Part shown: positions 1-64,000 of the stretch, piece after piece
Layout of the letters: every line of letters begins with the position of its first letter
How positions within the stretch are numbered: the stretch's first letter is position 1
From: an uncultured Candidatus Rokubacteria bacterium
GTDB taxonomy: Bacteria; Methylomirabilota; Methylomirabilia; Rokubacteriales; DASRDR01
Length of the DNA stretch: 64,000 nucleotides
Reading direction: 5' to 3'
NCBI GenBank assembly: GCA_963805625.1
Contig: CAWDVE010000010.1
Span: forward strand, 96,001-160,000
Position numbers and translations under genes: made by a program
The notes under the pieces: generated by a model
Told to the model about the DNA's origin: nothing
What the model saw: the letters and a program-made list of their open reading frames with translations, nothing else
Database searches by the model: none

Positions 1-1309
1 CCAGGGCAAGGGCAATATCCTTGCAGGCCTGTTCGGGATACTGATCCCGGACAAGGGCAAGGAAGAGGGTACGTTCCGGGGCTTCACTCCGGTCGCCGAC
101 TCCCGCTACTGCCGGCAGGTGACGGATGAGGGATTCGATTTTCGGATTAATCAACCGGGCGATTTCGGTTCCCAGCATGCCCGCCGTAATGCCGAAGTCT
201 CCACCGACATGGTAGGGATTGACATGTGCTTTGAGGTACTTGTCTATCGTGCCGTCAGGGTGGTGATGGTCGATCACGACAAAGGGTATGTCATACACGC
301 TTGCGATCTTGTACGCAGGTTCATCCTCCTCGGTAGATCCGTTATCGGTCAGGAGAACCAGCGGCATTTTCTGACCGTACCTGATATGGTCCTTCAGCGA
401 AAAATCAAGGTCACGGGTGATATCTTCAATCTCGTAAAACGGAGCCTTCGACGGGGCCCGTTTGAAGAGGAAGTGATCCGCATCAAAGTCACCCCCGCTC
501 TCCCTGATAAGAGAGACAACGGCCTGCTCTATTGCCACTGCCGAACAGATCCCATCAGCATCAGCGTGATGACGAAGGATGATAGGCTGGGACGTGAAGA
601 TCGCCTTTCTGATTATTTTTGCGACCTTCTTCATTTCAGGGCGGAGTTTTTCCATGACCTCGCTTTGCACGAGCAGGGGTATATCATCGGGTTCCGATCG
701 TGCTTCCAGCGCTTTTTCTATCCGTATTTTAACCGCGGCTGCATCTTCATCCCTGAGGATGGACAATGAATCGACTTCGATTTGCAACTGGTTGTTGCGC
801 ATCATCACTTCGCCGATGATTTTGACGATGTCGTCCAGTTCGGCTTCCGGGTATGCCCGGACTCCGGCTTCGACAAATGCTGCTGCATTCTGAGTCCCGG
901 TCTCATCCACAACAGTAAATATTGTCGGACCGCTTGTCTGTTTGATCTGGGCGATCTCCCCTTCGATTGCGACGGTCTTCCCGACTTTGCTGGTCAGGTC
1001 CGCGATATTCACGGTCGTTGACTTGCGGTCGACGTTCTGCACCTGATACACCTGGACAAGGACTTCTTCCAGATCAATATTGCCGTTCGGGCGGATCTGG
1101 CGAACCCTGACGAGGATAGGATCCCGTTCCTTATGTTCTGCCTTGATATTGCTCTTGTGCACCAGACCCTTGATCCGGTCGTTGATCTGGGCAAACATCC
1201 CGAACGTTGCAAAACCCTGTACTTTTGCCTGGTATATCTTTCCTTCTTCCACATCGGAGAGGTCGCATCCTGCGCCAAGCCGATAGACTATGACATCGTT
1301 ATTTTCCAT
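1..1309 (-). CDS. Archaea-type RecJ-like DHH phosphoesterase with N-terminal S1/OB folds (3' end outside window)
   Basis: Manual minus-strand translation from ATG 1309: MENNDVIVYRLG...QIKQTSGPTIF...LRHHADADG...LTDNGST...VIDHHHPD. It is absent from the ORF track because it has no stop in the window. Confidence 0.85.
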   Translation of the reverse strand, partial: MENNDVIVYRLGAGCDLSDVEEGKIYQAKVQGFATFGMFAQINDRIKGLVHKSNIKAEHKERDPILVRVRQIRPNGNIDLEEVLVQVYQVQNVDRKSTTVNIADLTSKVGKTVAIEGEIAQIKQTSGPTIFTVVDETGTQNAAAFVEAGVRAYPEAELDDIVKIIGEVMMRNNQLQIEVDSLSILRDEDAAAVKIRIEKALEARSEPDDIPLLVQSEVMEKLRPEMKKVAKIIRKAIFTSQPIILRHHADADGICSAVAIEQAVVSLIRESGGDFDADHFLFKRAPSKAPFYEIEDITRDLDFSLKDHIRYGQKMPLVLLTDNGSTEEDEPAYKIASVYDIPFVVIDHHHPDGTIDKYLKAHVNPYHVGGDFGITAGMLGTEIARLINPKIESLIRHLPAVAGVGDRSEAPERTLFLALVRDQYPEQACKDIALAL

Positions 1310-1595
1310 AATTTTTTTCTCACCACACACAGCGAAGCGTATCTGGTGCCTGCATGGGAGATTTCTCCCTGCGGCAACGTTGCATAACGAACCAGAGCTG
1401 ATGGATTATCATTGGGTGTAGTGACGTTTAAGTCCATGGTATCAGGCATCACCTGCCACGATATCTGCTGTACCCTTGCAGGATCCAGGTCACGGTCTCT
1501 TCCTGAATTCGGGGGATAGTCACATCCCGGGCGAACTAAAAACTCATTTTTATTGTATAATCCTGTTCACTCAGACTCTCCCGGGAATTCGCCAT

Positions 1596-1996
1596 TGGCT
1601 CGTCCCCGCTGCTGTGGCATCCCATCTGGAGCGATAATTCCAGATAAGGTAATACAACACCATCGCAAAAGCGCAGGGGCGGTTCGGGGGGACAGGCACT
1701 GTCCCCTCCGATACCAGGTGATTCCCAATTTGTTGAAATCTCAGGGTTTCCCATGAAAATTGCACAATTCTGGTATCTTCAGGAAGTGCTAATCCCGTTA
1801 TTGCGATGAATCTGCGCCGCCCCCGACGGGGCGCCCCCGCGGCGGATCAGTGTCTGTAAGTATATCTGCAAACACCACACTGCCCCGCCGTGCCTCGGAG
1901 AGGCCCTGAGGCGGGTGACCCTCCTGAAATTAGCATGGTTTAATGATTTTCATGGTTCGGGTGCGAACTCCCGTTCATGCCCGTTTCAACAGAGCC
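1596..1996 (+). mobile_element. Modular MITE-like repeat copy (left end eroded; module A in orientation 2)
   Basis: Ends in GTTTCAACAGAGCC (1983-1996) and is near-identical to the copies at 8845, 15219 and 19127. Confidence 0.8.
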
Positions 1997-2046
1997 ATGA
2001 TACCCTTAACTTAAAAAGAAAAAATGAAGAGATTTTGAGAATACCG

Positions 2047-2991
2047 CTAAATCTCATCCCGGAAACCGACTTCTATCATATCAAGATCATCGGGAGCGAT
2101 AATGGAGCCGGAGAATTTTTTCTTTGCATCGCCGATGTGTGCCTGCGCATCCGGGTATCGTGAACTGGTATGCACAAGGGCGAGGATCCGTGCATTGAGC
2201 ACCGTTGCGGCCTCACCTGCCTGTGCAGCGGTCGCATGGTAAAATTCTGCTCCCCGCTCTGCTTCAGACTCATCGTAGGTCGCATCATGGATCAGGATGT
2301 CCGCATTGCTGGCAATCTCCCGGATGCTCATATAATTGGCCCGGGTATCACCGGTATAGACAATTTTACGGCCTGGTCGTGAAGTGCCCATGACCTGTTC
2401 AGGCCGGATCTCACGGGCATCATCACCAGATCCCAGGCGTATAACCTCTCCCCGCTGCAGCCTGCCAAAGAGCGGGCCGGGAGGGACACCCAGTTCAATT
2501 GCACGTTCGCGATTGAACCGTCCCGGGCGGGGGTCTTCTTCGAGCACATACCCGAGCGCAGGAAGCCCGTGTTTGGCAGCAAATGCAGTAACCGTGTAGC
2601 CGTCAAACCGCACCCAGGAACCATGCACCAGTTCGACAGACTCCAGGGTGAACTTCAGGTTGAACCGTGCGACCTGCCGGAGGATCGTGACACATTCATG
2701 CACCCATTCCGGGCCGTAGATGGTAAGTGGTTCAGTCCGCCCGTTGAATGACATGGTCTGGACAAGCCCGAAAAGACCAAGAAAGTGATCTGCATGCCAG
2801 TGTGAGATAAAAACGGCATTCACGATAAAGCCGCATCGCGAACGCATCATCTGCTGCTGGGCACCTTCACCGCAGTCAAAAAGGAGCGTATCAGACCCGC
2901 GGCGGATCATGATACAGGGCGGGTTGCGCAGGGGAGTCGGGAGCGCCCCTGCAGTCCCGAGAAAATAGACCTGGAGGGTCTCGCCGCTCAT
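2047..2991 (-). CDS. rnz: Ribonuclease Z
   Basis: FLGTAGALP, DCGEG, HWHADH metallo-beta-lactamase motif, GVPPGP exosite, HDAT and HTSSRY. Confidence 0.95.
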   Translation of the reverse strand: MSGETLQVYFLGTAGALPTPLRNPPCIMIRRGSDTLLFDCGEGAQQQMMRSRCGFIVNAVFISHWHADHFLGLFGLVQTMSFNGRTEPLTIYGPEWVHECVTILRQVARFNLKFTLESVELVHGSWVRFDGYTVTAFAAKHGLPALGYVLEEDPRPGRFNRERAIELGVPPGPLFGRLQRGEVIRLGSGDDAREIRPEQVMGTSRPGRKIVYTGDTRANYMSIREIASNADILIHDATYDESEAERGAEFYHATAAQAGEAATVLNARILALVHTSSRYPDAQAHIGDAKKKFSGSIIAPDDLDMIEVGFRDEI

Positions 2992-3761
2992 TGAAAATAT
3001 CTCCTGAATACCGCGAGACTCTTCTTTGCCTCCTCAATTGAACGTCCTTCGATGACCACAATGCCGTTGTATTTTTCGGCAATCGTTTTTCCGACTACCG
3101 GCCAGGGAATAGTCCCGTCACCAAGTGCAAGGTGCTGATCGGACATGCCGTTGTTGTCATGGATATGTATGTGATGGGCTTTGTCCACATGCCGGAGGAA
3201 ATTATCAACATTCCCGATAGTGTTGGCATGCCCGAAATCAAAGGTCATGCCGATACCCTCAATCCCTTCCGTCATCCCTATCAGTTCATCGGGAACACGG
3301 CAGAGGAATTCCTTAACCCCGATCATATTTTCAAGACAGGCAAGTACGGAGTGCTCCTGTGCATATTTCCCAATCTGCCTGAGCGCTTCCTTCTGGAGAT
3401 CCCAGACCTTCTGGGGCATCAGCTTGCCGACAGGAGACAGGTAACCGGGATGGATGGTAACCCGGTCGGTGAGCTCTGATGCGTGCTCGATACAGGTGCA
3501 GATCTGTCGTATTGATTCATGCCAGATCGGATCGTTGAGCGTTGCAAGGTTCAGGTCGCCGTAGGGTGCATGAACGGTCACGTTAAGCCGGGTGGCCGCG
3601 ATCACCTCCTCAATTTTGGAAAAACAGGCCGGGTTATCGAGCCGGTAGTTCCCATCGCAGACAATTTCCCACCCCTCGTATCCTGCATCCCCGATACCAT
3701 ACACCCAGGAGATATCTTCCCAGACCTTTGCAGATGAGGAGAAATAGGGTTTGAGTGTCAT
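2988..3761 (-). CDS. Sugar phosphate isomerase/epimerase (xylose isomerase-like TIM barrel)
   Basis: VHAP, TIHPG, LENM, DFGHA and HIHDN...DQHL motifs. Confidence 0.85.
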   Translation of the reverse strand: MTLKPYFSSSAKVWEDISWVYGIGDAGYEGWEIVCDGNYRLDNPACFSKIEEVIAATRLNVTVHAPYGDLNLATLNDPIWHESIRQICTCIEHASELTDRVTIHPGYLSPVGKLMPQKVWDLQKEALRQIGKYAQEHSVLACLENMIGVKEFLCRVPDELIGMTEGIEGIGMTFDFGHANTIGNVDNFLRHVDKAHHIHIHDNNGMSDQHLALGDGTIPWPVVGKTIAEKYNGIVVIEGRSIEEAKKSLAVFRRYFQ

Positions 3762-4306
3762 GGATCGCCCCGGATCCCGTCAAGGAGTTTGTGCACGGCC
3801 ACAGAAAATTCATCGAGGGTACCGTTGTTCTCTATCCGGAGGTCAGCCAGTTCCAGAGCCCTGCCAAGACCCCACCCAAGCTCCCGTTCGTCCCGGGTGC
3901 GGAGTTCCCCAGCGGTCTGGAAATCATCCGAACGGCCCCGTGCCACAACCCGCGACAACCGGTTCCCGAATGAAGAATCGATCCTTACCAGCGTGAACCC
4001 GGGGAAAACCTTCCGGAACAGCTTCACTTCAGCGTCTCCCCGGATGCCATCGATGAGGACAAGCGGAGCCGTCTGGCGCCCGACTTCCGGTATGCAGAGC
4101 TGCCCGATCGCGTCCATGCCCCGTTCGGCTCTGAGCCGGTTTGCCGTGGCTCCGAAATTGGTATCGGTAGGTTCCAGTCCTGACGCTTTCACCGCGTTCC
4201 GGATCATATCTCCCATGACGACGACAGGTATACCCATCTCGGATGCGATCCTCGCAAACTCGCCTTTTCCGCTTGCGGGCATACCGACAACTCCGATCAC
4301 TTTCAT
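3758..4306 (-). CDS. P-loop kinase, dephospho-CoA kinase-like (UPF0200)
   Basis: N-terminal GMPASGKG Walker A, DGIR and RGRSDD...RDERE. Confidence 0.8.
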   Translation of the reverse strand: MKVIGVVGMPASGKGEFARIASEMGIPVVVMGDMIRNAVKASGLEPTDTNFGATANRLRAERGMDAIGQLCIPEVGRQTAPLVLIDGIRGDAEVKLFRKVFPGFTLVRIDSSFGNRLSRVVARGRSDDFQTAGELRTRDERELGWGLGRALELADLRIENNGTLDEFSVAVHKLLDGIRGDP

Positions 4307-5091
4307 GGACCCTCTCTGCCTTTATAAATAATTTCTCCCACCTCGCGTGTTCGTATCCTGACCTTTCTTCCTAGTTTGTCCGCAATTCGTTTAATCTCAT
4401 CTAATGTCAGCGGATGATAATTTTCCTGGAGTTGCCGCTTCTTTTCCCTGTATTCCCCTTCCGTCATATTCAGGGGGGGAGTTGTCAGCCGTAACATTTT
4501 GTGTTCACCCTGCTGGAGGACAAGAGGCACCTTACCAATGAGTTCCGAAATTTCTTCAATATATTCTTCGTTTTCGTAAAAAATGGTAATTACAACCTCG
4601 AATTCCGCAAGAATATTTCTGGCGTAAGCATTTTTACAAAGATTAAAAGATTTACGGACATTTCTCTCGTAATTTTCAAAATTAAAACCGCTTTCCTGGT
4701 GACCTGAATATCCTTCAAAGCGCGACTTGAAGTCCAGTGCAACTTTATCAACCAGTCGTTCTTCAAGTAACTGACCCAGCGTGTCAGGAAACAGGCCATT
4801 TGTCTGAATACCGACATCAAGGTTAATCCCTTTTGAATACCGGGCTAATTCCATCAGAGCTTCCCGTTGCCTTGTTGGTTCCCCTCCGGAAAACATAACG
4901 CCGCTGATATAGGGTGACGAAGATGTAATCATCTCTTTGATCTCTTCCAGATCCCGAAAATCTTCCCCGGTAAGAATACCTTCGTTCTGGCAATAGGAAC
5001 AGCGTATCGGGCAACCGCGGAAAAAAACTGTACAGACCGCACGCCCTCTCCAGTCTATCGTTGAGAGAGGGATAAAGCCCCCGAAATTCAT
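4303..5091 (-). CDS. Radical SAM activase, anaerobic ribonucleotide reductase activating-type
   Basis: STIDW, GCPIRCSYCQN (CxxxCxxC), SGGEP and QTNG. Confidence 0.85.
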   Translation of the reverse strand: MNFGGFIPLSTIDWRGRAVCTVFFRGCPIRCSYCQNEGILTGEDFRDLEEIKEMITSSSPYISGVMFSGGEPTRQREALMELARYSKGINLDVGIQTNGLFPDTLGQLLEERLVDKVALDFKSRFEGYSGHQESGFNFENYERNVRKSFNLCKNAYARNILAEFEVVITIFYENEEYIEEISELIGKVPLVLQQGEHKMLRLTTPPLNMTEGEYREKKRQLQENYHPLTLDEIKRIADKLGRKVRIRTREVGEIIYKGREGP

Positions 5092-5234
5092 GTGAATGGT
5101 CCATCACCGTGCCGTTTCTATCGAGAGATTATATGGAGCAATGCCGGGTAGTGTATCGCTCTCTACAATTATGACTACCATCCCATAATGCTGGCGATAC
5201 AGCATAGGGAACAGAACCAGAAAAAAAGTATTGA

Positions 5235-6513
5235 TCAAAACTGGAAATGCCGGTTGACGATCTTGATCGCACAGTAATCCCCGCACATGGTGCAGGCATC
5301 GGTATCTGCCGGCATCCGTTCTCTTCCGGATCGCCCGTGCACGGGGAGGGTTGATGGCAACGGCAAACTGGCGTTCCCAGTCAAGGTCGCGGCGGGCATG
5401 TCCCATTTCGAGGTCTGCCTGGCGGGTCTTTTTGAGCTTGATCATATCCCCGACATGAGCAGCAATTCGTGAGCTGATAACGCCTTCATAGACCTCGGCC
5501 GGAGTCGGGAGTGCGAGATGTTCCGCCGGTGTCACATAACAGATAAAATCAGCCCCCAGTGAGGAGGAGATTGCGGCACCGATGGCAGCTACACGGTCGT
5601 CATACCCGGGGGCGATGTCCGTGACGATGGGGCCGAGCATGTAGAACGGTTTGTTGTTGGTCACACGTTTCATGAGCATGACATTTGCGGCAATTTCATC
5701 GATGGGCACGTGCCCGGGTCCTTCAACAATCACCTGCACGCCCTCTTTATGTGCCTTGTCGGCCAGCTCCGCATTGATGAGAAGCTCCTGGACGGCTGCA
5801 CGGTCGGTGGCATCATGGACAGCGCCTGCCCGCATGCCGTTTCCCATCGAGAGTGTTACCTCGTGTTCCTTCATGATCTCGAGCAGGTAATCGAATTCGG
5901 AATACAGGGGGTTCTCTTTTTCATTGTGGAGCATCCACGCGGTCATGAATGCCCCGCCACGGGAGACCAGTCCCGCATGCCGGCCCTGGTTTTTGAGACG
6001 CTTGACGGTCTCAAAGTTGATACCGGTGTGGATTGCCATGAAGTTGGTGCCCAGTTTTGCCTGTTCGGCCGTAATCCGGAACAGGTCGTCTTCCTTCATG
6101 TTGACGACAGCACCATCTTTCTGTGCCGCTTCAATGAATGCCTGGTAGAGGGGAACGCAGCCGACAGAAAGTTTTGTGCTGGCAATGACCTGTTTCCGGA
6201 TCTCGATGAAATCACCGCCGGTCGAAAGTTCCATCAGGGTATCGGCCCCGGCAAGTTCTGCCTGCCGCGCCTTTTCCAGTTCCTGGGGGATATCAACAAT
6301 ATCCGTTGAGGTGCCTATGGATGCGTTGACCTTCGTGCGCAGTCCTTCGCCAATGCCGCATATCTTGACCTTCCGATAAGGAGAAACGGGGATGACGATG
6401 TGTCCTTCTGCCACTCCGCGCCGGACAAAGTCTTCTGTAACTCCTTCCTGCGCTGCAACGATCTTCATCTCTTCTGTGACGATACCATTCCTGGCATCTG
6501 TAACAATACTCAT
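5235..6513 (-). CDS. thiC: Phosphomethylpyrimidine synthase (frameshift near 5320)
   Basis: [19 protein letters not shown] and YVTPAEH. The C-terminal CTMCGDYC...RHFQF* lies in another frame and ends at 5235. A BzaA/B/F-type paralogue cannot be excluded. Confidence 0.88.
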
Positions 6514-6835
6514 ACCATACCCGTTGCCATAAAGACAAGATAAAGGCTCGGTTTTTTAATTCTGAACTAAATCTGGCTTGTTATGGAAACAAGTAAAGTT
6601 GAGTTGTGCTAAGTAAAAAAATATTTGTATCCTGATGGATTTTTGTTTACACGATCAGAAATCTACCATGAAATGTGTTCTCCATCCGGGTTACAGGCAA
6701 AGACGCAGACATACCCCGGAAGCATATTAACCACCATGCGGCTAAAGGAAAGTGTAAGTGCAAAGACCTTGCCGTGGTCTGAACTATCCCTATGGCACCT
6801 GCAGAATCCCCACGTTTGTAAAGAGATTGTAGCGG

Positions 6836-8837
6836 TTGCCGGAAGGCGGTACCGTGGTGGCAAAGGACTCGTGGAACTGGGAAGACATCCGTGCCCGTGC
6901 CCGGCACGCAATTATTGGCGCGAAAAAAAACGTTGAAGATCCCGGCATATTTCACAAGATTGCACTCTTCCCTCTCCTGGCCTGGATTGGTTTGGGGGCT
7001 GACGGAGTTTCATCCTCGTCATACGGACCTTCGGAGGCCTTCGTCGCCCTTGGTGATTACACCTATCTTGCGGTATTTCTTGGTCTGGGAACCGCTCTTA
7101 CCGTCTTCATCATCTCGTATGCGTACAGCCGTATTATCGAACATTTTCCCAGCGGCGGTGGCGGGTACATTGTCGCCAACCATACCATCGGTGAGCGTGC
7201 GGGGGTTGTCTCGGGCAGTGCCCTTCTGATCGATTATATGCTGACGATTACGGTCTCAATCGCAGCATGTGCTGAAGCAATTTTTTCTTTCCTGCCGTAT
7301 TCGTTCCAGCCGTACAAACTCATGGTTGCCTGCCTGCTCATCCTTATCCTGATTGAGATGAACCTGCGGGGAGTAAAAGAGTCGGTCACGGTACTCGCAC
7401 CAATCTTTCTTGTTTTCATCGGGGCACATGCCCTGCTGCTGGGCTATGGAATTTTTGCCCATGCCCCGCAGATTGCCCCGGTTGCTGTCGGGATACAGGC
7501 AGGACTTTCCCGCGATATTGCAGCGATCGGTTTTATCGGTGTGCTGGCAATTTTCCTGCGGGCATATTCACTGGGTGGTGGCACCTATACCGGGATTGAA
7601 GCAGTCGCCAACGGCATGCAGATTATGCGCGAGCCCCGGGTGAAGACCGGGAAGCGGACAATGCTCTACATGGCCATCTCCCTTGCCGTCCTTTCCTCAG
7701 GCCTCTTTGCCTGCTACCTCCTCTGGAATGTCCGCCCTGTCCCGGGCCAGACCCTGAATGCAGTACTCGCGAACAGCATTTTCAGCGGCTGGCCTTTGGG
7801 TGGGCTCATCGCCCTCATCACCATCTTTTCCGAAGCCGCCCTGCTGTTTGTGGCAGCCCAGACCGGGTTCATCGACGGCCCCCGGGTCATGGCAAATATG
7901 GCAATCGATTCATGGCTCCCCCGCTCGTTCGCGCTGCTGTCGGAGCGCCTCACGATGACCAACGGTATCCTGCTCATGGGGGGGTCAGCACTCTTTGTCA
8001 TGATTTTCACCCGGGGATCTGTCCTCATCCTGGTCACGATGTATGCGATCAACGTGTTTCTCACCTTCTCTATCTCGGAGTTCGGTATGTCCCGGTTTTT
8101 CTACAGGAACCGGGCAACAGAGAAGGACTGGAAGCGCCACATCCCCATCCATCTCATCGGTCTTGTATTGTGCAGCACCATCCTTGCCATCACCCTTTTT
8201 GAGAAGCTGGGTCAGGGAGGGTGGCTCACCCTCATGCTGACATCAGCACTTGTCGGGTCTCTGTTTCCTGATCCATGGGCATTATCAGCGGGTAACAAAA
8301 GGACTGAGGAAACTGGACTCACTTCTGGAAGTAATACCCGCGACCGGGGTAAAGAACACAAATCCTGTCAATCCCCATAAAATGACTGCGGTACAACTCG
8401 TTACCGGGTTTCATGGTTTTGGCGTCAATACGTTTTATTCGGTACTGAAAAATTTTCCGGGCGTATATGAAAATTTCATCTTTGTCTCAATTGCCGTCGT
8501 GGATTCCGGAACATTCAAAGGAACTGCGGAATTAAAGGCCCTTTCAGAATCAACAAGGAATTCACTTATCAGATACGTCGATCTTGCCAGGGAGATGGGT
8601 TTTACTGCCGACTACCGGATGGATATCGGCACTGATGTGGTAGAAACGGCAGTGCCGCTCTGTAAAAATATCGCACAGGAATTCCCGAATTCGACTTTCT
8701 TTACCGGGCAGATCGTGTTCCGTCATGAAAATCCCTTCCAGAAGATACTGCATAACGAGACCGCCTTTGCGATCCAGCGACGGTTGCAGTACAGCGGGAT
8801 TACGACGGTCATTATGCCGGTCCGTGCGGAAAAATAA
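6836..8837 (+). CDS. APC-family permease, KimA/YdaO-like K+ transporter (frameshift near 8256)
   Basis: GADGVSSSSYG, SGGGGY and TGIEAVANG motifs, many TM helices, and a cytoplasmic C-terminal domain with LHNET in the next frame. Confidence 0.8.
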
Positions 8838-8844
8838 ATTTTTT

Positions 8845-9294
8845 GGCTCTGTTGAAACCGAAATTTCAACAAATGACGAATCACCTGGTATCGAGGGACA
8901 GTGCCTGTCCCCCCGAACCGCCCCTGCGCTTGCGATGGTGTTGTATTACCTTCTCGGAATTATCGCTCCAGAGGGATGCCACATCGCGGGGCGGAGGCAT
9001 TACTGCCGTAGCCCAAAAAGGAGCGTTGAGAAAAATATTGTGAGGATTTCCCGTGAAAATTGAATTAAACAGACGTGCGTAGTGGAATGTTTATACTCTT
9101 AGTTTTTGCGATGAACCCCCGCCCCCGACGGGGCGCCCCCGCGGCGGATTAGTAACCGTAAGTATATTTGCAAACACCGCACTGCCCCGCCGTGCCTCGG
9201 AAGGCCTGAGGCGGGGGATCCTCCTGAAATTGCATGGTTTAATGATTTTCATGATTCGGGTGCGAACTCCGTTCATGCCCGTTTCAACAGAGCC
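8845..9294 (+). mobile_element. Complete 450-bp MITE-like element (module A in orientation 1)
   Basis: Perfect 14-bp terminal inverted repeats GGCTCTGTTGAAAC...GTTTCAACAGAGCC. Flanks AATTTTTT/AATTTTAT may be an 8-bp target duplication. No transposase is encoded. Confidence 0.88.
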
Positions 9295-9363
9295 AATTTT
9301 ATACAAGAACAAAGGCAGTTGCAGACCGTAGTGTAATCCTGATGAAACACCCCTGCCAGTGTT

Positions 9364-9733
9364 TTACCCTTTATACCGGTAGTATTTTTTCAGGGGTAAA
9401 TCCCTTGAATATATTTCATCAAAAAGAGAGTCATGCATCCAGTCCGTTGTTTCACCGGTAGATGACAGTGTCGTATAATGTCCGGATTCTATCTTTGTCC
9501 ATGTGCCATTATCAATCATTTGTTCGCGGTTTAAATAGAAATTTACGGAAACAAATGTCTGATTCTCATAAAAAATGATATGCAGGTCAGAGGCCGGCGG
9601 CTCCCCTCCAATCCACTGGCCGATAATGGGATCGGGAGTGTTACTAAGAATATGCATGCCCGGGCAACTGGGTGCACCCGGCTGTCATGATACAACAGAA
9701 GACTATTACGGCAATGAGATCCCGTGATCTCAT
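9364..9733 (-). CDS. Small putative lipoprotein (frameshift near 9662)
   Basis: MRSRDLIAVIVFCCIMTAGC signal/lipobox-like start joins ORF 9364-9657 (…DPIIGQW…) if one G is removed from CCCGGGC. Confidence 0.6.
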
Positions 9734-9890
9734 AGTTGACAATACATCTGTCTGACACGTTTAAGTTTTCCCTGGTTTACCCGACCAAGTGGCAGTAAAA
9801 ACGACACTTTTATGATACAATTACCCTATTGCAATTAAGTATTTGCGGAAGAGAAATGACAGCATGAGCAGGTATCAAATTCACATAAAT

Positions 9891-9923
9891 TTTTATACTC
9901 TACAACACTAACTTATGGTAAAT
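9891..9923 (+). promoter_or_regulatory. TATA box plus putative heat-shock operator CTAAC-N5-GTAAA of cdc48
   Basis: TTTTATA at 9891-9897, then CTAACTTATGGTAAAT 10 nt downstream. The same arrangement occurs at 12381-12414. Confidence 0.7.
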
Positions 9924-9947
9924 TATGAGCATAAGGAAGAATTTACG

Positions 9948-12337
9948 ATGACAGAAAAGGATTTCACAGAAGTAACGGTAAAGGAGGCGTCACACGAGGA
10001 TGCGGGGCGGGGGATAGCACGGGTCAGTATCGAGGTGATGAAAAAACTCGGGCTTGTCTCGGGAGATGTAATCGAGATCCTGGGCAAGAAGAAGGCGGCT
10101 GCCATTGTCTGGCCGGGTTTCCAGCATGATGCAGGTTACAGTATTCTTCGTATTGACGGGAATATCCGGAGCAACCTGAGTACCGGGATTGATGAAAAAG
10201 TCAGGATACGGAAATCCGAGGCCGAGTATGCGAAGAGAGTCGTGATCCAGCCTACCCAGCCCATCCGGCTGGTCGGTGGGGAACAGTACCTGTCGCGTCT
10301 CTTACGGGGCCGGGCGGTGTTTGAGGGCCAGACCCAGCGGATAGATGTGATAGGGAATTCCATCACGCTGGTAATTGCCAAGGTCCTGCCCAAAGGGATT
10401 GCCATTGTCACCGATGATACCGAGATTGAATTAAAAGAGGAACCCTACAAGGCCGAAGAAGGAAAAAAAGAGGCCTCGGACATCCACTATGAGGATATCG
10501 GTGGTCTCGGTCGCGAACTTCAGCTTGTCCGGGAGATGATCGAGCTCCCGCTCCGTCACCCGGAGATCTTTGAACGGCTGGGGATTCAGCCCCCGAAAGG
10601 TGTACTCCTGTACGGTCCTCCGGGACCGGCAAGACCCTGATCGCAAAAGCGGTCGCAAACGAGGTGGATGCTCATTTCATCTCACTCTCCGGCCCGGAGA
10701 TCATGAGCAAATATTACGGGGAGAGCGAGAAAGGGTTACGGGGAAAATTTGAAGAAGCCGAGCAGAATGCGCCTGCAATCATCTTTATCGACGAGATCGA
10801 TTCAATTGCCCCCAAACGGGCGGAAGTCCAGGGCGAGGTTGAACGTCGTGTGGTTGCCCAGCTCCTCTCGCTGATGGACGGTCTCAAAGGGCGGGGACAG
10901 GTCATTGTCATAGCGGCGACAAACCTGCCGGACTCCATCGATCCTGCACTCCGGCGGGGAGGGCGTTTTGACCGGGAGATCGAGATCGGCATTCCTGACA
11001 AGAAAGGACGGCTGGAGATCTTCCAGGTTCATTCCCGGGGCGTACCGCTGGCAGATGATGTCAGGCTCGACGAGTTTGCCAATTCGACACACGGTTTTGT
11101 CGGTGCGGATGTCGCCCTGCTTGTCAAGGAAGCCGCAATGCATGCGCTGCGAAAGGTCATTCCCCAGATCAAGCTGGACGAGGATATCCCGAATGAAGTG
11201 CTCGACCAGCTCAAAGTGACCAACGAGGACTTTGCAGAAGCCCGCAAACATGTCGAACCAAGTGCAATGCGTGAGGTGCTTATCGAAGTTCCCGATATAA
11301 CCTGGAAACAGGTCGGGGGCCTTGAGGATGTCAAACAGGAACTCAGGGAGGCGGTGGAGTGGCCGCTGAAATTCCCGGACGTGTTCGAACGGCTCCTGAC
11401 AAAACCCCCAAAAGGCATCCTGCTCTTCGGTCCTCCGGGTACCGGAAAAACCCTGCTTGCAAAGGCAGTGGCAAACGAGAGCGAGTGTAACTTCATCGCG
11501 GTGAAGGGGCCCGAACTCCTCTCGAAATGGGTCGGGGAGTCGGAAAAAGGCGTGCGTGAGATCTTCCGCAAGGCACGGCAGGCATCCCCGTCGATCATCT
11601 TCTTTGACGAGATCGACGCCCTCGTGCCCAAACGCGGGAGTTCCCTTGGATCATCCCATGTTACGGAGAGCGTGGTAAGCCAGATCCTGACCGAACTTGA
11701 CGGTATGGAGGAACTCAGAAATGTGACCGTACTTGCCGCGACCAACCGCCCGGACATGCTGGACGAAGCCCTGCTGCGCCCGGGACGCCTTGAACGTCAT
11801 ATCTATGTGCCGGCACCGGATGAAGAGAGCCGCAGGAAGATCTTTGAAGTCTATCTTGGCGGGGAGACCGGCGATATCCTGGCAAAAGATGTTGATATCG
11901 AAGCGCTGGTCCGGGAAACTGAAGGATATGTCGGGGCAGATATTGAGGCACTGGTCCGGGAAGCAAAGATGGCTGCGATGCGTGATTTCATCGTCCTGAT
12001 GGGTATAAGCACCGAGCAGGAGCGCAAAGACGCGATCAGAAATGTGATGGTTACCCGTGCTCACTTTGAAGCCGCGCTGATGAAAGTTAGGGGATCGCTT
12101 GACCGGGATGCCCTGCAGAAATCCGAGATACAGGCATGGGAGATGCTCTATAACCAGGACCAGCGCACGATTCTCACCAGAGCGCTGGCTGCAATAAACC
12201 GTGCTGCCGCATCATCCAAAAAGATTGATGAAACGCTGGTAAACGATCTCCGGAAGGCGGTATTCCAGCGGAAAAAGGATTTTACCGAGATCACAAAACT
12301 GACGGATATCCTCGAAAAGAAGATGGACAGAAAATAA
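9948..12337 (+). CDS. cdc48: CDC48/VAT AAA+ ATPase (frameshift near 10625)
   Basis: N-domain DAGRGIARV and two AAA modules ([22 protein letters not shown]). The first Walker A is broken by a missing G. Confidence 0.93.
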
Positions 12338-12380
12338 AATCCATAGATACCAGATTTTTTTATTGGTATCAAACAACTAA

Positions 12381-12414
12381 TTTATATACTATTTTATGCT
12401 AACTTAAGGTAAAT
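12381..12414 (+). promoter_or_regulatory. TATA box plus putative heat-shock operator of the small ORF-clpB unit
   Basis: TTTATATA at 12381-12388, then CTAACTTAAGGTAAAT at 12399-12414. Confidence 0.7.
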
Positions 12415-12418
12415 CATA

Positions 12419-12607
12419 ATGGTGAATCAGGATAGTGATGATCACACTCACGACAATGGTCAGGGTGTTGATCAACTGATCTCTGACGCCCTGGTGCGAT
12501 ACTTTGCCGGAGCACAAAAAAGATGGATCGTTTCACCAGACCCTTCACCTGTTCCACCAAAAATACCTGTAGCGAATGATGAACAACGAAAAAAACCAAT
12601 ATCATGA
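12419..12607 (+). CDS. Hypothetical 62-aa protein, first cistron before clpB
   Basis: ATG at the expected leaderless position after the TATA box; its stop overlaps the clpB start (ATGA). Confidence 0.4.
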   Translation: MVNQDSDDHTHDNGQGVDQLISDALVRYFAGAQKRWIVSPDPSPVPPKIPVANDEQRKKPIS

Positions 12608-15196
12608 ATTTCAACAATTTCACCATCAAATCACAGGAAGCCGTTCAGAAAGCAATGGAAATTGCAGCGGCAAAACAGAACCAGGCCATCGAGACTTCGC
12701 ATGTACTCAAAGGGATGCTTCTGGTTGACGAGAATGTCATTCCTTACCTCCTGAAGAAACTGAATGTGAACCTTGATACTTTCACCCCTGCACTCGACAG
12801 GATCCTCGATTCTTATCCCAAAGTCAGCGGCGGGGAGCAGTACCTCTCAAATGATGCCACAAAAGCCCTGCAGAAAGCCACCGCACTTTCCCAGGAATTC
12901 AAGGATGAATTTGTCTCCCTGGAGCATCTTCTCCTGGGAATTCTTTCGGTGAACGACAGCACCTCCCGGCTGCTGAAGGAGAACGGGGTTACGGAAAAAG
13001 ACCTGAAAACTGCCATCCGCCAGTTGCGGAAAGGTTAGACCGTGAACAGCCAGAACGCAGAAGAGACCTATAATTCCCTGAATAAATATGCCCGGAACCT
13101 GAATGATCTTGCCCGGACCGGGAAACTCGATCCGGTCATCGGTCGTGACGAAGAGATCCGCAGGGTGCTGCAGATCCTTTCGAGAAGAACGAAAAACAAC
13201 CCGATCCTCATCGGGGAACCCGGCGTGGGAAAAACAGCCATTGCCGAAGGTCTTGCCCACCGGATCATTGACGGGGATGTACCGGATAACCTGAAAACCA
13301 AGCAGACTCTATTCCCTCGATATGGGAGCCCTGATCGCCGGGGCTAAATTCAAGGGAGAATTTGAAGAACGGTTGAAAAGCGTGATTAAGGAAGTGATAT
13401 CTGCCGAAGGGGAGATCATCCTTTTCATTGACGAGATTCATACCCTGGTCGGGGCCGGTGCCAGCGAAGGCGCAATGGACGCTGCCAATATCCTCAAACC
13501 CGCGCTTTCACGGGGAGAACTGCATGTCATTGGTGCAACTACCCTGAAGGAATACCAGAAATATTTTGAAAAGGACAAGGCGCTCGAGCGACGTTTCCAG
13601 CCGGTGATGGTGAATGAACCGGATACGCTGGATGCCATTTCCATCCTCCGCGGAATCAAGGAGAAATACGAAACCCATCACCATGTGAGGATCAAGGATG
13701 AGGCTATCATTGCCGCCGTTGAACTTTCGCAACGATATATCTCCGACCGTTTCCTTCCCGACAAGGCTATCGACCTGATCGACGAGGCTGCATCAAAACT
13801 CCGCCTTGAGATCAACTCGAAACCGGAAGAACTGGAAATGATTGAACGCAAGATCCGCCAGCTGGAAATCGAACGGGAAGCCATCAAACGGGAGAAAGAC
13901 CAGGGAAAGCTGAAGATCCTGAATGAAGAGATCGGGAACCTGACCGAGGAACGAAACCGGTTGAAGGCAAAGTGGCAATCGGAGAAAGATCTTGTTGAAC
14001 AGATCCAGTCGCGGAAAAATGAGATCGAGAACCTGAAATTCGAGGCCGAAGGTGCCCTGCGCAGCGGCGACCTCGAAAAGGTGGCAGAGATCCGCTATAA
14101 AGATATCCCGGAGATCGAAAAGACCATCGAGGGACTGAAGGAAAAACTGACCGTGCTGCAAAAGGATTCCGCGATGGTGAACGAGGAGGTGGATGCAGAG
14201 GAAATTGCCGAAGTGGTTTCGCGCTGGACCGGAATTCCTGTGAGCAGGATGCTGCAGAGTGAAAAACAAAAACTGCTGAGCCTCGAGGCCGAACTCCACA
14301 AGCGTGTCGTGGGCCAGGATGAAGCCATCGGGGCAGTCTCCGATGCAATCCGCCGGAGCCGTGCAGGGTTGCAGGACACAAAACGTCCGATCGGATCCTT
14401 CATCTTCCTGGGGACGACCGGGGTAGGAAAGACCGAACTGGCAAAAGCCCTGGCAGAATTCCTGTTCAACAACGAGAACAGCATGGTGCGGATCGATATG
14501 TCGGAATACCAGGAACGGCATACCGTTTCGAGGCTTATCGGAGCGCCTCCGGGCTATGTAGGATATGAGGAAAGCGGGCAGCTGACAGAAGCTGTCCGGA
14601 GAAAGCCCTATTCCGTGGTATTGCTGGATGAGATCGAAAAAGCCCACCCGGATGTGTTCAACATCCTGCTGCAGGTTCTTGACGACGGCCGTCTGACAGA
14701 CAACAAGGGCCGTACGGTGGATTTCAAGAATACCATTATCATCATGACATCGAACATCGGTTCACACATCATCCAGGAAAACCTGGAGAATATCACCGAC
14801 AGAAACCGGGACGAGGTATTCGACCGCACCCGGCAACAGGTGTTCGAACTGCTGAAAAAGACCATCCGTCCCGAATTCCTCAACCGGATCGATGAGATCA
14901 TCATGTTCAAACCGCTCACGAAGGATGAGATCCAGACGGTTGTCGAGATTCAACTGGGAACCATCCAGAAAATGCTCGGGAAGAACGATATCCGGCTCAC
15001 GGCAACAAAGAAAGCCATCCAGTTCATCGCAACCCAGGGCTTTGACCCGCAATTCGGTGCACGGCCGATCAAACGTGTGATCCAGAAAAACCTGCTGAAT
15101 GAATTGTCAAAAATGATCCTGGAAGGAAAAGTGAATAAAGACAAGGAGATCGTGGTTGATGAGAAAGACGGAAATCTGATGTTCAGGAATACCTGA
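12604..15196 (+). CDS. clpB: ATP-dependent disaggregase ClpB (in-frame TAG at 13036-13038; frameshift near 13306)
   Basis: Clp N-domain, GEPGVGKT, coiled-coil middle domain, [17 protein letters not shown] and FGARP. Confidence 0.93.
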
Positions 15197-15218
15197 TCCT
15201 GAACGGTTGGCTTTTTTT

Positions 15219-15671
15219 GGCCCTTTTAAATCCTCACAATATTTTCTCAACGCTCTTTTTGGGCTAATGCATCAGCCCCCGCCGCTGTGGCATTCCCTCT
15301 GATAGCGATAATTCCAGAGAAGGTACTACACACCATCGAAAAGCGCAGGGGCGGTCCGGGGGGACAGGCACTGTCTCTCCTATAATAGGTGATTCGCGAT
15401 TTTTTGAAATCCTAGGATTTCCCCTGAAAACAGAGCAGACCGATGTGCGTAGTGGAATGTTTTTACCTCGTAATTATTTGCGATGAACCCCGCCGCCCCC
15501 GACGGGGCGCCCCCGCGGCGGATCAGTGTCTGTACGAATATTTGCAAACACCGCACTGCCCCGCCGTGCCTCGGAGAGGCCCTGAGGCGGGGGATCCTCC
15601 TGAAATTGCGTGGTTTAATGATTTTCATGGTCCGGGTGCGAACTCCTGTTCATTCCCGTTTCAACAGAGCC
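15219..15671 (+). mobile_element. MITE-like repeat copy (module A in orientation 2)
   Basis: Degenerate left TIR GGCCCTTTTAAA, intact right TIR GTTTCAACAGAGCC and all modules present. Confidence 0.85.
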
Positions 15672-15899
15672 TGTTTTTTTGCATTTCTAGGTTCCGGGGA
15701 AAAACATACCAGTTCCCTCAGAAAGGGAGATTGACCGGTACATTATTTGGTAAGGCAACATTCCGGTTTTTCGTGCCGGTATAGTCTGCAGCAGGATAAT
15801 AATCCTGATAAACCTCTGGATCAAAGGACTACTCACGGAATAGAAATCCGGCCGGATAATCGTTGAACCCCTGTTGCAAAAAGAGGATGGTGATAAAAA

Positions 15900-16809
15900 A
15901 TGATGCTCAAAGATTTTCTTGTAAGTTCGGGAACAGATGAAAAACCTCGCAGAATTAATTCTCTTTTTGAGCAGGCAGGCTCAGCTGGTGAAGAAAGGAT
16001 TTCTCGCCACCTGCATGAAAAAATCACCCGATGAATGTACCAGGAATGTCTATGGCGAAGAGCAGATGGCGCTCGACAAATATGCCGACAAGATCTTCAT
16101 TTCCGGATTACAGGAAACACGTCTTGCCCGGTATGTCGCAACCGAAGAACAGGAGCAGGTTATCGAGATAGATCATCCGAAGAATAATTTCGGGGTCGTC
16201 ATCGATCCTCTCGACGGGTCCTCGCTCATTGACGTGAACCTCTGTGTAGGATCCATCATCGGCATCTATCCCGGGCACGTGCTTGAAAAGGGGGCAAAGA
16301 TGGTTGCTGCCCTGTATATCCTGTACGGGCCTCTCACTGTCCTGACATTAACCACGGGAAAGGGAGTGCATGAATTCGTCCTCGATGATTCCGGTGAGTT
16401 TGTTCTGAAGGAGAAAGATATCAGGATTCCTGAGGGGAAAATTTACGCCCCGGGTGCCCTCAGGAAGGATTACCTCCCTGCCCATGCAAAATGGATCGAA
16501 CATCTCGAACAGGCAGGATATAAGCTTCGCTTCAGCGGCTGTTTTGTTGCAGATGTACACCAGATCCTCCACAAAGGAGGAGTGTTCACCTATCCCGGGT
16601 TCAAAGGCAGGGAAAAAGGAAAACTGAGAATGTTATACGAGGCAAATCCCATGGGAATGATAATCCATGAAGCCGGGGGGGCAATCAGCAACGGGAGGGC
16701 TGATATCCTCACTATTATTCCTGAAACCATCGCCCAGATCACCCCGATCTATGTGGGTGGTAAAAAAGAGATACGGCTGATTGAAAAGTTTATGGCTGAC
16801 GGATTATAA
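15900..16809 (+). CDS. fbp: Fructose-1,6-bisphosphatase class 1 (probable frameshift near 15942)
   Basis: [27 protein letters not shown] and [11 protein letters not shown]. The likely start MMLKDFL follows a GGTGA SD and joins through an A-run. Confidence 0.92.
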
Positions 16810-16827
16810 GAAAGGAATGATACGTAT

Positions 16828-17979
16828 ATGAAAGAAAGAGATTTTGGTCCAATCCCCGGTTCAACGATTCTTCGGGGGCTCTCCGGTCAGAAAACAATTG
16901 TTATGGCAGCGAATGCGCGAATTGCCATGGTCGCCCCGGGGATTTTCAAAGCAGCAAAAGACACTGATTCTGCAGTATTTCTGGAGCTTGCCCGGTCTGA
17001 ATGCGACCTGAAAGGGGGTTACACCGGATTAACCCCGAAGGATTTTTCAGAAAAGATGAGAGAAGCAGCGAAGGCTGCACAATTTGACACCTGGGCCCTT
17101 CATGCAGATCATATCACCATAAAAACAGGAGACAGCAAAGAGATCGAAGGAACCAAACAGTTGATCGATGCCCAGATCAATGCAGGGTATACTTCCTTTG
17201 CCATCGATGCCTCTCATCTCTTTGATTTTGAGGGAAAGACGGTCAGGGAGGAGCTGGAGCCCAATATCCGTGCAACAACGGAGCTGGCCCTGTTTATCAA
17301 GAACAGGATGAAGGGAAAGGATTTCGGTCTTGAGGTGGAAGTGGGGGAGATCGGAAGAAAGGACGGGCACGGGCTGATCCTGACAAAGCCGGAAGAGGCA
17401 GTTGAATTCATCCGTGCCCTCAATGAAAATGAGATATATCCCCAGGTGCTTGCCATTGCCAACGGGAGTACCCATGGGCACACGTATGATGAAAACGGCA
17501 ACGTTGTCGAACAACTCTCCATCGATATCCCGCAGACCCGGGCAATCGCACAGGCCCTCAGGGATAACAACCTGCATGTTGGCATCGCCCAGCATGGTAT
17601 TACCGGTACTCCACGGGACCTGATCAACCTGCACTTTCCCAAGGGAGATATCATCAAGGGAAATGTCGGCACCTTCTGGCAGGACGTGGTGTTTACCACG
17701 CTGAAGGTGTATGAACCTGCGTTATACAAAGAAATCCAGGACTGGACCCTGGCAACATACCGGGCGGCAAATCCCGGGAAAAAAGACAGCCAGATATTTG
17801 ATGGCAACTGCAAGTTTGCCATAAAAGAATTTTTCAAGGACCTGTATGCTGTCGGTGAAGATACCGAGAAGGCTATCCAGGCGATGGCATATGCTGAGAG
17901 CCTTGTCTTTTTCAGGGCGTTCGGGTCATACGGTTCTGCTTCCCGGGTGAGAAAGTATCTGAAAAATAATACACCGTAA
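16828..17979 (+). CDS. fba: Class II fructose-bisphosphate aldolase
   Basis: HADH, IDASH, EVEVGEIG, NGSTHG, QHGITG and KGNVGT. Confidence 0.9.
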   Translation: MKERDFGPIPGSTILRGLSGQKTIVMAANARIAMVAPGIFKAAKDTDSAVFLELARSECDLKGGYTGLTPKDFSEKMREAAKAAQFDTWALHADHITIKTGDSKEIEGTKQLIDAQINAGYTSFAIDASHLFDFEGKTVREELEPNIRATTELALFIKNRMKGKDFGLEVEVGEIGRKDGHGLILTKPEEAVEFIRALNENEIYPQVLAIANGSTHGHTYDENGNVVEQLSIDIPQTRAIAQALRDNNLHVGIAQHGITGTPRDLINLHFPKGDIIKGNVGTFWQDVVFTTLKVYEPALYKEIQDWTLATYRAANPGKKDSQIFDGNCKFAIKEFFKDLYAVGEDTEKAIQAMAYAESLVFFRAFGSYGSASRVRKYLKNNTP

Positions 17980-18019
17980 TATTTTAATATCACGGATATA
18001 TCTCATACTGTGAATTTTT

Positions 18020-19120
18020 ATGGCAAAGACCACGATTTCCGTCATAAAAGCTGATGTGGGAAGTTTCCCCGGCCATTCCCGCACGCACCCGAAGCTTCTG
18101 GAAAAAGCATCGAAGATGCTCAAGGACCAGGAAGGCAGGCTCCTTATCGATTCTTTCGTCACCCACTGCGGCGATGACCTCGAACTGATCATGACCCACA
18201 CCCATGGTGTTGACAATGAGAAGATTCACAAACTTGCCTGGGATGTCTTCATGGAATGCACGGCAATTGCAAAGAGCCTGAAACTCTATGGTGCCGGACA
18301 GGACATGCTCGCCGATGCGTTTGCGGGAAATGTCAAAGGAATGGGCCCCGGTGTTGCGGAGATGGAGTTTGAGGAACGGGGCAGCGATCCCGTCCTCGTT
18401 TTCATGGCAGACAAGACCGAGCCGGGGGCATGGAACTTTTTCCTGTACAAGATCTTTGCCGACCCGTTCAACACCGCAGGTCTGGTGATCGACCCGTCGA
18501 TGCACAGTGGTTTTATTTTCGAAGTGCACGACCTGTTCAAAAAGCGCCGTATCATGTTCCGGTGCCCGGAAGAGATATACAACCTGCTCGCCTACATCGG
18601 CGCACCCTCGCGCTACGTCATCAAGCACGTCTTTAAAAAGGATGGCACGATAGGTGCATCGACGAGTACCCAGCGCCTTGCCCTGCTCGCAGGGAGGTAT
18701 GTGGGTAAGGATGATCCTGTCATGATTGTCCGGTCCCAGAGCGGTTTTCCCGCTGTCGGAGAGGTCATCGAACCGTTCTGTACCCCCGTTCTTGTCGCAG
18801 GCTGGATGCGGGGATCCCACCACGGCCCGTTTATGCCGGTCGGATTGTGTGATGCCAACTGCACACGTTTCGACGGTCCGCCGCGAGTCATCTGCATGGG
18901 TTTCCAGGTATCGGACGGGAAACTCATCGGTCCGGCCGATATGTTTGATGATGTCGGGTTTGATCGGGTGCGGGCACGGTGCAATGAGATCGCTGATCTC
19001 ATCCGGGCCCAGGGACCGTTCGAACCCCACCGTCTCTCCCTCGGCGAGATGGAATATACCACCCTCCCGTCGGTAGAAAAAGATCTTGCGAAGCGCTGGG
19101 AACCGCTTCCCGAGACCTGA
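18020..19120 (+). CDS. Bifunctional FBP aldolase/phosphatase (class V FBPase)
   Basis: KADVG, GDD, YGAGQD, DKTEPGA, YVGKDDP, GWMRGSH and MEYTT. Confidence 0.95.
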   Translation: MAKTTISVIKADVGSFPGHSRTHPKLLEKASKMLKDQEGRLLIDSFVTHCGDDLELIMTHTHGVDNEKIHKLAWDVFMECTAIAKSLKLYGAGQDMLADAFAGNVKGMGPGVAEMEFEERGSDPVLVFMADKTEPGAWNFFLYKIFADPFNTAGLVIDPSMHSGFIFEVHDLFKKRRIMFRCPEEIYNLLAYIGAPSRYVIKHVFKKDGTIGASTSTQRLALLAGRYVGKDDPVMIVRSQSGFPAVGEVIEPFCTPVLVAGWMRGSHHGPFMPVGLCDANCTRFDGPPRVICMGFQVSDGKLIGPADMFDDVGFDRVRARCNEIADLIRAQGPFEPHRLSLGEMEYTTLPSVEKDLAKRWEPLPET

Positions 19121-19126
19121 TTTTTC

Positions 19127-19588
19127 GGCTCTGTCAGAGATCCTCGACACTATTTTTCTCAACGCTCTTTTAGGGCTACGGCACGTAATGCCTCCGCTCC
19201 CGCCGCTGTGGCATCTTCCTGGAGCGATAACTCCAGAGAAGGTAATACAACACCATCGCAAAGTGCAGGGGCAGTTCGGGAGACAGGCACTGTCCCTCCG
19301 ATAACAAGGATTCGCAATTTGTTGAAATCTCAGGAATTTCCCATGAAATTAAATTAAACAGATATGGGTAATGGAATGTTTATCCCTCATAATTATTTGT
19401 GATGAACGCCGCCGCCCCCGAAGGGACGCCCCCGCGGCGGATCAGATCCAAAGAATTTCAAACACCTCCCTGCCCCGCCGTGCCTCGGAGAGGCCCTGAG
19501 GCGGGGAGCCCTCATAAAATTACAGGGTTTAATGATTTTCATGGTCTGGGTGAGAACCATCCCGTTCATGCCCGTTTCAACCGAGACC
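19127..19588 (+). mobile_element. MITE-like repeat copy (module A in orientation 2) with flanking direct repeat
   Basis: GGCTCTGTCAGAGA...GTTTCAACCGAGACC. The 17-mer CCGAGACCTGATTTTTC occurs at 19110-19126 and 19581-19597. Confidence 0.85.
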
Positions 19589-19742
19589 TGATTTTTCTCT
19601 TTCGTTTTCTTTTTCGTTCTGTTATCTCTCTTCATTTCCCCGGTTTGGACACCATACCTATCCCTGATATTCATATGAAATGTTTCTTTGAGATCATGCT
19701 CATGAGCAAACTTTAATTATCTTACATCCCAAATTAGGGCAG

Positions 19743-19982
19743 ATGGTTAACGGAATTGTTTTGCCGATAAAAAAAGTGTTTGGCCTTGTGGATTCGAAAA
19801 TATCTGTCGAGATCAAAGACGAGGAAAAGAAACTGCAGGGGCGCCTCGTTGCCGTGGACGAGTACCTGAATATTCACATGGAAGAGACCATTGAATTTAT
19901 CAACAACCAGCGGGGAAGAAGCCTTGGCACAGTCGTAATCAGGGGCAATAATATCCTGACTATTGCGCCTCTTATCTCATGA
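19743..19982 (+). CDS. Sm-like (LSm) RNA-binding protein
   Basis: Sm1 GRLVAVDEYLNIHM and Sm2 VIRGNNI. Confidence 0.93.
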   Translation: MVNGIVLPIKKVFGLVDSKISVEIKDEEKKLQGRLVAVDEYLNIHMEETIEFINNQRGRSLGTVVIRGNNILTIAPLIS

Positions 19983-20341
19983 GCGGACAAGGTGGTCACG
20001 TGGAAGATCCTGTTGATGATGCACTGAAACTGATCCAGTCGAAACCCGAAGGAATTCTCCAGAGCGAGCTCTGGAAGGAACTGGGGGTTGACAGCCGCAA
20101 ATGTTCGCGGATTGTCAAGAAACTTGAAGATGGCGGGCTCATCGAAAGGTCCGAGTTCAGGAAAGACGGGATCAAAACCTATCTCCTGCGTGCAAAACAG
20201 ATGCCGGTGAATCCCTGCGACCTTCTCGCCGGTGATGAATTAATTCCCTGTATCAACTGCGAACTCGAATGTATCGTTGAGGAATGTCATCCGCTCATGG
20301 ACTGGATGTACCAGCTGGCCATCGTCCATCATACGGAATAA
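19979..20341 (+). CDS. Winged-helix protein with C-terminal 4-Cys cluster (RPC34/TFE-beta-like)
   Basis: GILQSELWK...SRIVKKLE wHTH and PCINCELECIVEECHPLMDW. Confidence 0.75.
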   Translation: MSGQGGHVEDPVDDALKLIQSKPEGILQSELWKELGVDSRKCSRIVKKLEDGGLIERSEFRKDGIKTYLLRAKQMPVNPCDLLAGDELIPCINCELECIVEECHPLMDWMYQLAIVHHTE

Positions 20342-20434
20342 TTTTCTTTTTTTCCCTGGTGAAGTGATTACTGGTCGATGTAATCATTTCGATATGCTCA
20401 TAACCAGAATCAGCAGATCTTTATCCTGTTTATT

Positions 20435-20959
20435 ATGAACCGATACAGGATTCCGCTTATACTCCAGTGCCTTGTTTTTTTGATCCCTCTGAATATCTTC
20501 ATGTGGGGAGACTGGATTATTGTTGATCTCCAATGGGCGTTCTTCCGATTCCAGAGTTCGCCCTACGGAGACAGTCTGATTCCCATCTATAAGGATATCA
20601 GTTATATCCTGCTCGGTCAGACCTCGGGAATTCACCCTGTTCTTGCTGTCGTGTTCTGGGTGGCGGGAGGAGCTCTTCTTGTCATCGGTCTTTTAAGTAT
20701 ACTTTTTGCCTACATCAACGAACGACCGGATTTTATCAGGAAAACATCGATTTTCACTATTTTCGCAGGAATCTTCTTTGGTCTTTCGGCAATCGAACGG
20801 TTCGTCGGGGGTTTTGCAATTCCCGTGGGCGTTCCGGTGATCCTTATCATCGGATGGTGGATGTACCGGGAGGGATCCGGTGATGACGAAACCGATGATG
20901 AACCCGGTGATGGAAACCATGACGAACCCGGTGATGAAAAGGTGATCGGGCCTCAATAA
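20435..20959 (+). CDS. Hypothetical membrane protein with acidic repetitive tail
   Basis: About four hydrophobic segments and a DEPGD repeat at the C-terminus. Confidence 0.7.
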   Translation: MNRYRIPLILQCLVFLIPLNIFMWGDWIIVDLQWAFFRFQSSPYGDSLIPIYKDISYILLGQTSGIHPVLAVVFWVAGGALLVIGLLSILFAYINERPDFIRKTSIFTIFAGIFFGLSAIERFVGGFAIPVGVPVILIIGWWMYREGSGDDETDDEPGDGNHDEPGDEKVIGPQ

Positions 20960-21259
20960 CTTTCAACATTTTTTACCAGATGATTTCACAGAAAAAGGTT
21001 TGTATCACCTGAACCGCCTGAATCCGGAAGCACTGGAGCATAATGCGACTGGTTTCCGGAACAATAAGGAATCCGGCGAGAACAGTCATTTCATCCTTCT
21101 TGTTCGTGTTGTACGTGAAATTCCGAAGGCCACCGCGTATCAATTCCCTGATTCGTATAAAAAATCAGCCGGTAACCCTGGATTCTCAACAACTATTTAT
21201 CGCACAACCTTCCACCTCATATGAGTGGACAGCACGCCATCTCCTCCGGGACAGTATCT

Positions 21260-22940
21260 ATGATCTCTGTTTTGTTTGTCGACGATAATACCGATCTTTT
21301 CGGGCAGATCCGCTCATTCCTGGAAAAGGCCGGCGATATCAGGATTGACAACGCCCGTTCCATAAAACAGGCAATCGAGAAAATGAAAGGCCGTACGTAT
21401 GATGTAATCCTTTCCTACGAGCAGATACCGGAAGTGAATCGGCATTGAATTTGTCTCGGATATGAATGGCATTGAATTTTTAAAATATCTCAAATCAACG
21501 GGAAATACAACCCCGGTGATCCTGCTCTGCCGGAGGGGTTCCCAGAAGATTGCTGTCCAGGAAGTCATGATCGGCTCCGAGATCAGCATCCCGAAAAATG
21601 GCGATATACGCCCGAATCTTCCCGAACTGGTTACCCTTATCAAACAGACAATGCTGCGAAGGAAAGCAGAACGGGAAGTAAAAATGCAGAACGACCAGCT
21701 CGCCTCCATCCTGTCTGCAACTCCTCTGGGGATATTCCAGGTCCGAAACGAGGTCATCACGTGGGCAAATCCTCAGTTTGCCGGGATGCTCGGTTATGAA
21801 GAATCATATCCTGTCGGTAAAGAGATGTGCAGTTTCTTCAAAGCTCCTGAAGACTTTGAACGTGTATGCCATGAACTCCGGATTACCAAAACATCCCGGG
21901 GTTTTGGCATGGCCGAATGCAGCCTGGTGAAAAAAGATCATACCTCCCTTGTCTGCCAGCTCCAGGTGCAGGCAGTTGATCCCCGTGATATCGGCAAAGC
22001 CGGTACGTTCGTTGTTACGGATGTCTCAGAAAAAAGGAAGATAGCCGATGCATTGAAAGAGAGTGAGGCACGATACCGGGAAGTGCTCCAGAATACCCAG
22101 AGCATCATTATCCGGATGGACACCCAGGGTACCATCACCTTTTTCAACCGTTTTGCTCTCGAATTCTTCGATTATACCGGTGATGAGGTAATCGGCAAGA
22201 ATGTCGTTGGCACCATCGTTGCAGAGAGAGGGCGTTCCGGGCATGACCTGTCCATGATGGCAAACGATCTCGGGTTCAACGCGGAAGGATATGCTGTTAA
22301 CGTGAATGAGAACGTGCGCCGGAACGGCGATCGGGTCTGGATCGCGTGGATCAACAAGGCAATCCGCGATGAACAGGGCCATATTATCGAGATCCTCTGC
22401 ATCGGAAACGACATTACCGATCGGAAGCGGACCGGTGAGGTACGCATCAGTACCGATACATGGAAGGACATTGTTGTGGCGGATACGGATGTGAAAGAGG
22501 AAGTATTTGATGCGGTCTTTCACATCAGTACCGAAATATCGATTGAGGGCAGGGAAGGAAAATCTGTCGGGACGACGTTCCTCATCGGCGATGCGGATAA
22601 TGTCATGGCAAAATCACGGCAGATATCGCTCAACGCATTCGAGGGGCAGAAACCTGAGTCGCGTATGATCACCAACCAGGACATCAAGGAGAACATCAAG
22701 GAATTTGCCCAGCTCGACGGGGCGTTTGTTATTGACGGCACGGGTTATATACGGGCACAGAGCCGGTATATCACCGTCGATACCAGTAATGTTTCCCTTC
22801 CCAAGGGCATGGGTACCCGCCACAATTCTGTTGCCGCGATGACGCAGGTCACCACCGCGGTTGGTATTGTCGTGTCCCAGAGCGGCGGGGGGATTACCAT
22901 CTTTAAGAATGGACTGATCCTCAAGAAGATTACCCTGTGA
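21260..22940 (+). CDS. REC-PAS-PAS-DisA_N diadenylate cyclase (frameshift near 21440)
   Basis: VLFVDDN receiver start, two PAS/PAC units (…VTDVSEKR, …GNDITDRK) and DAC motifs EGREGKSVGT, QLDGAFVI, GTRH and VVSQS. Confidence 0.85.
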
Positions 22941-22982
22941 TGCACCGGGATCTCACTGCGGTTTCACGATAGCGTCATTTTT

Positions 22983-23291
22983 GGGCTATAGCCCGTAGCC
23001 CACGATCTCCAAGGTATCGTTGATGAAAATTATTGTGAGGATTTTACACGTGAAATTTGCACCAATAATACCAGGATACATGCTTCCGGTGATAGATCTG
23101 GACTCCAATCACGGAAGTACCGATGGGATGACCTGCGCCGCACCACCGAAGGGACGCCCCCGCGGCGCTTCAATTACCTGCAAAACATCGCCCAGACCTC
23201 TCAAGAGACCTGTTACGGATGGCAGTCATACCTTCATATTTTTCATGGTTTGGGTGCGAACTCCAGTTCATGCCCGTTTCAACATGAGCCC
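22983..23291 (+). mobile_element. Degenerate MITE-like repeat copy (partial module A, orientation 1)
   Basis: ATTGTGAGGATTT, CCGAAGGGACGCCCCCGCGGCG and a right end GTTCATGCCCGTTTCAACATGAGCCC. Confidence 0.7.
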
Positions 23292-23613
23292 TTTCCTGCA
23301 TTTTTCGGGAGCGAGATTAAAAAAAGAGGTTCAATAACTTTTCTTTCAGCTGGTGTTATGGTGATAAATTCCTTCAACTTTGCGCGGATTTTTACATCAT
23401 ACAGGAAAAGGTCACACGTGAATTCCCGATCGCTGGAGTGAACGGCTGGTATTTTTCCATCATGGTTTTTCATCAATTCACGATAAAAAACCTTTGCATC
23501 CCTGGGTCGTTCTTTGTCGACAGGATAGATATTATACGAATGAATCATCCGGTTCATTTTATACCACTTTGTGGTTACATTATATAAATTTATCTCTCAT
23601 TTGTTACCCCGTT

Positions 23614-25686
23614 TTATCCGGAACGACAGTTTTTCCCGTGGTATTCTTCCCAGCACAGGTGACGGCATATGTTTCCTACCGCTTTGAATGCATCTTCAAG
23701 ATCCGGGAAATTCGGGATACCGGAGTCATGGAGTATGCGAAGCGGAGTCTTCATGGAATCGCCACCGATCATGCACCCGACGATCATCCTGTGGGTGTTT
23801 TTTGAGAATCTGACCAGCTCATTTGCAACCCGTATCGGATCGGATATTGCCGAGGGTACTGCAATGATAAACGCGATATCCCAGAGATCCTGGTTTTTGA
23901 TCATGACATCGAACGTGCGGGCAAACCGGTCAGCCGAGGCATCCCCGACCATATCGATCGGGTTGCGACGGTTCCAGTCAGGAGGAAGGATAAGGTCCAG
24001 TTCCCTGATTATGAAGTCGGGAAGATCCACCAGTTCGATACCGAACTGCTCTGCATAATCGGATGAAAGAACTGCAAAACCTCCGGCATTGCTGATGACT
24101 ATTGCACGGATACCGTTGGGATATCCTTCCGATGAAAGGAGTTCGGCGGTCTGGAACGCCTCCCGCATGGACCGGACGGGAATGATGCCGGACTGCCAGA
24201 ACGCTGCCTGGTATACTTCGTAACTCCCGGCCAGCGAACCGGTATGCGAGGCTGCCGTCATCTGCCCGATCCTGGATGAACCGGACTTGATCGCAACAAC
24301 AGGTTTTTCAGGCGTTACCCCACGGGCAATTTCCATGAAGCGTCGGCCGTCGGGGATCTCTTCGATGTAGAGGATAACTGCACGGGTAGCAGGATCATCG
24401 CCGGCATAGGTCAGGAAATCCTCAAAACTCAGATCAGCCTGGTTGCCAACGCTGATAACGGCAGAAAAACCTATTTCTTCGGGCAGGCTCCAGTCAACGA
24501 TGGTAGAGATGATCGCCCCGCTCTGGGAGATAAATGCAATGGAACCGGGTTTTGGCGATATCGGATCAAATGTTGTATTGATACCCTGGAGCGGCAACAT
24601 AAGTCCGAGGCAGTTCGGACCCATAATGCGAATGCCATACTTTTCTGCAATCAGCAGGACATTGCGTTCAAGATCCTTTCCTGCTTCACCGCTTTCCCTG
24701 AATCCGGATGAGATAATGATAGCGAATAAAATCCCCTTTTTCCCGGCTTCTTCAACGACAAGCGGTACAGTCCGGGCCGGAACTGCAATTACGGCGACAT
24801 CGACCTTGTCGGGAATTGCGGAAAGTGAAGGGTAGACCGTCCGCCCAAGGATGGTCTGGTGTTTTGGATTTACCGGGTAGAGCTGTCCGGGGAATGACAG
24901 GAGGTTTCTCAGGACCGCGTACCCTACCTTATTGGGTTCTGGCGAAGCGCCGACCAGTGCAATCGATTTGATATCCAGGATCCCGGGTGGAAGGGGTTTT
25001 TTCTGCGGGGGCTGGGGCACACTCGTCTCATCGGTCACATAGATCCGGGCATCCACAATACATGTCCCTTTTTCATAGAGAAAAACCGGGTTGAGGTCGA
25101 ATTCTGTCACCTCAGTATGTGCCATGAAAAACTGTGCTACCGTGTCGATCAATGCAATGAGCCCTTCCTTGTCGCGTGCCGGTTCGTTGCGGAATCCCCT
25201 GATCAGGGGATATGCCTGCAATTCCTGGATCATGGCATTGATATCGGCATGCCCGACCGGCAGTACCCGTATCGACACGTCACGGATAAGCTCGACAAGG
25301 GTCCCCCCCATACCGACGGTAATGATCTTCCCGAATGTCGGATCTATCCTGCCCCCGACAAGGATCTCGAGTCCCTTTTTCTCCTGTCGTTCGATAATGA
25401 AACCGGAGATATCGGCTGATGGATCATGTGCCTTTACCTTGGAAGAGATCGTATCGAATGCACGTTCGGCATCGGCAGCAGACAGAATACCGGTCACAAC
25501 CCCCCCGGCATCACTTTTGTGAACTACCCGGGGAGAAATGACCTTCATAACCAGCGGGTAACCCAGCGAATCGGCAGCTGCTGCAACTTCACTGCGGGTC
25601 CGGATAACAAGAAATTCAGGAACCGGTATGCCGTTTTTTTTCAATAGTTCGTATCCTTCTGCTTCGGAAAGCATCCTGCGAGCCAT
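23614..25686 (-). CDS. acdAB: ADP-forming acetate/acyl-CoA ligase, fused (ATP-grasp beta domain N-terminal)
   Basis: HKSDAGGV, DPTFG, DLNP, GPNCLG, SQSGA, SHTGSLAG and NPIDM. Confidence 0.9.
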   Translation of the reverse strand: MARRMLSEAEGYELLKKNGIPVPEFLVIRTRSEVAAAADSLGYPLVMKVISPRVVHKSDAGGVVTGILSAADAERAFDTISSKVKAHDPSADISGFIIERQEKKGLEILVGGRIDPTFGKIITVGMGGTLVELIRDVSIRVLPVGHADINAMIQELQAYPLIRGFRNEPARDKEGLIALIDTVAQFFMAHTEVTEFDLNPVFLYEKGTCIVDARIYVTDETSVPQPPQKKPLPPGILDIKSIALVGASPEPNKVGYAVLRNLLSFPGQLYPVNPKHQTILGRTVYPSLSAIPDKVDVAVIAVPARTVPLVVEEAGKKGILFAIIISSGFRESGEAGKDLERNVLLIAEKYGIRIMGPNCLGLMLPLQGINTTFDPISPKPGSIAFISQSGAIISTIVDWSLPEEIGFSAVISVGNQADLSFEDFLTYAGDDPATRAVILYIEEIPDGRRFMEIARGVTPEKPVVAIKSGSSRIGQMTAASHTGSLAGSYEVYQAAFWQSGIIPVRSMREAFQTAELLSSEGYPNGIRAIVISNAGGFAVLSSDYAEQFGIELVDLPDFIIRELDLILPPDWNRRNPIDMVGDASADRFARTFDVMIKNQDLWDIAFIIAVPSAISDPIRVANELVRFSKNTHRMIVGCMIGGDSMKTPLRILHDSGIPNFPDLEDAFKAVGNICRHLCWEEYHGKNCRSG

Positions 25687-25990
25687 AATCAGTAATTCCC
25701 GTGTAGGTATAGCCGGCTCTTACATTATAGGTTTTTTATTACGAACGCTGAAAAAAGCAACATTTACGGGTCTTATCCGGGTATCTCCTCACAAAAACGA
25801 AATGAGGGTGACACTATATCATCGATTTCCCAACGCCCTGTCATTTGCTCGCAGAAGTTACCTGCAAGGTTTTAATCGTTTTCGGCAGGTTTTTCAGAAA
25901 TTGCTCAATGCAGGGGGAAATTTCTTATCGGCACATCATATCTGATATTACCTATTGAGAGATGATTACCCGTCCCGAGAAAAATCATCG

Positions 25991-26117
25991 GATTTACGAG
26001 GGTTCCCCGCCTCAGGGCCTCTCCGAGGCACGGCGGGGCAGGGAGGTGTTTGAAATTCTTTCGATCTGATCCGCCGCGGGGGCGTCCCTTCGGGGGCGGC
26101 GGCGTTCATCATAAATC
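25991..26117 (-). repeat. Stand-alone module B of the repeat family
   Basis: GC hairpin core bounded by its own inverted ends GATTTACGA...TCATAAATC. Confidence 0.85.
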
Positions 26118-26298
26118 AAAATAGCGGGACACACATCCCAAGTCATTTAGTATTTATACGATTTTTCATGAATGAGGCACAATCTTTTTTATGAGAGTAA
26201 ATCGATTTCCAGGATAGTCGAGGGACACCGGGTCAGATAACTGCAGAAACGTTCTGAAATGGCTCACGAATAATATAGGATTTTTGCACCGGATAGAC

Positions 26299-27411
26299 TC
26301 ACACAGGAAAATACGGAGTATTGGTCTTCAGGCACATCGCCAGTTCCTCCATAATGGGAACAATCTCATGTTCTTTTTCGAAACGCCGGCTGATGAGTTC
26401 GGCAAGACTCCCCTGGGCGATTCGCTTGCTGATGATGGGGAGGTACTCGCGCTCATCAGGTGTTGCATGCTTCCATGCAGCATCATAGAGACGGTTCAGT
26501 TCAGGCCTGAGTTCTTCTGTACCTCTGTGTATCGCGCGATCGGTGAGTTCAAGCAGGGCAGTCTGGTCAGTTTCGAGCCGGAGCGAATGACACCTCAGCA
26601 GTGACCGCACAAAAGCACAGACTGCCATATCTGAACGGATACATTCCTGCTCGTCAAGCGCCTTGATCTCAAGACAGGTACGGGAAAAACGGATGATCAG
26701 CCCGCTCGAGTTCACCCACTCTTCGCAGAGAATATCTGCTCCCCTCAGGCGGAGTTCTGAAAAAACCTCTTCCTGGGTCGCACGATAATCATCGGCACAA
26801 CGGATCTTCTCAGGAATAATCCGGTTGCAGATGAGCGGGATCTCTTTCTGGTTCTCCCGGTAACAGATAAGCCGGTTATCAGCAATTCCCGTAAGTTTTC
26901 CTTCCACCATGGGAGAAGAAGCGGTGACTGCAATAAGGTAGGGGAGCAGGGAGCGGATCCGGTTATAGGTCGTCACCAGTTCCTGTTCGTGTGCATAGGA
27001 AAGATTGATCTGCAACGCCTGGATGTTCAGCCAGCCGTGCTGGTGGATGTTAAAAAGACGGTCATATGCATCATAGTATTCTCCCTCGTCATGATCCCAG
27101 ACTGCCGTGCGGTCAAGAGTAAGGGTCGGGTGCATGCCCAGTCCGAGCAGCCAGTAGCGTCCCTCGAAAATATGGTAAAATTTTCGTATCCCCTTCATGA
27201 GCTGGTTTTCAAGTGAGGCAAGGTTGTCAGCGGGGACACGGGGGATAATTTCGAGGACCGTTTTCTGGAGTTCCTTGCTGAGTTTCACATCACCAAAGAG
27301 GATCTCGCTTTCGGTACGTCCGCAGATGGTCCTGATAATCCGGTCGGAAACGGGCAGGGCATTGAACCGCCGGTCATTGATGGAGTATTCATGTTCGGTA
27401 CCGATTGTCAT
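26299..27411 (-). CDS. Glutamate-cysteine ligase (GCS2/carboxylate-amine ligase) family protein
   Basis: GTEHEY, ELQKTVLE, GMHP, QALQINL, ASSPMVEG and EIKALDEQE. Confidence 0.85.
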   Translation of the reverse strand: MTIGTEHEYSINDRRFNALPVSDRIIRTICGRTESEILFGDVKLSKELQKTVLEIIPRVPADNLASLENQLMKGIRKFYHIFEGRYWLLGLGMHPTLTLDRTAVWDHDEGEYYDAYDRLFNIHQHGWLNIQALQINLSYAHEQELVTTYNRIRSLLPYLIAVTASSPMVEGKLTGIADNRLICYRENQKEIPLICNRIIPEKIRCADDYRATQEEVFSELRLRGADILCEEWVNSSGLIIRFSRTCLEIKALDEQECIRSDMAVCAFVRSLLRCHSLRLETDQTALLELTDRAIHRGTEELRPELNRLYDAAWKHATPDEREYLPIISKRIAQGSLAELISRRFEKEHEIVPIMEELAMCLKTNTPYFPV

Positions 27412-27914
27412 GAGACTGCACAATTCCTCCGGGGGACTTCTGATACCTTTTCTGTTTCCGGCTCATCAATGCGGCAGACGGCATCAATTTCTTCCTGCGT
27501 GAGATTGCTGACGAGGTGGGTGATGCTTTTCACCGCAAGGTCATACTGGAGCTGGTATGCTTCGGGGGTATTTTTCAGGAGCGTAACGAGCGGACAGATA
27601 CCCGGAAATTTCAGGTAAATTTCAATAACATCTCCTTTCACGTCAAACGTGAACGGCCCGGCCCGGCATGTTTCAGGTTTTATCGCATGAATGACGCATT
27701 TGCCATTCTCTGAAAGTATGCAGACACCATTTTCCCGTGCTTTAAGACGTTTATACCCGACATCCTCAAACAGGTCCGGGGAAACCCCGGCAGCAGTCAG
27801 TCTCCCGCAACAGGATCGCGATACCGGGGGATGTGCATCAACACAACAATGCCCCCCGCACCGCATGCAAATCTCTTCAGCATGGCCCAACCAGTCTTCA
27901 GTCAAAAAGATCAC
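27408..27914 (-). CDS. YkgJ-family cysteine-cluster (Fe-S/Zn) protein
   Basis: CMRCGGHCC...C...CVIHAIKPETCRAGPF...CP. Confidence 0.85.
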   Translation of the reverse strand: MIFLTEDWLGHAEEICMRCGGHCCVDAHPPVSRSCCGRLTAAGVSPDLFEDVGYKRLKARENGVCILSENGKCVIHAIKPETCRAGPFTFDVKGDVIEIYLKFPGICPLVTLLKNTPEAYQLQYDLAVKSITHLVSNLTQEEIDAVCRIDEPETEKVSEVPRRNCAVS

Positions 27915-28783
27915 GTCGTAAAAAGGTAAGAAACAATCTGTTCGAATACACGGGGGTAACAGTCATCCTCACCGCTCTCGATAGAGGGATTGTCATTCAC
28001 CTCAATAACGTACGCATCCCCGTTATTATTTTTTATGTCCACACCATACAGGCCCCTGCCTATCGCATTTGCTGCATCAATCCCGAGATCGATCACATGG
28101 GGCGGGACCTTGTCCGGAGAGACACTCTCCACCCCGCAGTAGACAAGATGACCATTCACCGATGCCTGGATCTTGAAGGTATCGGAGGGAATCGTGTACT
28201 TGCAGACATAGAGCAGATTCCCGCCAAGCACGCCCACGCGCCAGTCATACCTGCTCTCAATATACTGCTGCACGACGATCCAGTCCGAGAGCTTGATAAA
28301 CCTGCGGGCGACACGGAAAAATTCTGCGATATCGTTGACTTTTTCGACCCGGAGCGAGAAAGAAGTGGAAGGCTCCTTGACGATAAGGGGGGACCCGAGT
28401 TCATCGAACAGATGCGTTACTTCCTCGACAGTGAGATGGGTTTTTGATAAGAAAACGGTTTTTGGCAGGGAGATATTCTTTTCGATCAGGTGCGAGTACA
28501 TGTTGACCTTATCAGAGCAGATCCGGATTGAGCGGGGATCGTCGATGACCGGTATGCCGTGAAACTCTGCCATCCGTGCTGCCACGTAGGTAACATTCAA
28601 CGGGTCGGTACGGGCACGGATGAAGAGTGCATCCATTTTCGGAATTTTATGGATATCTACAGGAAATATGAAGTCCACGTCATGGCCCATCCCCTCGGCA
28701 ATGTCCCGGCAGCGGATCAGCGCATTGAGCTGCTCGGAATTTGAGAGGGTCTTCCGATCGACAAAGATGCCAAGCTGACTCAT
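27911..28783 (-). CDS. RimK-like ATP-grasp ligase
   Basis: CSDK, IVKEP, QQYI...DWRVGVL and YGVDIK...IEVNDNPSI. Confidence 0.9.
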   Translation of the reverse strand: MSQLGIFVDRKTLSNSEQLNALIRCRDIAEGMGHDVDFIFPVDIHKIPKMDALFIRARTDPLNVTYVAARMAEFHGIPVIDDPRSIRICSDKVNMYSHLIEKNISLPKTVFLSKTHLTVEEVTHLFDELGSPLIVKEPSTSFSLRVEKVNDIAEFFRVARRFIKLSDWIVVQQYIESRYDWRVGVLGGNLLYVCKYTIPSDTFKIQASVNGHLVYCGVESVSPDKVPPHVIDLGIDAANAIGRGLYGVDIKNNNGDAYVIEVNDNPSIESGEDDCYPRVFEQIVSYLFTT

Positions 28784-29789
28784 AGGAATTCCTGGTTGGA
28801 GAGATATGCCGCGAGCAGGGTGCGTTCATCAGCGGTAAGCTGGGAGTACCGGGTAGGAGCAAGAGATGACAGCAGAAGATGTTCACCGGTTTTTACCAAC
28901 ACCATGGTGACAAGGGGAATCCGGAAACATTCGTACACCTTCTCTGCAATAGTTGCGAAAGGGGACAGGGATGTGGCAGTTTTTCCAAAAATTCCCACAC
29001 AGGAATGAATCGTCGCCCCGTCCCCCAGTTTCTGGTAGCAGAAGGGATATTTGCCGATGTTGGTGATGTGTTTTATCACTTCTTTTGCCTTTTCGTTGTC
29101 GTGCACCTCAAAGAAATCGGATGTCGTGGCAAAATAATTCAGTCCATACAAGAGTGCAGGCAGGGGGACATACCCCTGGGATATCCCCCATTCACAGACC
29201 GGGATACCCCCCTGTTTTGCCCGCTCAAGGCAGATGGGTACAACATACGCATCGAGAATCGCACGGCTGGAAGGCCTGACCTTTTTTCCTTCCAGTTCAT
29301 AGCTCAGAATGGTGTAATAGGTCTCGGTTTTATACGAGTAATTTTCGCTGACAATATGGCAGGTATTATTGCGTCTGACACAATAGTGCGAGTCTTTTAT
29401 GATATTCTGCTCACGCTTTGCACTTGCCTTAACCGGTGTTTTACGTAAAGATGGCACATCGTCACACAATTCCGGCTCAGACCCTGTGGCGGGAACCAGG
29501 GGCAGTTCGGAATCAGATACTGTACTGGCATCTTTTGCGTGAGCTGTATCAGATCCTCTGGGACTCATCGGATCACCAGCCCGTCCTGCATCAGCCAGTC
29601 TGGAGTCCGCACAAAAATCCTCTGATACCGGGCACATACCGATGGTGTATCGGGACAGGGTACAACAGATGGATGTATCGTATGCTCCCCGGTATCTGCA
29701 CCTGAGATACAGGGCGTCGTAAAAAAACAGGAAGGGGACCGACTATGGGCCTCTTCATCATCGTCATCGTTTTCAAGGCACTCGTTCAT
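28780..29789 (-). CDS. RLAN (RimK-like ATP-grasp N-terminal) domain protein with long acidic N-terminal extension (probable frameshift near 29632)
   Basis: NYSYKTETYY...E...VRPS RLAN-like core. The upstream frame MNECLENDDDDEE... joins it if one C is added. Confidence 0.65.
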
Positions 29790-30008
29790 GTTCAACACTA
29801 ATCCAATACCAGTCCATTGGATTATCGTTGATAGCTATAAGCATCGATCTTTAAAGTAGTTTGTAGGGATCACGTGCAAAAATCACTCTGGCTCATATCA
29901 GCGGTTTGAGCGGGTATACGAGGGAAATTCAAAGTATCCGGAATGCTGGAGCGGTTCCACGCCACAAAAAGTAAAGTTGATATTATTATATCACTATCAG
30001 TAATCACC

Positions 30009-30563
30009 ATGCATATTCCTACGCCCGAAGAACTCCGGGCACGCCGTGAAGCCCTTGGCATGAAACAGACAGAACTTGCAAAACGTGCAGGTATCAGTCA
30101 GTCAATGGTGGCACGGATCGAGGCGGGAAATGTAGACCCCAGGGTAAGTACGTTATCCAAAATCATTGTTGTCCTGAACAGTGCAGAACCCAGAAAAATC
30201 CGGGCAATGCAGATTATGCACACTCCTGTCCTGTCCGTCCAGCCCCAGGATGCGATAACACGTGCGGTTGAGATCTTTGAAAAGAATAATATCTCACAAT
30301 TACCCGTCATCGAAAGGGGTGTGCCGGTCGGCTGCATCTCTGAAACGGTCATCGTCAAGGCCATCGAACAGCAACGGTTGCACAAGACCCACCTTTTTGT
30401 TGTCCGCGATTTTATGGAACCCGGGTTTCCAACCGTCCCTCCGGACATGGATGTCGAAACGGTCATCAACATCCTGCAGCAGAACCATGCCGTGCTGGTG
30501 ATCGAAGGCGGGATGGTCAGGGGTGTAATAACCAAGCATGATCTCATCTCACTGATTGTCTAG
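30009..30563 (+). CDS. XRE-HTH plus CBS-pair transcriptional regulator
   Basis: QTELAKRAGISQSMVARIE..DPRVST, ISQLPV and GVITKHD. Confidence 0.9.
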   Translation: MHIPTPEELRARREALGMKQTELAKRAGISQSMVARIEAGNVDPRVSTLSKIIVVLNSAEPRKIRAMQIMHTPVLSVQPQDAITRAVEIFEKNNISQLPVIERGVPVGCISETVIVKAIEQQRLHKTHLFVVRDFMEPGFPTVPPDMDVETVINILQQNHAVLVIEGGMVRGVITKHDLISLIV

Positions 30564-30730
30564 GCATAGGGGAGACAGAGGGGATCGAAAAACCTGTTCT
30601 CTTTTTCCATGGTTCGGGAAAGTCTACGTTTCTGAGAATCCTGTCTTTTAAGATTATCGTACCGGTGATATTGCAGTAACAACTAAACGATAGTTCTCCA
30701 GTGAGAATTGGAATTCCTGTCATACATTCA

Positions 30731-30870
30731 TATTTATGAGGGTTCCCCGCCTCAGGGCCTCTCCGAGGCACGGCGGGGCAGGGAGGTTTTCAGAGATTAT
30801 CGGAAACTTACCGATTTTGTTGAATGATCCCATGCAGGAACGTCCCTTCGGAAGCAGCGGCGTTCATCAC
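30731..30870 (-). repeat. Stand-alone module B copy (first of a tandem pair)
   Basis: ATTTATGAGGGTTCCCCGCCTCAGGGCCTCTCCGAGGCACGGCGGGG...CGTCCCTTCGG...GTTCATC. Confidence 0.8.
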
Positions 30871-30913
30871 TCTCTGTTTCAAAAACAATTCCTGAACGGA
30901 AAATTTCATAAAA

Positions 30914-31056
30914 ATTTATGAGGATCACCCGCCTCAGGGCCTTTCCGAGGGCGCTGCGGGTCAGAGGTTTTTTAGAGTCTGTCAAAATGTACCAACTTTG
31001 TTAACTGATCCGCCGCGGGGGCGTCCCTTCGGGGGCGGCGGCGTTCATCCTAAATC
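30914..31056 (-). repeat. Stand-alone module B copy (second of a tandem pair)
   Basis: ATTTATGAGG...GATCCGCCGCGGGGGCGTCCCTTCGGGGGCGGCGGCGTTCATCCTAAATC. Confidence 0.8.
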
Positions 31057-31160
31057 GGGATGAGTCCCTTGTATCCAAAAATTGTAGTATATTTAGCGGA
31101 AATTAATGGGTTTTTTCCCGTAACCGTTCATGTCCGGCAGGATTCCCAATAAACCGCTTT

Positions 31161-31829
31161 TCATAATTTCGATACCAGATCGCGGAGCACATCAGCCGGC
31201 TCCTTTGCCTTCACCACACTGGATGCGAGCAGCACGCCATCAGTACCGAGATCGACGGCGATTCTCACGCAGTCCCCGGACTGGATACCGGCACCGGTCA
31301 GCACCCTGACTTTTGCATTCACTGCGTGGACTGCTGCCACCGACTTCCTGATAATTTCCGGATTGGCTTTTGAAACCGATACGCCGCTCCCGATCAGTTC
31401 CGGGGGTTCAATGGCCACGTAATCCGGTGCAAGGGCTGCAGCAGCGGCGCTGGTGGCTTCATTATTCGAACAGACGACCGCAGCCAGTTTCTGTGCCTGC
31501 AATGCCCTGACTGAGGCCTCGATATCGGCAAGTGTCAGGCGCCTCTCCGAATGATTGACCAGCGAGCCTGCAGCTCCTGCCATTTTGATGGCATCAGCAG
31601 TGATGTGCCCCGTATGAGCACCGGGCTCATAACCGTCCACATGCTGTGCATATACCGGGATGGCAAAGTGATGACAGATGGGATGGAGATCGATATAGGA
31701 GGGGGCGATTCCAATGGTTGCCCCGCTTTCATGAGCCACAAGCTGTGCAGCATTTGCAATCATATGGGCACGGTTACCCATTCCTTCTCTGAAAGTCTTT
31801 ACATTTACCAGAATGAATGGTGAAGGCAT
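31161..31829 (-). CDS. tpiA: Triosephosphate isomerase (archaeal type)
   Basis: [23 protein letters not shown] and LLAS. Confidence 0.95.
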
Positions 31830-31908
31830 AACAACTCCTTATCCTGCTCTCTGAACGGATTAGTTAATCCATTTCAGTTCAATTATGATGAATATTTGTA
31901 CATGATGT

Positions 31909-34578
31909 TCAGGATTGCAGAACGCGGGGTTCTTTAAGCCCGCGGATGAAATGACCGCTCGTGATGCCTCCCAGAGAACGTAATCTGACAGCGTCTTTCA
32001 GGGCATCAAGCCGGGGATCGTCATGCCGGATGCCGTCTTTTGCCAGGGTTATTGCCTGGCGGTATATCCGTGTCATATCTGCAGCATAGGCTCTGGTCCT
32101 GCCCCGTGCATCGATGACCACATCACTGACACCGATCTCCATGAGGGACGGGAGATGATCGATCAGGCATATCTCCGCGGCATTGTAAATGTGGCTTCGG
32201 CATTCACCATCAATCCGTACCGGGAACAGGTGCCCGGTAGCATCCATTATTCCGGAGAATGCTGAAGTCCCTGGATATTCTTTGCCACTGCACTGTAACC
32301 ATGGCTGGAGAATACAGTCTTCTGATATCATCGCCTCACTATTTCCCTGCACGATGAGGGCAAACTGCGTCGCAAGTCCCCGGGATCGGGCAGATGCGAT
32401 CAGGACACGGATCTCGTCACGCGAAAGTTCCGGCGAGAGTGTAAGCAACCCGACGGATGAAAGTGCCTGCGCGGACAGGTGGTTGAAGATATTGAGCCCG
32501 GCAGCACCGGAAAGGCAAACCTTCGGATCGGTATGCATGAGGGCATATGCCGTCCCGTAATTTTCGGCCATATAGTCATGGATGCCCATTCTTACGAGGC
32601 GGGGTACTATTGAAAGAAATGCGTTAAGACTGGTATCTTTCAGAATTTTTGGTGATTTACAGACGAACCGGACACCTGCCTCCCGGCAAATTCCAAAAAC
32701 AGCACTGATCTGCGTTTCCATTGACTGTGGATGAGGATGGGTGCAACAATGAGTCGAAGGATCGGAGTAGACCGGTTCAAAACAGATGGCATCACATCCG
32801 CCCTCAATTGCCCCCACTACACCTTCAGGTGAATCTGCATAGACCCAAAGGTCCAGGGACGATGACGGGCCGGGAGGTCCGGAAGTCCTGAGATGCACTC
32901 CGGGTTTCATTTCCTCCCAGCGCCGGTGTGCCTGGTTAACATCTGACAGTGAGGGTCGGTATGCAGTCACCAGTGTCTCCTCTGCCAGTACAAGAAATTC
33001 CCTCCGGGCACGGTTCAGTGAAGCGAGAGGTGCAAACATATCCCCGTCATAGGAGAGGGTAAAATTCCGTAGGGAGAACGGGGAACCTCCTGTTTTTATC
33101 AGCTGCCGGCTGAGCTGGTCCCGGGTAACCGGCCGGGTTTGTGCAGGTGCCATGCAGAAATCAGATCGGCAGGTGACCGGGATCTCCTGCCCGTTTCTCG
33201 TATGAATGACTCCCTCAAGCACCAGCCTGCCGTCCGCATCGACGCTGGCAGCAAGGTCGACAGGTACCGGGCGGACAAGGACGGACGAGGAATCTGCCGT
33301 GATCTGTCGTGCACGACGCCCCAGGTCTGTTGACGAAGTGATGTATACCCTCGCGCCAGGTTCCACCGGATGCGGAACTCTCAGGAGAATCTCTCCTTTT
33401 TTCTGCAGGGGGACGGTATTGAGGGAAAAACCGGATTCACGGTTGGTTTCAGGATGAATGATAAGGAGGCCGTCTCCGGGCGAAGGGATCATCCCGCCGA
33501 CAGATCTGACGGTGATGGTTTTTGACCGTTCGTCGTACCGTTTCACAACTCCTATGCAGATACCCCGGTTATCCCCGGCATCTCTTCCCATGAGGGCAGT
33601 ATGTCGCTGCCCGAAAAGATACCCGGACGTAAACCCGCGGTTGAATGCAAGGAGGAGGTCCTGAACTGCGCCTGCCGGTACACCTGCATCTCCCGAAGCA
33701 ATCGCATCGAGGGCTTTACGGTAGGTTGACACCACGATCGAGACGTATTCTGCTGATTTCATACGCCCTTCGATCTTCAATGAGACGACCGGGGACCTGA
33801 CGAGATCGGGCAGGTTTGTATACGTACAGAGATCTTTTGGGGAGAGCAGGAAGTGCCCGGGGGTGGGAACTTCACGGAGTCCGGTCGGCCTGCCATACTC
33901 GTCCGTTTCAGCGGTCACCAGCGAATAGGGTTTTCGGCAGGGCTGGGCACACATCCCCCGGTTTCCGCTCCTTCCGCCGATCACTGAGGAGAGGAGACAC
34001 TGGCCCGAGTAGGAATAACAGAGTGCACCGTGTGCGAAGACTTCGAGACCGATGCCGTATTTACCCGTTTCCCGTGCAATGCGGGATATTTCTTCAAGGG
34101 TAAGCTCACGGGCAAGGACAACCCGCGAAAAGCCCTGTTCTGCCGCCCACCTGACACCATCGGTTGAATGGATGGTCATCTGGGTTGAAGCGTGGAGAGG
34201 CAGCTGTGGCACAATGTTACGGGCGAGTGCGACCACTCCGGTATCCTGGATGAGCACCGCATCGGCACCCACTGAATAGAGCCAGATGAGATATTCAGCC
34301 ACCTGTTCCAGTTCCCGGTCATGGATAAGGGTGTTTATGGTAACGTAAACCCGGACATCCCTGCGATGGGCATAGGTGATTGCCTCTTCAATCTCCGCAT
34401 CAGTAAAATTCGGTGCAGACCTGCGGGCGCCAAACTGTTTCCCGCCCAGGTATACGGCGTCCGCTCCTGCAGCAACAGCCGCCCGGAACGCCTCCGGTGA
34501 CCCGGCAGGTGCAAGGAGCTCGGGAAGAGAGGTCCCGCTTCGGATTTGGGAGGACTGTTGCATCGGTGTACCGTTCAT
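31909..34578 (-). CDS. Large U32-family protein (RlhA-like RNA hydroxylase) with C-terminal extension
   Basis: PELLAPAG, GADAVY, HASTQ, HGALCYSYSGQC, NRGMCAQPCR and LKIEGRMK. Confidence 0.9.
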   Translation of the reverse strand: MNGTPMQQSSQIRSGTSLPELLAPAGSPEAFRAAVAAGADAVYLGGKQFGARRSAPNFTDAEIEEAITYAHRRDVRVYVTINTLIHDRELEQVAEYLIWLYSVGADAVLIQDTGVVALARNIVPQLPLHASTQMTIHSTDGVRWAAEQGFSRVVLARELTLEEISRIARETGKYGIGLEVFAHGALCYSYSGQCLLSSVIGGRSGNRGMCAQPCRKPYSLVTAETDEYGRPTGLREVPTPGHFLLSPKDLCTYTNLPDLVRSPVVSLKIEGRMKSAEYVSIVVSTYRKALDAIASGDAGVPAGAVQDLLLAFNRGFTSGYLFGQRHTALMGRDAGDNRGICIGVVKRYDERSKTITVRSVGGMIPSPGDGLLIIHPETNRESGFSLNTVPLQKKGEILLRVPHPVEPGARVYITSSTDLGRRARQITADSSSVLVRPVPVDLAASVDADGRLVLEGVIHTRNGQEIPVTCRSDFCMAPAQTRPVTRDQLSRQLIKTGGSPFSLRNFTLSYDGDMFAPLASLNRARREFLVLAEETLVTAYRPSLSDVNQAHRRWEEMKPGVHLRTSGPPGPSSSLDLWVYADSPEGVVGAIEGGCDAICFEPVYSDPSTHCCTHPHPQSMETQISAVFGICREAGVRFVCKSPKILKDTSLNAFLSIVPRLVRMGIHDYMAENYGTAYALMHTDPKVCLSGAAGLNIFNHLSAQALSSVGLLTLSPELSRDEIRVLIASARSRGLATQFALIVQGNSEAMISEDCILQPWLQCSGKEYPGTSAFSGIMDATGHLFPVRIDGECRSHIYNAAEICLIDHLPSLMEIGVSDVVIDARGRTRAYAADMTRIYRQAITLAKDGIRHDDPRLDALKDAVRLRSLGGITSGHFIRGLKEPRVLQS

Positions 34579-34579
34579 G

Positions 34580-35104
34580 TTACAAGACCAGCCTGAAAAT
34601 ACCGATCGTCGCAAGCAACGTTACGATCGAGATGGATATATATCCCACCATGATCAGGAAAATCGAGAGATCCCGTCGCCACCCGAGTACCCGGGATAGT
34701 GCCGGGCAGACATAGAATCCGAAAATGATAACGCAGGGAATCAGGCCAAGTATCCCGTATTTTGTCAGGATTGCGGAATGATGTGCCTTTTCTTCTGATT
34801 TTTTCAGAAACCCGGATACTCTCGGGGAATATTCACCCATTATATCAAATATATCGAACATGGTCAGGGTTACCCCGAAAGCAACACAGACAAGGACGTA
34901 GAGGACATAGATCGGGTGTAACCCAAGACCGATGCCCAGGGCAGCAGCACCATATTCAATAATAAAGGTACCGGTAATGAGGGCAAGACCGGATGAAAGG
35001 GGGAAGCCGAACAGGAATACCGGGATAAGGGGCAGTACAATGGCCAGGAGAAAACCCCTGGTAATCGCAGGGCACAGATCACGCAGGAAACGGGCGACCT
35101 CCAT
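34580..35104 (-). CDS. Hypothetical membrane protein (small multidrug export-like)
   Basis: Four to five hydrophobic helices and KYGILGL; abuts the U32 gene. Confidence 0.7.
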   Translation of the reverse strand: MEVARFLRDLCPAITRGFLLAIVLPLIPVFLFGFPLSSGLALITGTFIIEYGAAALGIGLGLHPIYVLYVLVCVAFGVTLTMFDIFDIMGEYSPRVSGFLKKSEEKAHHSAILTKYGILGLIPCVIIFGFYVCPALSRVLGWRRDLSIFLIMVGYISISIVTLLATIGIFRLVL

Positions 35105-35182
35105 ATCTGATAGAGAAATGAGAGATAAAAAGAGATAAACTGGTCTCTTTTCCCGGCGGTCAGGAAGAATAACGGAATTGTA

Positions 35183-35474
35183 GGCTCAGGAGAAACAGGC
35201 ATGAACGGGAATGGTTCTCACCCAACCATGAAAATCATTAAACCATGCAATTTCAGGAGGATCCCCGCCTCAGGGCCTCTCCGAGGCACGGCGGGGCAGG
35301 ACGGTGTTTGCAAATATACTCCCTCGTACTGATCCGCCGCGGGGGCGCCCCGTCGGGGGCGGCGGGGTTCATCGCAAATAATTAAGAGTGTAAACCTTCC
35401 ACTACGCACAAATGTTTAATTCTATTATCATGAAAAATCCTCAGAATATTTTCTTAACGCTCTTTTGGGGCTAC
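35183..35474 (-). mobile_element. Inverted MITE-like repeat copy (module A truncated, orientation 1)
   Basis: Reverse complement of modules C, B and the linker, then AAATCCTCAGAATATTTTCTTAACGCTCTTTTGGGGCTAC. Confidence 0.82.
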
Positions 35475-35550
35475 ATCATGTAATATCTACCTTGTCAATC
35501 AGAGAAATGGTGCATCTTTTTTTTATCATAGGCACCAAGGTACGGAGTAC

Positions 35551-36186
35551 ATGAAGATTGTCGCTGCGCTCACCGATCCATCCCAGGCCTCCTCTGCACA
35601 GGATCTCGGGGCAGATATCATCGAGCTCCGGTTCGATCTGATGGAGGACGATCCTCTGACCTGTGTACAGATATGCAGGGATGCCTGTCCATTACCCATA
35701 ATCGGCACGATCCGGTCGGCGCAGGAAGGCGGAATGTTTTTCGGGGATGCAGCAGCATGGCTGGAAAAGATATGCCCGGTCGTCCCGCTGGTTGATTATA
35801 TCGATATAGAGCAGCGGTTTGCATCCTGTGCATCTCAGGTCCGCGAGAGCGGGAAAATGATCATCGCCTCGCACCATACCGGTATGATGCTGTCCCTGCC
35901 GGAACTGTTTGCCCTTGAGCGGGATCTCAGGGCGTATGGCGACATCGTAAAGATTATCGTTACACCCCGGAACAAAGGAGATATCCTTGAGCTGCTCGAG
36001 TTCACCCATGCGATAAAAAAACCTGTCTGCACCGGCGTGATGGGTGCACAGTTCAGGTACGCCCGGGCAATCCTGCCGCTCTTTGGATCCGGGCTTGTAT
36101 ACTGTCACACCGGCACCAGGACAGCTGAAGGCCAGTATTCGGTGCAGGAATTTGTCTCCCTTATGAAACTGCTGAAAAACGGGTAG
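35551..36186 (+). CDS. aroD: Type I 3-dehydroquinate dehydratase
   Basis: IELRFD, TIRSAQEGG, YIDIE, SHH, IVKI, MG...R and TAEGQ. Confidence 0.9.
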   Translation: MKIVAALTDPSQASSAQDLGADIIELRFDLMEDDPLTCVQICRDACPLPIIGTIRSAQEGGMFFGDAAAWLEKICPVVPLVDYIDIEQRFASCASQVRESGKMIIASHHTGMMLSLPELFALERDLRAYGDIVKIIVTPRNKGDILELLEFTHAIKKPVCTGVMGAQFRYARAILPLFGSGLVYCHTGTRTAEGQYSVQEFVSLMKLLKNG

Positions 36187-36488
36187 GGATCCTTTTTCTG
36201 TGAGAATACACTGAAATCCGTAGTACTTATTGTTGTTCTGAAAATGTATTGAGGCACAACCATTATTAATCGCCTGTTAATACGGAAAATTTTGTTATCG
36301 CGAAACACTGACAACTTTAAACCCTCTCTTTTTTAGGTATAGTGAGTGGAGACTGAAACGGGCACTCGTGTCAGGAATAAAGAGAAAAATATATTAAAAT
36401 TAAGTGGATAGAATCTTCCATCGATCATTAAACCAAGTGGTAGACCAAGTGGTTAAAGAAAATAAAAGAAATTGAGGCAGAAATTATT

Positions 36489-36863
36489 ATGAGAACAGAG
36501 GAAGTGAGGTATTTCACTGAAAAGGAAATGGAGTTCGCAAATCTTCTCATTGAGATCGGGACGAGGAAAAGTGTCGCAAAGGTATTAGTATTCCTCGCAA
36601 ATATTCCGGAAGCTTCCTCAAGGGACATAGAAAGAGGAACAGATCTTCGTCAGCCCGAGGTCAGCATCGCTATGCGATATCTTACCGGTCAGAGATGGAT
36701 CACTTACCATGAAAGGAAGGATGAGGGCAAAGGCCGTCCGGTCAAGATATACGAATTGTCCCGCCCGATGCATGAAATAATGAACAGTATTGAAAATGAA
36801 AAGAAGAATGAGGCGGCAAATCAGCTCGCACTTGTTCAGAAATTACAATATTATCTCCGCTGA
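36489..36863 (+). CDS. ArsR-like winged-helix regulator (methanogen family)
   Basis: SRDIERGTDLRQPEVSIAM...GKGRPVKIY. Confidence 0.85.
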   Translation: MRTEEVRYFTEKEMEFANLLIEIGTRKSVAKVLVFLANIPEASSRDIERGTDLRQPEVSIAMRYLTGQRWITYHERKDEGKGRPVKIYELSRPMHEIMNSIENEKKNEAANQLALVQKLQYYLR

Positions 36864-37015
36864 AGTGACCGAGTCACCATGATTCCGTCTTCAACATTCT
36901 CAGCATCCCAACGAATTATTTTCCTTCCCTGATGTGAATACATTCACCACCTTTCCAGCGCTCACAATCTTCTTTGTGGCACGGGACACAGCCAGGAACG
37001 AAGTCGATGCCATGT

Positions 37016-37321
37016 CTATCCAATGGTGAATTGAATTTTTCCGGCAGCGCCAGTACGTGACCATGATCCTGGATTGTAGGTGTCATAGGCCCACTCCCCC
37101 AGGTGCGTAGTCGAAAGATTCTCCACCGCTGTTTCCAAGCCGGTAACCCGTGTTGCCAAAGCGGTAATCTGGGTCTGTAATTCATTCAATAGGTCCCAAA
37201 TTTTATTAAAAGGAAATCCCTTCGGCAAAGGATTGTCTGTTGGCAACGTGGCCGCTACTGGTGCAATGACCATCGCAAGGATCACCAGCGCGACAGCGAT
37301 TGTAAGTATCTTCTTGTCCAT
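37016..37321 (-). CDS. Hypothetical secreted protein with short coiled coil (C-terminus uncertain)
   Basis: Signal peptide MDKKILTIAVALVILAMVIAPVAA, GGAG SD and LNELQTQITAL. Confidence 0.55.
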   Translation of the reverse strand: MDKKILTIAVALVILAMVIAPVAATLPTDNPLPKGFPFNKIWDLLNELQTQITALATRVTGLETAVENLSTTHLGEWAYDTYNPGSWSRTGAAGKIQFTIG

Positions 37322-37804
37322 TTTCTTACTCCTTCACAATATCATGAGAGAGGGTGACAGCACGATAAGCATATGAGTCATCCCAATCGGTCGGACATTA
37401 TCCGGGAAATTTTATAAAATATCTTCCAAAAAACAGATTTCATATCAAATTTTGAAACAAATCAATTTCAAAACAGATGCGAATGGGTGGGACCCCCCCC
37501 AAATGGTTCTAATCCACTCAAGATCGAATTTCAATGGGTAACGCGGGTTGTTGCAGACTGGGCAGTACTGCCAATTCAACGTTAACCAGTTCTCAAAAAA
37601 ATATTCAGCCATCAAAACAACCTGGTAAATTTTCCGAACTTGATCAGAAAATTTACACGGAATTTTTGAGTTATCTCGAAATTATCAAAATTTGACAGTT
37701 ATCAGTATGTGTTGGCACGATACCAACCATTATTATCTTCTATAAAGAAGTGCAGGTATTCTGCGTTCACTGCGATGGACGTGAATCTGACTAAGGTGAC
37801 CGAC

Positions 37805-38695
37805 ATGGAAAAAACTTATCCGTACGGAAAGGGGGACGGGACGATCCGATGGGTCTCGGGAGAATGGCTGGAGAGCCACCTCCAGGATAAAGGGCTTATT
37901 ATCATCGACTGCCAGCCGAATATTCACGAGTATATCCAGGATCATATCCCCGGTGCCCTGTATGCGCACGAGAACCTGTTCCGGATACACGACGGTGCGA
38001 TTCCGACCCGCTGGATTCCGGCAGATGCTGCGGAGATCCTGTTCAGGACCCTGGGACTTGAACCGGAAAAACCGGTAGTCATCTACTCAAGCAGCGGCCC
38101 TCTCACGACCTGCGCCACCTTTATCGGCGACGGGCTCGAGCAGACCATGGTCGCATACACGTTGGCCCGGTACGGCCACCGGAATGTGTATGTGCTTGAC
38201 GGTGGCCTTGAGAAATGGAAGGAGGAAAAACGGCCCCTCACCCGGCAATTCGATCTCGCAAAACCCTCCTCGTTCACCGTTAACCTCCAGAAGGATTTTT
38301 TCGTCGACTATTACGAGTTCATCAGGCTCATGGACAAACCGGATGTTGTCCTGCTGGATGCCCGTCCCCCCCCGTTTTATGAAGGGCAGGGACCATGGAT
38401 CAGGCCCGGTCATATCCCGGGAGCTGTCAGCCTGCCATGGAAGGGCCTGATGGACGACAAAAACAAGAAACTCATGAAACCCGATGACCAGATCCAGAGC
38501 ATTGTCAAAGCGGCCGGAGCTACGCCGGATAAGACCATAATCTGTTCCTGCGGTACCGGCCGCGAGGCAACCAACGAGTTCCTGCTCTTCAGATATTACC
38601 TCGGGTACAAAAACGTGGTTCTTTACGAAGGCGGGTTTACCGAGTGGGCATCCTACCCGAATAATCCGATCGTGACCGGGAAAAACCCCCGGTAA
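37805..38695 (+). CDS. Tandem-domain rhodanese/sulfurtransferase
   Basis: HIPGA twice, LDGG...W, CGTGREA and YEGGFTEW; GGTGA SD before MEKTY. Confidence 0.9.
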   Translation: MEKTYPYGKGDGTIRWVSGEWLESHLQDKGLIIIDCQPNIHEYIQDHIPGALYAHENLFRIHDGAIPTRWIPADAAEILFRTLGLEPEKPVVIYSSSGPLTTCATFIGDGLEQTMVAYTLARYGHRNVYVLDGGLEKWKEEKRPLTRQFDLAKPSSFTVNLQKDFFVDYYEFIRLMDKPDVVLLDARPPPFYEGQGPWIRPGHIPGAVSLPWKGLMDDKNKKLMKPDDQIQSIVKAAGATPDKTIICSCGTGREATNEFLLFRYYLGYKNVVLYEGGFTEWASYPNNPIVTGKNPR

Positions 38696-38855
38696 CTGCG
38701 GATTTCATTTTCAAGGTATCCGATCCTTTTCGTGGGTATTTTCCTAAACTATCATCGGATAAAGTTCCATCCCGAATCGTGAAAAGCGTAAGAATCAGAA
38801 ATAATGAAGGTTCCCTCAGACTCTGAAATAATGAAGGTTCACTCCTCTATTTTAT

Positions 38856-38986
38856 CAGATAGGATGAACGCCGCCGCCCCCGAAGGGACGCCCCCGCGGC
38901 GGATCAGATCGAGGGATTATTTTGCATAACACCTTCCTGACCCGCCGTGCCTCGGAGAGGCCCTGAGGCGGGTGATGCTCATAAAT
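38856..38986 (+). repeat. Stand-alone module B copy
   Basis: GATGAACGCCGCCGCCCCCGAAGGGACGCCCCCGCGGCGGATCAG...GCCTCGGAGAGGCCCTGAGGCGGG...CTCATAAAT. Confidence 0.85.
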
Positions 38987-39214
38987 ACATCGGATATGGC
39001 AGGCTTTGGATCAATATTCATGAGAATATTTTAACGATTTTGACGTCACTTCTTAACAATGCCATTAAAAACAGTAACAAATTGATTTTCCAGGAAATTA
39101 TTGCATCACGAACAAACCCTTACGTTTGTTATTCGTAAACCTTCAAAACCCGCGACTGCAGATTACCTCTCCAAACTCGCACAAAAAATAGTATCACTGA
39201 GTGATGAGACCTTT

Positions 39215-40201
39215 TCATCCATACTTGTCCTGTTCCAGTAAACAGTCCATCAATACCAGTGCCAGCATGGCCTCAGCGACCGGCAGGATACGCGGAACGA
39301 TGCAGGGATCGTGTCTCCCTCTCACGGAGATTCCAACCATGTGCCCGTGAATGTCCCGTGTCTGCTGGAGCTTTGTAATTGAAGGGGTCGGCTTGACGGC
39401 AATCCGGACAACAATATCCTGGCCGGTGGAGATGCCGCCAAGGATACCCCCGGCATGGTTGGACGAAAATCCGTCCTTTGTCATCTGGTCGTTGTTCTCG
39501 CTGCCGAACCTGCCTGCAACCGCAAACCCGTCACCGATCTCGACTCCCTTGACCGCACCTATACCCATCATGGCCCCGGCCAGCTGTGCATCCAGTTTTC
39601 CAAAGACCGGATCGCCAAGGCCGGCGGGACATCCCCGGGCAACAATCTCAGCGATACCTCCCACCGAATCTCCCGCCTCTTTTGCATTGAGGATTTCCTG
39701 CTCAATATCGGCAGGGGAGGTTTTACCGTGCACCGCTGAAATCCTGCTCCCGATGGTGATGCCCCGGGCTGAAAGATATTTCAGGGCAACTGCACCGGCA
39801 GCGACACGGCCGATGGTCTCGCGCCCGGAACTCCTTCCCCCGCCACGGTGATCCCGTATACCGTACTTTTCCTGGTACGTGAAATCCGCATGGCCCGGGC
39901 GGAATTTTTCACGGAACTCTTCATAATCCTTCGATTGCTGGTCCTCATTACGTACCATGAGTGCAATCGGGGCGCCGGTGGTTTTCCCTTCGAAAATCCC
40001 GGACAGGATCTCCACCCGGTCCTTCTCCTGCCGTGGTGAAGAGAGCGGGGATGTTCCCGGCCGCCGCCGATCGAGAAATGGCTGGATATCTGTCTCTGCC
40101 AGGTCCATGCCGGGCGGGCAGCCATCTATGATAACTCCGATAACGGGCCCATGGCTCTCACCAAAGGTGGTAATCCGGAAATTCCTGCCCAGTGAATTCA
40201 T
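39215..40201 (-). CDS. aroC: Chorismate synthase
   Basis: FGESHG, RPGHAD, RSSGRET, GDSVGG, KPTPSI and GRHDPC. Confidence 0.95.
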
Positions 40202-41587
40202 GCGATGAACTCCTTTACTTTTTCTGCCGGGACATCGATGCCGAAGAAGAGGTAAAACTGCTCCCGTGCCTGTTCGACAAACATCTCGGTTCCGCTGATT
40301 ATACGGCACCCCTTTGCCTGCGCTGCTTCAAGCAGCGGGGTCATCGGGGGTGTATAGACGAGGTCGAATACGGTGAGGTCTCTGTACAACTGGTCTTCCC
40401 GCAGGGGATTACGGGTGTCCGGCTGCATGCCGAGAGGGGTCGCGTTCACGACAAGATCCGGTTTTATACTGTCAAACTTATCCCAGGTCCCCCACGCACA
40501 GCCGAACCGTTCTGCGAGTTTCTTTGCGTTCTCCGGAGTCCGGTTCAGGATCGTCACGTCCATATCAAGATCTTTCATGGCATAGGCTGCCCCTGCCGCC
40601 ACACCACCCGCACCCAGGAGGACCGCCTTTGCACCTTTCATGGAGATGAGAGGTTTGCGGACCCCGAGCCAGTCCGTGTTGTAGCCGATGGCGGTTCCGC
40701 AGGCAAAGACGACCGTATTCACGGCCCCAATCTGCTGTGCCGCGTGCTCGTCAATCTCATCGAGGTACTGTATCACCTCATGTTTGAAGGGGATGGTTAC
40801 GGACAGTCCTTTGGCATCGATTGCACGGGCGACTTCCATGATCTCGTCCAGTTCAGGGTCCTCAAACCAGGTATAGTGGTAATTGAGGCGGTAATGATCA
40901 AAAAGTGCATTGAAGAGCCGGGGGCTCCTGCTGTGCGCACACGGGTATCCGGCAACTCCCATGATCCGCATCGTTGGATCTGTAGTTGCGCCGACAAGTA
41001 TGTCCTCAAGTTTTTTCAAGGGGGCCGGGGAAGCGCACGGTCCTGAAAAATTCAAGCGCCCTGTTCCGCTGAGCGGTGGTGGGAACTCCTTCGCGCAGCC
41101 GTACCAGGATAGTTTCTGCAGCCTGGACAGGCGAGGTCTCGCTGGTGTCCGTGCAGAAATCCGCGGAGGCGTAATAATTCCGCCTCCGGCGGTCCATCAT
41201 GGAAGCGATCTCTTCATGGAGGGGAAGGGTGGTGAGCGGGGGCCTGGGTTTTTTTATCAGCCGCTGTTCGATGGTATCGATGTCAGCTACCAGGAGCACG
41301 ATGGTACTTTCACGACGGAGATATTCCATGTTTTTTGGATCGCAGACAACACCTCCCCCCGTACTTACGATGGCATCTGCTGCGGGGAGCGTTGAGATTA
41401 CCTCACGCTCTGCACTGCGGAATCGTTCCTCCCCGTCATAATGGAAAATATCGGGTATGGAACGCCCGGTCCCTGACTCGATCAGATTATCGGTGTCAAT
41501 AAAAGGGACGTTCAGCCGCGATGACAGGATCCTGCCAATCGCGGTTTTCCCGGTCCCGCGAAAACCGGTCAATACAATTCTTCTCAT
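40198..41587 (-). CDS. aroE: Probable shikimate kinase-shikimate dehydrogenase fusion (frameshift near 41025)
   Basis: AroK part [19 protein letters not shown]; AroE part HSRSP, VTIPFK, GAVNT, NTD, GAGG, NATPLGM. The frames overlap at a CCCCGGCCCCC run. Confidence 0.85.
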
Positions 41588-42903
41588 TGTTGTATCCTCT
41601 CAAGTATATCCCAGAATCCCGGGAACGATTTATTCACGCACTCCGCATGGGTGATGGTAACCCCGCCGATTCCCATACCCAGCACCGCAAAACTCATCGC
41701 CGTGCGGTGGTCATTGGCCGGATCAATGGGAGCCCCGTGGAGTGGGGAGGGGCGGATGGTGATCCGGTCATGCCCGACCTCCACGTCCCCCCCGAGCGCA
41801 CGTAATCGTTCTGCAGGTACTCGTGATACGGTCGCTCTCCTTGAACTTTAAATGACTGATCCCGGTGATTGTCGAGGGTGTTGTTGCCATGGCAGCGACC
41901 ATGCAGAGCGTCTGGACGGTGTCCGGTGACGATGACATATCAACCGTGATCCCGCAGAGGTCTCCGGTCCTTTCTACCGTCACTGCATTGCCCGAACAGG
42001 TTACCGTACATCCCATAGACCTGAGTGCGTCAGGAAATCTCCGGTCACCCTGTACGGAATCCGGGTTCAGGTTTTTTACCGTTACCCTGCCGCCACAGAC
42101 CGCCGCAAGTGCGAAAAAATAGGAGGCTGACGAATAATCCCCTTCAACAGCATACGTCCTGCCCAGGTACTTCCGGTTGTTGTGTACAAAAAAGCGGGCA
42201 TATCCCTCTCGTTTGAAATCCGCTCCAAAAGCCTGCATCACCTCGAGGGTGATATCAAGATAGGACCGGGAGGATGGAGGGGAGGGGATGACAAGCTCAA
42301 CGTCTGTTTCTGCATACGGGGCAACAAGAAGGATCGAGGAGATGAACTGGCTGCTGATCGTGCCGTCAACAACAACGCTTCCTCCCTTAAGATCCCGCTC
42401 ACCCTGACCGGGGATATCCGTCATTTTTCACGTAATCGACAGTCGCCCGCTCACCCTGACCGGTGGATATCCGTCATTTTTCACGTAATCTGACTGATCC
42501 ACCGATACTCCGGAGTGCAGACACGAGCGGACCTATCGGGCGCTCCTGCATCCTTTCACTGCCGGTGAGGATTACCGGATTCCGGCAGAGAAGAGCAACG
42601 GACGCAAGAAGGCGAAGACTGGTCCCTGAGTTATCAAGGTCGAGAACGGTCGTTTCTTTTGTCGGAAACACGCCGTTGTTTCCCTGTATGATAATCCGGT
42701 CCGGTCCTTCCGTAATCGCCAGAACCCAGTGCTTTGAGGGCCTGTATCGTCAGCCGGGTATCTTCAGCATAGAGCGGATTGAGTATCGTCGTTGTACCGT
42801 TCCCGAGGGATCCGGTGAGGAGCGCCCGGTGCGTGTAGCTCTTGGACGGCGGTGCAGTGACCTCCACATCCACCGTCCCCTGGCGCCGGAGCGTGATGTT
42901 CAT
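41584..42903 (-). CDS. aroA: EPSP synthase (several frameshifts and a noisy ~50-bp duplication)
   Basis: PPSKSYTHR, NSGTSLR, ISSQFISS, GDYSSA, KESDR, DHRTAM and VNKSFPGFW spread over different frames. Confidence 0.88.
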
Positions 42904-43691
42904 GTCGGTATCCCGAGTTTCCGGTAGCAGCCCAGTTCCCTGACCTCAGTAATGGACTTAAGTTCGTCAAGCGCCTCGCGGGTATCTGCCGACCATGCAT
43001 AGTCAAGGAAGAACACATAATTTCCCATGCCCCGTTTGGACGGACGCGACTCAATCCGGGTAAGATTGATATTCCGCCGTGCAAAAACCCCGAGCAGGTC
43101 ATACAGGAGGCCGGCCCGATCCGTGCTTGGGTCGATGACGATACTGCACTTCTGTGCTTCGTCCGCACCGGGGTGCGTGCGGGAAACCAGGACGAACCGC
43201 GTTGTATTGGATGCATTATTCTCGACATTTGAGAGAATAACGGGGATTTTGTAGAGCGATGCCGCTGATACGGAGAGTATTGCCCCTGCGTTGGGAGTTT
43301 TCCGTGCTTCAAGAGCGCTGGAGGCATTACTGCTGGTATGGATGACCGGCACTCCCCATTCCCGTATCCGTTCACTGCACTGTTCGTGAGTCTGCGGGTG
43401 GGCATAGACCACCCTCATCCGTGAAAGAGGGACTCCGGATGCAAGATGGTGGTGGATGGGCATGAATATCTCCGCGGTAATAAACAGGGGGAACTTCAGC
43501 AACCCGTCGAGGGTCTCACCCACTCCCCCGGCTTCAGAGTTCTCGAGGGGCACCAGCCCGTCTCCTTCACCCGAGGCGACGGCAGCAAAGATATCATGGA
43601 TGGTCGATGCCAGCCGGATATCCGGCCATTGCATCCGTAGGGCAAGCTCGTGGGAGAAGGTCCCCTGCGGTCCCAGCGTGATAATGGTCAT
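42900..43691 (-). CDS. pheA: Prephenate dehydratase with ACT domain
   Basis: LGPQGTFS, PLENS, NTTRF and NLTRIESRP. Confidence 0.93.
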   Translation of the reverse strand: MTIITLGPQGTFSHELALRMQWPDIRLASTIHDIFAAVASGEGDGLVPLENSEAGGVGETLDGLLKFPLFITAEIFMPIHHHLASGVPLSRMRVVYAHPQTHEQCSERIREWGVPVIHTSSNASSALEARKTPNAGAILSVSAASLYKIPVILSNVENNASNTTRFVLVSRTHPGADEAQKCSIVIDPSTDRAGLLYDLLGVFARRNINLTRIESRPSKRGMGNYVFFLDYAWSADTREALDELKSITEVRELGCYRKLGIPT

Positions 43692-44512
43692 CGGTTCACC
43701 ATGTATTCGATCAGGGCATCGGTCGTTGTCATTCCCTCTGCGGCCCAGGCACCAAAATGCCTGCTGTCTGCAACAAAAAATTCCCGGAACAGTTCAGGCT
43801 GGTCTGATGCTACAATCCGGCTGAGATCTCCGGCAGCGGATGTGCAGGCAGAGAGGACTTCCGGTACATACGGGTTCAGCTGGAGAATATCCGCGTAGAG
43901 CGACGGGTCCTGCGATAGCAACCGCCCGACAAGGGCCAGTTCGATCTGGTAGACCGGGCTGGTAAATGCCCGGGTAGTTTCGATATCGATACCCAGGCGC
44001 CGGACTGAATCTGCCATGCAGAGGGTAACAAAGTGCGTGAGACCCTGGACAACGGCCATCATCCGGTCATGGGCTTCGGGAGTCGTGATGGTGCATTCTG
44101 CACCTTCTGCCCTGAGGATGGCAAGCAGCCCGCTGAGTGTGTCGTCACGGGCACGTGCCGGGCAGACGATGATGGTCTGGTGCCGGAGGGAACTGACGGT
44201 CGGCCCGAACATCGGGTGCAATCCTATGACCTGGGCCTTTGATCCCAGCATGGCTTCTACCGGACGCACCTTCAGCGAGGTCAGGTCGCACAGGAGCTGG
44301 TCCTCTGAGAGCAGGGGGGCGATCTCCTGTATGACCCGGACCGTGTCGCGGATGGGTACCGATACCATGACAAGATCGCATTCTCCGGCAAGTGCAGCCG
44401 GAGTGAGTGCCGTGGACCGCCCGGCCACCTCCACCTCGTATCCCGCCCGCTGTAAAATCCCGGCAAAGATCGCCCCCATCTTTCCGGTGCCGCCAATAAT
44501 TCCTGCCTTCAC
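43688..44512 (-). CDS. tyrA: Prephenate dehydrogenase
   Basis: GGTGKMG, DLTSLK, HPMFGP and HDRMMAVVQGLTH. Confidence 0.93.
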   Translation of the reverse strand: MKAGIIGGTGKMGAIFAGILQRAGYEVEVAGRSTALTPAALAGECDLVMVSVPIRDTVRVIQEIAPLLSEDQLLCDLTSLKVRPVEAMLGSKAQVIGLHPMFGPTVSSLRHQTIIVCPARARDDTLSGLLAILRAEGAECTITTPEAHDRMMAVVQGLTHFVTLCMADSVRRLGIDIETTRAFTSPVYQIELALVGRLLSQDPSLYADILQLNPYVPEVLSACTSAAGDLSRIVASDQPELFREFFVADSRHFGAWAAEGMTTTDALIEYMVNR

Positions 44513-44516
44513 GGTT

Positions 44517-45504
44517 TCACTTCTCAACAATGGTCTCTTTGACCGCCATGCCAAAATGCCTGCCGCCTGCAAGGGTGCATCCCATGATACGGTCCCCGAC
44601 AGCGAGGTTCACGACCGATATCGCATCTCCTCCGGGTGCAACCAGGCGGATGGTCTCGGCATTCTGGAGGATCAGGCTGACCTTTGCAGCCGGCTGCCTC
44701 CGCTTCCACCAGGAGCAGCGGACGCCGCTCGATCTTGGTCCTCCCCACAATGGCTGAATGTGCCTTTCCCGCTGCATCGGTGACAAGCACCTTTCCCCCA
44801 ATCGCAAGGTCGGAGAGATACGCCGTCTTTCCATCCGGCAGCAGGATATAGGCGTGGACGGCACCGGCATTTACCCGGAACGGGCGTGGAGCAACGTACG
44901 GGTTTTCCAGCGTCTCGGCATGGACAAGGAGCATGGCAGAGGATGTATTTCCCATCAGCATTCCTTCACCCTCCGGGAGCATCGAGCAGGTATCGACACA
45001 GACCCGGTCTCCCATGCCCACCGGCTGGATTTTTGTGACCGTGAAGGGGATGAGGCCAAGGTTCACGGCCGGTGATTTGACGAGGGATGCCACTTCCCTG
45101 ACCGTTGCCGGGTCGGTCGTCTTCAGCAGGATTCCGGCTGTACCCTTTTCGAGCACGTGGAGGGCAATCTCTGCTTCCTTTGCACTGGTAACCCGGGCGA
45201 TGATCCGGTCCGACTGGGCGACGAGGTTTTCCAGCGGGATGACCGTCCAGTCGCTGGTGGTCACGATGATGAATTTTTTATCACGGATACCGGCAGCAAG
45301 GTTTTCGCTTGCCTTGTCCGTGATCATGCATTCCGCGATATCGGGACCGATTTTCAGGTCACCGTCCGGAGCAATGGTGGTAATCCTCCCCAGTCGCCGG
45401 ACCGCTCCCGCATCATCGGTGACAATGGCATCCGCACCGCTCTCGATCGCCGTCGTTGCGATCTCCTTGTTCCACGGGCGGATATCGACCCAGAACTGTT
45501 TCAT
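44517..45504 (-). CDS. aroB': 3-dehydroquinate synthase II (frameshift near 44690)
   Basis: WTVIPLENL, GDRVCVDTC, RPFRVNAG and KIERRP; QNAETIRL...RHFG lies in another frame. Confidence 0.9.
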
Positions 45505-46286
45505 CCCGTGTGCCCCAGCGCCTGTTCCGGATCACTATTGTCATGGACGACTGCGCAGAGGGCTTTGACAAAAGACGTTGTGTCATCGCGCTGGAAGGAG
45601 TTCCTTCCCACGCAGACACCTGCCCCACCGACATTGACAGCGTCGCGGATGATCCTGAGGGACTCGAGGTCACCGGTCTTCTCGCCGCCGGCAATGAAGA
45701 CAGGTACCGAACAGGCCCTGACGATCTTCCCGAACGCCTCGGGATTGCCCGGGTAATTGGTCTTGATCATGTCCGCGCCCAGTTCTTCTGCCACCCGGAC
45801 CGCATGCCCGACCGACTGTGCTGAGAAGGAGTCGATCCCCTTGCCACGCGGGTAACACATGATAAGGAGCGGCATGCCCCAGCGGTTGCAGTCCCGTGCA
45901 ACATTGGCGCCGATCTCCAGCATCTTGGACTCGTTGGGTGAGCCGAGGTTGATGTGGATCGAGACCGCATCGGCGCCGAGCGCTATTGCCTCTTCCACGG
46001 TGCAGACCTGCACCTTGTCGTTCGGGTCCGGGTTGAGCGACGTGCTCCCCGAGAGGTGGATAAACAGGCCGATGTCGCGGCCGTGCTTCCGGTGCCCGCG
46101 CTTGACGAGCCCCTTGTGGAGCACGATCGCGTTTGCGCCCCCGTCACTCACGTCCGAGATGACTTTTGTCATGTCCAGCAGTCCTTCAATCTGTCCCATC
46201 GAGAACCCGTGGTCCATCGGTACGATGACCGACCGGTTCGTGTTCCGGTTCATTATCCGTTCGATCCGTATCTCTTTTCCAATCAT
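45501..46286 (-). CDS. aroA': 2-amino-3,7-dideoxy-D-threo-hept-6-ulosonate synthase paralogue (DhnA-type aldolase)
   Basis: VPMDHG, GADAVS, YPRG, ELGADMIKT and GRN. Confidence 0.85.
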   Translation of the reverse strand: MIGKEIRIERIMNRNTNRSVIVPMDHGFSMGQIEGLLDMTKVISDVSDGGANAIVLHKGLVKRGHRKHGRDIGLFIHLSGSTSLNPDPNDKVQVCTVEEAIALGADAVSIHINLGSPNESKMLEIGANVARDCNRWGMPLLIMCYPRGKGIDSFSAQSVGHAVRVAEELGADMIKTNYPGNPEAFGKIVRACSVPVFIAGGEKTGDLESLRIIRDAVNVGGAGVCVGRNSFQRDDTTSFVKALCAVVHDNSDPEQALGHTG

Positions 46287-46289
46287 GGT

Positions 46290-47080
46290 TCACACCTTCA
46301 GCAGTTCCATTGCCTCATCAACACCCTTCCCGTGATGCACGATACATGCCGCAGCCCTGACAAACCGGTCCGGCATCCGGTGCTGGAAGGCATTCCTGCC
46401 GATCGAGATCCCGGCTGCACCGCCGGCCATCGCACCTTCTATCAGCTCAAGGGTTGTGCGGTCATCGGTCTTTGAACCTCCGGCCACCACGACCGGTACC
46501 GGGCACCCCCGGGTCACCTCGCGGAAACTCTCCGGGTCACCGGTGTACACGGTCTTGACAATATCGGCGCCCAGTTCTGCTGCCACCCGTGCGGCGAGCT
46601 TGACCTGCTCGAGATCATTTGAGGTAGCGATGTTCTTCCCCCGGGGTACATCATCGCGAGGAGCGGCATGCCCCATTCCATGCATTCCACGGAAACGGCA
46701 CCAAGGTCTGCGAGCATCTTGGCTTCTGACTCGGCCCCGATGTTGACATGCATCGACACCCCATCGGCGCCCATCTTCAGGGCGTTTGTCACGGAATTGA
46801 CGAGCACCTTTTCGTTCGGGTCCGGTGCGAGCATCGTGCTTGCCGACAGGTGCAGGATTAACCCGATATCCCGTCCGCCCTGCCGATGTCCGTGGAGCGC
46901 CAGGCCCACATGGCCGATCACGGCATTTGCCCCGCCATCGGCGACAAGGTTGACGGTCTGCCCCATATCGATGAGGCCCGGGATCGGCCCGTTCGATACC
47001 CCGTGATCCATCGGGACGATGATGGTCTTCTTCGTATTACGATTCATGATCCGTTCCAGACGAATTTCCTTTCCTCTCAT
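46290..47080 (-). CDS. aroA': 2-amino-3,7-dideoxy-D-threo-hept-6-ulosonate synthase (frameshift near 46645)
   Basis: [21 protein letters not shown][RG], [12 protein letters not shown] and GRNAFQ. Confidence 0.87.
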
Positions 47081-47147
47081 AATAACAACAACAACCTCCC
47101 TCCGCATTCACACACGTTTTTATCAGTCGTGCAAACCAGAGGGCTTA

Positions 47148-47327
47148 TCAATACCAGTAATAAAACCGGTAATAAAACCGGAAATAAAAGCCAAAGAAGC
47201 TAAAAAAGCCGGAGACGCGTGACCATGCGGTCCCGACATTCAAAGACTGTTCAGAAACGATTTCACTGATGCAGCGGGAGAGCGAGCTATTAGAGATAAA
47301 GACATTCACGGGCGAAAAAACCCTCAT
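47148..47327 (-). CDS. Putative aromatic-amino-acid leader peptide (59 aa)
   Basis: MRVFSPVNVFISNSSLSRCISEIVSEQSLNVGTAWSRVSGFFSFFGFYFRFYYRFYYWY* followed by a second stop. 15 of the last 19 codons are Phe, Tyr or Trp. It ends 67 nt upstream of the aro operon. Confidence 0.75.
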   Translation of the reverse strand: MRVFSPVNVFISNSSLSRCISEIVSEQSLNVGTAWSRVSGFFSFFGFYFRFYYRFYYWY

Positions 47328-47376
47328 GAATGCGGTGGCACTCTTCCTGCATGGTTATTTTGTATGGGAGTATTGG

Positions 47377-47384
47377 TATTTAAG
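47377..47384 (-). promoter_or_regulatory. TATA box of the leader-aro operon transcript
   Basis: CTTAAATA on the minus strand, about 25 nt upstream of ATG 47352. Confidence 0.6.
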
Positions 47385-47394
47385 GGTGTGTGCT

Positions 47395-47405
47395 AATGCT
47401 TAGTC
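47395..47405. other. Junction between archaeal and high-GC bacterial sequence
   Basis: Abrupt change in GC content and codon usage; the bacterial ORF stops at the boundary. Confidence 0.9.
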
Positions 47406-48788
47406 CGGGTCGTCGGGACGCTGGGCGAACTGAAGGCTCAGCCCGTAGCGCCCCGGCTGGCGGCGACCGCGCTCTGACGGGAGCGTCGCAGTCGGGGCCA
47501 GCGCGGACGGGGCGCCGGCATCAGTCAAGGCCGCCGGTGGCGTGTCCGGAGCGTCCCGATCGCCGGCCGCTTCCCCGGATTGGCCCGCCGGGCCGGACAT
47601 GATTTCGGCTTCGGCCGGCGGCGCTTCCGCGTGCACAGGCGTGAGCGACCCCAGCAGATCGCTCCCGACGTCCCCGTCGCCCAGTCGCCCCGTGGGCAAC
47701 CGTTGCTGCCCGCCGGCCCGCCGCTCGACGAGTGAGGCAAGCAGGGGGAAATCCTCGGCGAGCTGCCCGAGCACCGACTCCAGATCCCGTTCGACTGGTC
47801 GGGCCGCGCGGCGCCGCGCGTGGTCTCCAGGGTCCGCGAGGTCGCCCCAGACGTCGAGCTGGGCGGTGACCGCTTCCTGGATCGCCTTCCGGTACGCGAG
47901 ATACACTGCGCCGCGGACGCCAACGCGGATGAAGTCGGCCTTGTTGAGGGTGAGGCACTCCGCAAGGGCAGGGGCCTCGATCAGGCCCCCGACCCGGTCC
48001 GGCGTTGCCGGCGTCAGTCCGAGCCAGTCCCAACCCCGCTTGATCACCTTGCCGAAGGTGCTGATCGCCAGGCCGCGTTGCTCTTCGGGTAGCGGCATTC
48101 TGTCGTGGACGAGGTAGCCCGCCGCGGACGGCTTCCGCTTCCGCGCCAGACGGACCGCGATGGGTGCGGACTCTATCCCTCGCCAGCCTTCGGGCGTGAG
48201 CCGAGAGCCGTTGAGCGCGAAGCCGACGCCGTGCGGATAGTGCGCGACCAGGATGGCAGCGAACCCAGGATCGAAGAGCGGCTGGAAATGTCGGCGAAGT
48301 GTAGCCTCGACGTATCCCGGGTCGAGAAGGGGCGAGAGCGGGTTTTGCAACCGGAGCCGAACGGCCGTCCCTCGACGGACGACGAGATCAGGCGGCGAAA
48401 TCCACCGCCAGGGCGCCCGCTGCCGGGAGGTGAGCCCCCAGGCCGTCGCGACGTGAACGGCGCCCCGACGGGTCTCGGTCACGACCTGCTCCGAGACCAG
48501 GAGCCCGAGCTTGATCCCGACTCCGGCGAAGCCGATGCCCTGGCCACGCGTCTTGCTCGTGGCCGCGATGTCATGGTAGCGCGCCAGCTCGCGGCGCCGC
48601 ATGCCCTGGCCGTCATCGACGACGGTGAGCGTTGCCGTCGCACGGTCGGTCAGGAGGCCGATCTCGGTGGCGCCGGAGTCGAGCGCGTTCGCCAGGACCT
48701 CCGTGAGGATCGTCTCCTCGATCGCGCCGGGATATGCGTCCCGGAGGTCCTCGAGGAGATGCAGGAGATCGACCCGCGTCTCGCCCAT
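47400..48788 (-). CDS. GHKL (HATPase_c) ATP-binding protein, probably truncated at the junction
   Basis: EVLANALDSG, DDGQGM, GFAGVGIK and RGT motifs. Confidence 0.8.
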   Translation of the reverse strand: MGETRVDLLHLLEDLRDAYPGAIEETILTEVLANALDSGATEIGLLTDRATATLTVVDDGQGMRRRELARYHDIAATSKTRGQGIGFAGVGIKLGLLVSEQVVTETRRGAVHVATAWGLTSRQRAPWRWISPPDLVVRRGTAVRLRLQNPLSPLLDPGYVEATLRRHFQPLFDPGFAAILVAHYPHGVGFALNGSRLTPEGWRGIESAPIAVRLARKRKPSAAGYLVHDRMPLPEEQRGLAISTFGKVIKRGWDWLGLTPATPDRVGGLIEAPALAECLTLNKADFIRVGVRGAVYLAYRKAIQEAVTAQLDVWGDLADPGDHARRRAARPVERDLESVLGQLAEDFPLLASLVERRAGGQQRLPTGRLGDGDVGSDLLGSLTPVHAEAPPAEAEIMSGPAGQSGEAAGDRDAPDTPPAALTDAGAPSALAPTATLPSERGRRQPGRYGLSLQFAQRPDDPD

Positions 48789-48801
48789 CGGTGGGATCGC
48801 G

Positions 48802-50367
48802 CTAGAGCGTCTCCACGAAGCCGGCGATCTCGTCGACCTGGAGGCCGGCGACGGCGATGGACGGGGCGTACACGACCTCGTCGCCTCCCCAGACGGTCGT
48901 GCCCTTGACCTCTCGCGTCACGCCGAGGACGCCATCGAGCACGCTCGTGATGTTGTCGCTGATCCGCACGGCGTTGGCCTTGAGGGGCACCGCGATCCGG
49001 CCGTCCCGGATCAGGTAAGAGTCGGCGACGACGGTGCAGGTGAAGTCGGCCGCCTGAAGCCCGTTGATCGGATACGTGTACCAGATGCGTCCCACGTAGA
49101 GCCCCTCGCCGACCCGCCGGCAGAGCTCGTCGAGCGACACGCCGTCCTGACCTTCCACGAAGACGTTGGTCGCGGCGGTGCCGGGCGTCGACCCGAAGCT
49201 CCGACCGCCACCGGCGGCGAAGCGGAAGCCGTTCCGCGCGGCGAGCCCGCCGGCGACCCCGGCCGGGTCGACTCCGAGCTTCGAACGGGCCTGCGGGTCG
49301 CGGAGGAGGCGCTGCGCCTCGTACCAGTTGGTGAGGAGGCCGGTCAGGATGCCGCCGGTGATCAGGTCCGTTCGACCGGTCGGGAGCCCCTCGCACGTGA
49401 TGCCCTTCGATCCCGTGAATCCCGGCAACGCGCCGTGGTCGTAGATCGAGATGGCCGGGGCCGCGACGCACTTGCCGAAGCGGCCGAGGAACGGCGTGGT
49501 CGACGCGTAGAAGCTGGACGCGTGGAGCGCGGGCAGGATCAGGTTGTTCAGGAGATCCGTGACGGGCTGGGGGCCCAGGACGATCCGGTAGCGGCCCGAC
49601 CGGATCCGCTCGCCGCCCAGCGCGCGGATTGCCCCGTGAGCCGCCTCCACGCCTGCCTCCTCTGTGAAGTCGTGGAGCCGCGTGCCGGTGGACCAGCCCG
49701 AGCCCTTCGCGTCCATTGCCTCGACCATGCCGGTCGTCGAGGCCGTGATGAGCGTCGACTCGTCGGTCTGGACCTCCGGGAGATGCGTCGATACGATGGC
49801 GACCCGCTCCTGCACGATCGTGACGTCGCCGCCGAGAAGAAGGCCGAGGCGTCGGAGGCCTTCCTCGCTCTCGGCGATCTCGGCGAGACGGGTGGACACC
49901 GTGAACGTCTGGAGGGCCCCGGTGACGACCCGCCAGCCAGCAGCGACGAGATCCTCGTCGTCGAGGTCGAGGAGTCGCGGGTCGTGGTAGCTTCCGAGCG
50001 TCCGCCGTTCCGGCCCAGGGCGGGGTAGGGAGACGAACGCGGGGTCATGCACGGCCCCCTCCCGGGCCTTGGCGAGCGCGCGCCGCACGCCCTCGCGGGA
50101 GAGGTCGGAGGGCTCGGATCCGAAGCCGAGGCGCGGTCCGTCCGCTCCGCGAAAGACCACCTGGAGTCCGATCCCGTGGGACGCGGTGGACTTCGGCTCC
50201 TCGACCCCATTGGAGGGGAGGTGCGACGCATAGGCGAGCCGCGCGAGCAGCTGGCCATTGGCCGCGGCGAAGACCTCGGCCTCGAGGACGTCGGGCACCG
50301 TGTGGAGGAGCTCGAGCGCCTCCCGCGCGGCGCGGGCGAGCTCGGGAGTCGTCGGTCCGGGTGCCAC
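48802..50367 (-). CDS. pmbA: TldE/PmbA-family protein
   Basis: IVLGP, TCEGLPT and DFT motifs; lacks HExxxH; follows tldD. Confidence 0.8.
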   Translation of the reverse strand: MAPGPTTPELARAAREALELLHTVPDVLEAEVFAAANGQLLARLAYASHLPSNGVEEPKSTASHGIGLQVVFRGADGPRLGFGSEPSDLSREGVRRALAKAREGAVHDPAFVSLPRPGPERRTLGSYHDPRLLDLDDEDLVAAGWRVVTGALQTFTVSTRLAEIAESEEGLRRLGLLLGGDVTIVQERVAIVSTHLPEVQTDESTLITASTTGMVEAMDAKGSGWSTGTRLHDFTEEAGVEAAHGAIRALGGERIRSGRYRIVLGPQPVTDLLNNLILPALHASSFYASTTPFLGRFGKCVAAPAISIYDHGALPGFTGSKGITCEGLPTGRTDLITGGILTGLLTNWYEAQRLLRDPQARSKLGVDPAGVAGGLAARNGFRFAAGGGRSFGSTPGTAATNVFVEGQDGVSLDELCRRVGEGLYVGRIWYTYPINGLQAADFTCTVVADSYLIRDGRIAVPLKANAVRISDNITSVLDGVLGVTREVKGTTVWGGDEVVYAPSIAVAGLQVDEIAGFVETL

Positions 50368-50489
50368 GGGAAGTCAATCTTCCTGTGGGGGAGCGGCGTC
50401 GCTCCGTCCCACGGCCTTCGGCCTGTGGCCCCAGACCTTCCAACCGCAGTGATCCAGGGGGGTGCGTGTGAGTCGGCGGCTCAAGTTCA

Positions 50490-52058
50490 TCAGTTCCCGC
50501 CGGTGAGCCGGGCGCGGCTTCGCATGGTGGGGCCGCCGTTGCCGAGCCGCTTTGTCTGCATGGGCTGCCCCTTGCCACAGTTCGGGATGGGATAGAGACG
50601 GAAGTCAGTACCCACCGCGTCGACGTTCATCAGGTAGTCGCGCGTGTCAGCCGTAATCCCCCCGTCCCGGTAGAGCCGTCCTAGCTCGCCGTTCCGAATC
50701 TCGTAGACCCGCCGCGCCGAGATCCGGAAGTTCTCGCGGCTCTCGGCAATCGAGGGAATCCGGTGCGCGACCAGGTAGTAGCCGCGCTCGACGTCCCGCA
50801 GGATCTGGCGGGGGTCGTCGACCCCTGCGCCGAACACCGTGTTTGACATCCGGATCAGCGGGACGAGCGACGCGTCGGCCGCCTTGTAGTGGCCGTTCGG
50901 CTCGCCGCCGAAAATCGCCGCGGTCTGGCGGCTGTTCAGGAATCCTCTGAAGACGCCCCGGTCGATGTGGACGACGCGGCGGGCGGGCGTGCCCTCGTGG
51001 TCGTAGGCGTAGTGGCCGTACCCGGGGAGTGCGGGGTCGGAGTAGGCGGACACGAGCGGGGAGGCGATGGGCCGGCCCACCTGCGTGTCGCCCAGGCCGC
51101 CGAGGAGCCACGAGCGTCCCGCGTAGGCCATCTCCATCTTCAGCCCGCGGTCCAGCTCGCTGGGATGGCCGACGATCTCGTGGGCGACGAGCGTGTTGTA
51201 GTGCGGGTCCGTGACGACCACGACGTCGCGATCGGTCGAGGGGAGCGGGGGGGCGGCCGCGAGCTCGATCGCCTCCCGCGCGAGGTCGAGCGCGAACGTC
51301 CGGAAGTCGGGCAGCTCCATGAACGCTTCGTGCACGCCGTCGGTCAGGATCTCCCACCCGCGCTGGTGGCCGACCACGTCGTAGAGCTCCTGGCTCGACT
51401 CCGCCGTCGTTCCCACGACGTAGGCCATGCCCTGAGTCAGCGCGAAGGTCTGGTCGATGAGAGCCCCCTCGGAGGAGCAGAACAGCTCTCGCGAGAGCTC
51501 CGTGAGGGTAGCGAGGTGGCTGTAGGTCAGGCGCGGATCGAGGGCGCGGATCTCCCGCCCGAGCTCGGTCGCCGTCCGGACCATGCTCTCGAGCGGCATC
51601 GTGCGCGGGTCGACGCGGTAGACGGCGGGGACGACGTCCCGCGCCACGCGGACCGGGGCCAGACGCGTGTCGGCGAGGCTCGCCCCCAGTCCGGGAAGCT
51701 TCTCGCGCGCCCCCGCCTTGGCCTCGCCGTTGGCGGAGGCCCGGCGGTGCGCCCGGCCGAGCGCGTCACGCAAGATCTCGCGGAGCTGCGGCAGATCGGC
51801 CGCGCCCAGGGTGCCGCCGAGGTACCCCGCGCCGACCATGCGGCGGCCGGCTAGCACCCGCACGCCGAAGGCGCACGCGTAGTCGTCGTTGGCGAACTTC
51901 GGCTCGCCGTTCTCGACGCTCGTCACCTTGCTCTCGGTCACCTCCAGCCGGACGTCGGCGTGGACGAGGTCGGGGAGGGTGCGGGCCCACCCCGTGCACA
52001 GGTCGGCGACCATCGCCTTGGCGCCGTCGATCAGATCGGTCGTGATGCCGCGCGCCAT
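50490..52058 (-). CDS. tldD: TldD-family metalloprotease
   Basis: HEIVGHPSE, YDHEG, RMSNT and CGKGQPMQ. Confidence 0.88.
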   Translation of the reverse strand: MARGITTDLIDGAKAMVADLCTGWARTLPDLVHADVRLEVTESKVTSVENGEPKFANDDYACAFGVRVLAGRRMVGAGYLGGTLGAADLPQLREILRDALGRAHRRASANGEAKAGAREKLPGLGASLADTRLAPVRVARDVVPAVYRVDPRTMPLESMVRTATELGREIRALDPRLTYSHLATLTELSRELFCSSEGALIDQTFALTQGMAYVVGTTAESSQELYDVVGHQRGWEILTDGVHEAFMELPDFRTFALDLAREAIELAAAPPLPSTDRDVVVVTDPHYNTLVAHEIVGHPSELDRGLKMEMAYAGRSWLLGGLGDTQVGRPIASPLVSAYSDPALPGYGHYAYDHEGTPARRVVHIDRGVFRGFLNSRQTAAIFGGEPNGHYKAADASLVPLIRMSNTVFGAGVDDPRQILRDVERGYYLVAHRIPSIAESRENFRISARRVYEIRNGELGRLYRDGGITADTRDYLMNVDAVGTDFRLYPIPNCGKGQPMQTKRLGNGGPTMRSRARLTGGN

Positions 52059-52066
52059 CGCTCTGC

Positions 52067-53260
52067 TCAGATCGGCTCGACGAGGACGCGCTCGCCGGCC
52101 TTCACGTCGCCCCGGGCCTCCTCCAGGATGATGAGGCAGTTGGCGGCGACCATCGAGGAGAGGATGCCCGAGCCCTGGGGGCCGGTGGTCGAGACCTCGT
52201 AGCCGTGGTCGGTGAACCGGAGGATGCCGCGCTTGAACTCGCGGCGGCCAGCCCGCTTCCGCATCGGCTCGACGGCGGTTGCGGTGACGCACTCGGGGTC
52301 GAGCCGCGTTCGCCCACCAAGCTTCCAGAGAGCCGGGCGGACGAATAGGTGGAAGCAGAGCACGGAGGCGACGGGGTTGCCCGGGAGACCGAAGAACTGG
52401 GTCCCCGCGATCCGGCCGACCGCGAGCGGACGGCCCGGCTGCATCGCCACCTGCCAGAAGTCGATGCTGCCGATCTCCCCCAGCACGCTCTTGACGAGGT
52501 CGTAGTCGCCGACCGAGACGCCGCCAGAGGTGAGCACGACGTCCGCCGTGCCGGCGGCCTGGAGGAGGCGCTCGAGGAGGCGCTCGCGGATGTCGGGCAC
52601 GATGCCAAGGTCGAGCGGCTCGGCGCCGGCCCCCTCCACCATGCCGCCGAGCGAGAAGCGGTTCGCATCGTAGATCTGTCCGGGACGACGAGACTGGCCC
52701 GGCTCCACCACCTCGTCGCCGGTGGAGAGCAGGGCAACACGGGGCCGGCGGTGGACCCGCACCTCGGCGAAGCCGAGCGACGCGACGAGACCCAGGTCCT
52801 GCGGACGCAGCACCGCGCCCGCCTTGAGCACGACCGCCCCGCCCCGGACGTCCTCACCGCGTGACCGCACGTTCGCGCCGGGGTCGACCGCGCGAAGGTC
52901 GACCCAGTCTCCCGCGCTCTCGCTGAGTTCCTGCGGCACGACGGTGTCCGCGCCGCGCGGCATGGGCGCGCCGGTCATGATGCGGAGCGCCTCGTGCGGT
53001 CCGATGCCACCCTCGTAGACCGCGCCGGCGGGAAGGTCCGCCACTACCCGAACGCGTGCGCGGCCTCCCGGATCGAGGTCCGCTGCCCGGACGGCGAACC
53101 CGTCCACGGCCGAGTTGTCGGCGGTCGGGACGTCGAAGGGAGCGCGGACGTCCTTCGCGAGAACGCGCCCGAGCCCTCGCGCGACCGGGAGCGTCTCCTC
53201 CGGCGCTGCGGTCGCCACGTCGGCGAGGATGCGAGCCCTGGCTTCCGCGACGGGAATCAT
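52067..53260 (-). CDS. moeA: Molybdopterin molybdotransferase
   Basis: SAVDGFA, IMTGAP, STGDE, SGGVSVGDYD, GLPGNP and QGSG. Confidence 0.93.
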   Translation of the reverse strand: MIPVAEARARILADVATAAPEETLPVARGLGRVLAKDVRAPFDVPTADNSAVDGFAVRAADLDPGGRARVRVVADLPAGAVYEGGIGPHEALRIMTGAPMPRGADTVVPQELSESAGDWVDLRAVDPGANVRSRGEDVRGGAVVLKAGAVLRPQDLGLVASLGFAEVRVHRRPRVALLSTGDEVVEPGQSRRPGQIYDANRFSLGGMVEGAGAEPLDLGIVPDIRERLLERLLQAAGTADVVLTSGGVSVGDYDLVKSVLGEIGSIDFWQVAMQPGRPLAVGRIAGTQFFGLPGNPVASVLCFHLFVRPALWKLGGRTRLDPECVTATAVEPMRKRAGRREFKRGILRFTDHGYEVSTTGPQGSGILSSMVAANCLIILEEARGDVKAGERVLVEPI

Positions 53261-53308
53261 GGCGGCGCCCGGTATTATACCGGGCGGTCTGCTATAGTGG
53301 CGGCACCG

Positions 53309-53863
53309 ATGGACGACGCGCGCGAGTGGACCGCGACGGCGCCGCGAGCGGGCGCGCACGCTCCCGCGGTGGTCCAGCCGGGCGACCCGTGGGGCGCGCC
53401 GGTCTTGGCGCCCGACGCGCGCGTCGCGGGCGGTCCGGACGCGGTGGGTCTCACGCCGGCGGGAATCCAGCGTCGCGGCTTCGCGCTCGTCGTGGACCTG
53501 ATCATCGCGGTGATCCTCTGGAAGATCGGAACGCAGCTCGCGGTGGGCCTTGCCCGGCTCGCGCCGAATCTCGACGTCGTCGCTCAGGCGTTCGGACGGA
53601 CGTGGCAGCTGGTGGTGCCTGTGGCGTACTTCGTCCTGAGCCACGGTACCGGCGGGCAGACGGTGGGCAAACGCCTCCTGGGCGCCCGCGTCATCGACGA
53701 GAGCGGCGCGCCGATCGGGTACCTCCGCGCCCTCGGACGGTGCGTGGCGACGGTCGTGGCGGCGATGCCATTCGGGATCGGCCTGGTCGTCGCGGGATTC
53801 AGGCGAGATCGACGCGGGCTCCACGACTTCCTGGCGGGCACTCGCGTGGTGCGCGTGCGATGA
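53309..53863 (+). CDS. RDD-family membrane protein
   Basis: RRGFALVVD, GQTVGKRLLG and RGLHDFLAGTRVV. Confidence 0.9.
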   Translation: MDDAREWTATAPRAGAHAPAVVQPGDPWGAPVLAPDARVAGGPDAVGLTPAGIQRRGFALVVDLIIAVILWKIGTQLAVGLARLAPNLDVVAQAFGRTWQLVVPVAYFVLSHGTGGQTVGKRLLGARVIDESGAPIGYLRALGRCVATVVAAMPFGIGLVVAGFRRDRRGLHDFLAGTRVVRVR

Positions 53864-53888
53864 CCCGATCGGGCGCGGAGACGTGCCG

Positions 53889-54980
53889 ATGACCCTCGAC
53901 GTTCTGCGCGACGCGGCCCGACTGGCCGAGAGCGGCGAACCTGCGGGGCTCGCCACGATCGTGGCCACCCGCGGCTCCACGCCGCAGAAGGTGGGAGCGC
54001 GGCTCCTCGCGCGCGGAGGCCAGCGACTCGCGGGAACGCTCGGGGGCGGAGCGGTGGAAGCGGACACGATCCGCGAGGCGACGCTGGCCGCGGCGGGCGG
54101 TGCGCCCGCGCTGCGCGAGTATACGCTGTCGACCGGCGTCGACGACTGGGGGCTGGCGTGCGGCGGGACGATGCTCGTGTTCGTGGAGCGTCTGGACCGA
54201 CACGCACTCGGGTGGCTCACGCCGGTGCTCGAGGCCACGGAAGGGCACCAGGCGGTTGCGGTCGTGACGGCCCTCGACGGCGAAGCGGCTGGCGCCCGCG
54301 TTCTCGTGTCGGAAGGCGAGACCGTGGGCGCTCTCCCGGATGCTGCACTGACGGCCGCCGCGGTGGAGCTCGGACGGCGCGCGCTCGAGGAGGAGGCGCC
54401 CGAGCTTCGCGCGTCCGAGGGGATGAGGCTCTATGCCGAGCCCTTCGGTCCTCCGCCCGCGCTGATCGTCGTCGGGGCGGGGCACGTGGGAAAGGCTCTC
54501 GCCGGCCTGGCCAGGGGCCTGGGTGTGTCAGTGACCGTGGTCGACGACCGGCCCGAGTACGCGAGCCGCGAGCGCTTCCCGGAGGCCGACCGTGTGGTGG
54601 CGGCGCCGGTCGGTGAGGCGCTCGGATGGCTCCCGATCGGCTCGGCAACGGCGATCGTGGTCGCGATGCGGAACCAGGACCTCGACTACGAGGCGACGGC
54701 CAGCGCGCTCCGGACACCGGCGCGCTACGTTGGGCTAATGGGAGCGCGCCGAAAGGCCGTCCTCGTCACCGAGCGTCTGGTGGCGGACGGATTCCCGATC
54801 GAGCGGATTCGGGCGCTCCGGGCGCCGATCGGACTCGACATCGGTGCGCGCGCGCCGGAGGAGATCGCCGTATCCATCCTCGCCGAGTGGCTCATGGTCC
54901 GGCAGGGTGGCACTGGGAGCGCGCTCCGCCTCGATGAGCAGCTCTTCGAGAAGGCCGCAGGGCGCGGCGCTTCCACGTAA
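53889..54980 (+). CDS. xdhC: XdhC/CoxI-family Moco insertion chaperone
   Basis: GSTP, GTLGGG, CGG, GAGHVG, DDR and APIGLDIGA..PEEIA. Confidence 0.9.
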   Translation: MTLDVLRDAARLAESGEPAGLATIVATRGSTPQKVGARLLARGGQRLAGTLGGGAVEADTIREATLAAAGGAPALREYTLSTGVDDWGLACGGTMLVFVERLDRHALGWLTPVLEATEGHQAVAVVTALDGEAAGARVLVSEGETVGALPDAALTAAAVELGRRALEEEAPELRASEGMRLYAEPFGPPPALIVVGAGHVGKALAGLARGLGVSVTVVDDRPEYASRERFPEADRVVAAPVGEALGWLPIGSATAIVVAMRNQDLDYEATASALRTPARYVGLMGARRKAVLVTERLVADGFPIERIRALRAPIGLDIGARAPEEIAVSILAEWLMVRQGGTGSALRLDEQLFEKAAGRGAST

Positions 54981-55015
54981 ACCCGGCCGGGCTCAGGTGT
55001 CCCGTCCTCCTGCTG

Positions 55016-55681
55016 GTGGGGCCGTTACCGCTTCCCCTCCGCAACCGACTCGCCGAGCTGGTCCTGGAGGCGTTCGAGCCAGGCGAGGCGCGGGCGACGG
55101 TGCTCGCCCTCGCGCGGGCCTCCCGGGCCGAGGGATCCGAGGTCGACACCGCCGACGCCGGCCGTCTCCTGGCGCTCGGGTGGTTCGAGTCCGCGGCGCC
55201 GGGCCGGGTGCGGCTCATCGGCGGATACCGGGTCCACGGGCCGAGTCTCGCCGAGCGGGCGGCGCGAGCGGCCTCGGTCGTCGGGGAGTGGCGGGAGTGC
55301 GAAGACCGTGGCACGGAGGAAATGGCGTCGCTCCTCGAGCGTGCGGCCGCGCTCGCGAACCATGGTCTCTTCTTCGAGGTGCACGAGCTGCTCGAGCCCG
55401 CCTGGTTTCGCGCGCCGGAGCCCACGCGGACAGCGCTCCAGGGACTGATCCAGGTCGCGGTCGCGTTCCATCACCTCGAGAGCGGGAACCTCGAGGGAGC
55501 CCGTTCGCTCCTCGTCCTGGGCGTGGCGAAGGTCACGGAGGCGGGAGCGGCCCTGCCGCTCGATACACGTGGGTGGCTGGGAGAGCTCAGAGCGACGCTC
55601 GCCACGCTTGCCGCCGGGGAGAGCCCGACGCTCGTTCCGCGCTGGCCACCCTGGCCACGCCCGCGCGTTCCGTTTCCCTGA
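55016..55681 (+). CDS. DUF309-domain protein
   Basis: FFEVHELLE..W and LQGLIQVAVAFHH. Confidence 0.8.
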   Translation: MGPLPLPLRNRLAELVLEAFEPGEARATVLALARASRAEGSEVDTADAGRLLALGWFESAAPGRVRLIGGYRVHGPSLAERAARAASVVGEWRECEDRGTEEMASLLERAAALANHGLFFEVHELLEPAWFRAPEPTRTALQGLIQVAVAFHHLESGNLEGARSLLVLGVAKVTEAGAALPLDTRGWLGELRATLATLAAGESPTLVPRWPPWPRPRVPFP

Positions 55682-55712
55682 GCGACCCCGCGACGGGACC
55701 GGAGGAGGCCTG

Positions 55713-56666
55713 ATGGCGCTGCTGCTGAACGAATCCGAGGTCACGATGCTCCTGCCGATGTCGCTGGCGATCGAGGCGGTCGAGGACGCCTTCCGGTGGC
55801 AAGGGGAGGGGAAACTGACGAACAAGCCCCGCGTCCGCCTGCCGGTGCCAGGGGGGCTGCTCCACGTGATGCCCGCGGCGCTGCCCGAGGCGCGGGTCAT
55901 GGGACTCAAGACCTACGCGACCGTACGCGGCGGCACCAAGTTCGTGGTGCTGCTCTTCTCGGCGGAGACCGGCGCCCTCCTCGCCATCATCGAGGCCGAC
56001 AAGCTCGGTCAGATGCGGACCGGCGCCGCGTCCGGCGTCGCCACGAAGTACCTCGCCCGGCCGGACGCCGACCGGGTGGGGTGCTACGGCACCGGATGGC
56101 AGGCGCGCTCGCAGCTCGAGGCGGTCTGCGCCGTCCGGCGGGTGCGGGAGGCGCGTGTCTACGGGCGAGATCCCGAGCGCCGGGCGCGTTTCGCCGAGGA
56201 GATGGGACCGCTGCTCGGCGTCCCCGTGGTGGCGGTCGACCGGCCCGAGGTGGCGGCCCGGGACGCCTCGATCCTCGTCACGATCACCGGGTCGAAGACG
56301 CCTGTCCTCGAAGGACGCTGGATCGCGCCTGGCGCCCACGTGAACGCCGCCGGCTCGAACGCGCTCCAGCGGGCGGAGCTCGACGTCGAGGCGGTGCGTC
56401 GCGCCGGCCTCGTGGTGACGGACTCGCTGGAGCAGGCGCGCGTGGAGTGCGGCGACCTGGTGGCGGCGCTGGAACAAGGGGTGATCCGGTGGGAGGACGT
56501 GCACGAGCTGGGTGAGGTCGTCGCCGGCCGCCATCTCGGCCGGACGGGCGCCGCCGAGATCACGCTCTTCGAGTCCCAGGGGGTGGCCATGGAGGACGTC
56601 GCCGTCGCGGTCCGGCTCGTCGCCCGGGCGCGCGAGCGCCGCGTGGGGACGGAGATTCCCATCTGA
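55713..56666 (+). CDS. Ornithine cyclodeaminase/mu-crystallin family protein
   Basis: RTGAASGVA, GTGWQA, HVNAAGSN and FESQG..EDV; GGAGG SD. Confidence 0.9.
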   Translation: MALLLNESEVTMLLPMSLAIEAVEDAFRWQGEGKLTNKPRVRLPVPGGLLHVMPAALPEARVMGLKTYATVRGGTKFVVLLFSAETGALLAIIEADKLGQMRTGAASGVATKYLARPDADRVGCYGTGWQARSQLEAVCAVRRVREARVYGRDPERRARFAEEMGPLLGVPVVAVDRPEVAARDASILVTITGSKTPVLEGRWIAPGAHVNAAGSNALQRAELDVEAVRRAGLVVTDSLEQARVECGDLVAALEQGVIRWEDVHELGEVVAGRHLGRTGAAEITLFESQGVAMEDVAVAVRLVARARERRVGTEIPI

Positions 56667-56668
56667 CC

Positions 56669-58177
56669 ATGGCGCCCAGCGTGACGCGCGAGGGTGAGCT
56701 CGACGTGGTGGTCGTGGGCGGCGGGAACGCCGCGCTCTGCGCGGCCCTGGCCGCCCGGGAGTCCGGCGCGCGGGTGGTGCTCCTCGAGAAGGCGCCCCCG
56801 CACGAGCGCGGCGGCAACTCGTTCTTCACGGCGGGCGGCTTCCGGTTCACACACACCGGGCTCGACGATCTTCGGCGGGACGTTCTCGTCGACCTCACCG
56901 ACGGGGAGGCGGCGGCTGTCGACGTTCCACCGTACACCACCGACCAGTTCCTCGGCGACCTCATGCGGCTGACCGAGGGGTTGAGCGATCCCGACCTGGC
57001 GGACGTCCTGATCCGCCGGTCCCGCCCGACCGTCGTGTGGATGCGGGGTCACGGGGTGCGGTGGATCCTCATGATGGCGCGCCAGTCCTACCACGTCGGC
57101 GGCAAGCACCGCTTCTGGGGCGGGCTCAACGTGGAAGCGGTCGGTGGCGGTCCGGGGCTGATCGAGGCTCTCTACGAGGGCGCCGAGCGGCTGGGCGTCG
57201 ACGTGCGCTACGGGACCAAGGGGACGGGGCTCCTGCTCGACGGGCGCGGCGCGATCCGTGGCGTCACCTGCCGAGGCCCCGACGGCTTCTTCGAGGTCGC
57301 AACCCGGTCGGTGGTCCTGGCGTCGGGCGGATTCGAGGCTAACCCGGAGTGGCGCGCCCGGTACCTCGGCCCCGGCTGGGAGCTCGCCCACGTCCGCGGT
57401 ACGCGCCACAATACCGGCGACGGGATCCGCATCGCGCTCGAGGTTGGCGCTCAACCCTACGGCAACTGGTCCGGCTGCCACGCGGTGGCCTGGGATGCGG
57501 GCTCCCCGCCTTTCGGCGACCGCCGGGTGGGCGACATGTTCCAGAAGCACTCGTATCCCCTCGGCATCATCGTCAACGTCCGCGGGGAGCGGTTCGTGGA
57601 CGAGGGTGCCGACTTCCGGAACTACACGTACGCGAAGTACGGGCGGGAGATCCTCCGGCAGCCCCAGCGCCTCGCGTTCCAGATCTTCGATCAGAAGGTC
57701 GTGCCGATCCTGCGGGAGGAGTACCGGATCCGCGAGGTGACCAAGGGTGAGGCGGGGACGATCGAGGAGCTGGCTCGGCAGCTCGACATCGACCCGCGCG
57801 GCCTCGCCCGGACGGTGGGCGACTTCAATACGGGGGTCGCTCCGGGTGAATTCAATCCCGCGGTGCTCGACGGCAAAGGGACGCGGGGCGTCGTTCCGCC
57901 CAAGTCGAACTGGGCGCAGACGCTCGACACTCCGCCCTTCGTCGGGTATGCGGTCACCTGCGGGATCACCTTCACTTTCGGCGGTCTCCGGGTCACACCA
58001 CGCGCCGAGGTCCTCGACACCGAGGACCGGCCGATTCCCGGACTGCTCGCCGCCGGAGAGCTGGTGGGCGGCCTCTTCTACGAGAACTACCCCGGAGGCA
58101 CGGGGCTCATGGCCGGGGCCGCGTTCGGCCGGCTTGCGGGGGAGCAGGCAGGGGCCTACGTGGCCCAGGCGCGTTGA
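56669..58177 (+). CDS. tcuA: FAD-dependent tricarballylate dehydrogenase-like flavoprotein
   Basis: GGGNAA, RGGNS, GGFEAN, GERFVDEG, ITFTFGG and YPGGTGL. Confidence 0.8.
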   Translation: MAPSVTREGELDVVVVGGGNAALCAALAARESGARVVLLEKAPPHERGGNSFFTAGGFRFTHTGLDDLRRDVLVDLTDGEAAAVDVPPYTTDQFLGDLMRLTEGLSDPDLADVLIRRSRPTVVWMRGHGVRWILMMARQSYHVGGKHRFWGGLNVEAVGGGPGLIEALYEGAERLGVDVRYGTKGTGLLLDGRGAIRGVTCRGPDGFFEVATRSVVLASGGFEANPEWRARYLGPGWELAHVRGTRHNTGDGIRIALEVGAQPYGNWSGCHAVAWDAGSPPFGDRRVGDMFQKHSYPLGIIVNVRGERFVDEGADFRNYTYAKYGREILRQPQRLAFQIFDQKVVPILREEYRIREVTKGEAGTIEELARQLDIDPRGLARTVGDFNTGVAPGEFNPAVLDGKGTRGVVPPKSNWAQTLDTPPFVGYAVTCGITFTFGGLRVTPRAEVLDTEDRPIPGLLAAGELVGGLFYENYPGGTGLMAGAAFGRLAGEQAGAYVAQAR

Positions 58178-58199
58178 CGGGCCGACAAGGAGGACGATC

Positions 58200-58991
58200 G
58201 TGGAGCTCGGGATCTCGGGACGGGTCGCGCTGGTGACGGGGGGATCGAAGGGCATCGGCCGGGCGGTCGCGGCCGGCCTGGCGAGCGAGGGTTGTCGCAT
58301 CGCGATCGCCGCGCGAGGGACGGAGGCTCTCCGGGGGACGGCGGAGTCTCTGATGGCCAAGGGCGCCGAGGTGCTGACTCTGGCCGCCGACCTTGCCGAG
58401 CCCGACGCAGCGCGTCGCGTCGTGGAGGCCGTCGTGGCCCGGTTCGGACGACTCGAGATCCTGGTGAACAACGCCGGCGCGATTCGGGGCGGGGACTTCC
58501 TGACGACGCCGGCCGAGGCGTGGGCGGACGACTGGCGGCTGAAGATTCTCGGCTACGTACGGATGGCACAGGCGGCGATCCCGATGATGCGGCCGGGGCG
58601 CTGGGGGCGGATCGTCAACATCATCGGCGCGGCGGCCCGGAACCCCGCCACCACCTACATGGCGGGAGGGATCGCCAATGCCGGGCTGATCAATTTCACC
58701 CGGGCCCTCGCCGACCTCGGGGCTCCGGACGGGATCCTGGTGAACGCGGTGAGTCCCGGGGCGACCGCAACCGAGCGGTGGGACCGCCTGGTGGCCCAGC
58801 AGGCCCAGGCCCAGGGGCAGTCCGTGGAAGTGCTCCGCGCCGAGGTGGCGAGGAAGCAGCCGCTCGGGCGAATCGGGCGGCCCGAGGATGTCGCAGACCT
58901 GGTCCTGTTCCTTGCCTCCGAGCGGGCGGGCTTCCTCACCGGAGCCTCGATCACGGTGGACGGGGGAGCGAGCAGGGGGGTGTACCTCTAA
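58200..58991 (+). CDS. Short-chain dehydrogenase/reductase
   Basis: TGGSKGIG, NNAG, PLGRIG and VDGG; the YxxxK motif is atypical (YMAGG). Confidence 0.88.
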   Translation: MELGISGRVALVTGGSKGIGRAVAAGLASEGCRIAIAARGTEALRGTAESLMAKGAEVLTLAADLAEPDAARRVVEAVVARFGRLEILVNNAGAIRGGDFLTTPAEAWADDWRLKILGYVRMAQAAIPMMRPGRWGRIVNIIGAAARNPATTYMAGGIANAGLINFTRALADLGAPDGILVNAVSPGATATERWDRLVAQQAQAQGQSVEVLRAEVARKQPLGRIGRPEDVADLVLFLASERAGFLTGASITVDGGASRGVYL

Positions 58992-59004
58992 GGCGGGAAT
59001 CCCC

Positions 59005-59034
59005 TTGACACCGGTCCCGGGCCCCGAGTACGTT
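59005..59034 (+). promoter_or_regulatory. Sigma70-type promoter of the RRM gene
   Basis: TTGACA-N18-TACGTT. Confidence 0.55.
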
Positions 59035-59148
59035 TTTCGCACTCCACGGGGCTTTCTTGAGCGACGTTCCGTCCGTCCGCTACCGGCCCTCGGAGAGGCG
59101 CGCCTCTCTGGGGGCTTTCTTGTCTCTCCCTGAGGCCGGAGGTGACCG

Positions 59149-59499
59149 ATGCCCGCCAAGCTCTTCGTAGGCAACCTGTCCTACCAGGCCACGGAGGAGG
59201 ACCTTCGGGAGCTCTTCCAGCAGGCCGGTACCGTCCAGTCGGTCCGGATCGTGACGGACCAGTTCACCGGGCGGCCGCGAGGGTTCGGCTTCGTGGAGAT
59301 GTCGACGCCGGAGGAAGCGACCCGGGCGGTCGATCAGCTGAACGGACGGGTGTTCCGGGACCGGAACCTCGTGGTCGATCAGGCGCGGTCCCAGGCGGGC
59401 GGCGGGGGCGGCGGCGGCCGGCCTCCAGGACGCGGTCCCCGGGACGATCGCCGAGGGCCGGGTGGGGGTGGGGGCGGGAGAGGGTCCTTCAACCGCTAG
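59149..59499 (+). CDS. RRM RNA-binding protein with Gly/Arg-rich tail
   Basis: RNP2 LFVGNL, RNP1 RGFGFVEM and a GGAGGT SD. Confidence 0.93.
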   Translation: MPAKLFVGNLSYQATEEDLRELFQQAGTVQSVRIVTDQFTGRPRGFGFVEMSTPEEATRAVDQLNGRVFRDRNLVVDQARSQAGGGGGGGRPPGRGPRDDRRGPGGGGGGRGSFNR

Positions 59500-59694
59500 A
59501 CTCGACAGTCGTCCGGTCGCCCCCTCGGGACACCTTCTGCTTGCCGGCGGGCGGTCGCGACCTCCTCCTCCTCCTCCGGAGCCACCGCAAGTGGGCCTGA
59601 ATCGCCAACTGTCCGTCGGGCTCCTCCATCCAGCGGAGCTCATCCGACGGCGGCGCGCTTGAGGCGAGTCACTCAACATCGGTATAGTACCAAT

Positions 59695-60618
59695 GTGCTT
59701 ACCCGCTACGTGGAGACCCAGGCGAAGAGCATCCTGAACTCCGTTCAGGGCATGGGGTTCCGCTGGAGCGTGAACCCCTATCGCGGCTGCGTGCACGGGT
59801 GCCACTACTGCTTTGCGCGCCGGTATCACCGGTATCTCGACCTGGGATCCGGCGAGGACTTCACGGGCGTGATCCTCGTGAAGGTCAACGCGGTGACGGT
59901 CCTGCGCGCGGAGCTTTCACGGCGCGGCTGGCCGCGCGCGACGGTCGCGGTGGGGACGGCGACCGATCCCTACCAGCCGATCGAGGGCCGCTACCGCCTG
60001 ACGCGCGGGATCCTCGAGGCCCTCGCCGATGCGAGGACGCCGGCGAGTGTGGTGACGAAGGGTCCGATGGTGATCCGGGACCGCGACGTGCTGGCGGCCG
60101 TCCGCGATCGCGCCGGGGTGTCGGTGTGCGTGAGCCTCACGACGCTCGATCCTGATCGCTGGCGTCGGCTCGAGCCCGGCACGGCCCCGCCGCGCCAGCG
60201 GCTCCGGGCCGTGGCGGCACTCGCGGCGGCCGGCATTCCCGTCGGCGTGCTGCTCGCACCGATCGTGCCCGGGCTGACGACCGATCGCGCGAACCTCGAG
60301 GCGGTTGTCCGCGGGGCGGCGGAACACGGCGCAGCGTTCCTCGGGGCCGGAGTGCTCCACCTCGAACCCGGCGTGCGCGAGCACTTCGACGGCTTTCTTT
60401 CCGCCGAGGCGCCGACCTTGCTGCCGCTCTACCGGCGCCTGTACCCGGGAACCCGGGCGCCCGCCGGCGTCGAGCAAAGCCTGGGAGCGGCCGTGGCGGA
60501 TCTCCGGCGGCGCTACGGTCTGGTCGACCGTCCCGTGTCGGCGCGGGCTCCGAGCGCCCCTGCACGGCAGGGCGGAGAGCATCAGGCGAGAGACTCCCAG
60601 CTGGGCCTGGGCCTTTGA
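59695..60618 (+). CDS. Radical SAM protein (SplB/Rv2578c-like)
   Basis: NPYRGCVHGCHYCFAR, TATDPYQPIE, TK and LEPG. Confidence 0.88.
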   Translation: MLTRYVETQAKSILNSVQGMGFRWSVNPYRGCVHGCHYCFARRYHRYLDLGSGEDFTGVILVKVNAVTVLRAELSRRGWPRATVAVGTATDPYQPIEGRYRLTRGILEALADARTPASVVTKGPMVIRDRDVLAAVRDRAGVSVCVSLTTLDPDRWRRLEPGTAPPRQRLRAVAALAAAGIPVGVLLAPIVPGLTTDRANLEAVVRGAAEHGAAFLGAGVLHLEPGVREHFDGFLSAEAPTLLPLYRRLYPGTRAPAGVEQSLGAAVADLRRRYGLVDRPVSARAPSAPARQGGEHQARDSQLGLGL

Positions 60619-60910
60619 GCCAGGCGCCGCCGGTGGGAGCGACCGATCATGCCTACGGTTGTTGACGCCTGACACGATGGCGACGACTCGGAGCGCCCCT
60701 CCGCCTGGCCGAGGTTCACGGCGTCGGTGAGGAACGCGCGGCAACGAACGAGATGGGTCGCCGTGAAGACCTCCTCGTCCTGGAGCGCGACGCGCTTCGC
60801 CGCGTCGAACGCCGGCAGGATCCAGTTGGGATAGTCGAGACCACGTGCGGTTCTCGACGTCGCGCGAGGCGGTCGCGCGGGTGTTCTCGCGCGTGGTGTT
60901 GTCGCGCGGG

Positions 60911-60939
60911 TTGACACACGGGCACGCGCGATCTAGAGT
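60911..60939 (+). promoter_or_regulatory. Sigma70-type promoter
   Basis: TTGACA-N17-TAGAGT. Confidence 0.55.
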
Positions 60940-61018
60940 CGCCGCGTGGTAAACGCCTCCGACGCGCAGAACCGTTCGGCGTCACCTCATCGCGTCGCTC
61001 CGCTCCGCCGGACCGCCC

Positions 61019-61810
61019 GTGCCGGGCTTGCGAGTCCGTGCGGGGGCGGTCGCGACTAGCTTCGCCGCGTCCGTCGTGCCCGCCGGCGGGCATACGCTGT
61101 CGAAGGCCGAGGCTCGCGCCCGAGTCTGGCGCGAGATGGAGATCCACGGTGTCGCCCGGTTCCCGGGGGCCAGCGGACGTATCCCGAACTTCGTCGGCGC
61201 CGAGCGCGCGGCGCTCCACCTCCAGGGTCTGCGCATCTGGCGGGAGGCCCGGGCGGTCAAGATCAATCCCGACGCACCACAACTCCCGGTCCGCCGGATG
61301 GCGCTTCGGGAGGGCAAGGTGGTCTACATGGCGGTGCCGAGGCTCAGGAGCCTCGAGTGCTTCCTCGAGTTGGACCCGGCCCGCCTGGGCAAGCAGGCTC
61401 TCCAGGCGGCCTCGATCCGGGGCGCGGAGCGGCTCGGCCGCCCGGTCGGCATCGAGGACCTGCCGCTCATCGATCTCATCGTGTGCGGGGCCGTCGCGGT
61501 GAACGCGCGCGGCGTCCGGGTGGGGAAGGGCGGAGGCTTCTCGGACCTCGAGTACGGGTTGCTCGCCGAGGCGGGCCGGGTCGGGCCCGGGACGCCGATC
61601 GTCACGACGGTCCATCCCGTGCAAATCCTTCCGGAGGCGATCGAGATGCGGCCTTACGACATCGCGGTCGACGTGGTCGTGACCCCCGACGGGGTGATGA
61701 CGCTTCGGCCGACGTTCCCCCGGCCCCGCGGCCTCTACCGGGAGGCGCTGGCCCCGGAGAAGTTCGCCGAGGTGCCGGTCATCGGGCACGTTCTCCGCCG
61801 GGGGGCGTGA
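61019..61810 (+). CDS. 5-formyltetrahydrofolate cyclo-ligase-like protein (MTHFSD type); start uncertain
   Basis: GRIPNFVGAE, NPDAPQ, PRL, RVGKGGGFSDLE and TTVH. Confidence 0.85.
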   Translation: MPGLRVRAGAVATSFAASVVPAGGHTLSKAEARARVWREMEIHGVARFPGASGRIPNFVGAERAALHLQGLRIWREARAVKINPDAPQLPVRRMALREGKVVYMAVPRLRSLECFLELDPARLGKQALQAASIRGAERLGRPVGIEDLPLIDLIVCGAVAVNARGVRVGKGGGFSDLEYGLLAEAGRVGPGTPIVTTVHPVQILPEAIEMRPYDIAVDVVVTPDGVMTLRPTFPRPRGLYREALAPEKFAEVPVIGHVLRRGA

Positions 61811-61814
61811 CGGG

Positions 61815-62750
61815 GTGGACGCCACCGTCGGTCTGGTTCAGGCGCTCCTGCCGGTGACCGCGCACGTGACCGCGCGGGTCGCCGCCGCACATCCCTCCGC
61901 GCGGATCCTGGGGACGGAGCGCATGGGGTCGGCGGTGGTCGTGGAATCGGCGGGGCTCCTGCTCACGGTCAACTACGTGGTGATGGGGGCCCGCCGGGTC
62001 CGCGTCACGATGACCGACGGCCGCCGCCTCGACGCCAAGGTAGCGGCGCAGGACTTCGAAAGCGGGTTCGCGCTTCTGCGGGTGCCTGCGACCGGGCTCC
62101 CCGCGGCGCGGCTCGCGTCCTCGGACGAGGTGGCGCTCGGAGCGTCCGTCTTCGTGATCGCCGCGACGGGTCCCACGGAGCGGAGGGTCGCAGGGGGTAT
62201 CGTCACCGATCTGGGCGAGTTCGAGGCGTACTGGGAGTACCTGCTGGACCGTGGGATCGTCTCGAGCGCCGCGAATCCAGGGTTCGGCGGCGGGCCCCTG
62301 TTCGATCTCCGCGGCTCCGTCGTGGGCGTGGTGTCCCTGAACCTGGAGGGGATCGGGCGCGAGTCGCTGGCGATCCCCGTGGAGTACTACACGCGGCACC
62401 GGTCCGAGCTCCTCCGCTTCGGGCGCGTGACCAGCCGGCGGCGCCGGGCGTGGATCGGCGTGTTCCCCCATACCCTCGAAGAGAGGCTGATCGTCGCGGG
62501 GCTGGTGCCCGACGGTCCCGGGGAGCGCGCCGGACTCCTGGACGGGGACGTGATCGTGCGCGTGGACGATCAGGAAGTCTCGAGCCGCCGGGACCTCTAC
62601 GCGGCGCTCTGGCGCCACGAGCCCGGAGAGCGGGTGCTGCTGGACGTGATGCGGGAGGACCGCCCCCGGCGGGTCGAGGTGGTGACCCAGGACCGCTCGG
62701 ATTTCTACGCGCTCGAGCGCCGGGGCTCGGGCGACCCGCCCGCGGGCTGA
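61815..62750 (+). CDS. HtrA-like trypsin-fold plus PDZ protein with degenerate catalytic triad
   Basis: GSAVVV, LTVNYVV (His to Tyr), NPGFGGGPL (Ser to Gly) and a PDZ domain with AGL..GDVI. Confidence 0.8.
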   Translation: MDATVGLVQALLPVTAHVTARVAAAHPSARILGTERMGSAVVVESAGLLLTVNYVVMGARRVRVTMTDGRRLDAKVAAQDFESGFALLRVPATGLPAARLASSDEVALGASVFVIAATGPTERRVAGGIVTDLGEFEAYWEYLLDRGIVSSAANPGFGGGPLFDLRGSVVGVVSLNLEGIGRESLAIPVEYYTRHRSELLRFGRVTSRRRRAWIGVFPHTLEERLIVAGLVPDGPGERAGLLDGDVIVRVDDQEVSSRRDLYAALWRHEPGERVLLDVMREDRPRRVEVVTQDRSDFYALERRGSGDPPAG

Positions 62751-62815
62751 GCCCTCCGCCGACCTGTCGGTCGGCCGACACCCGAGGACTTCCTCCCCGT
62801 CGTCTCGGCTGTCTC

Positions 62816-62843
62816 TTGACAGGTCGCGGGCGCCTGCTATTTC
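62816..62843 (+). promoter_or_regulatory. Sigma70-type promoter of the Hsp20 gene
   Basis: TTGACA-N16-TATTTC with an extended TG. Confidence 0.45.
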
Positions 62844-62917
62844 AACAGTGGGGCCGGGAACGGTTCCCGGGGTGCATGAGCGCCCGAAATCATTACAAAC
62901 GTTGAGGAGAGCATTCC

Positions 62918-63415
62918 ATGTTCGAACTGACGCGGGGATTCCCCTTCGGGTCCATGTTCCAGATGCATCGAGACCTTGACGACATGCTCGGCCGGTTCCT
63001 AGCCCGCGATGCTGGCTCCGCGCCCTACCGCACCGAGACGGAGCCGGTGGCTTGGTGGCCTGCGGTCGAGAGCTATGCCAAGGACGGCAACCTCCACGTG
63101 CGCGTGGCACTCTCGGGTGTCGATCCCAAGGACGTCGAGGTCACGGTCTCGGACGACTACCTCACGATCCGCGGCGAGCGCAAGGCGAAGAGCGACGAGA
63201 AGGACGGTAACCGCTACGTGCGTGAGTTCGCGTATGGCTCGTTCGAGCGTACCCTCGCGCTCCCCGAGGGCATCGACCCGGGCAAGGTGCAGGCGAAGTT
63301 CGCGAACGGCATGCTCGACCTGACGGTGCCGGCCCCGGTCGCTGTCGTGCCGAAGAAGGTTGAGATCCAGATCGAGGACGGCGCGGGCCAGGCCAAGGCC
63401 ATCAAGGCCGCCTGA
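62918..63415 (+). CDS. Hsp20/alpha-crystallin small heat-shock protein
   Basis: LTIRGER, YGSFER..LP, AKFANGML and a C-terminal VEI motif; GAGGAG SD. Confidence 0.93.
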   Translation: MFELTRGFPFGSMFQMHRDLDDMLGRFLARDAGSAPYRTETEPVAWWPAVESYAKDGNLHVRVALSGVDPKDVEVTVSDDYLTIRGERKAKSDEKDGNRYVREFAYGSFERTLALPEGIDPGKVQAKFANGMLDLTVPAPVAVVPKKVEIQIEDGAGQAKAIKAA

Positions 63416-63536
63416 CGGCGTCGGGCAAGGGGAACCGGGACCAGCGGTCCCGATGTGACGCGGCCCCCGGGCGCATACCCGGGGGCCGCGCTGCGTTCCG
63501 TCGCGGGGGGTCTCGGGGCTTTGCTATAGTTGGGCC

Positions 63537-64000
63537 ATGTGGCCGCGGCTCTCACGCATGGGCGGCGTGGTCGCGGCGGCCCTGCTGGGCCTCGCGGGCC
63601 CCGCGACGGCCGACGACTTTCCCATCGTCGACGCCCACCTCCACTACAGCCAGAACAGCTGGCAGGACTACGCTCCTGCGGCCGTGCTCCTCCTGCTGGA
63701 CCAGGCCGGCGTGCGGCGGGCTTTCGTCTCTAGCACTCCCGACGACGGGACGGTGCGCCTCTACGAGGCGGCCCCCGACCGGATCGTGCCCGTCCTGCGC
63801 CCGTACCGGCAGGCGGGCGAGCTCTCGAGCTGGCACCAGGACCCCACGGTCGTGCCCTACCTCGAGCAGCGGCTCGCGCGCCGGATCTACCGGGGGATCG
63901 GCGAGTTCCACCTGACGGGGGCCGACGCGCGGTCGCCGATCGTGCGGCAGGTGGCGGAGCTGGCGGATCGCCACGGGCTGTTCCTCCACTGTCACTGCGA
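63537..64000 (+). CDS. Secreted amidohydrolase-family protein (partial)
   Basis: Signal peptide, then DAHLHY and GIGEFH; runs off the window end. Confidence 0.75.
   Translation, partial: MWPRLSRMGGVVAAALLGLAGPATADDFPIVDAHLHYSQNSWQDYAPAAVLLLLDQAGVRRAFVSSTPDDGTVRLYEAAPDRIVPVLRPYRQAGELSSWHQDPTVVPYLEQRLARRIYRGIGEFHLTGADARSPIVRQVAELADRHGLFLHCHC

Follow-up and report, generated by a model that had tools for sequence, protein, structure and literature searches.

Upstream of an archaeal operon for aromatic amino acid biosynthesis lies a short reading frame crowded with Phe, Tyr and Trp codons, and this locus raises the question of whether that frame is translated, how ribosomes reach it and what they would control from there. 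The stretch of DNA analysed, hereafter the window, comprises 64,000 nucleotides of contig CAWDVE010000010.1 (assembly GCA_963805625.1, deposited as an uncultured Candidatus Rokubacteria bacterium), and all coordinates refer to the window unless stated otherwise. The frame was compared with its counterparts in Methanomicrobiales, and its relation to an overlapping upstream ORF, to similar elements on leuA and cimA-like genes and to the operon's ribosome-binding site was analysed.

The operon and its aromatic leader

The contig is chimeric. Methanoregula-like DNA of approximately 50% GC, which makes up the first 143 kb (contig positions 1–143400), is fused to DNA of approximately 70% GC, the value of the assembly, near position 47404 of the window (join 47403–47404). 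The join was located just upstream of the promoter because public contigs match the window up to approximately 47403 and then carry other sequence, with divergence at 47395–47403. The operon is encoded on the minus strand. Its first gene, aroA′ (ADH synthase, 46290–47080), has Methanoregula records as nearest relatives and is broken by a one-base gap near 46642, most likely an error of assembly; in public contigs an additional base is present at 46642/46643. The rest of the operon (aroA′, aroB′, tyrA, pheA, aroA, aroK/aroE and aroC; 39215–46286, minus strand) includes several genes with one-base indel breaks in this contig. Pfam and NCBIfam matches were consistent with the order given in the preliminary description, namely, aroA′-aroA′-aroB′-tyrA-pheA-aroA-aroK/aroE-aroC. 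A type I dehydroquinase gene lies outside the operon on the opposite strand (35551–36186, plus strand). Given the chimeric contig and the broken first aroA′, the aroA′ leader was judged from its relatives.

Translation reproduced the minus-strand ORF of 59 codons plus stop reported previously (47148–47327, with its own ATG at 47325–47327), and its last 19 codons (47151–47207, minus strand) contain 8 Phe, 6 Tyr and 1 Trp, with TTT/TTC and TAT/TAC mixed. This U-rich tract was the top 19-codon window when all six frames of the contig's archaeal 143 kb were compared, with 15 aromatic residues against at most 9 in unrelated windows. The 59-codon ORF had no Pfam match. The earlier remark that a simple microsatellite would not need alternating synonymous codons is qualified by an in-frame 12-nt tandem repeat that makes up part of the tract (3.1 copies, 47153–47189) and indicates growth by slippage, though in frame. 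The double stop at the end of the ORF, also pointed out earlier, is not conserved, being present in just 4 of 172 leaders.

A second ORF, missed in the preliminary description, overlaps the first. This uORF1 (20 codons, 47290–47352, minus strand) is predicted to be leaderless, begins 31 nt behind the start of the TATA box in the window, contains a Phe-Phe and a Leu-Tyr pair and stops one codon past the Tyr. For comparison, 210 loci around the first aroA′ were gathered from Methanomicrobiales, an order of methanogenic archaea; together with the window they gave 211 rows, 184 of them distinct and 177 evaluable, after 27 duplicates, 6 too-short loci and L140 (the wrong paralogue) had been left out. 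Sets of 172 leaders also omit L007, L033, L040, L160 and L206. The genomes are related and Methanoregula-heavy, and the leader counts are therefore not independent.

All 177 evaluable leaders have an aromatic-rich frame end or a broken form of one. They fall into two types: 144 split-type leaders, in which the tract lies in the +1 frame of the uORF, and 33 in-frame leaders, 32 of them intact. In the split type, the uORF is 14–26 codons long and its stop, for which all three stop codons are used, lies 1–3 codons from the conserved Tyr in 133 of 144. A stop-free stretch of at least 25 codons is present in the +1 frame in 143 of 144 (range 16–80). An aromatic-rich end (at least 5 of the last 15 residues) is found in this frame in 139 of 144, never in frame 0 and once in frame +2, and Phe, Tyr and Trp make up 55% of the last 15 codons, against 8% in ordinary genes of the contig. 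Frame breaks occur in three split-type leaders (L007, L033 and L040). The remaining in-frame leader, L206, has two premature stops, reflecting decay or sequencing error.

The Phe/Tyr/Trp-rich frame upstream of aroA′ is conserved across Methanomicrobiales. That the tract frame stays open in 143 of 144 split-type leaders, over widely varying lengths, supports the earlier proposal of a conserved aromatic-codon leader in front of an archaeal aroA′ operon. The existence of a translated aromatic leader is regarded as very probable, and the leader, conserved across an order, is probably regulatory. A strict aroA′-type pattern matched 32 of 251 genomes of the phylum; 30 of these had been recorded from the order before, and the remaining two proved not to be leaders. 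Among 30 ADH-synthase loci of other Halobacteriota (best copy per genome), no aromatic tract was found in the 28 that were readable, the best value being 6 of 15.

Entry into the tract and the cassette on leuA and cimA-like genes

From two predicted shift sites in uORF1, the +1 frame runs without a stop into the tract. At site 1 (47314–47319, minus strand) the P-site codon is TTT and the A-site codon is Phe TTC; at site 2 (47296–47301, minus strand) a P-site CTT is followed by Tyr TAT. Across the 144 split-type leaders, the P codon of site 1 is TTT in 125 and CTT in 19, never ATT or GTT, and the next codon is TTC in 107 and TTT in 37; the count pattern demanded Phe/Leu followed by Phe/Pro. At site 2 the P codon is CTT in 78, TTT in 64 and CGT in 2, followed by TAT in 135 and TAC in 9. 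A re-pairing CUU or UUU in the P site, an open +1 frame and an early frame-0 stop, the combination known from prfB-type +1 sites, thus occurs at 286 of 288 sites. The P codon is restricted in this way despite a fourfold-degenerate position in the +1 frame. A and G never occur as the first base of YTT, which matches the need of the P-site tRNA to re-pair one base on, and the Phe and Tyr codons of the sites vary synonymously in frame 0 and not in +1. When recounted without the residue filter, such sites were present in 140 of 177 leaders, with Phe or Tyr after approximately 272 of 274 YTT sites; this recount left out 47 ATT matches from a degenerate third repeat, nearly all of them followed by His or Arg. 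These codon constraints make a +1 frameshift at the YTT sites quite probable, and Phe and Tyr are likely the amino acids sensed by the two-frame leader.

It had also been proposed that a single leader integrates Phe, Tyr and Trp. Trp integration is doubtful because Trp, although present within the last 15 codons in 118 of 172 leaders, is absent from 54 of the 172 tracts, and no Trp shift site was found in the leaders.

In-frame leaders appear to have arisen repeatedly. A quick tree of aroA′ (84 rows) required 6 changes for the in-frame state, 3 of them forced by well-supported branches, and L151 and its kin match L152, their split-type sister, except that one base is missing at site 1. The YTT-Phe pair is lost in in-frame leaders. 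These repeated fusions of the first ATG to the tract indicate that the tract peptide can be initiated at this ATG.

The same arrangement occurs on other genes of Methanomicrobiales (rows L239–L248, L276–L345 and L376–L405 for leuA and cimA-like genes). An NGY-YTT-CTT cassette, ending in a Leu codon, is located one base out of frame with the enzyme in 47 of 49 leuA genes, and an NGY-TTT-Ile cassette is likewise one base out of frame in 31 of 33 cimA-like genes. The leuA genes passed the isopropylmalate synthase cut-off; the cimA identity was inferred from a lower isopropylmalate-synthase score and an adjacent ilvB. The cassette was found in none of 5 genes of a third, homocitrate-synthase-like paralogue. 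Between the last in-frame stop and the conserved domain, no ATG, GTG or TTG is available in 23 of 49 leuA and 6 of 33 cimA-like genes, and an own-frame start codon is likewise missing in 16 of 30 homologues from other Halobacteriota. The cassette extends to genomes beyond Methanomicrobiales, high-GC ones among them. Outside the order, the P codon in cimA and leuA homologues is ATT or GTT at 7 of 24 sites, and since these codons re-pair poorly, the mechanism may involve more than simple slippage. Within 420 nt upstream of trpE (5 loci) and cysK (6 loci), no cassette was found. One cimA-like cassette (L277) has a Leu codon where its relatives have Ile. Approximately 200 nt upstream of a stand-alone ilvB (L269), a short uORF contains TTT followed by a Val codon, with the +1 frame open to near the ilvB start; this is possibly a Val version of the cassette, in one genome only. 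Slippage of the RNA polymerase was also considered and is unlikely, as CTT-TAT, CTT-CTT and TTT-ATT sites hold only 2–4 U.

We consider it moderately likely that Halobacteriota use a general sensor in which a uORF with NGY-YTT and a pathway-matched codon undergoes a hungry-codon +1 shift. On leuA and cimA-like genes the shift would lead directly into the enzyme; in front of aroA′ it would lead into a second, Phe/Tyr/Trp stalling tract, thereby forming a two-stage switch.

The main alternative route is that the tract ORF is translated from its own ATG or GTG at 47327 as a plain stalling leader, with uORF1 as a separate, overlapping modulator. Such a start codon is present in the +1 frame seven nt upstream of site 1 in all 144 split-type leaders, and a GTG occupies a like place in about two thirds of the cimA-like cassettes. 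It has, however, no evident Shine-Dalgarno sequence ahead of it, and in the short type it follows the first ATG by only 7 nt. The GTG is kept in 8 in-frame leaders although its frame cannot reach the tract there, and the homologous cassettes of 23 leuA and 6 cimA-like genes lack such a start. A ribosome stalled on uORF1 would, moreover, mask 47327 exactly when the operon is needed. We therefore regard initiation at 47327, assumed in the preliminary description, as unlikely; ribosomes most likely start at the ATG at 47352 and enter the tract through a +1 frameshift.

Probable output at the aroA′ ribosome-binding site

A hairpin is predicted to start 4 nt past the leader stop (47098–47143, minus strand) and to pair part of the aroA′ Shine-Dalgarno region. 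In the window its z-score was −2.59, and none of 200 shuffled sequences was as stable. Two Shine-Dalgarno-like GGAGG copies (47094–47103, minus strand) precede aroA′, the first within the hairpin and the second mostly outside it. The window itself is a weak case, with a Shine-Dalgarno pairing probability of 0.44 and its best GGAGGU mostly unpaired. GTT repeats (47081–47093), whose copy number varies among Methanoregula leaders, lie between the Shine-Dalgarno sequence and the aroA′ start; the spacing of 13 nt in the window is unusually long.

Across relatives, 113 split-type leaders have a clear partner for the Shine-Dalgarno sequence, and in 101 of them it maps between −12 and +15 relative to the leader stop. 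The pairing probability exceeded 0.5 in 73 of 125 split-type leaders, compared with 33 of 125 shuffled sequences, and was below 0.5 in the other 52, so that the hairpin signal is moderate. Several pair types occur at stem positions 4–7, and 55 of 86 arm pairs were 7/7, a count that leans towards pairing because the best partner was chosen. A consensus fold of 63 Methanoregula-type leaders retained only 4 pairs owing to poor alignment, and folding of the whole leader was unremarkable (z = −1.25). In an opening-energy model, the median cost fell by 2.4 kcal/mol in split-type leaders, using a fixed region that misses the Shine-Dalgarno sequence of the window and no shuffle control; for the window, the cost with a ribosome at the stop rose from 1.3 to 4.1 kcal/mol (−16 to +3, the same model without shuffle control), and no weight was placed on this model. 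The output of the leader is likely translational, and an effect of the hairpin on aroA′ translation is reasonably probable.

No intrinsic terminator with an antiterminator was found behind the leader: the sole minus-strand terminator-like match lay inside the tract. A sigma-70 promoter scan is ill-suited to archaea and was set aside. GUU repeats rather than a U run follow the post-stop hairpin, which is thus not a bacterial terminator.

Another possible output is transcriptional. With sensing unchanged from the frameshift reading, ribosomes in the tract would shield U-runs from aCPSF1/FttA, and the transcript would be cut in the leader when ribosomes are lacking. A run of at least four U is present in the last 45 nt of 125 of 141 split-type tracts, and U-ending codons are strongly preferred (TTT 409 versus TTC 180; TAT 418 versus TAC 86), the reverse of the preference in aroA′ genes (TTT/TTC 59/361; TAT/TAC 60/275); this bias fits either slow wobble codons or a U-rich signal for aCPSF1. 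Binding of aCPSF1 to terminator U-tracts is described for Methanococcus in the accessible text of PMC8716108, and control of this kind would cover the whole operon. The U-richness, however, results from Phe and Tyr codons anyway, and it is the Shine-Dalgarno region that a conserved hairpin with compensatory pairs overlaps. We consider transcript cutting as the output somewhat less likely even than initiation at 47327; the translational and transcriptional outputs are compatible and can coexist.

With moderate confidence, we propose from these sequence features a frameshift-gated translational attenuator, in which a hungry-codon +1 shift admits ribosomes to the tract and stalling there opens the hairpin over the aroA′ ribosome-binding site. 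Translation would begin with the ATG at 47352, the predicted 5′ end of the transcript. With Phe and Tyr plentiful, the ribosome would complete the 20-codon uORF and depart, so that the aroA′ ribosome-binding site would stay partly closed by the hairpin behind the tract; the U-rich leader, then bare of ribosomes, might in addition attract termination by aCPSF1. Under a shortage of Phe-tRNA or Tyr-tRNA, the ribosome would wait at TTT-TTC or CTT-TAT with an unoccupied A site, and its P-site tRNA would slip to pair one base further along. The shifted ribosome would translate the +1 frame into the tract and pause at the last aromatic codons, thereby melting the 5′ arm of the hairpin and freeing the aroA′ start. 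If this is true, archaea gain ribosome-mediated sensing of amino acids, starvation frameshifting becomes a regulatory device and a new means of sensing amino-acid shortage, and the missing start codons of leuA and cimA are explained.

The logic may differ in 11 in-frame leaders (L068, L130, L148, L181, L183, L188, L189, L198 and L112–L114; one named Methanospirillum), in which a conserved stem is formed from the last codons. By eye, the loop and 3′ side of this stem can pair with the Shine-Dalgarno sequence instead, with co-varying letters, and the arrangement is possibly an inverted three-segment switch.

An untranslated element, that is, a protein-binding site in DNA or RNA combined with a U-rich repeat and an incidental aromatic frame, would accord with the 18-nt motif that is repeated and strongly conserved at the DNA level and with the tandem repeat in the tract; it is very improbable, as a single frame is stop-free over dozens of lengths, in-frame fusions recur and the codon after YTT tracks the pathway (Phe/Tyr, Leu or Ile). 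Least credible of all is a T-box-like element, in which a hairpin loop displaying Phe codons would pair with uncharged tRNA: a weakly predicted hairpin (47302–47333, minus strand; z = −1.33 in the window, below −1.5 in only 50 of 144) does place the Phe-Phe site in its loop, leaving the site-1 codon unpaired in 135 of 144 leaders, and many tracts end in a UGGU-containing Trp-Tyr pair, yet Rfam gave no match near the gathering score (best E = 1.6), stem I is missing, 54 of 172 tracts lack Trp and the reading frames are conserved.

Known systems and the promoter region

The pheL and trpL leaders of Escherichia coli are transcription attenuators with cognate codons in front of aromatic biosynthesis operons. 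The aroA′ leader resembles them as a short, cognate-codon-rich leader conserved in orthologues, and, unlike them, lacks a terminator/antiterminator pair with a U tail. In the 32 intact in-frame leaders, the control codons share the frame of their own start, as in pheL and trpL; in the 144 split-type leaders, they would do so only via the ATG or GTG at 47327. The prfB gene, which encodes RF2, is regulated by an autoregulatory +1 frameshift with a stop codon in the A site and a Shine-Dalgarno sequence 3 nt upstream. In the aroA′ leader the A site holds Phe or Tyr, and a GTGA-like motif stops 4 nt short of the P codon and sits in a different register. The leader would thus act like an attenuator and yet belongs with neither pheL nor prfB; it probably represents a new form of attenuation mediated by the ribosome and likely gated by a frameshift.

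Elements of the proposed mechanism have precedents. The prfB site and the Ty1 site CUU-AGG-C (the latter as given in the available text of PMC5009743) combine, as proposed for the leader, a P-site CUU or UUU, a slow A-site codon, a +1 shift and an early frame-0 stop; here, by contrast, the A-site codon is a sense codon for an amino acid of the pathway, and the product in front of aroA′ is a leader, not an enzyme. That slow A-site codons favour +1 shifts is stated in the same 2016 review, whose accessible part describes a pheL frameshift as incidental and leaves open a productive natural use of hungry-codon frameshifting (PMC5009743). According to that text, an antibiotic (a ketolide) induces a frameshift in the ermCL leader ORF, by which ribosomes enter the spacer and an inhibitory structure is unfolded; the aroA′ leader, by contrast, is predicted to respond to a hungry Phe or Tyr codon and then to use a second sensing tract. 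The leaderless polycysteine sORF attenuators of mycobacteria, as far as described in the available portion of 10.1101/834739, combine a leaderless sORF, a cognate-codon tract and a stalled ribosome that blocks a structure hiding the next ribosome-binding site, which parallels the arrangement predicted for the aroA′ leader; the latter differs in being archaeal, in involving several amino acids and in having its tract out of frame with the start in most lineages.

Within archaea, slippage and a leucine dependence of translation were raised as a speculation for the haloarchaeal leuA2 by Pfeiffer and Dyall-Smith; in the accessible text, the start-codon anomaly of Haloferax leuA2 (HVO_1510) is treated as speculation on one gene, with no shift site, cimA or aroA′ counterpart or test (PMC8305020). 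TrpY and Tar also place archaeal aro and trp genes under the control of aromatic amino acids and, according to the available part of PMC6737238, do so as DNA-binding proteins rather than by ribosome sensing. For cellular genes of archaea, the accessible part of a 2021 review lists one reported programmed frameshift, of the −1 type in fucA1 (PMC8211752). A literature search, covering sources other than subscription papers, found no description of an aromatic two-frame leader, and the available portions of PMC11456600 and PMC7002104 contain nothing on an aromatic leader.

A TATA-like box is located at 47377–47383 (minus strand), and the distance from the start of the box to the uORF ATG is 29–34 nt in 134 of 144 split-type leaders. 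Just upstream of the box lies the remnant of a TGCTA-N5-TAGCA-type palindrome (47390–47403, minus strand), recognised from relatives and public contigs and truncated in the window by the chimeric join. The complete palindrome is present in 56 of 144 split-type leaders, where it ends 36–38 nt before the uORF ATG, and the reversed control gave none; it is likely a transcription-factor site. Small shares of four RNA-library runs yielded contigs only, some extending into the promoter, from which no start, level or drop could be read. Close to the TATA box of several aroA′ genes from other Halobacteriota (among L346–L375) lies a longer palindrome whose arms match those of TGCTA-N5-TAGCA.
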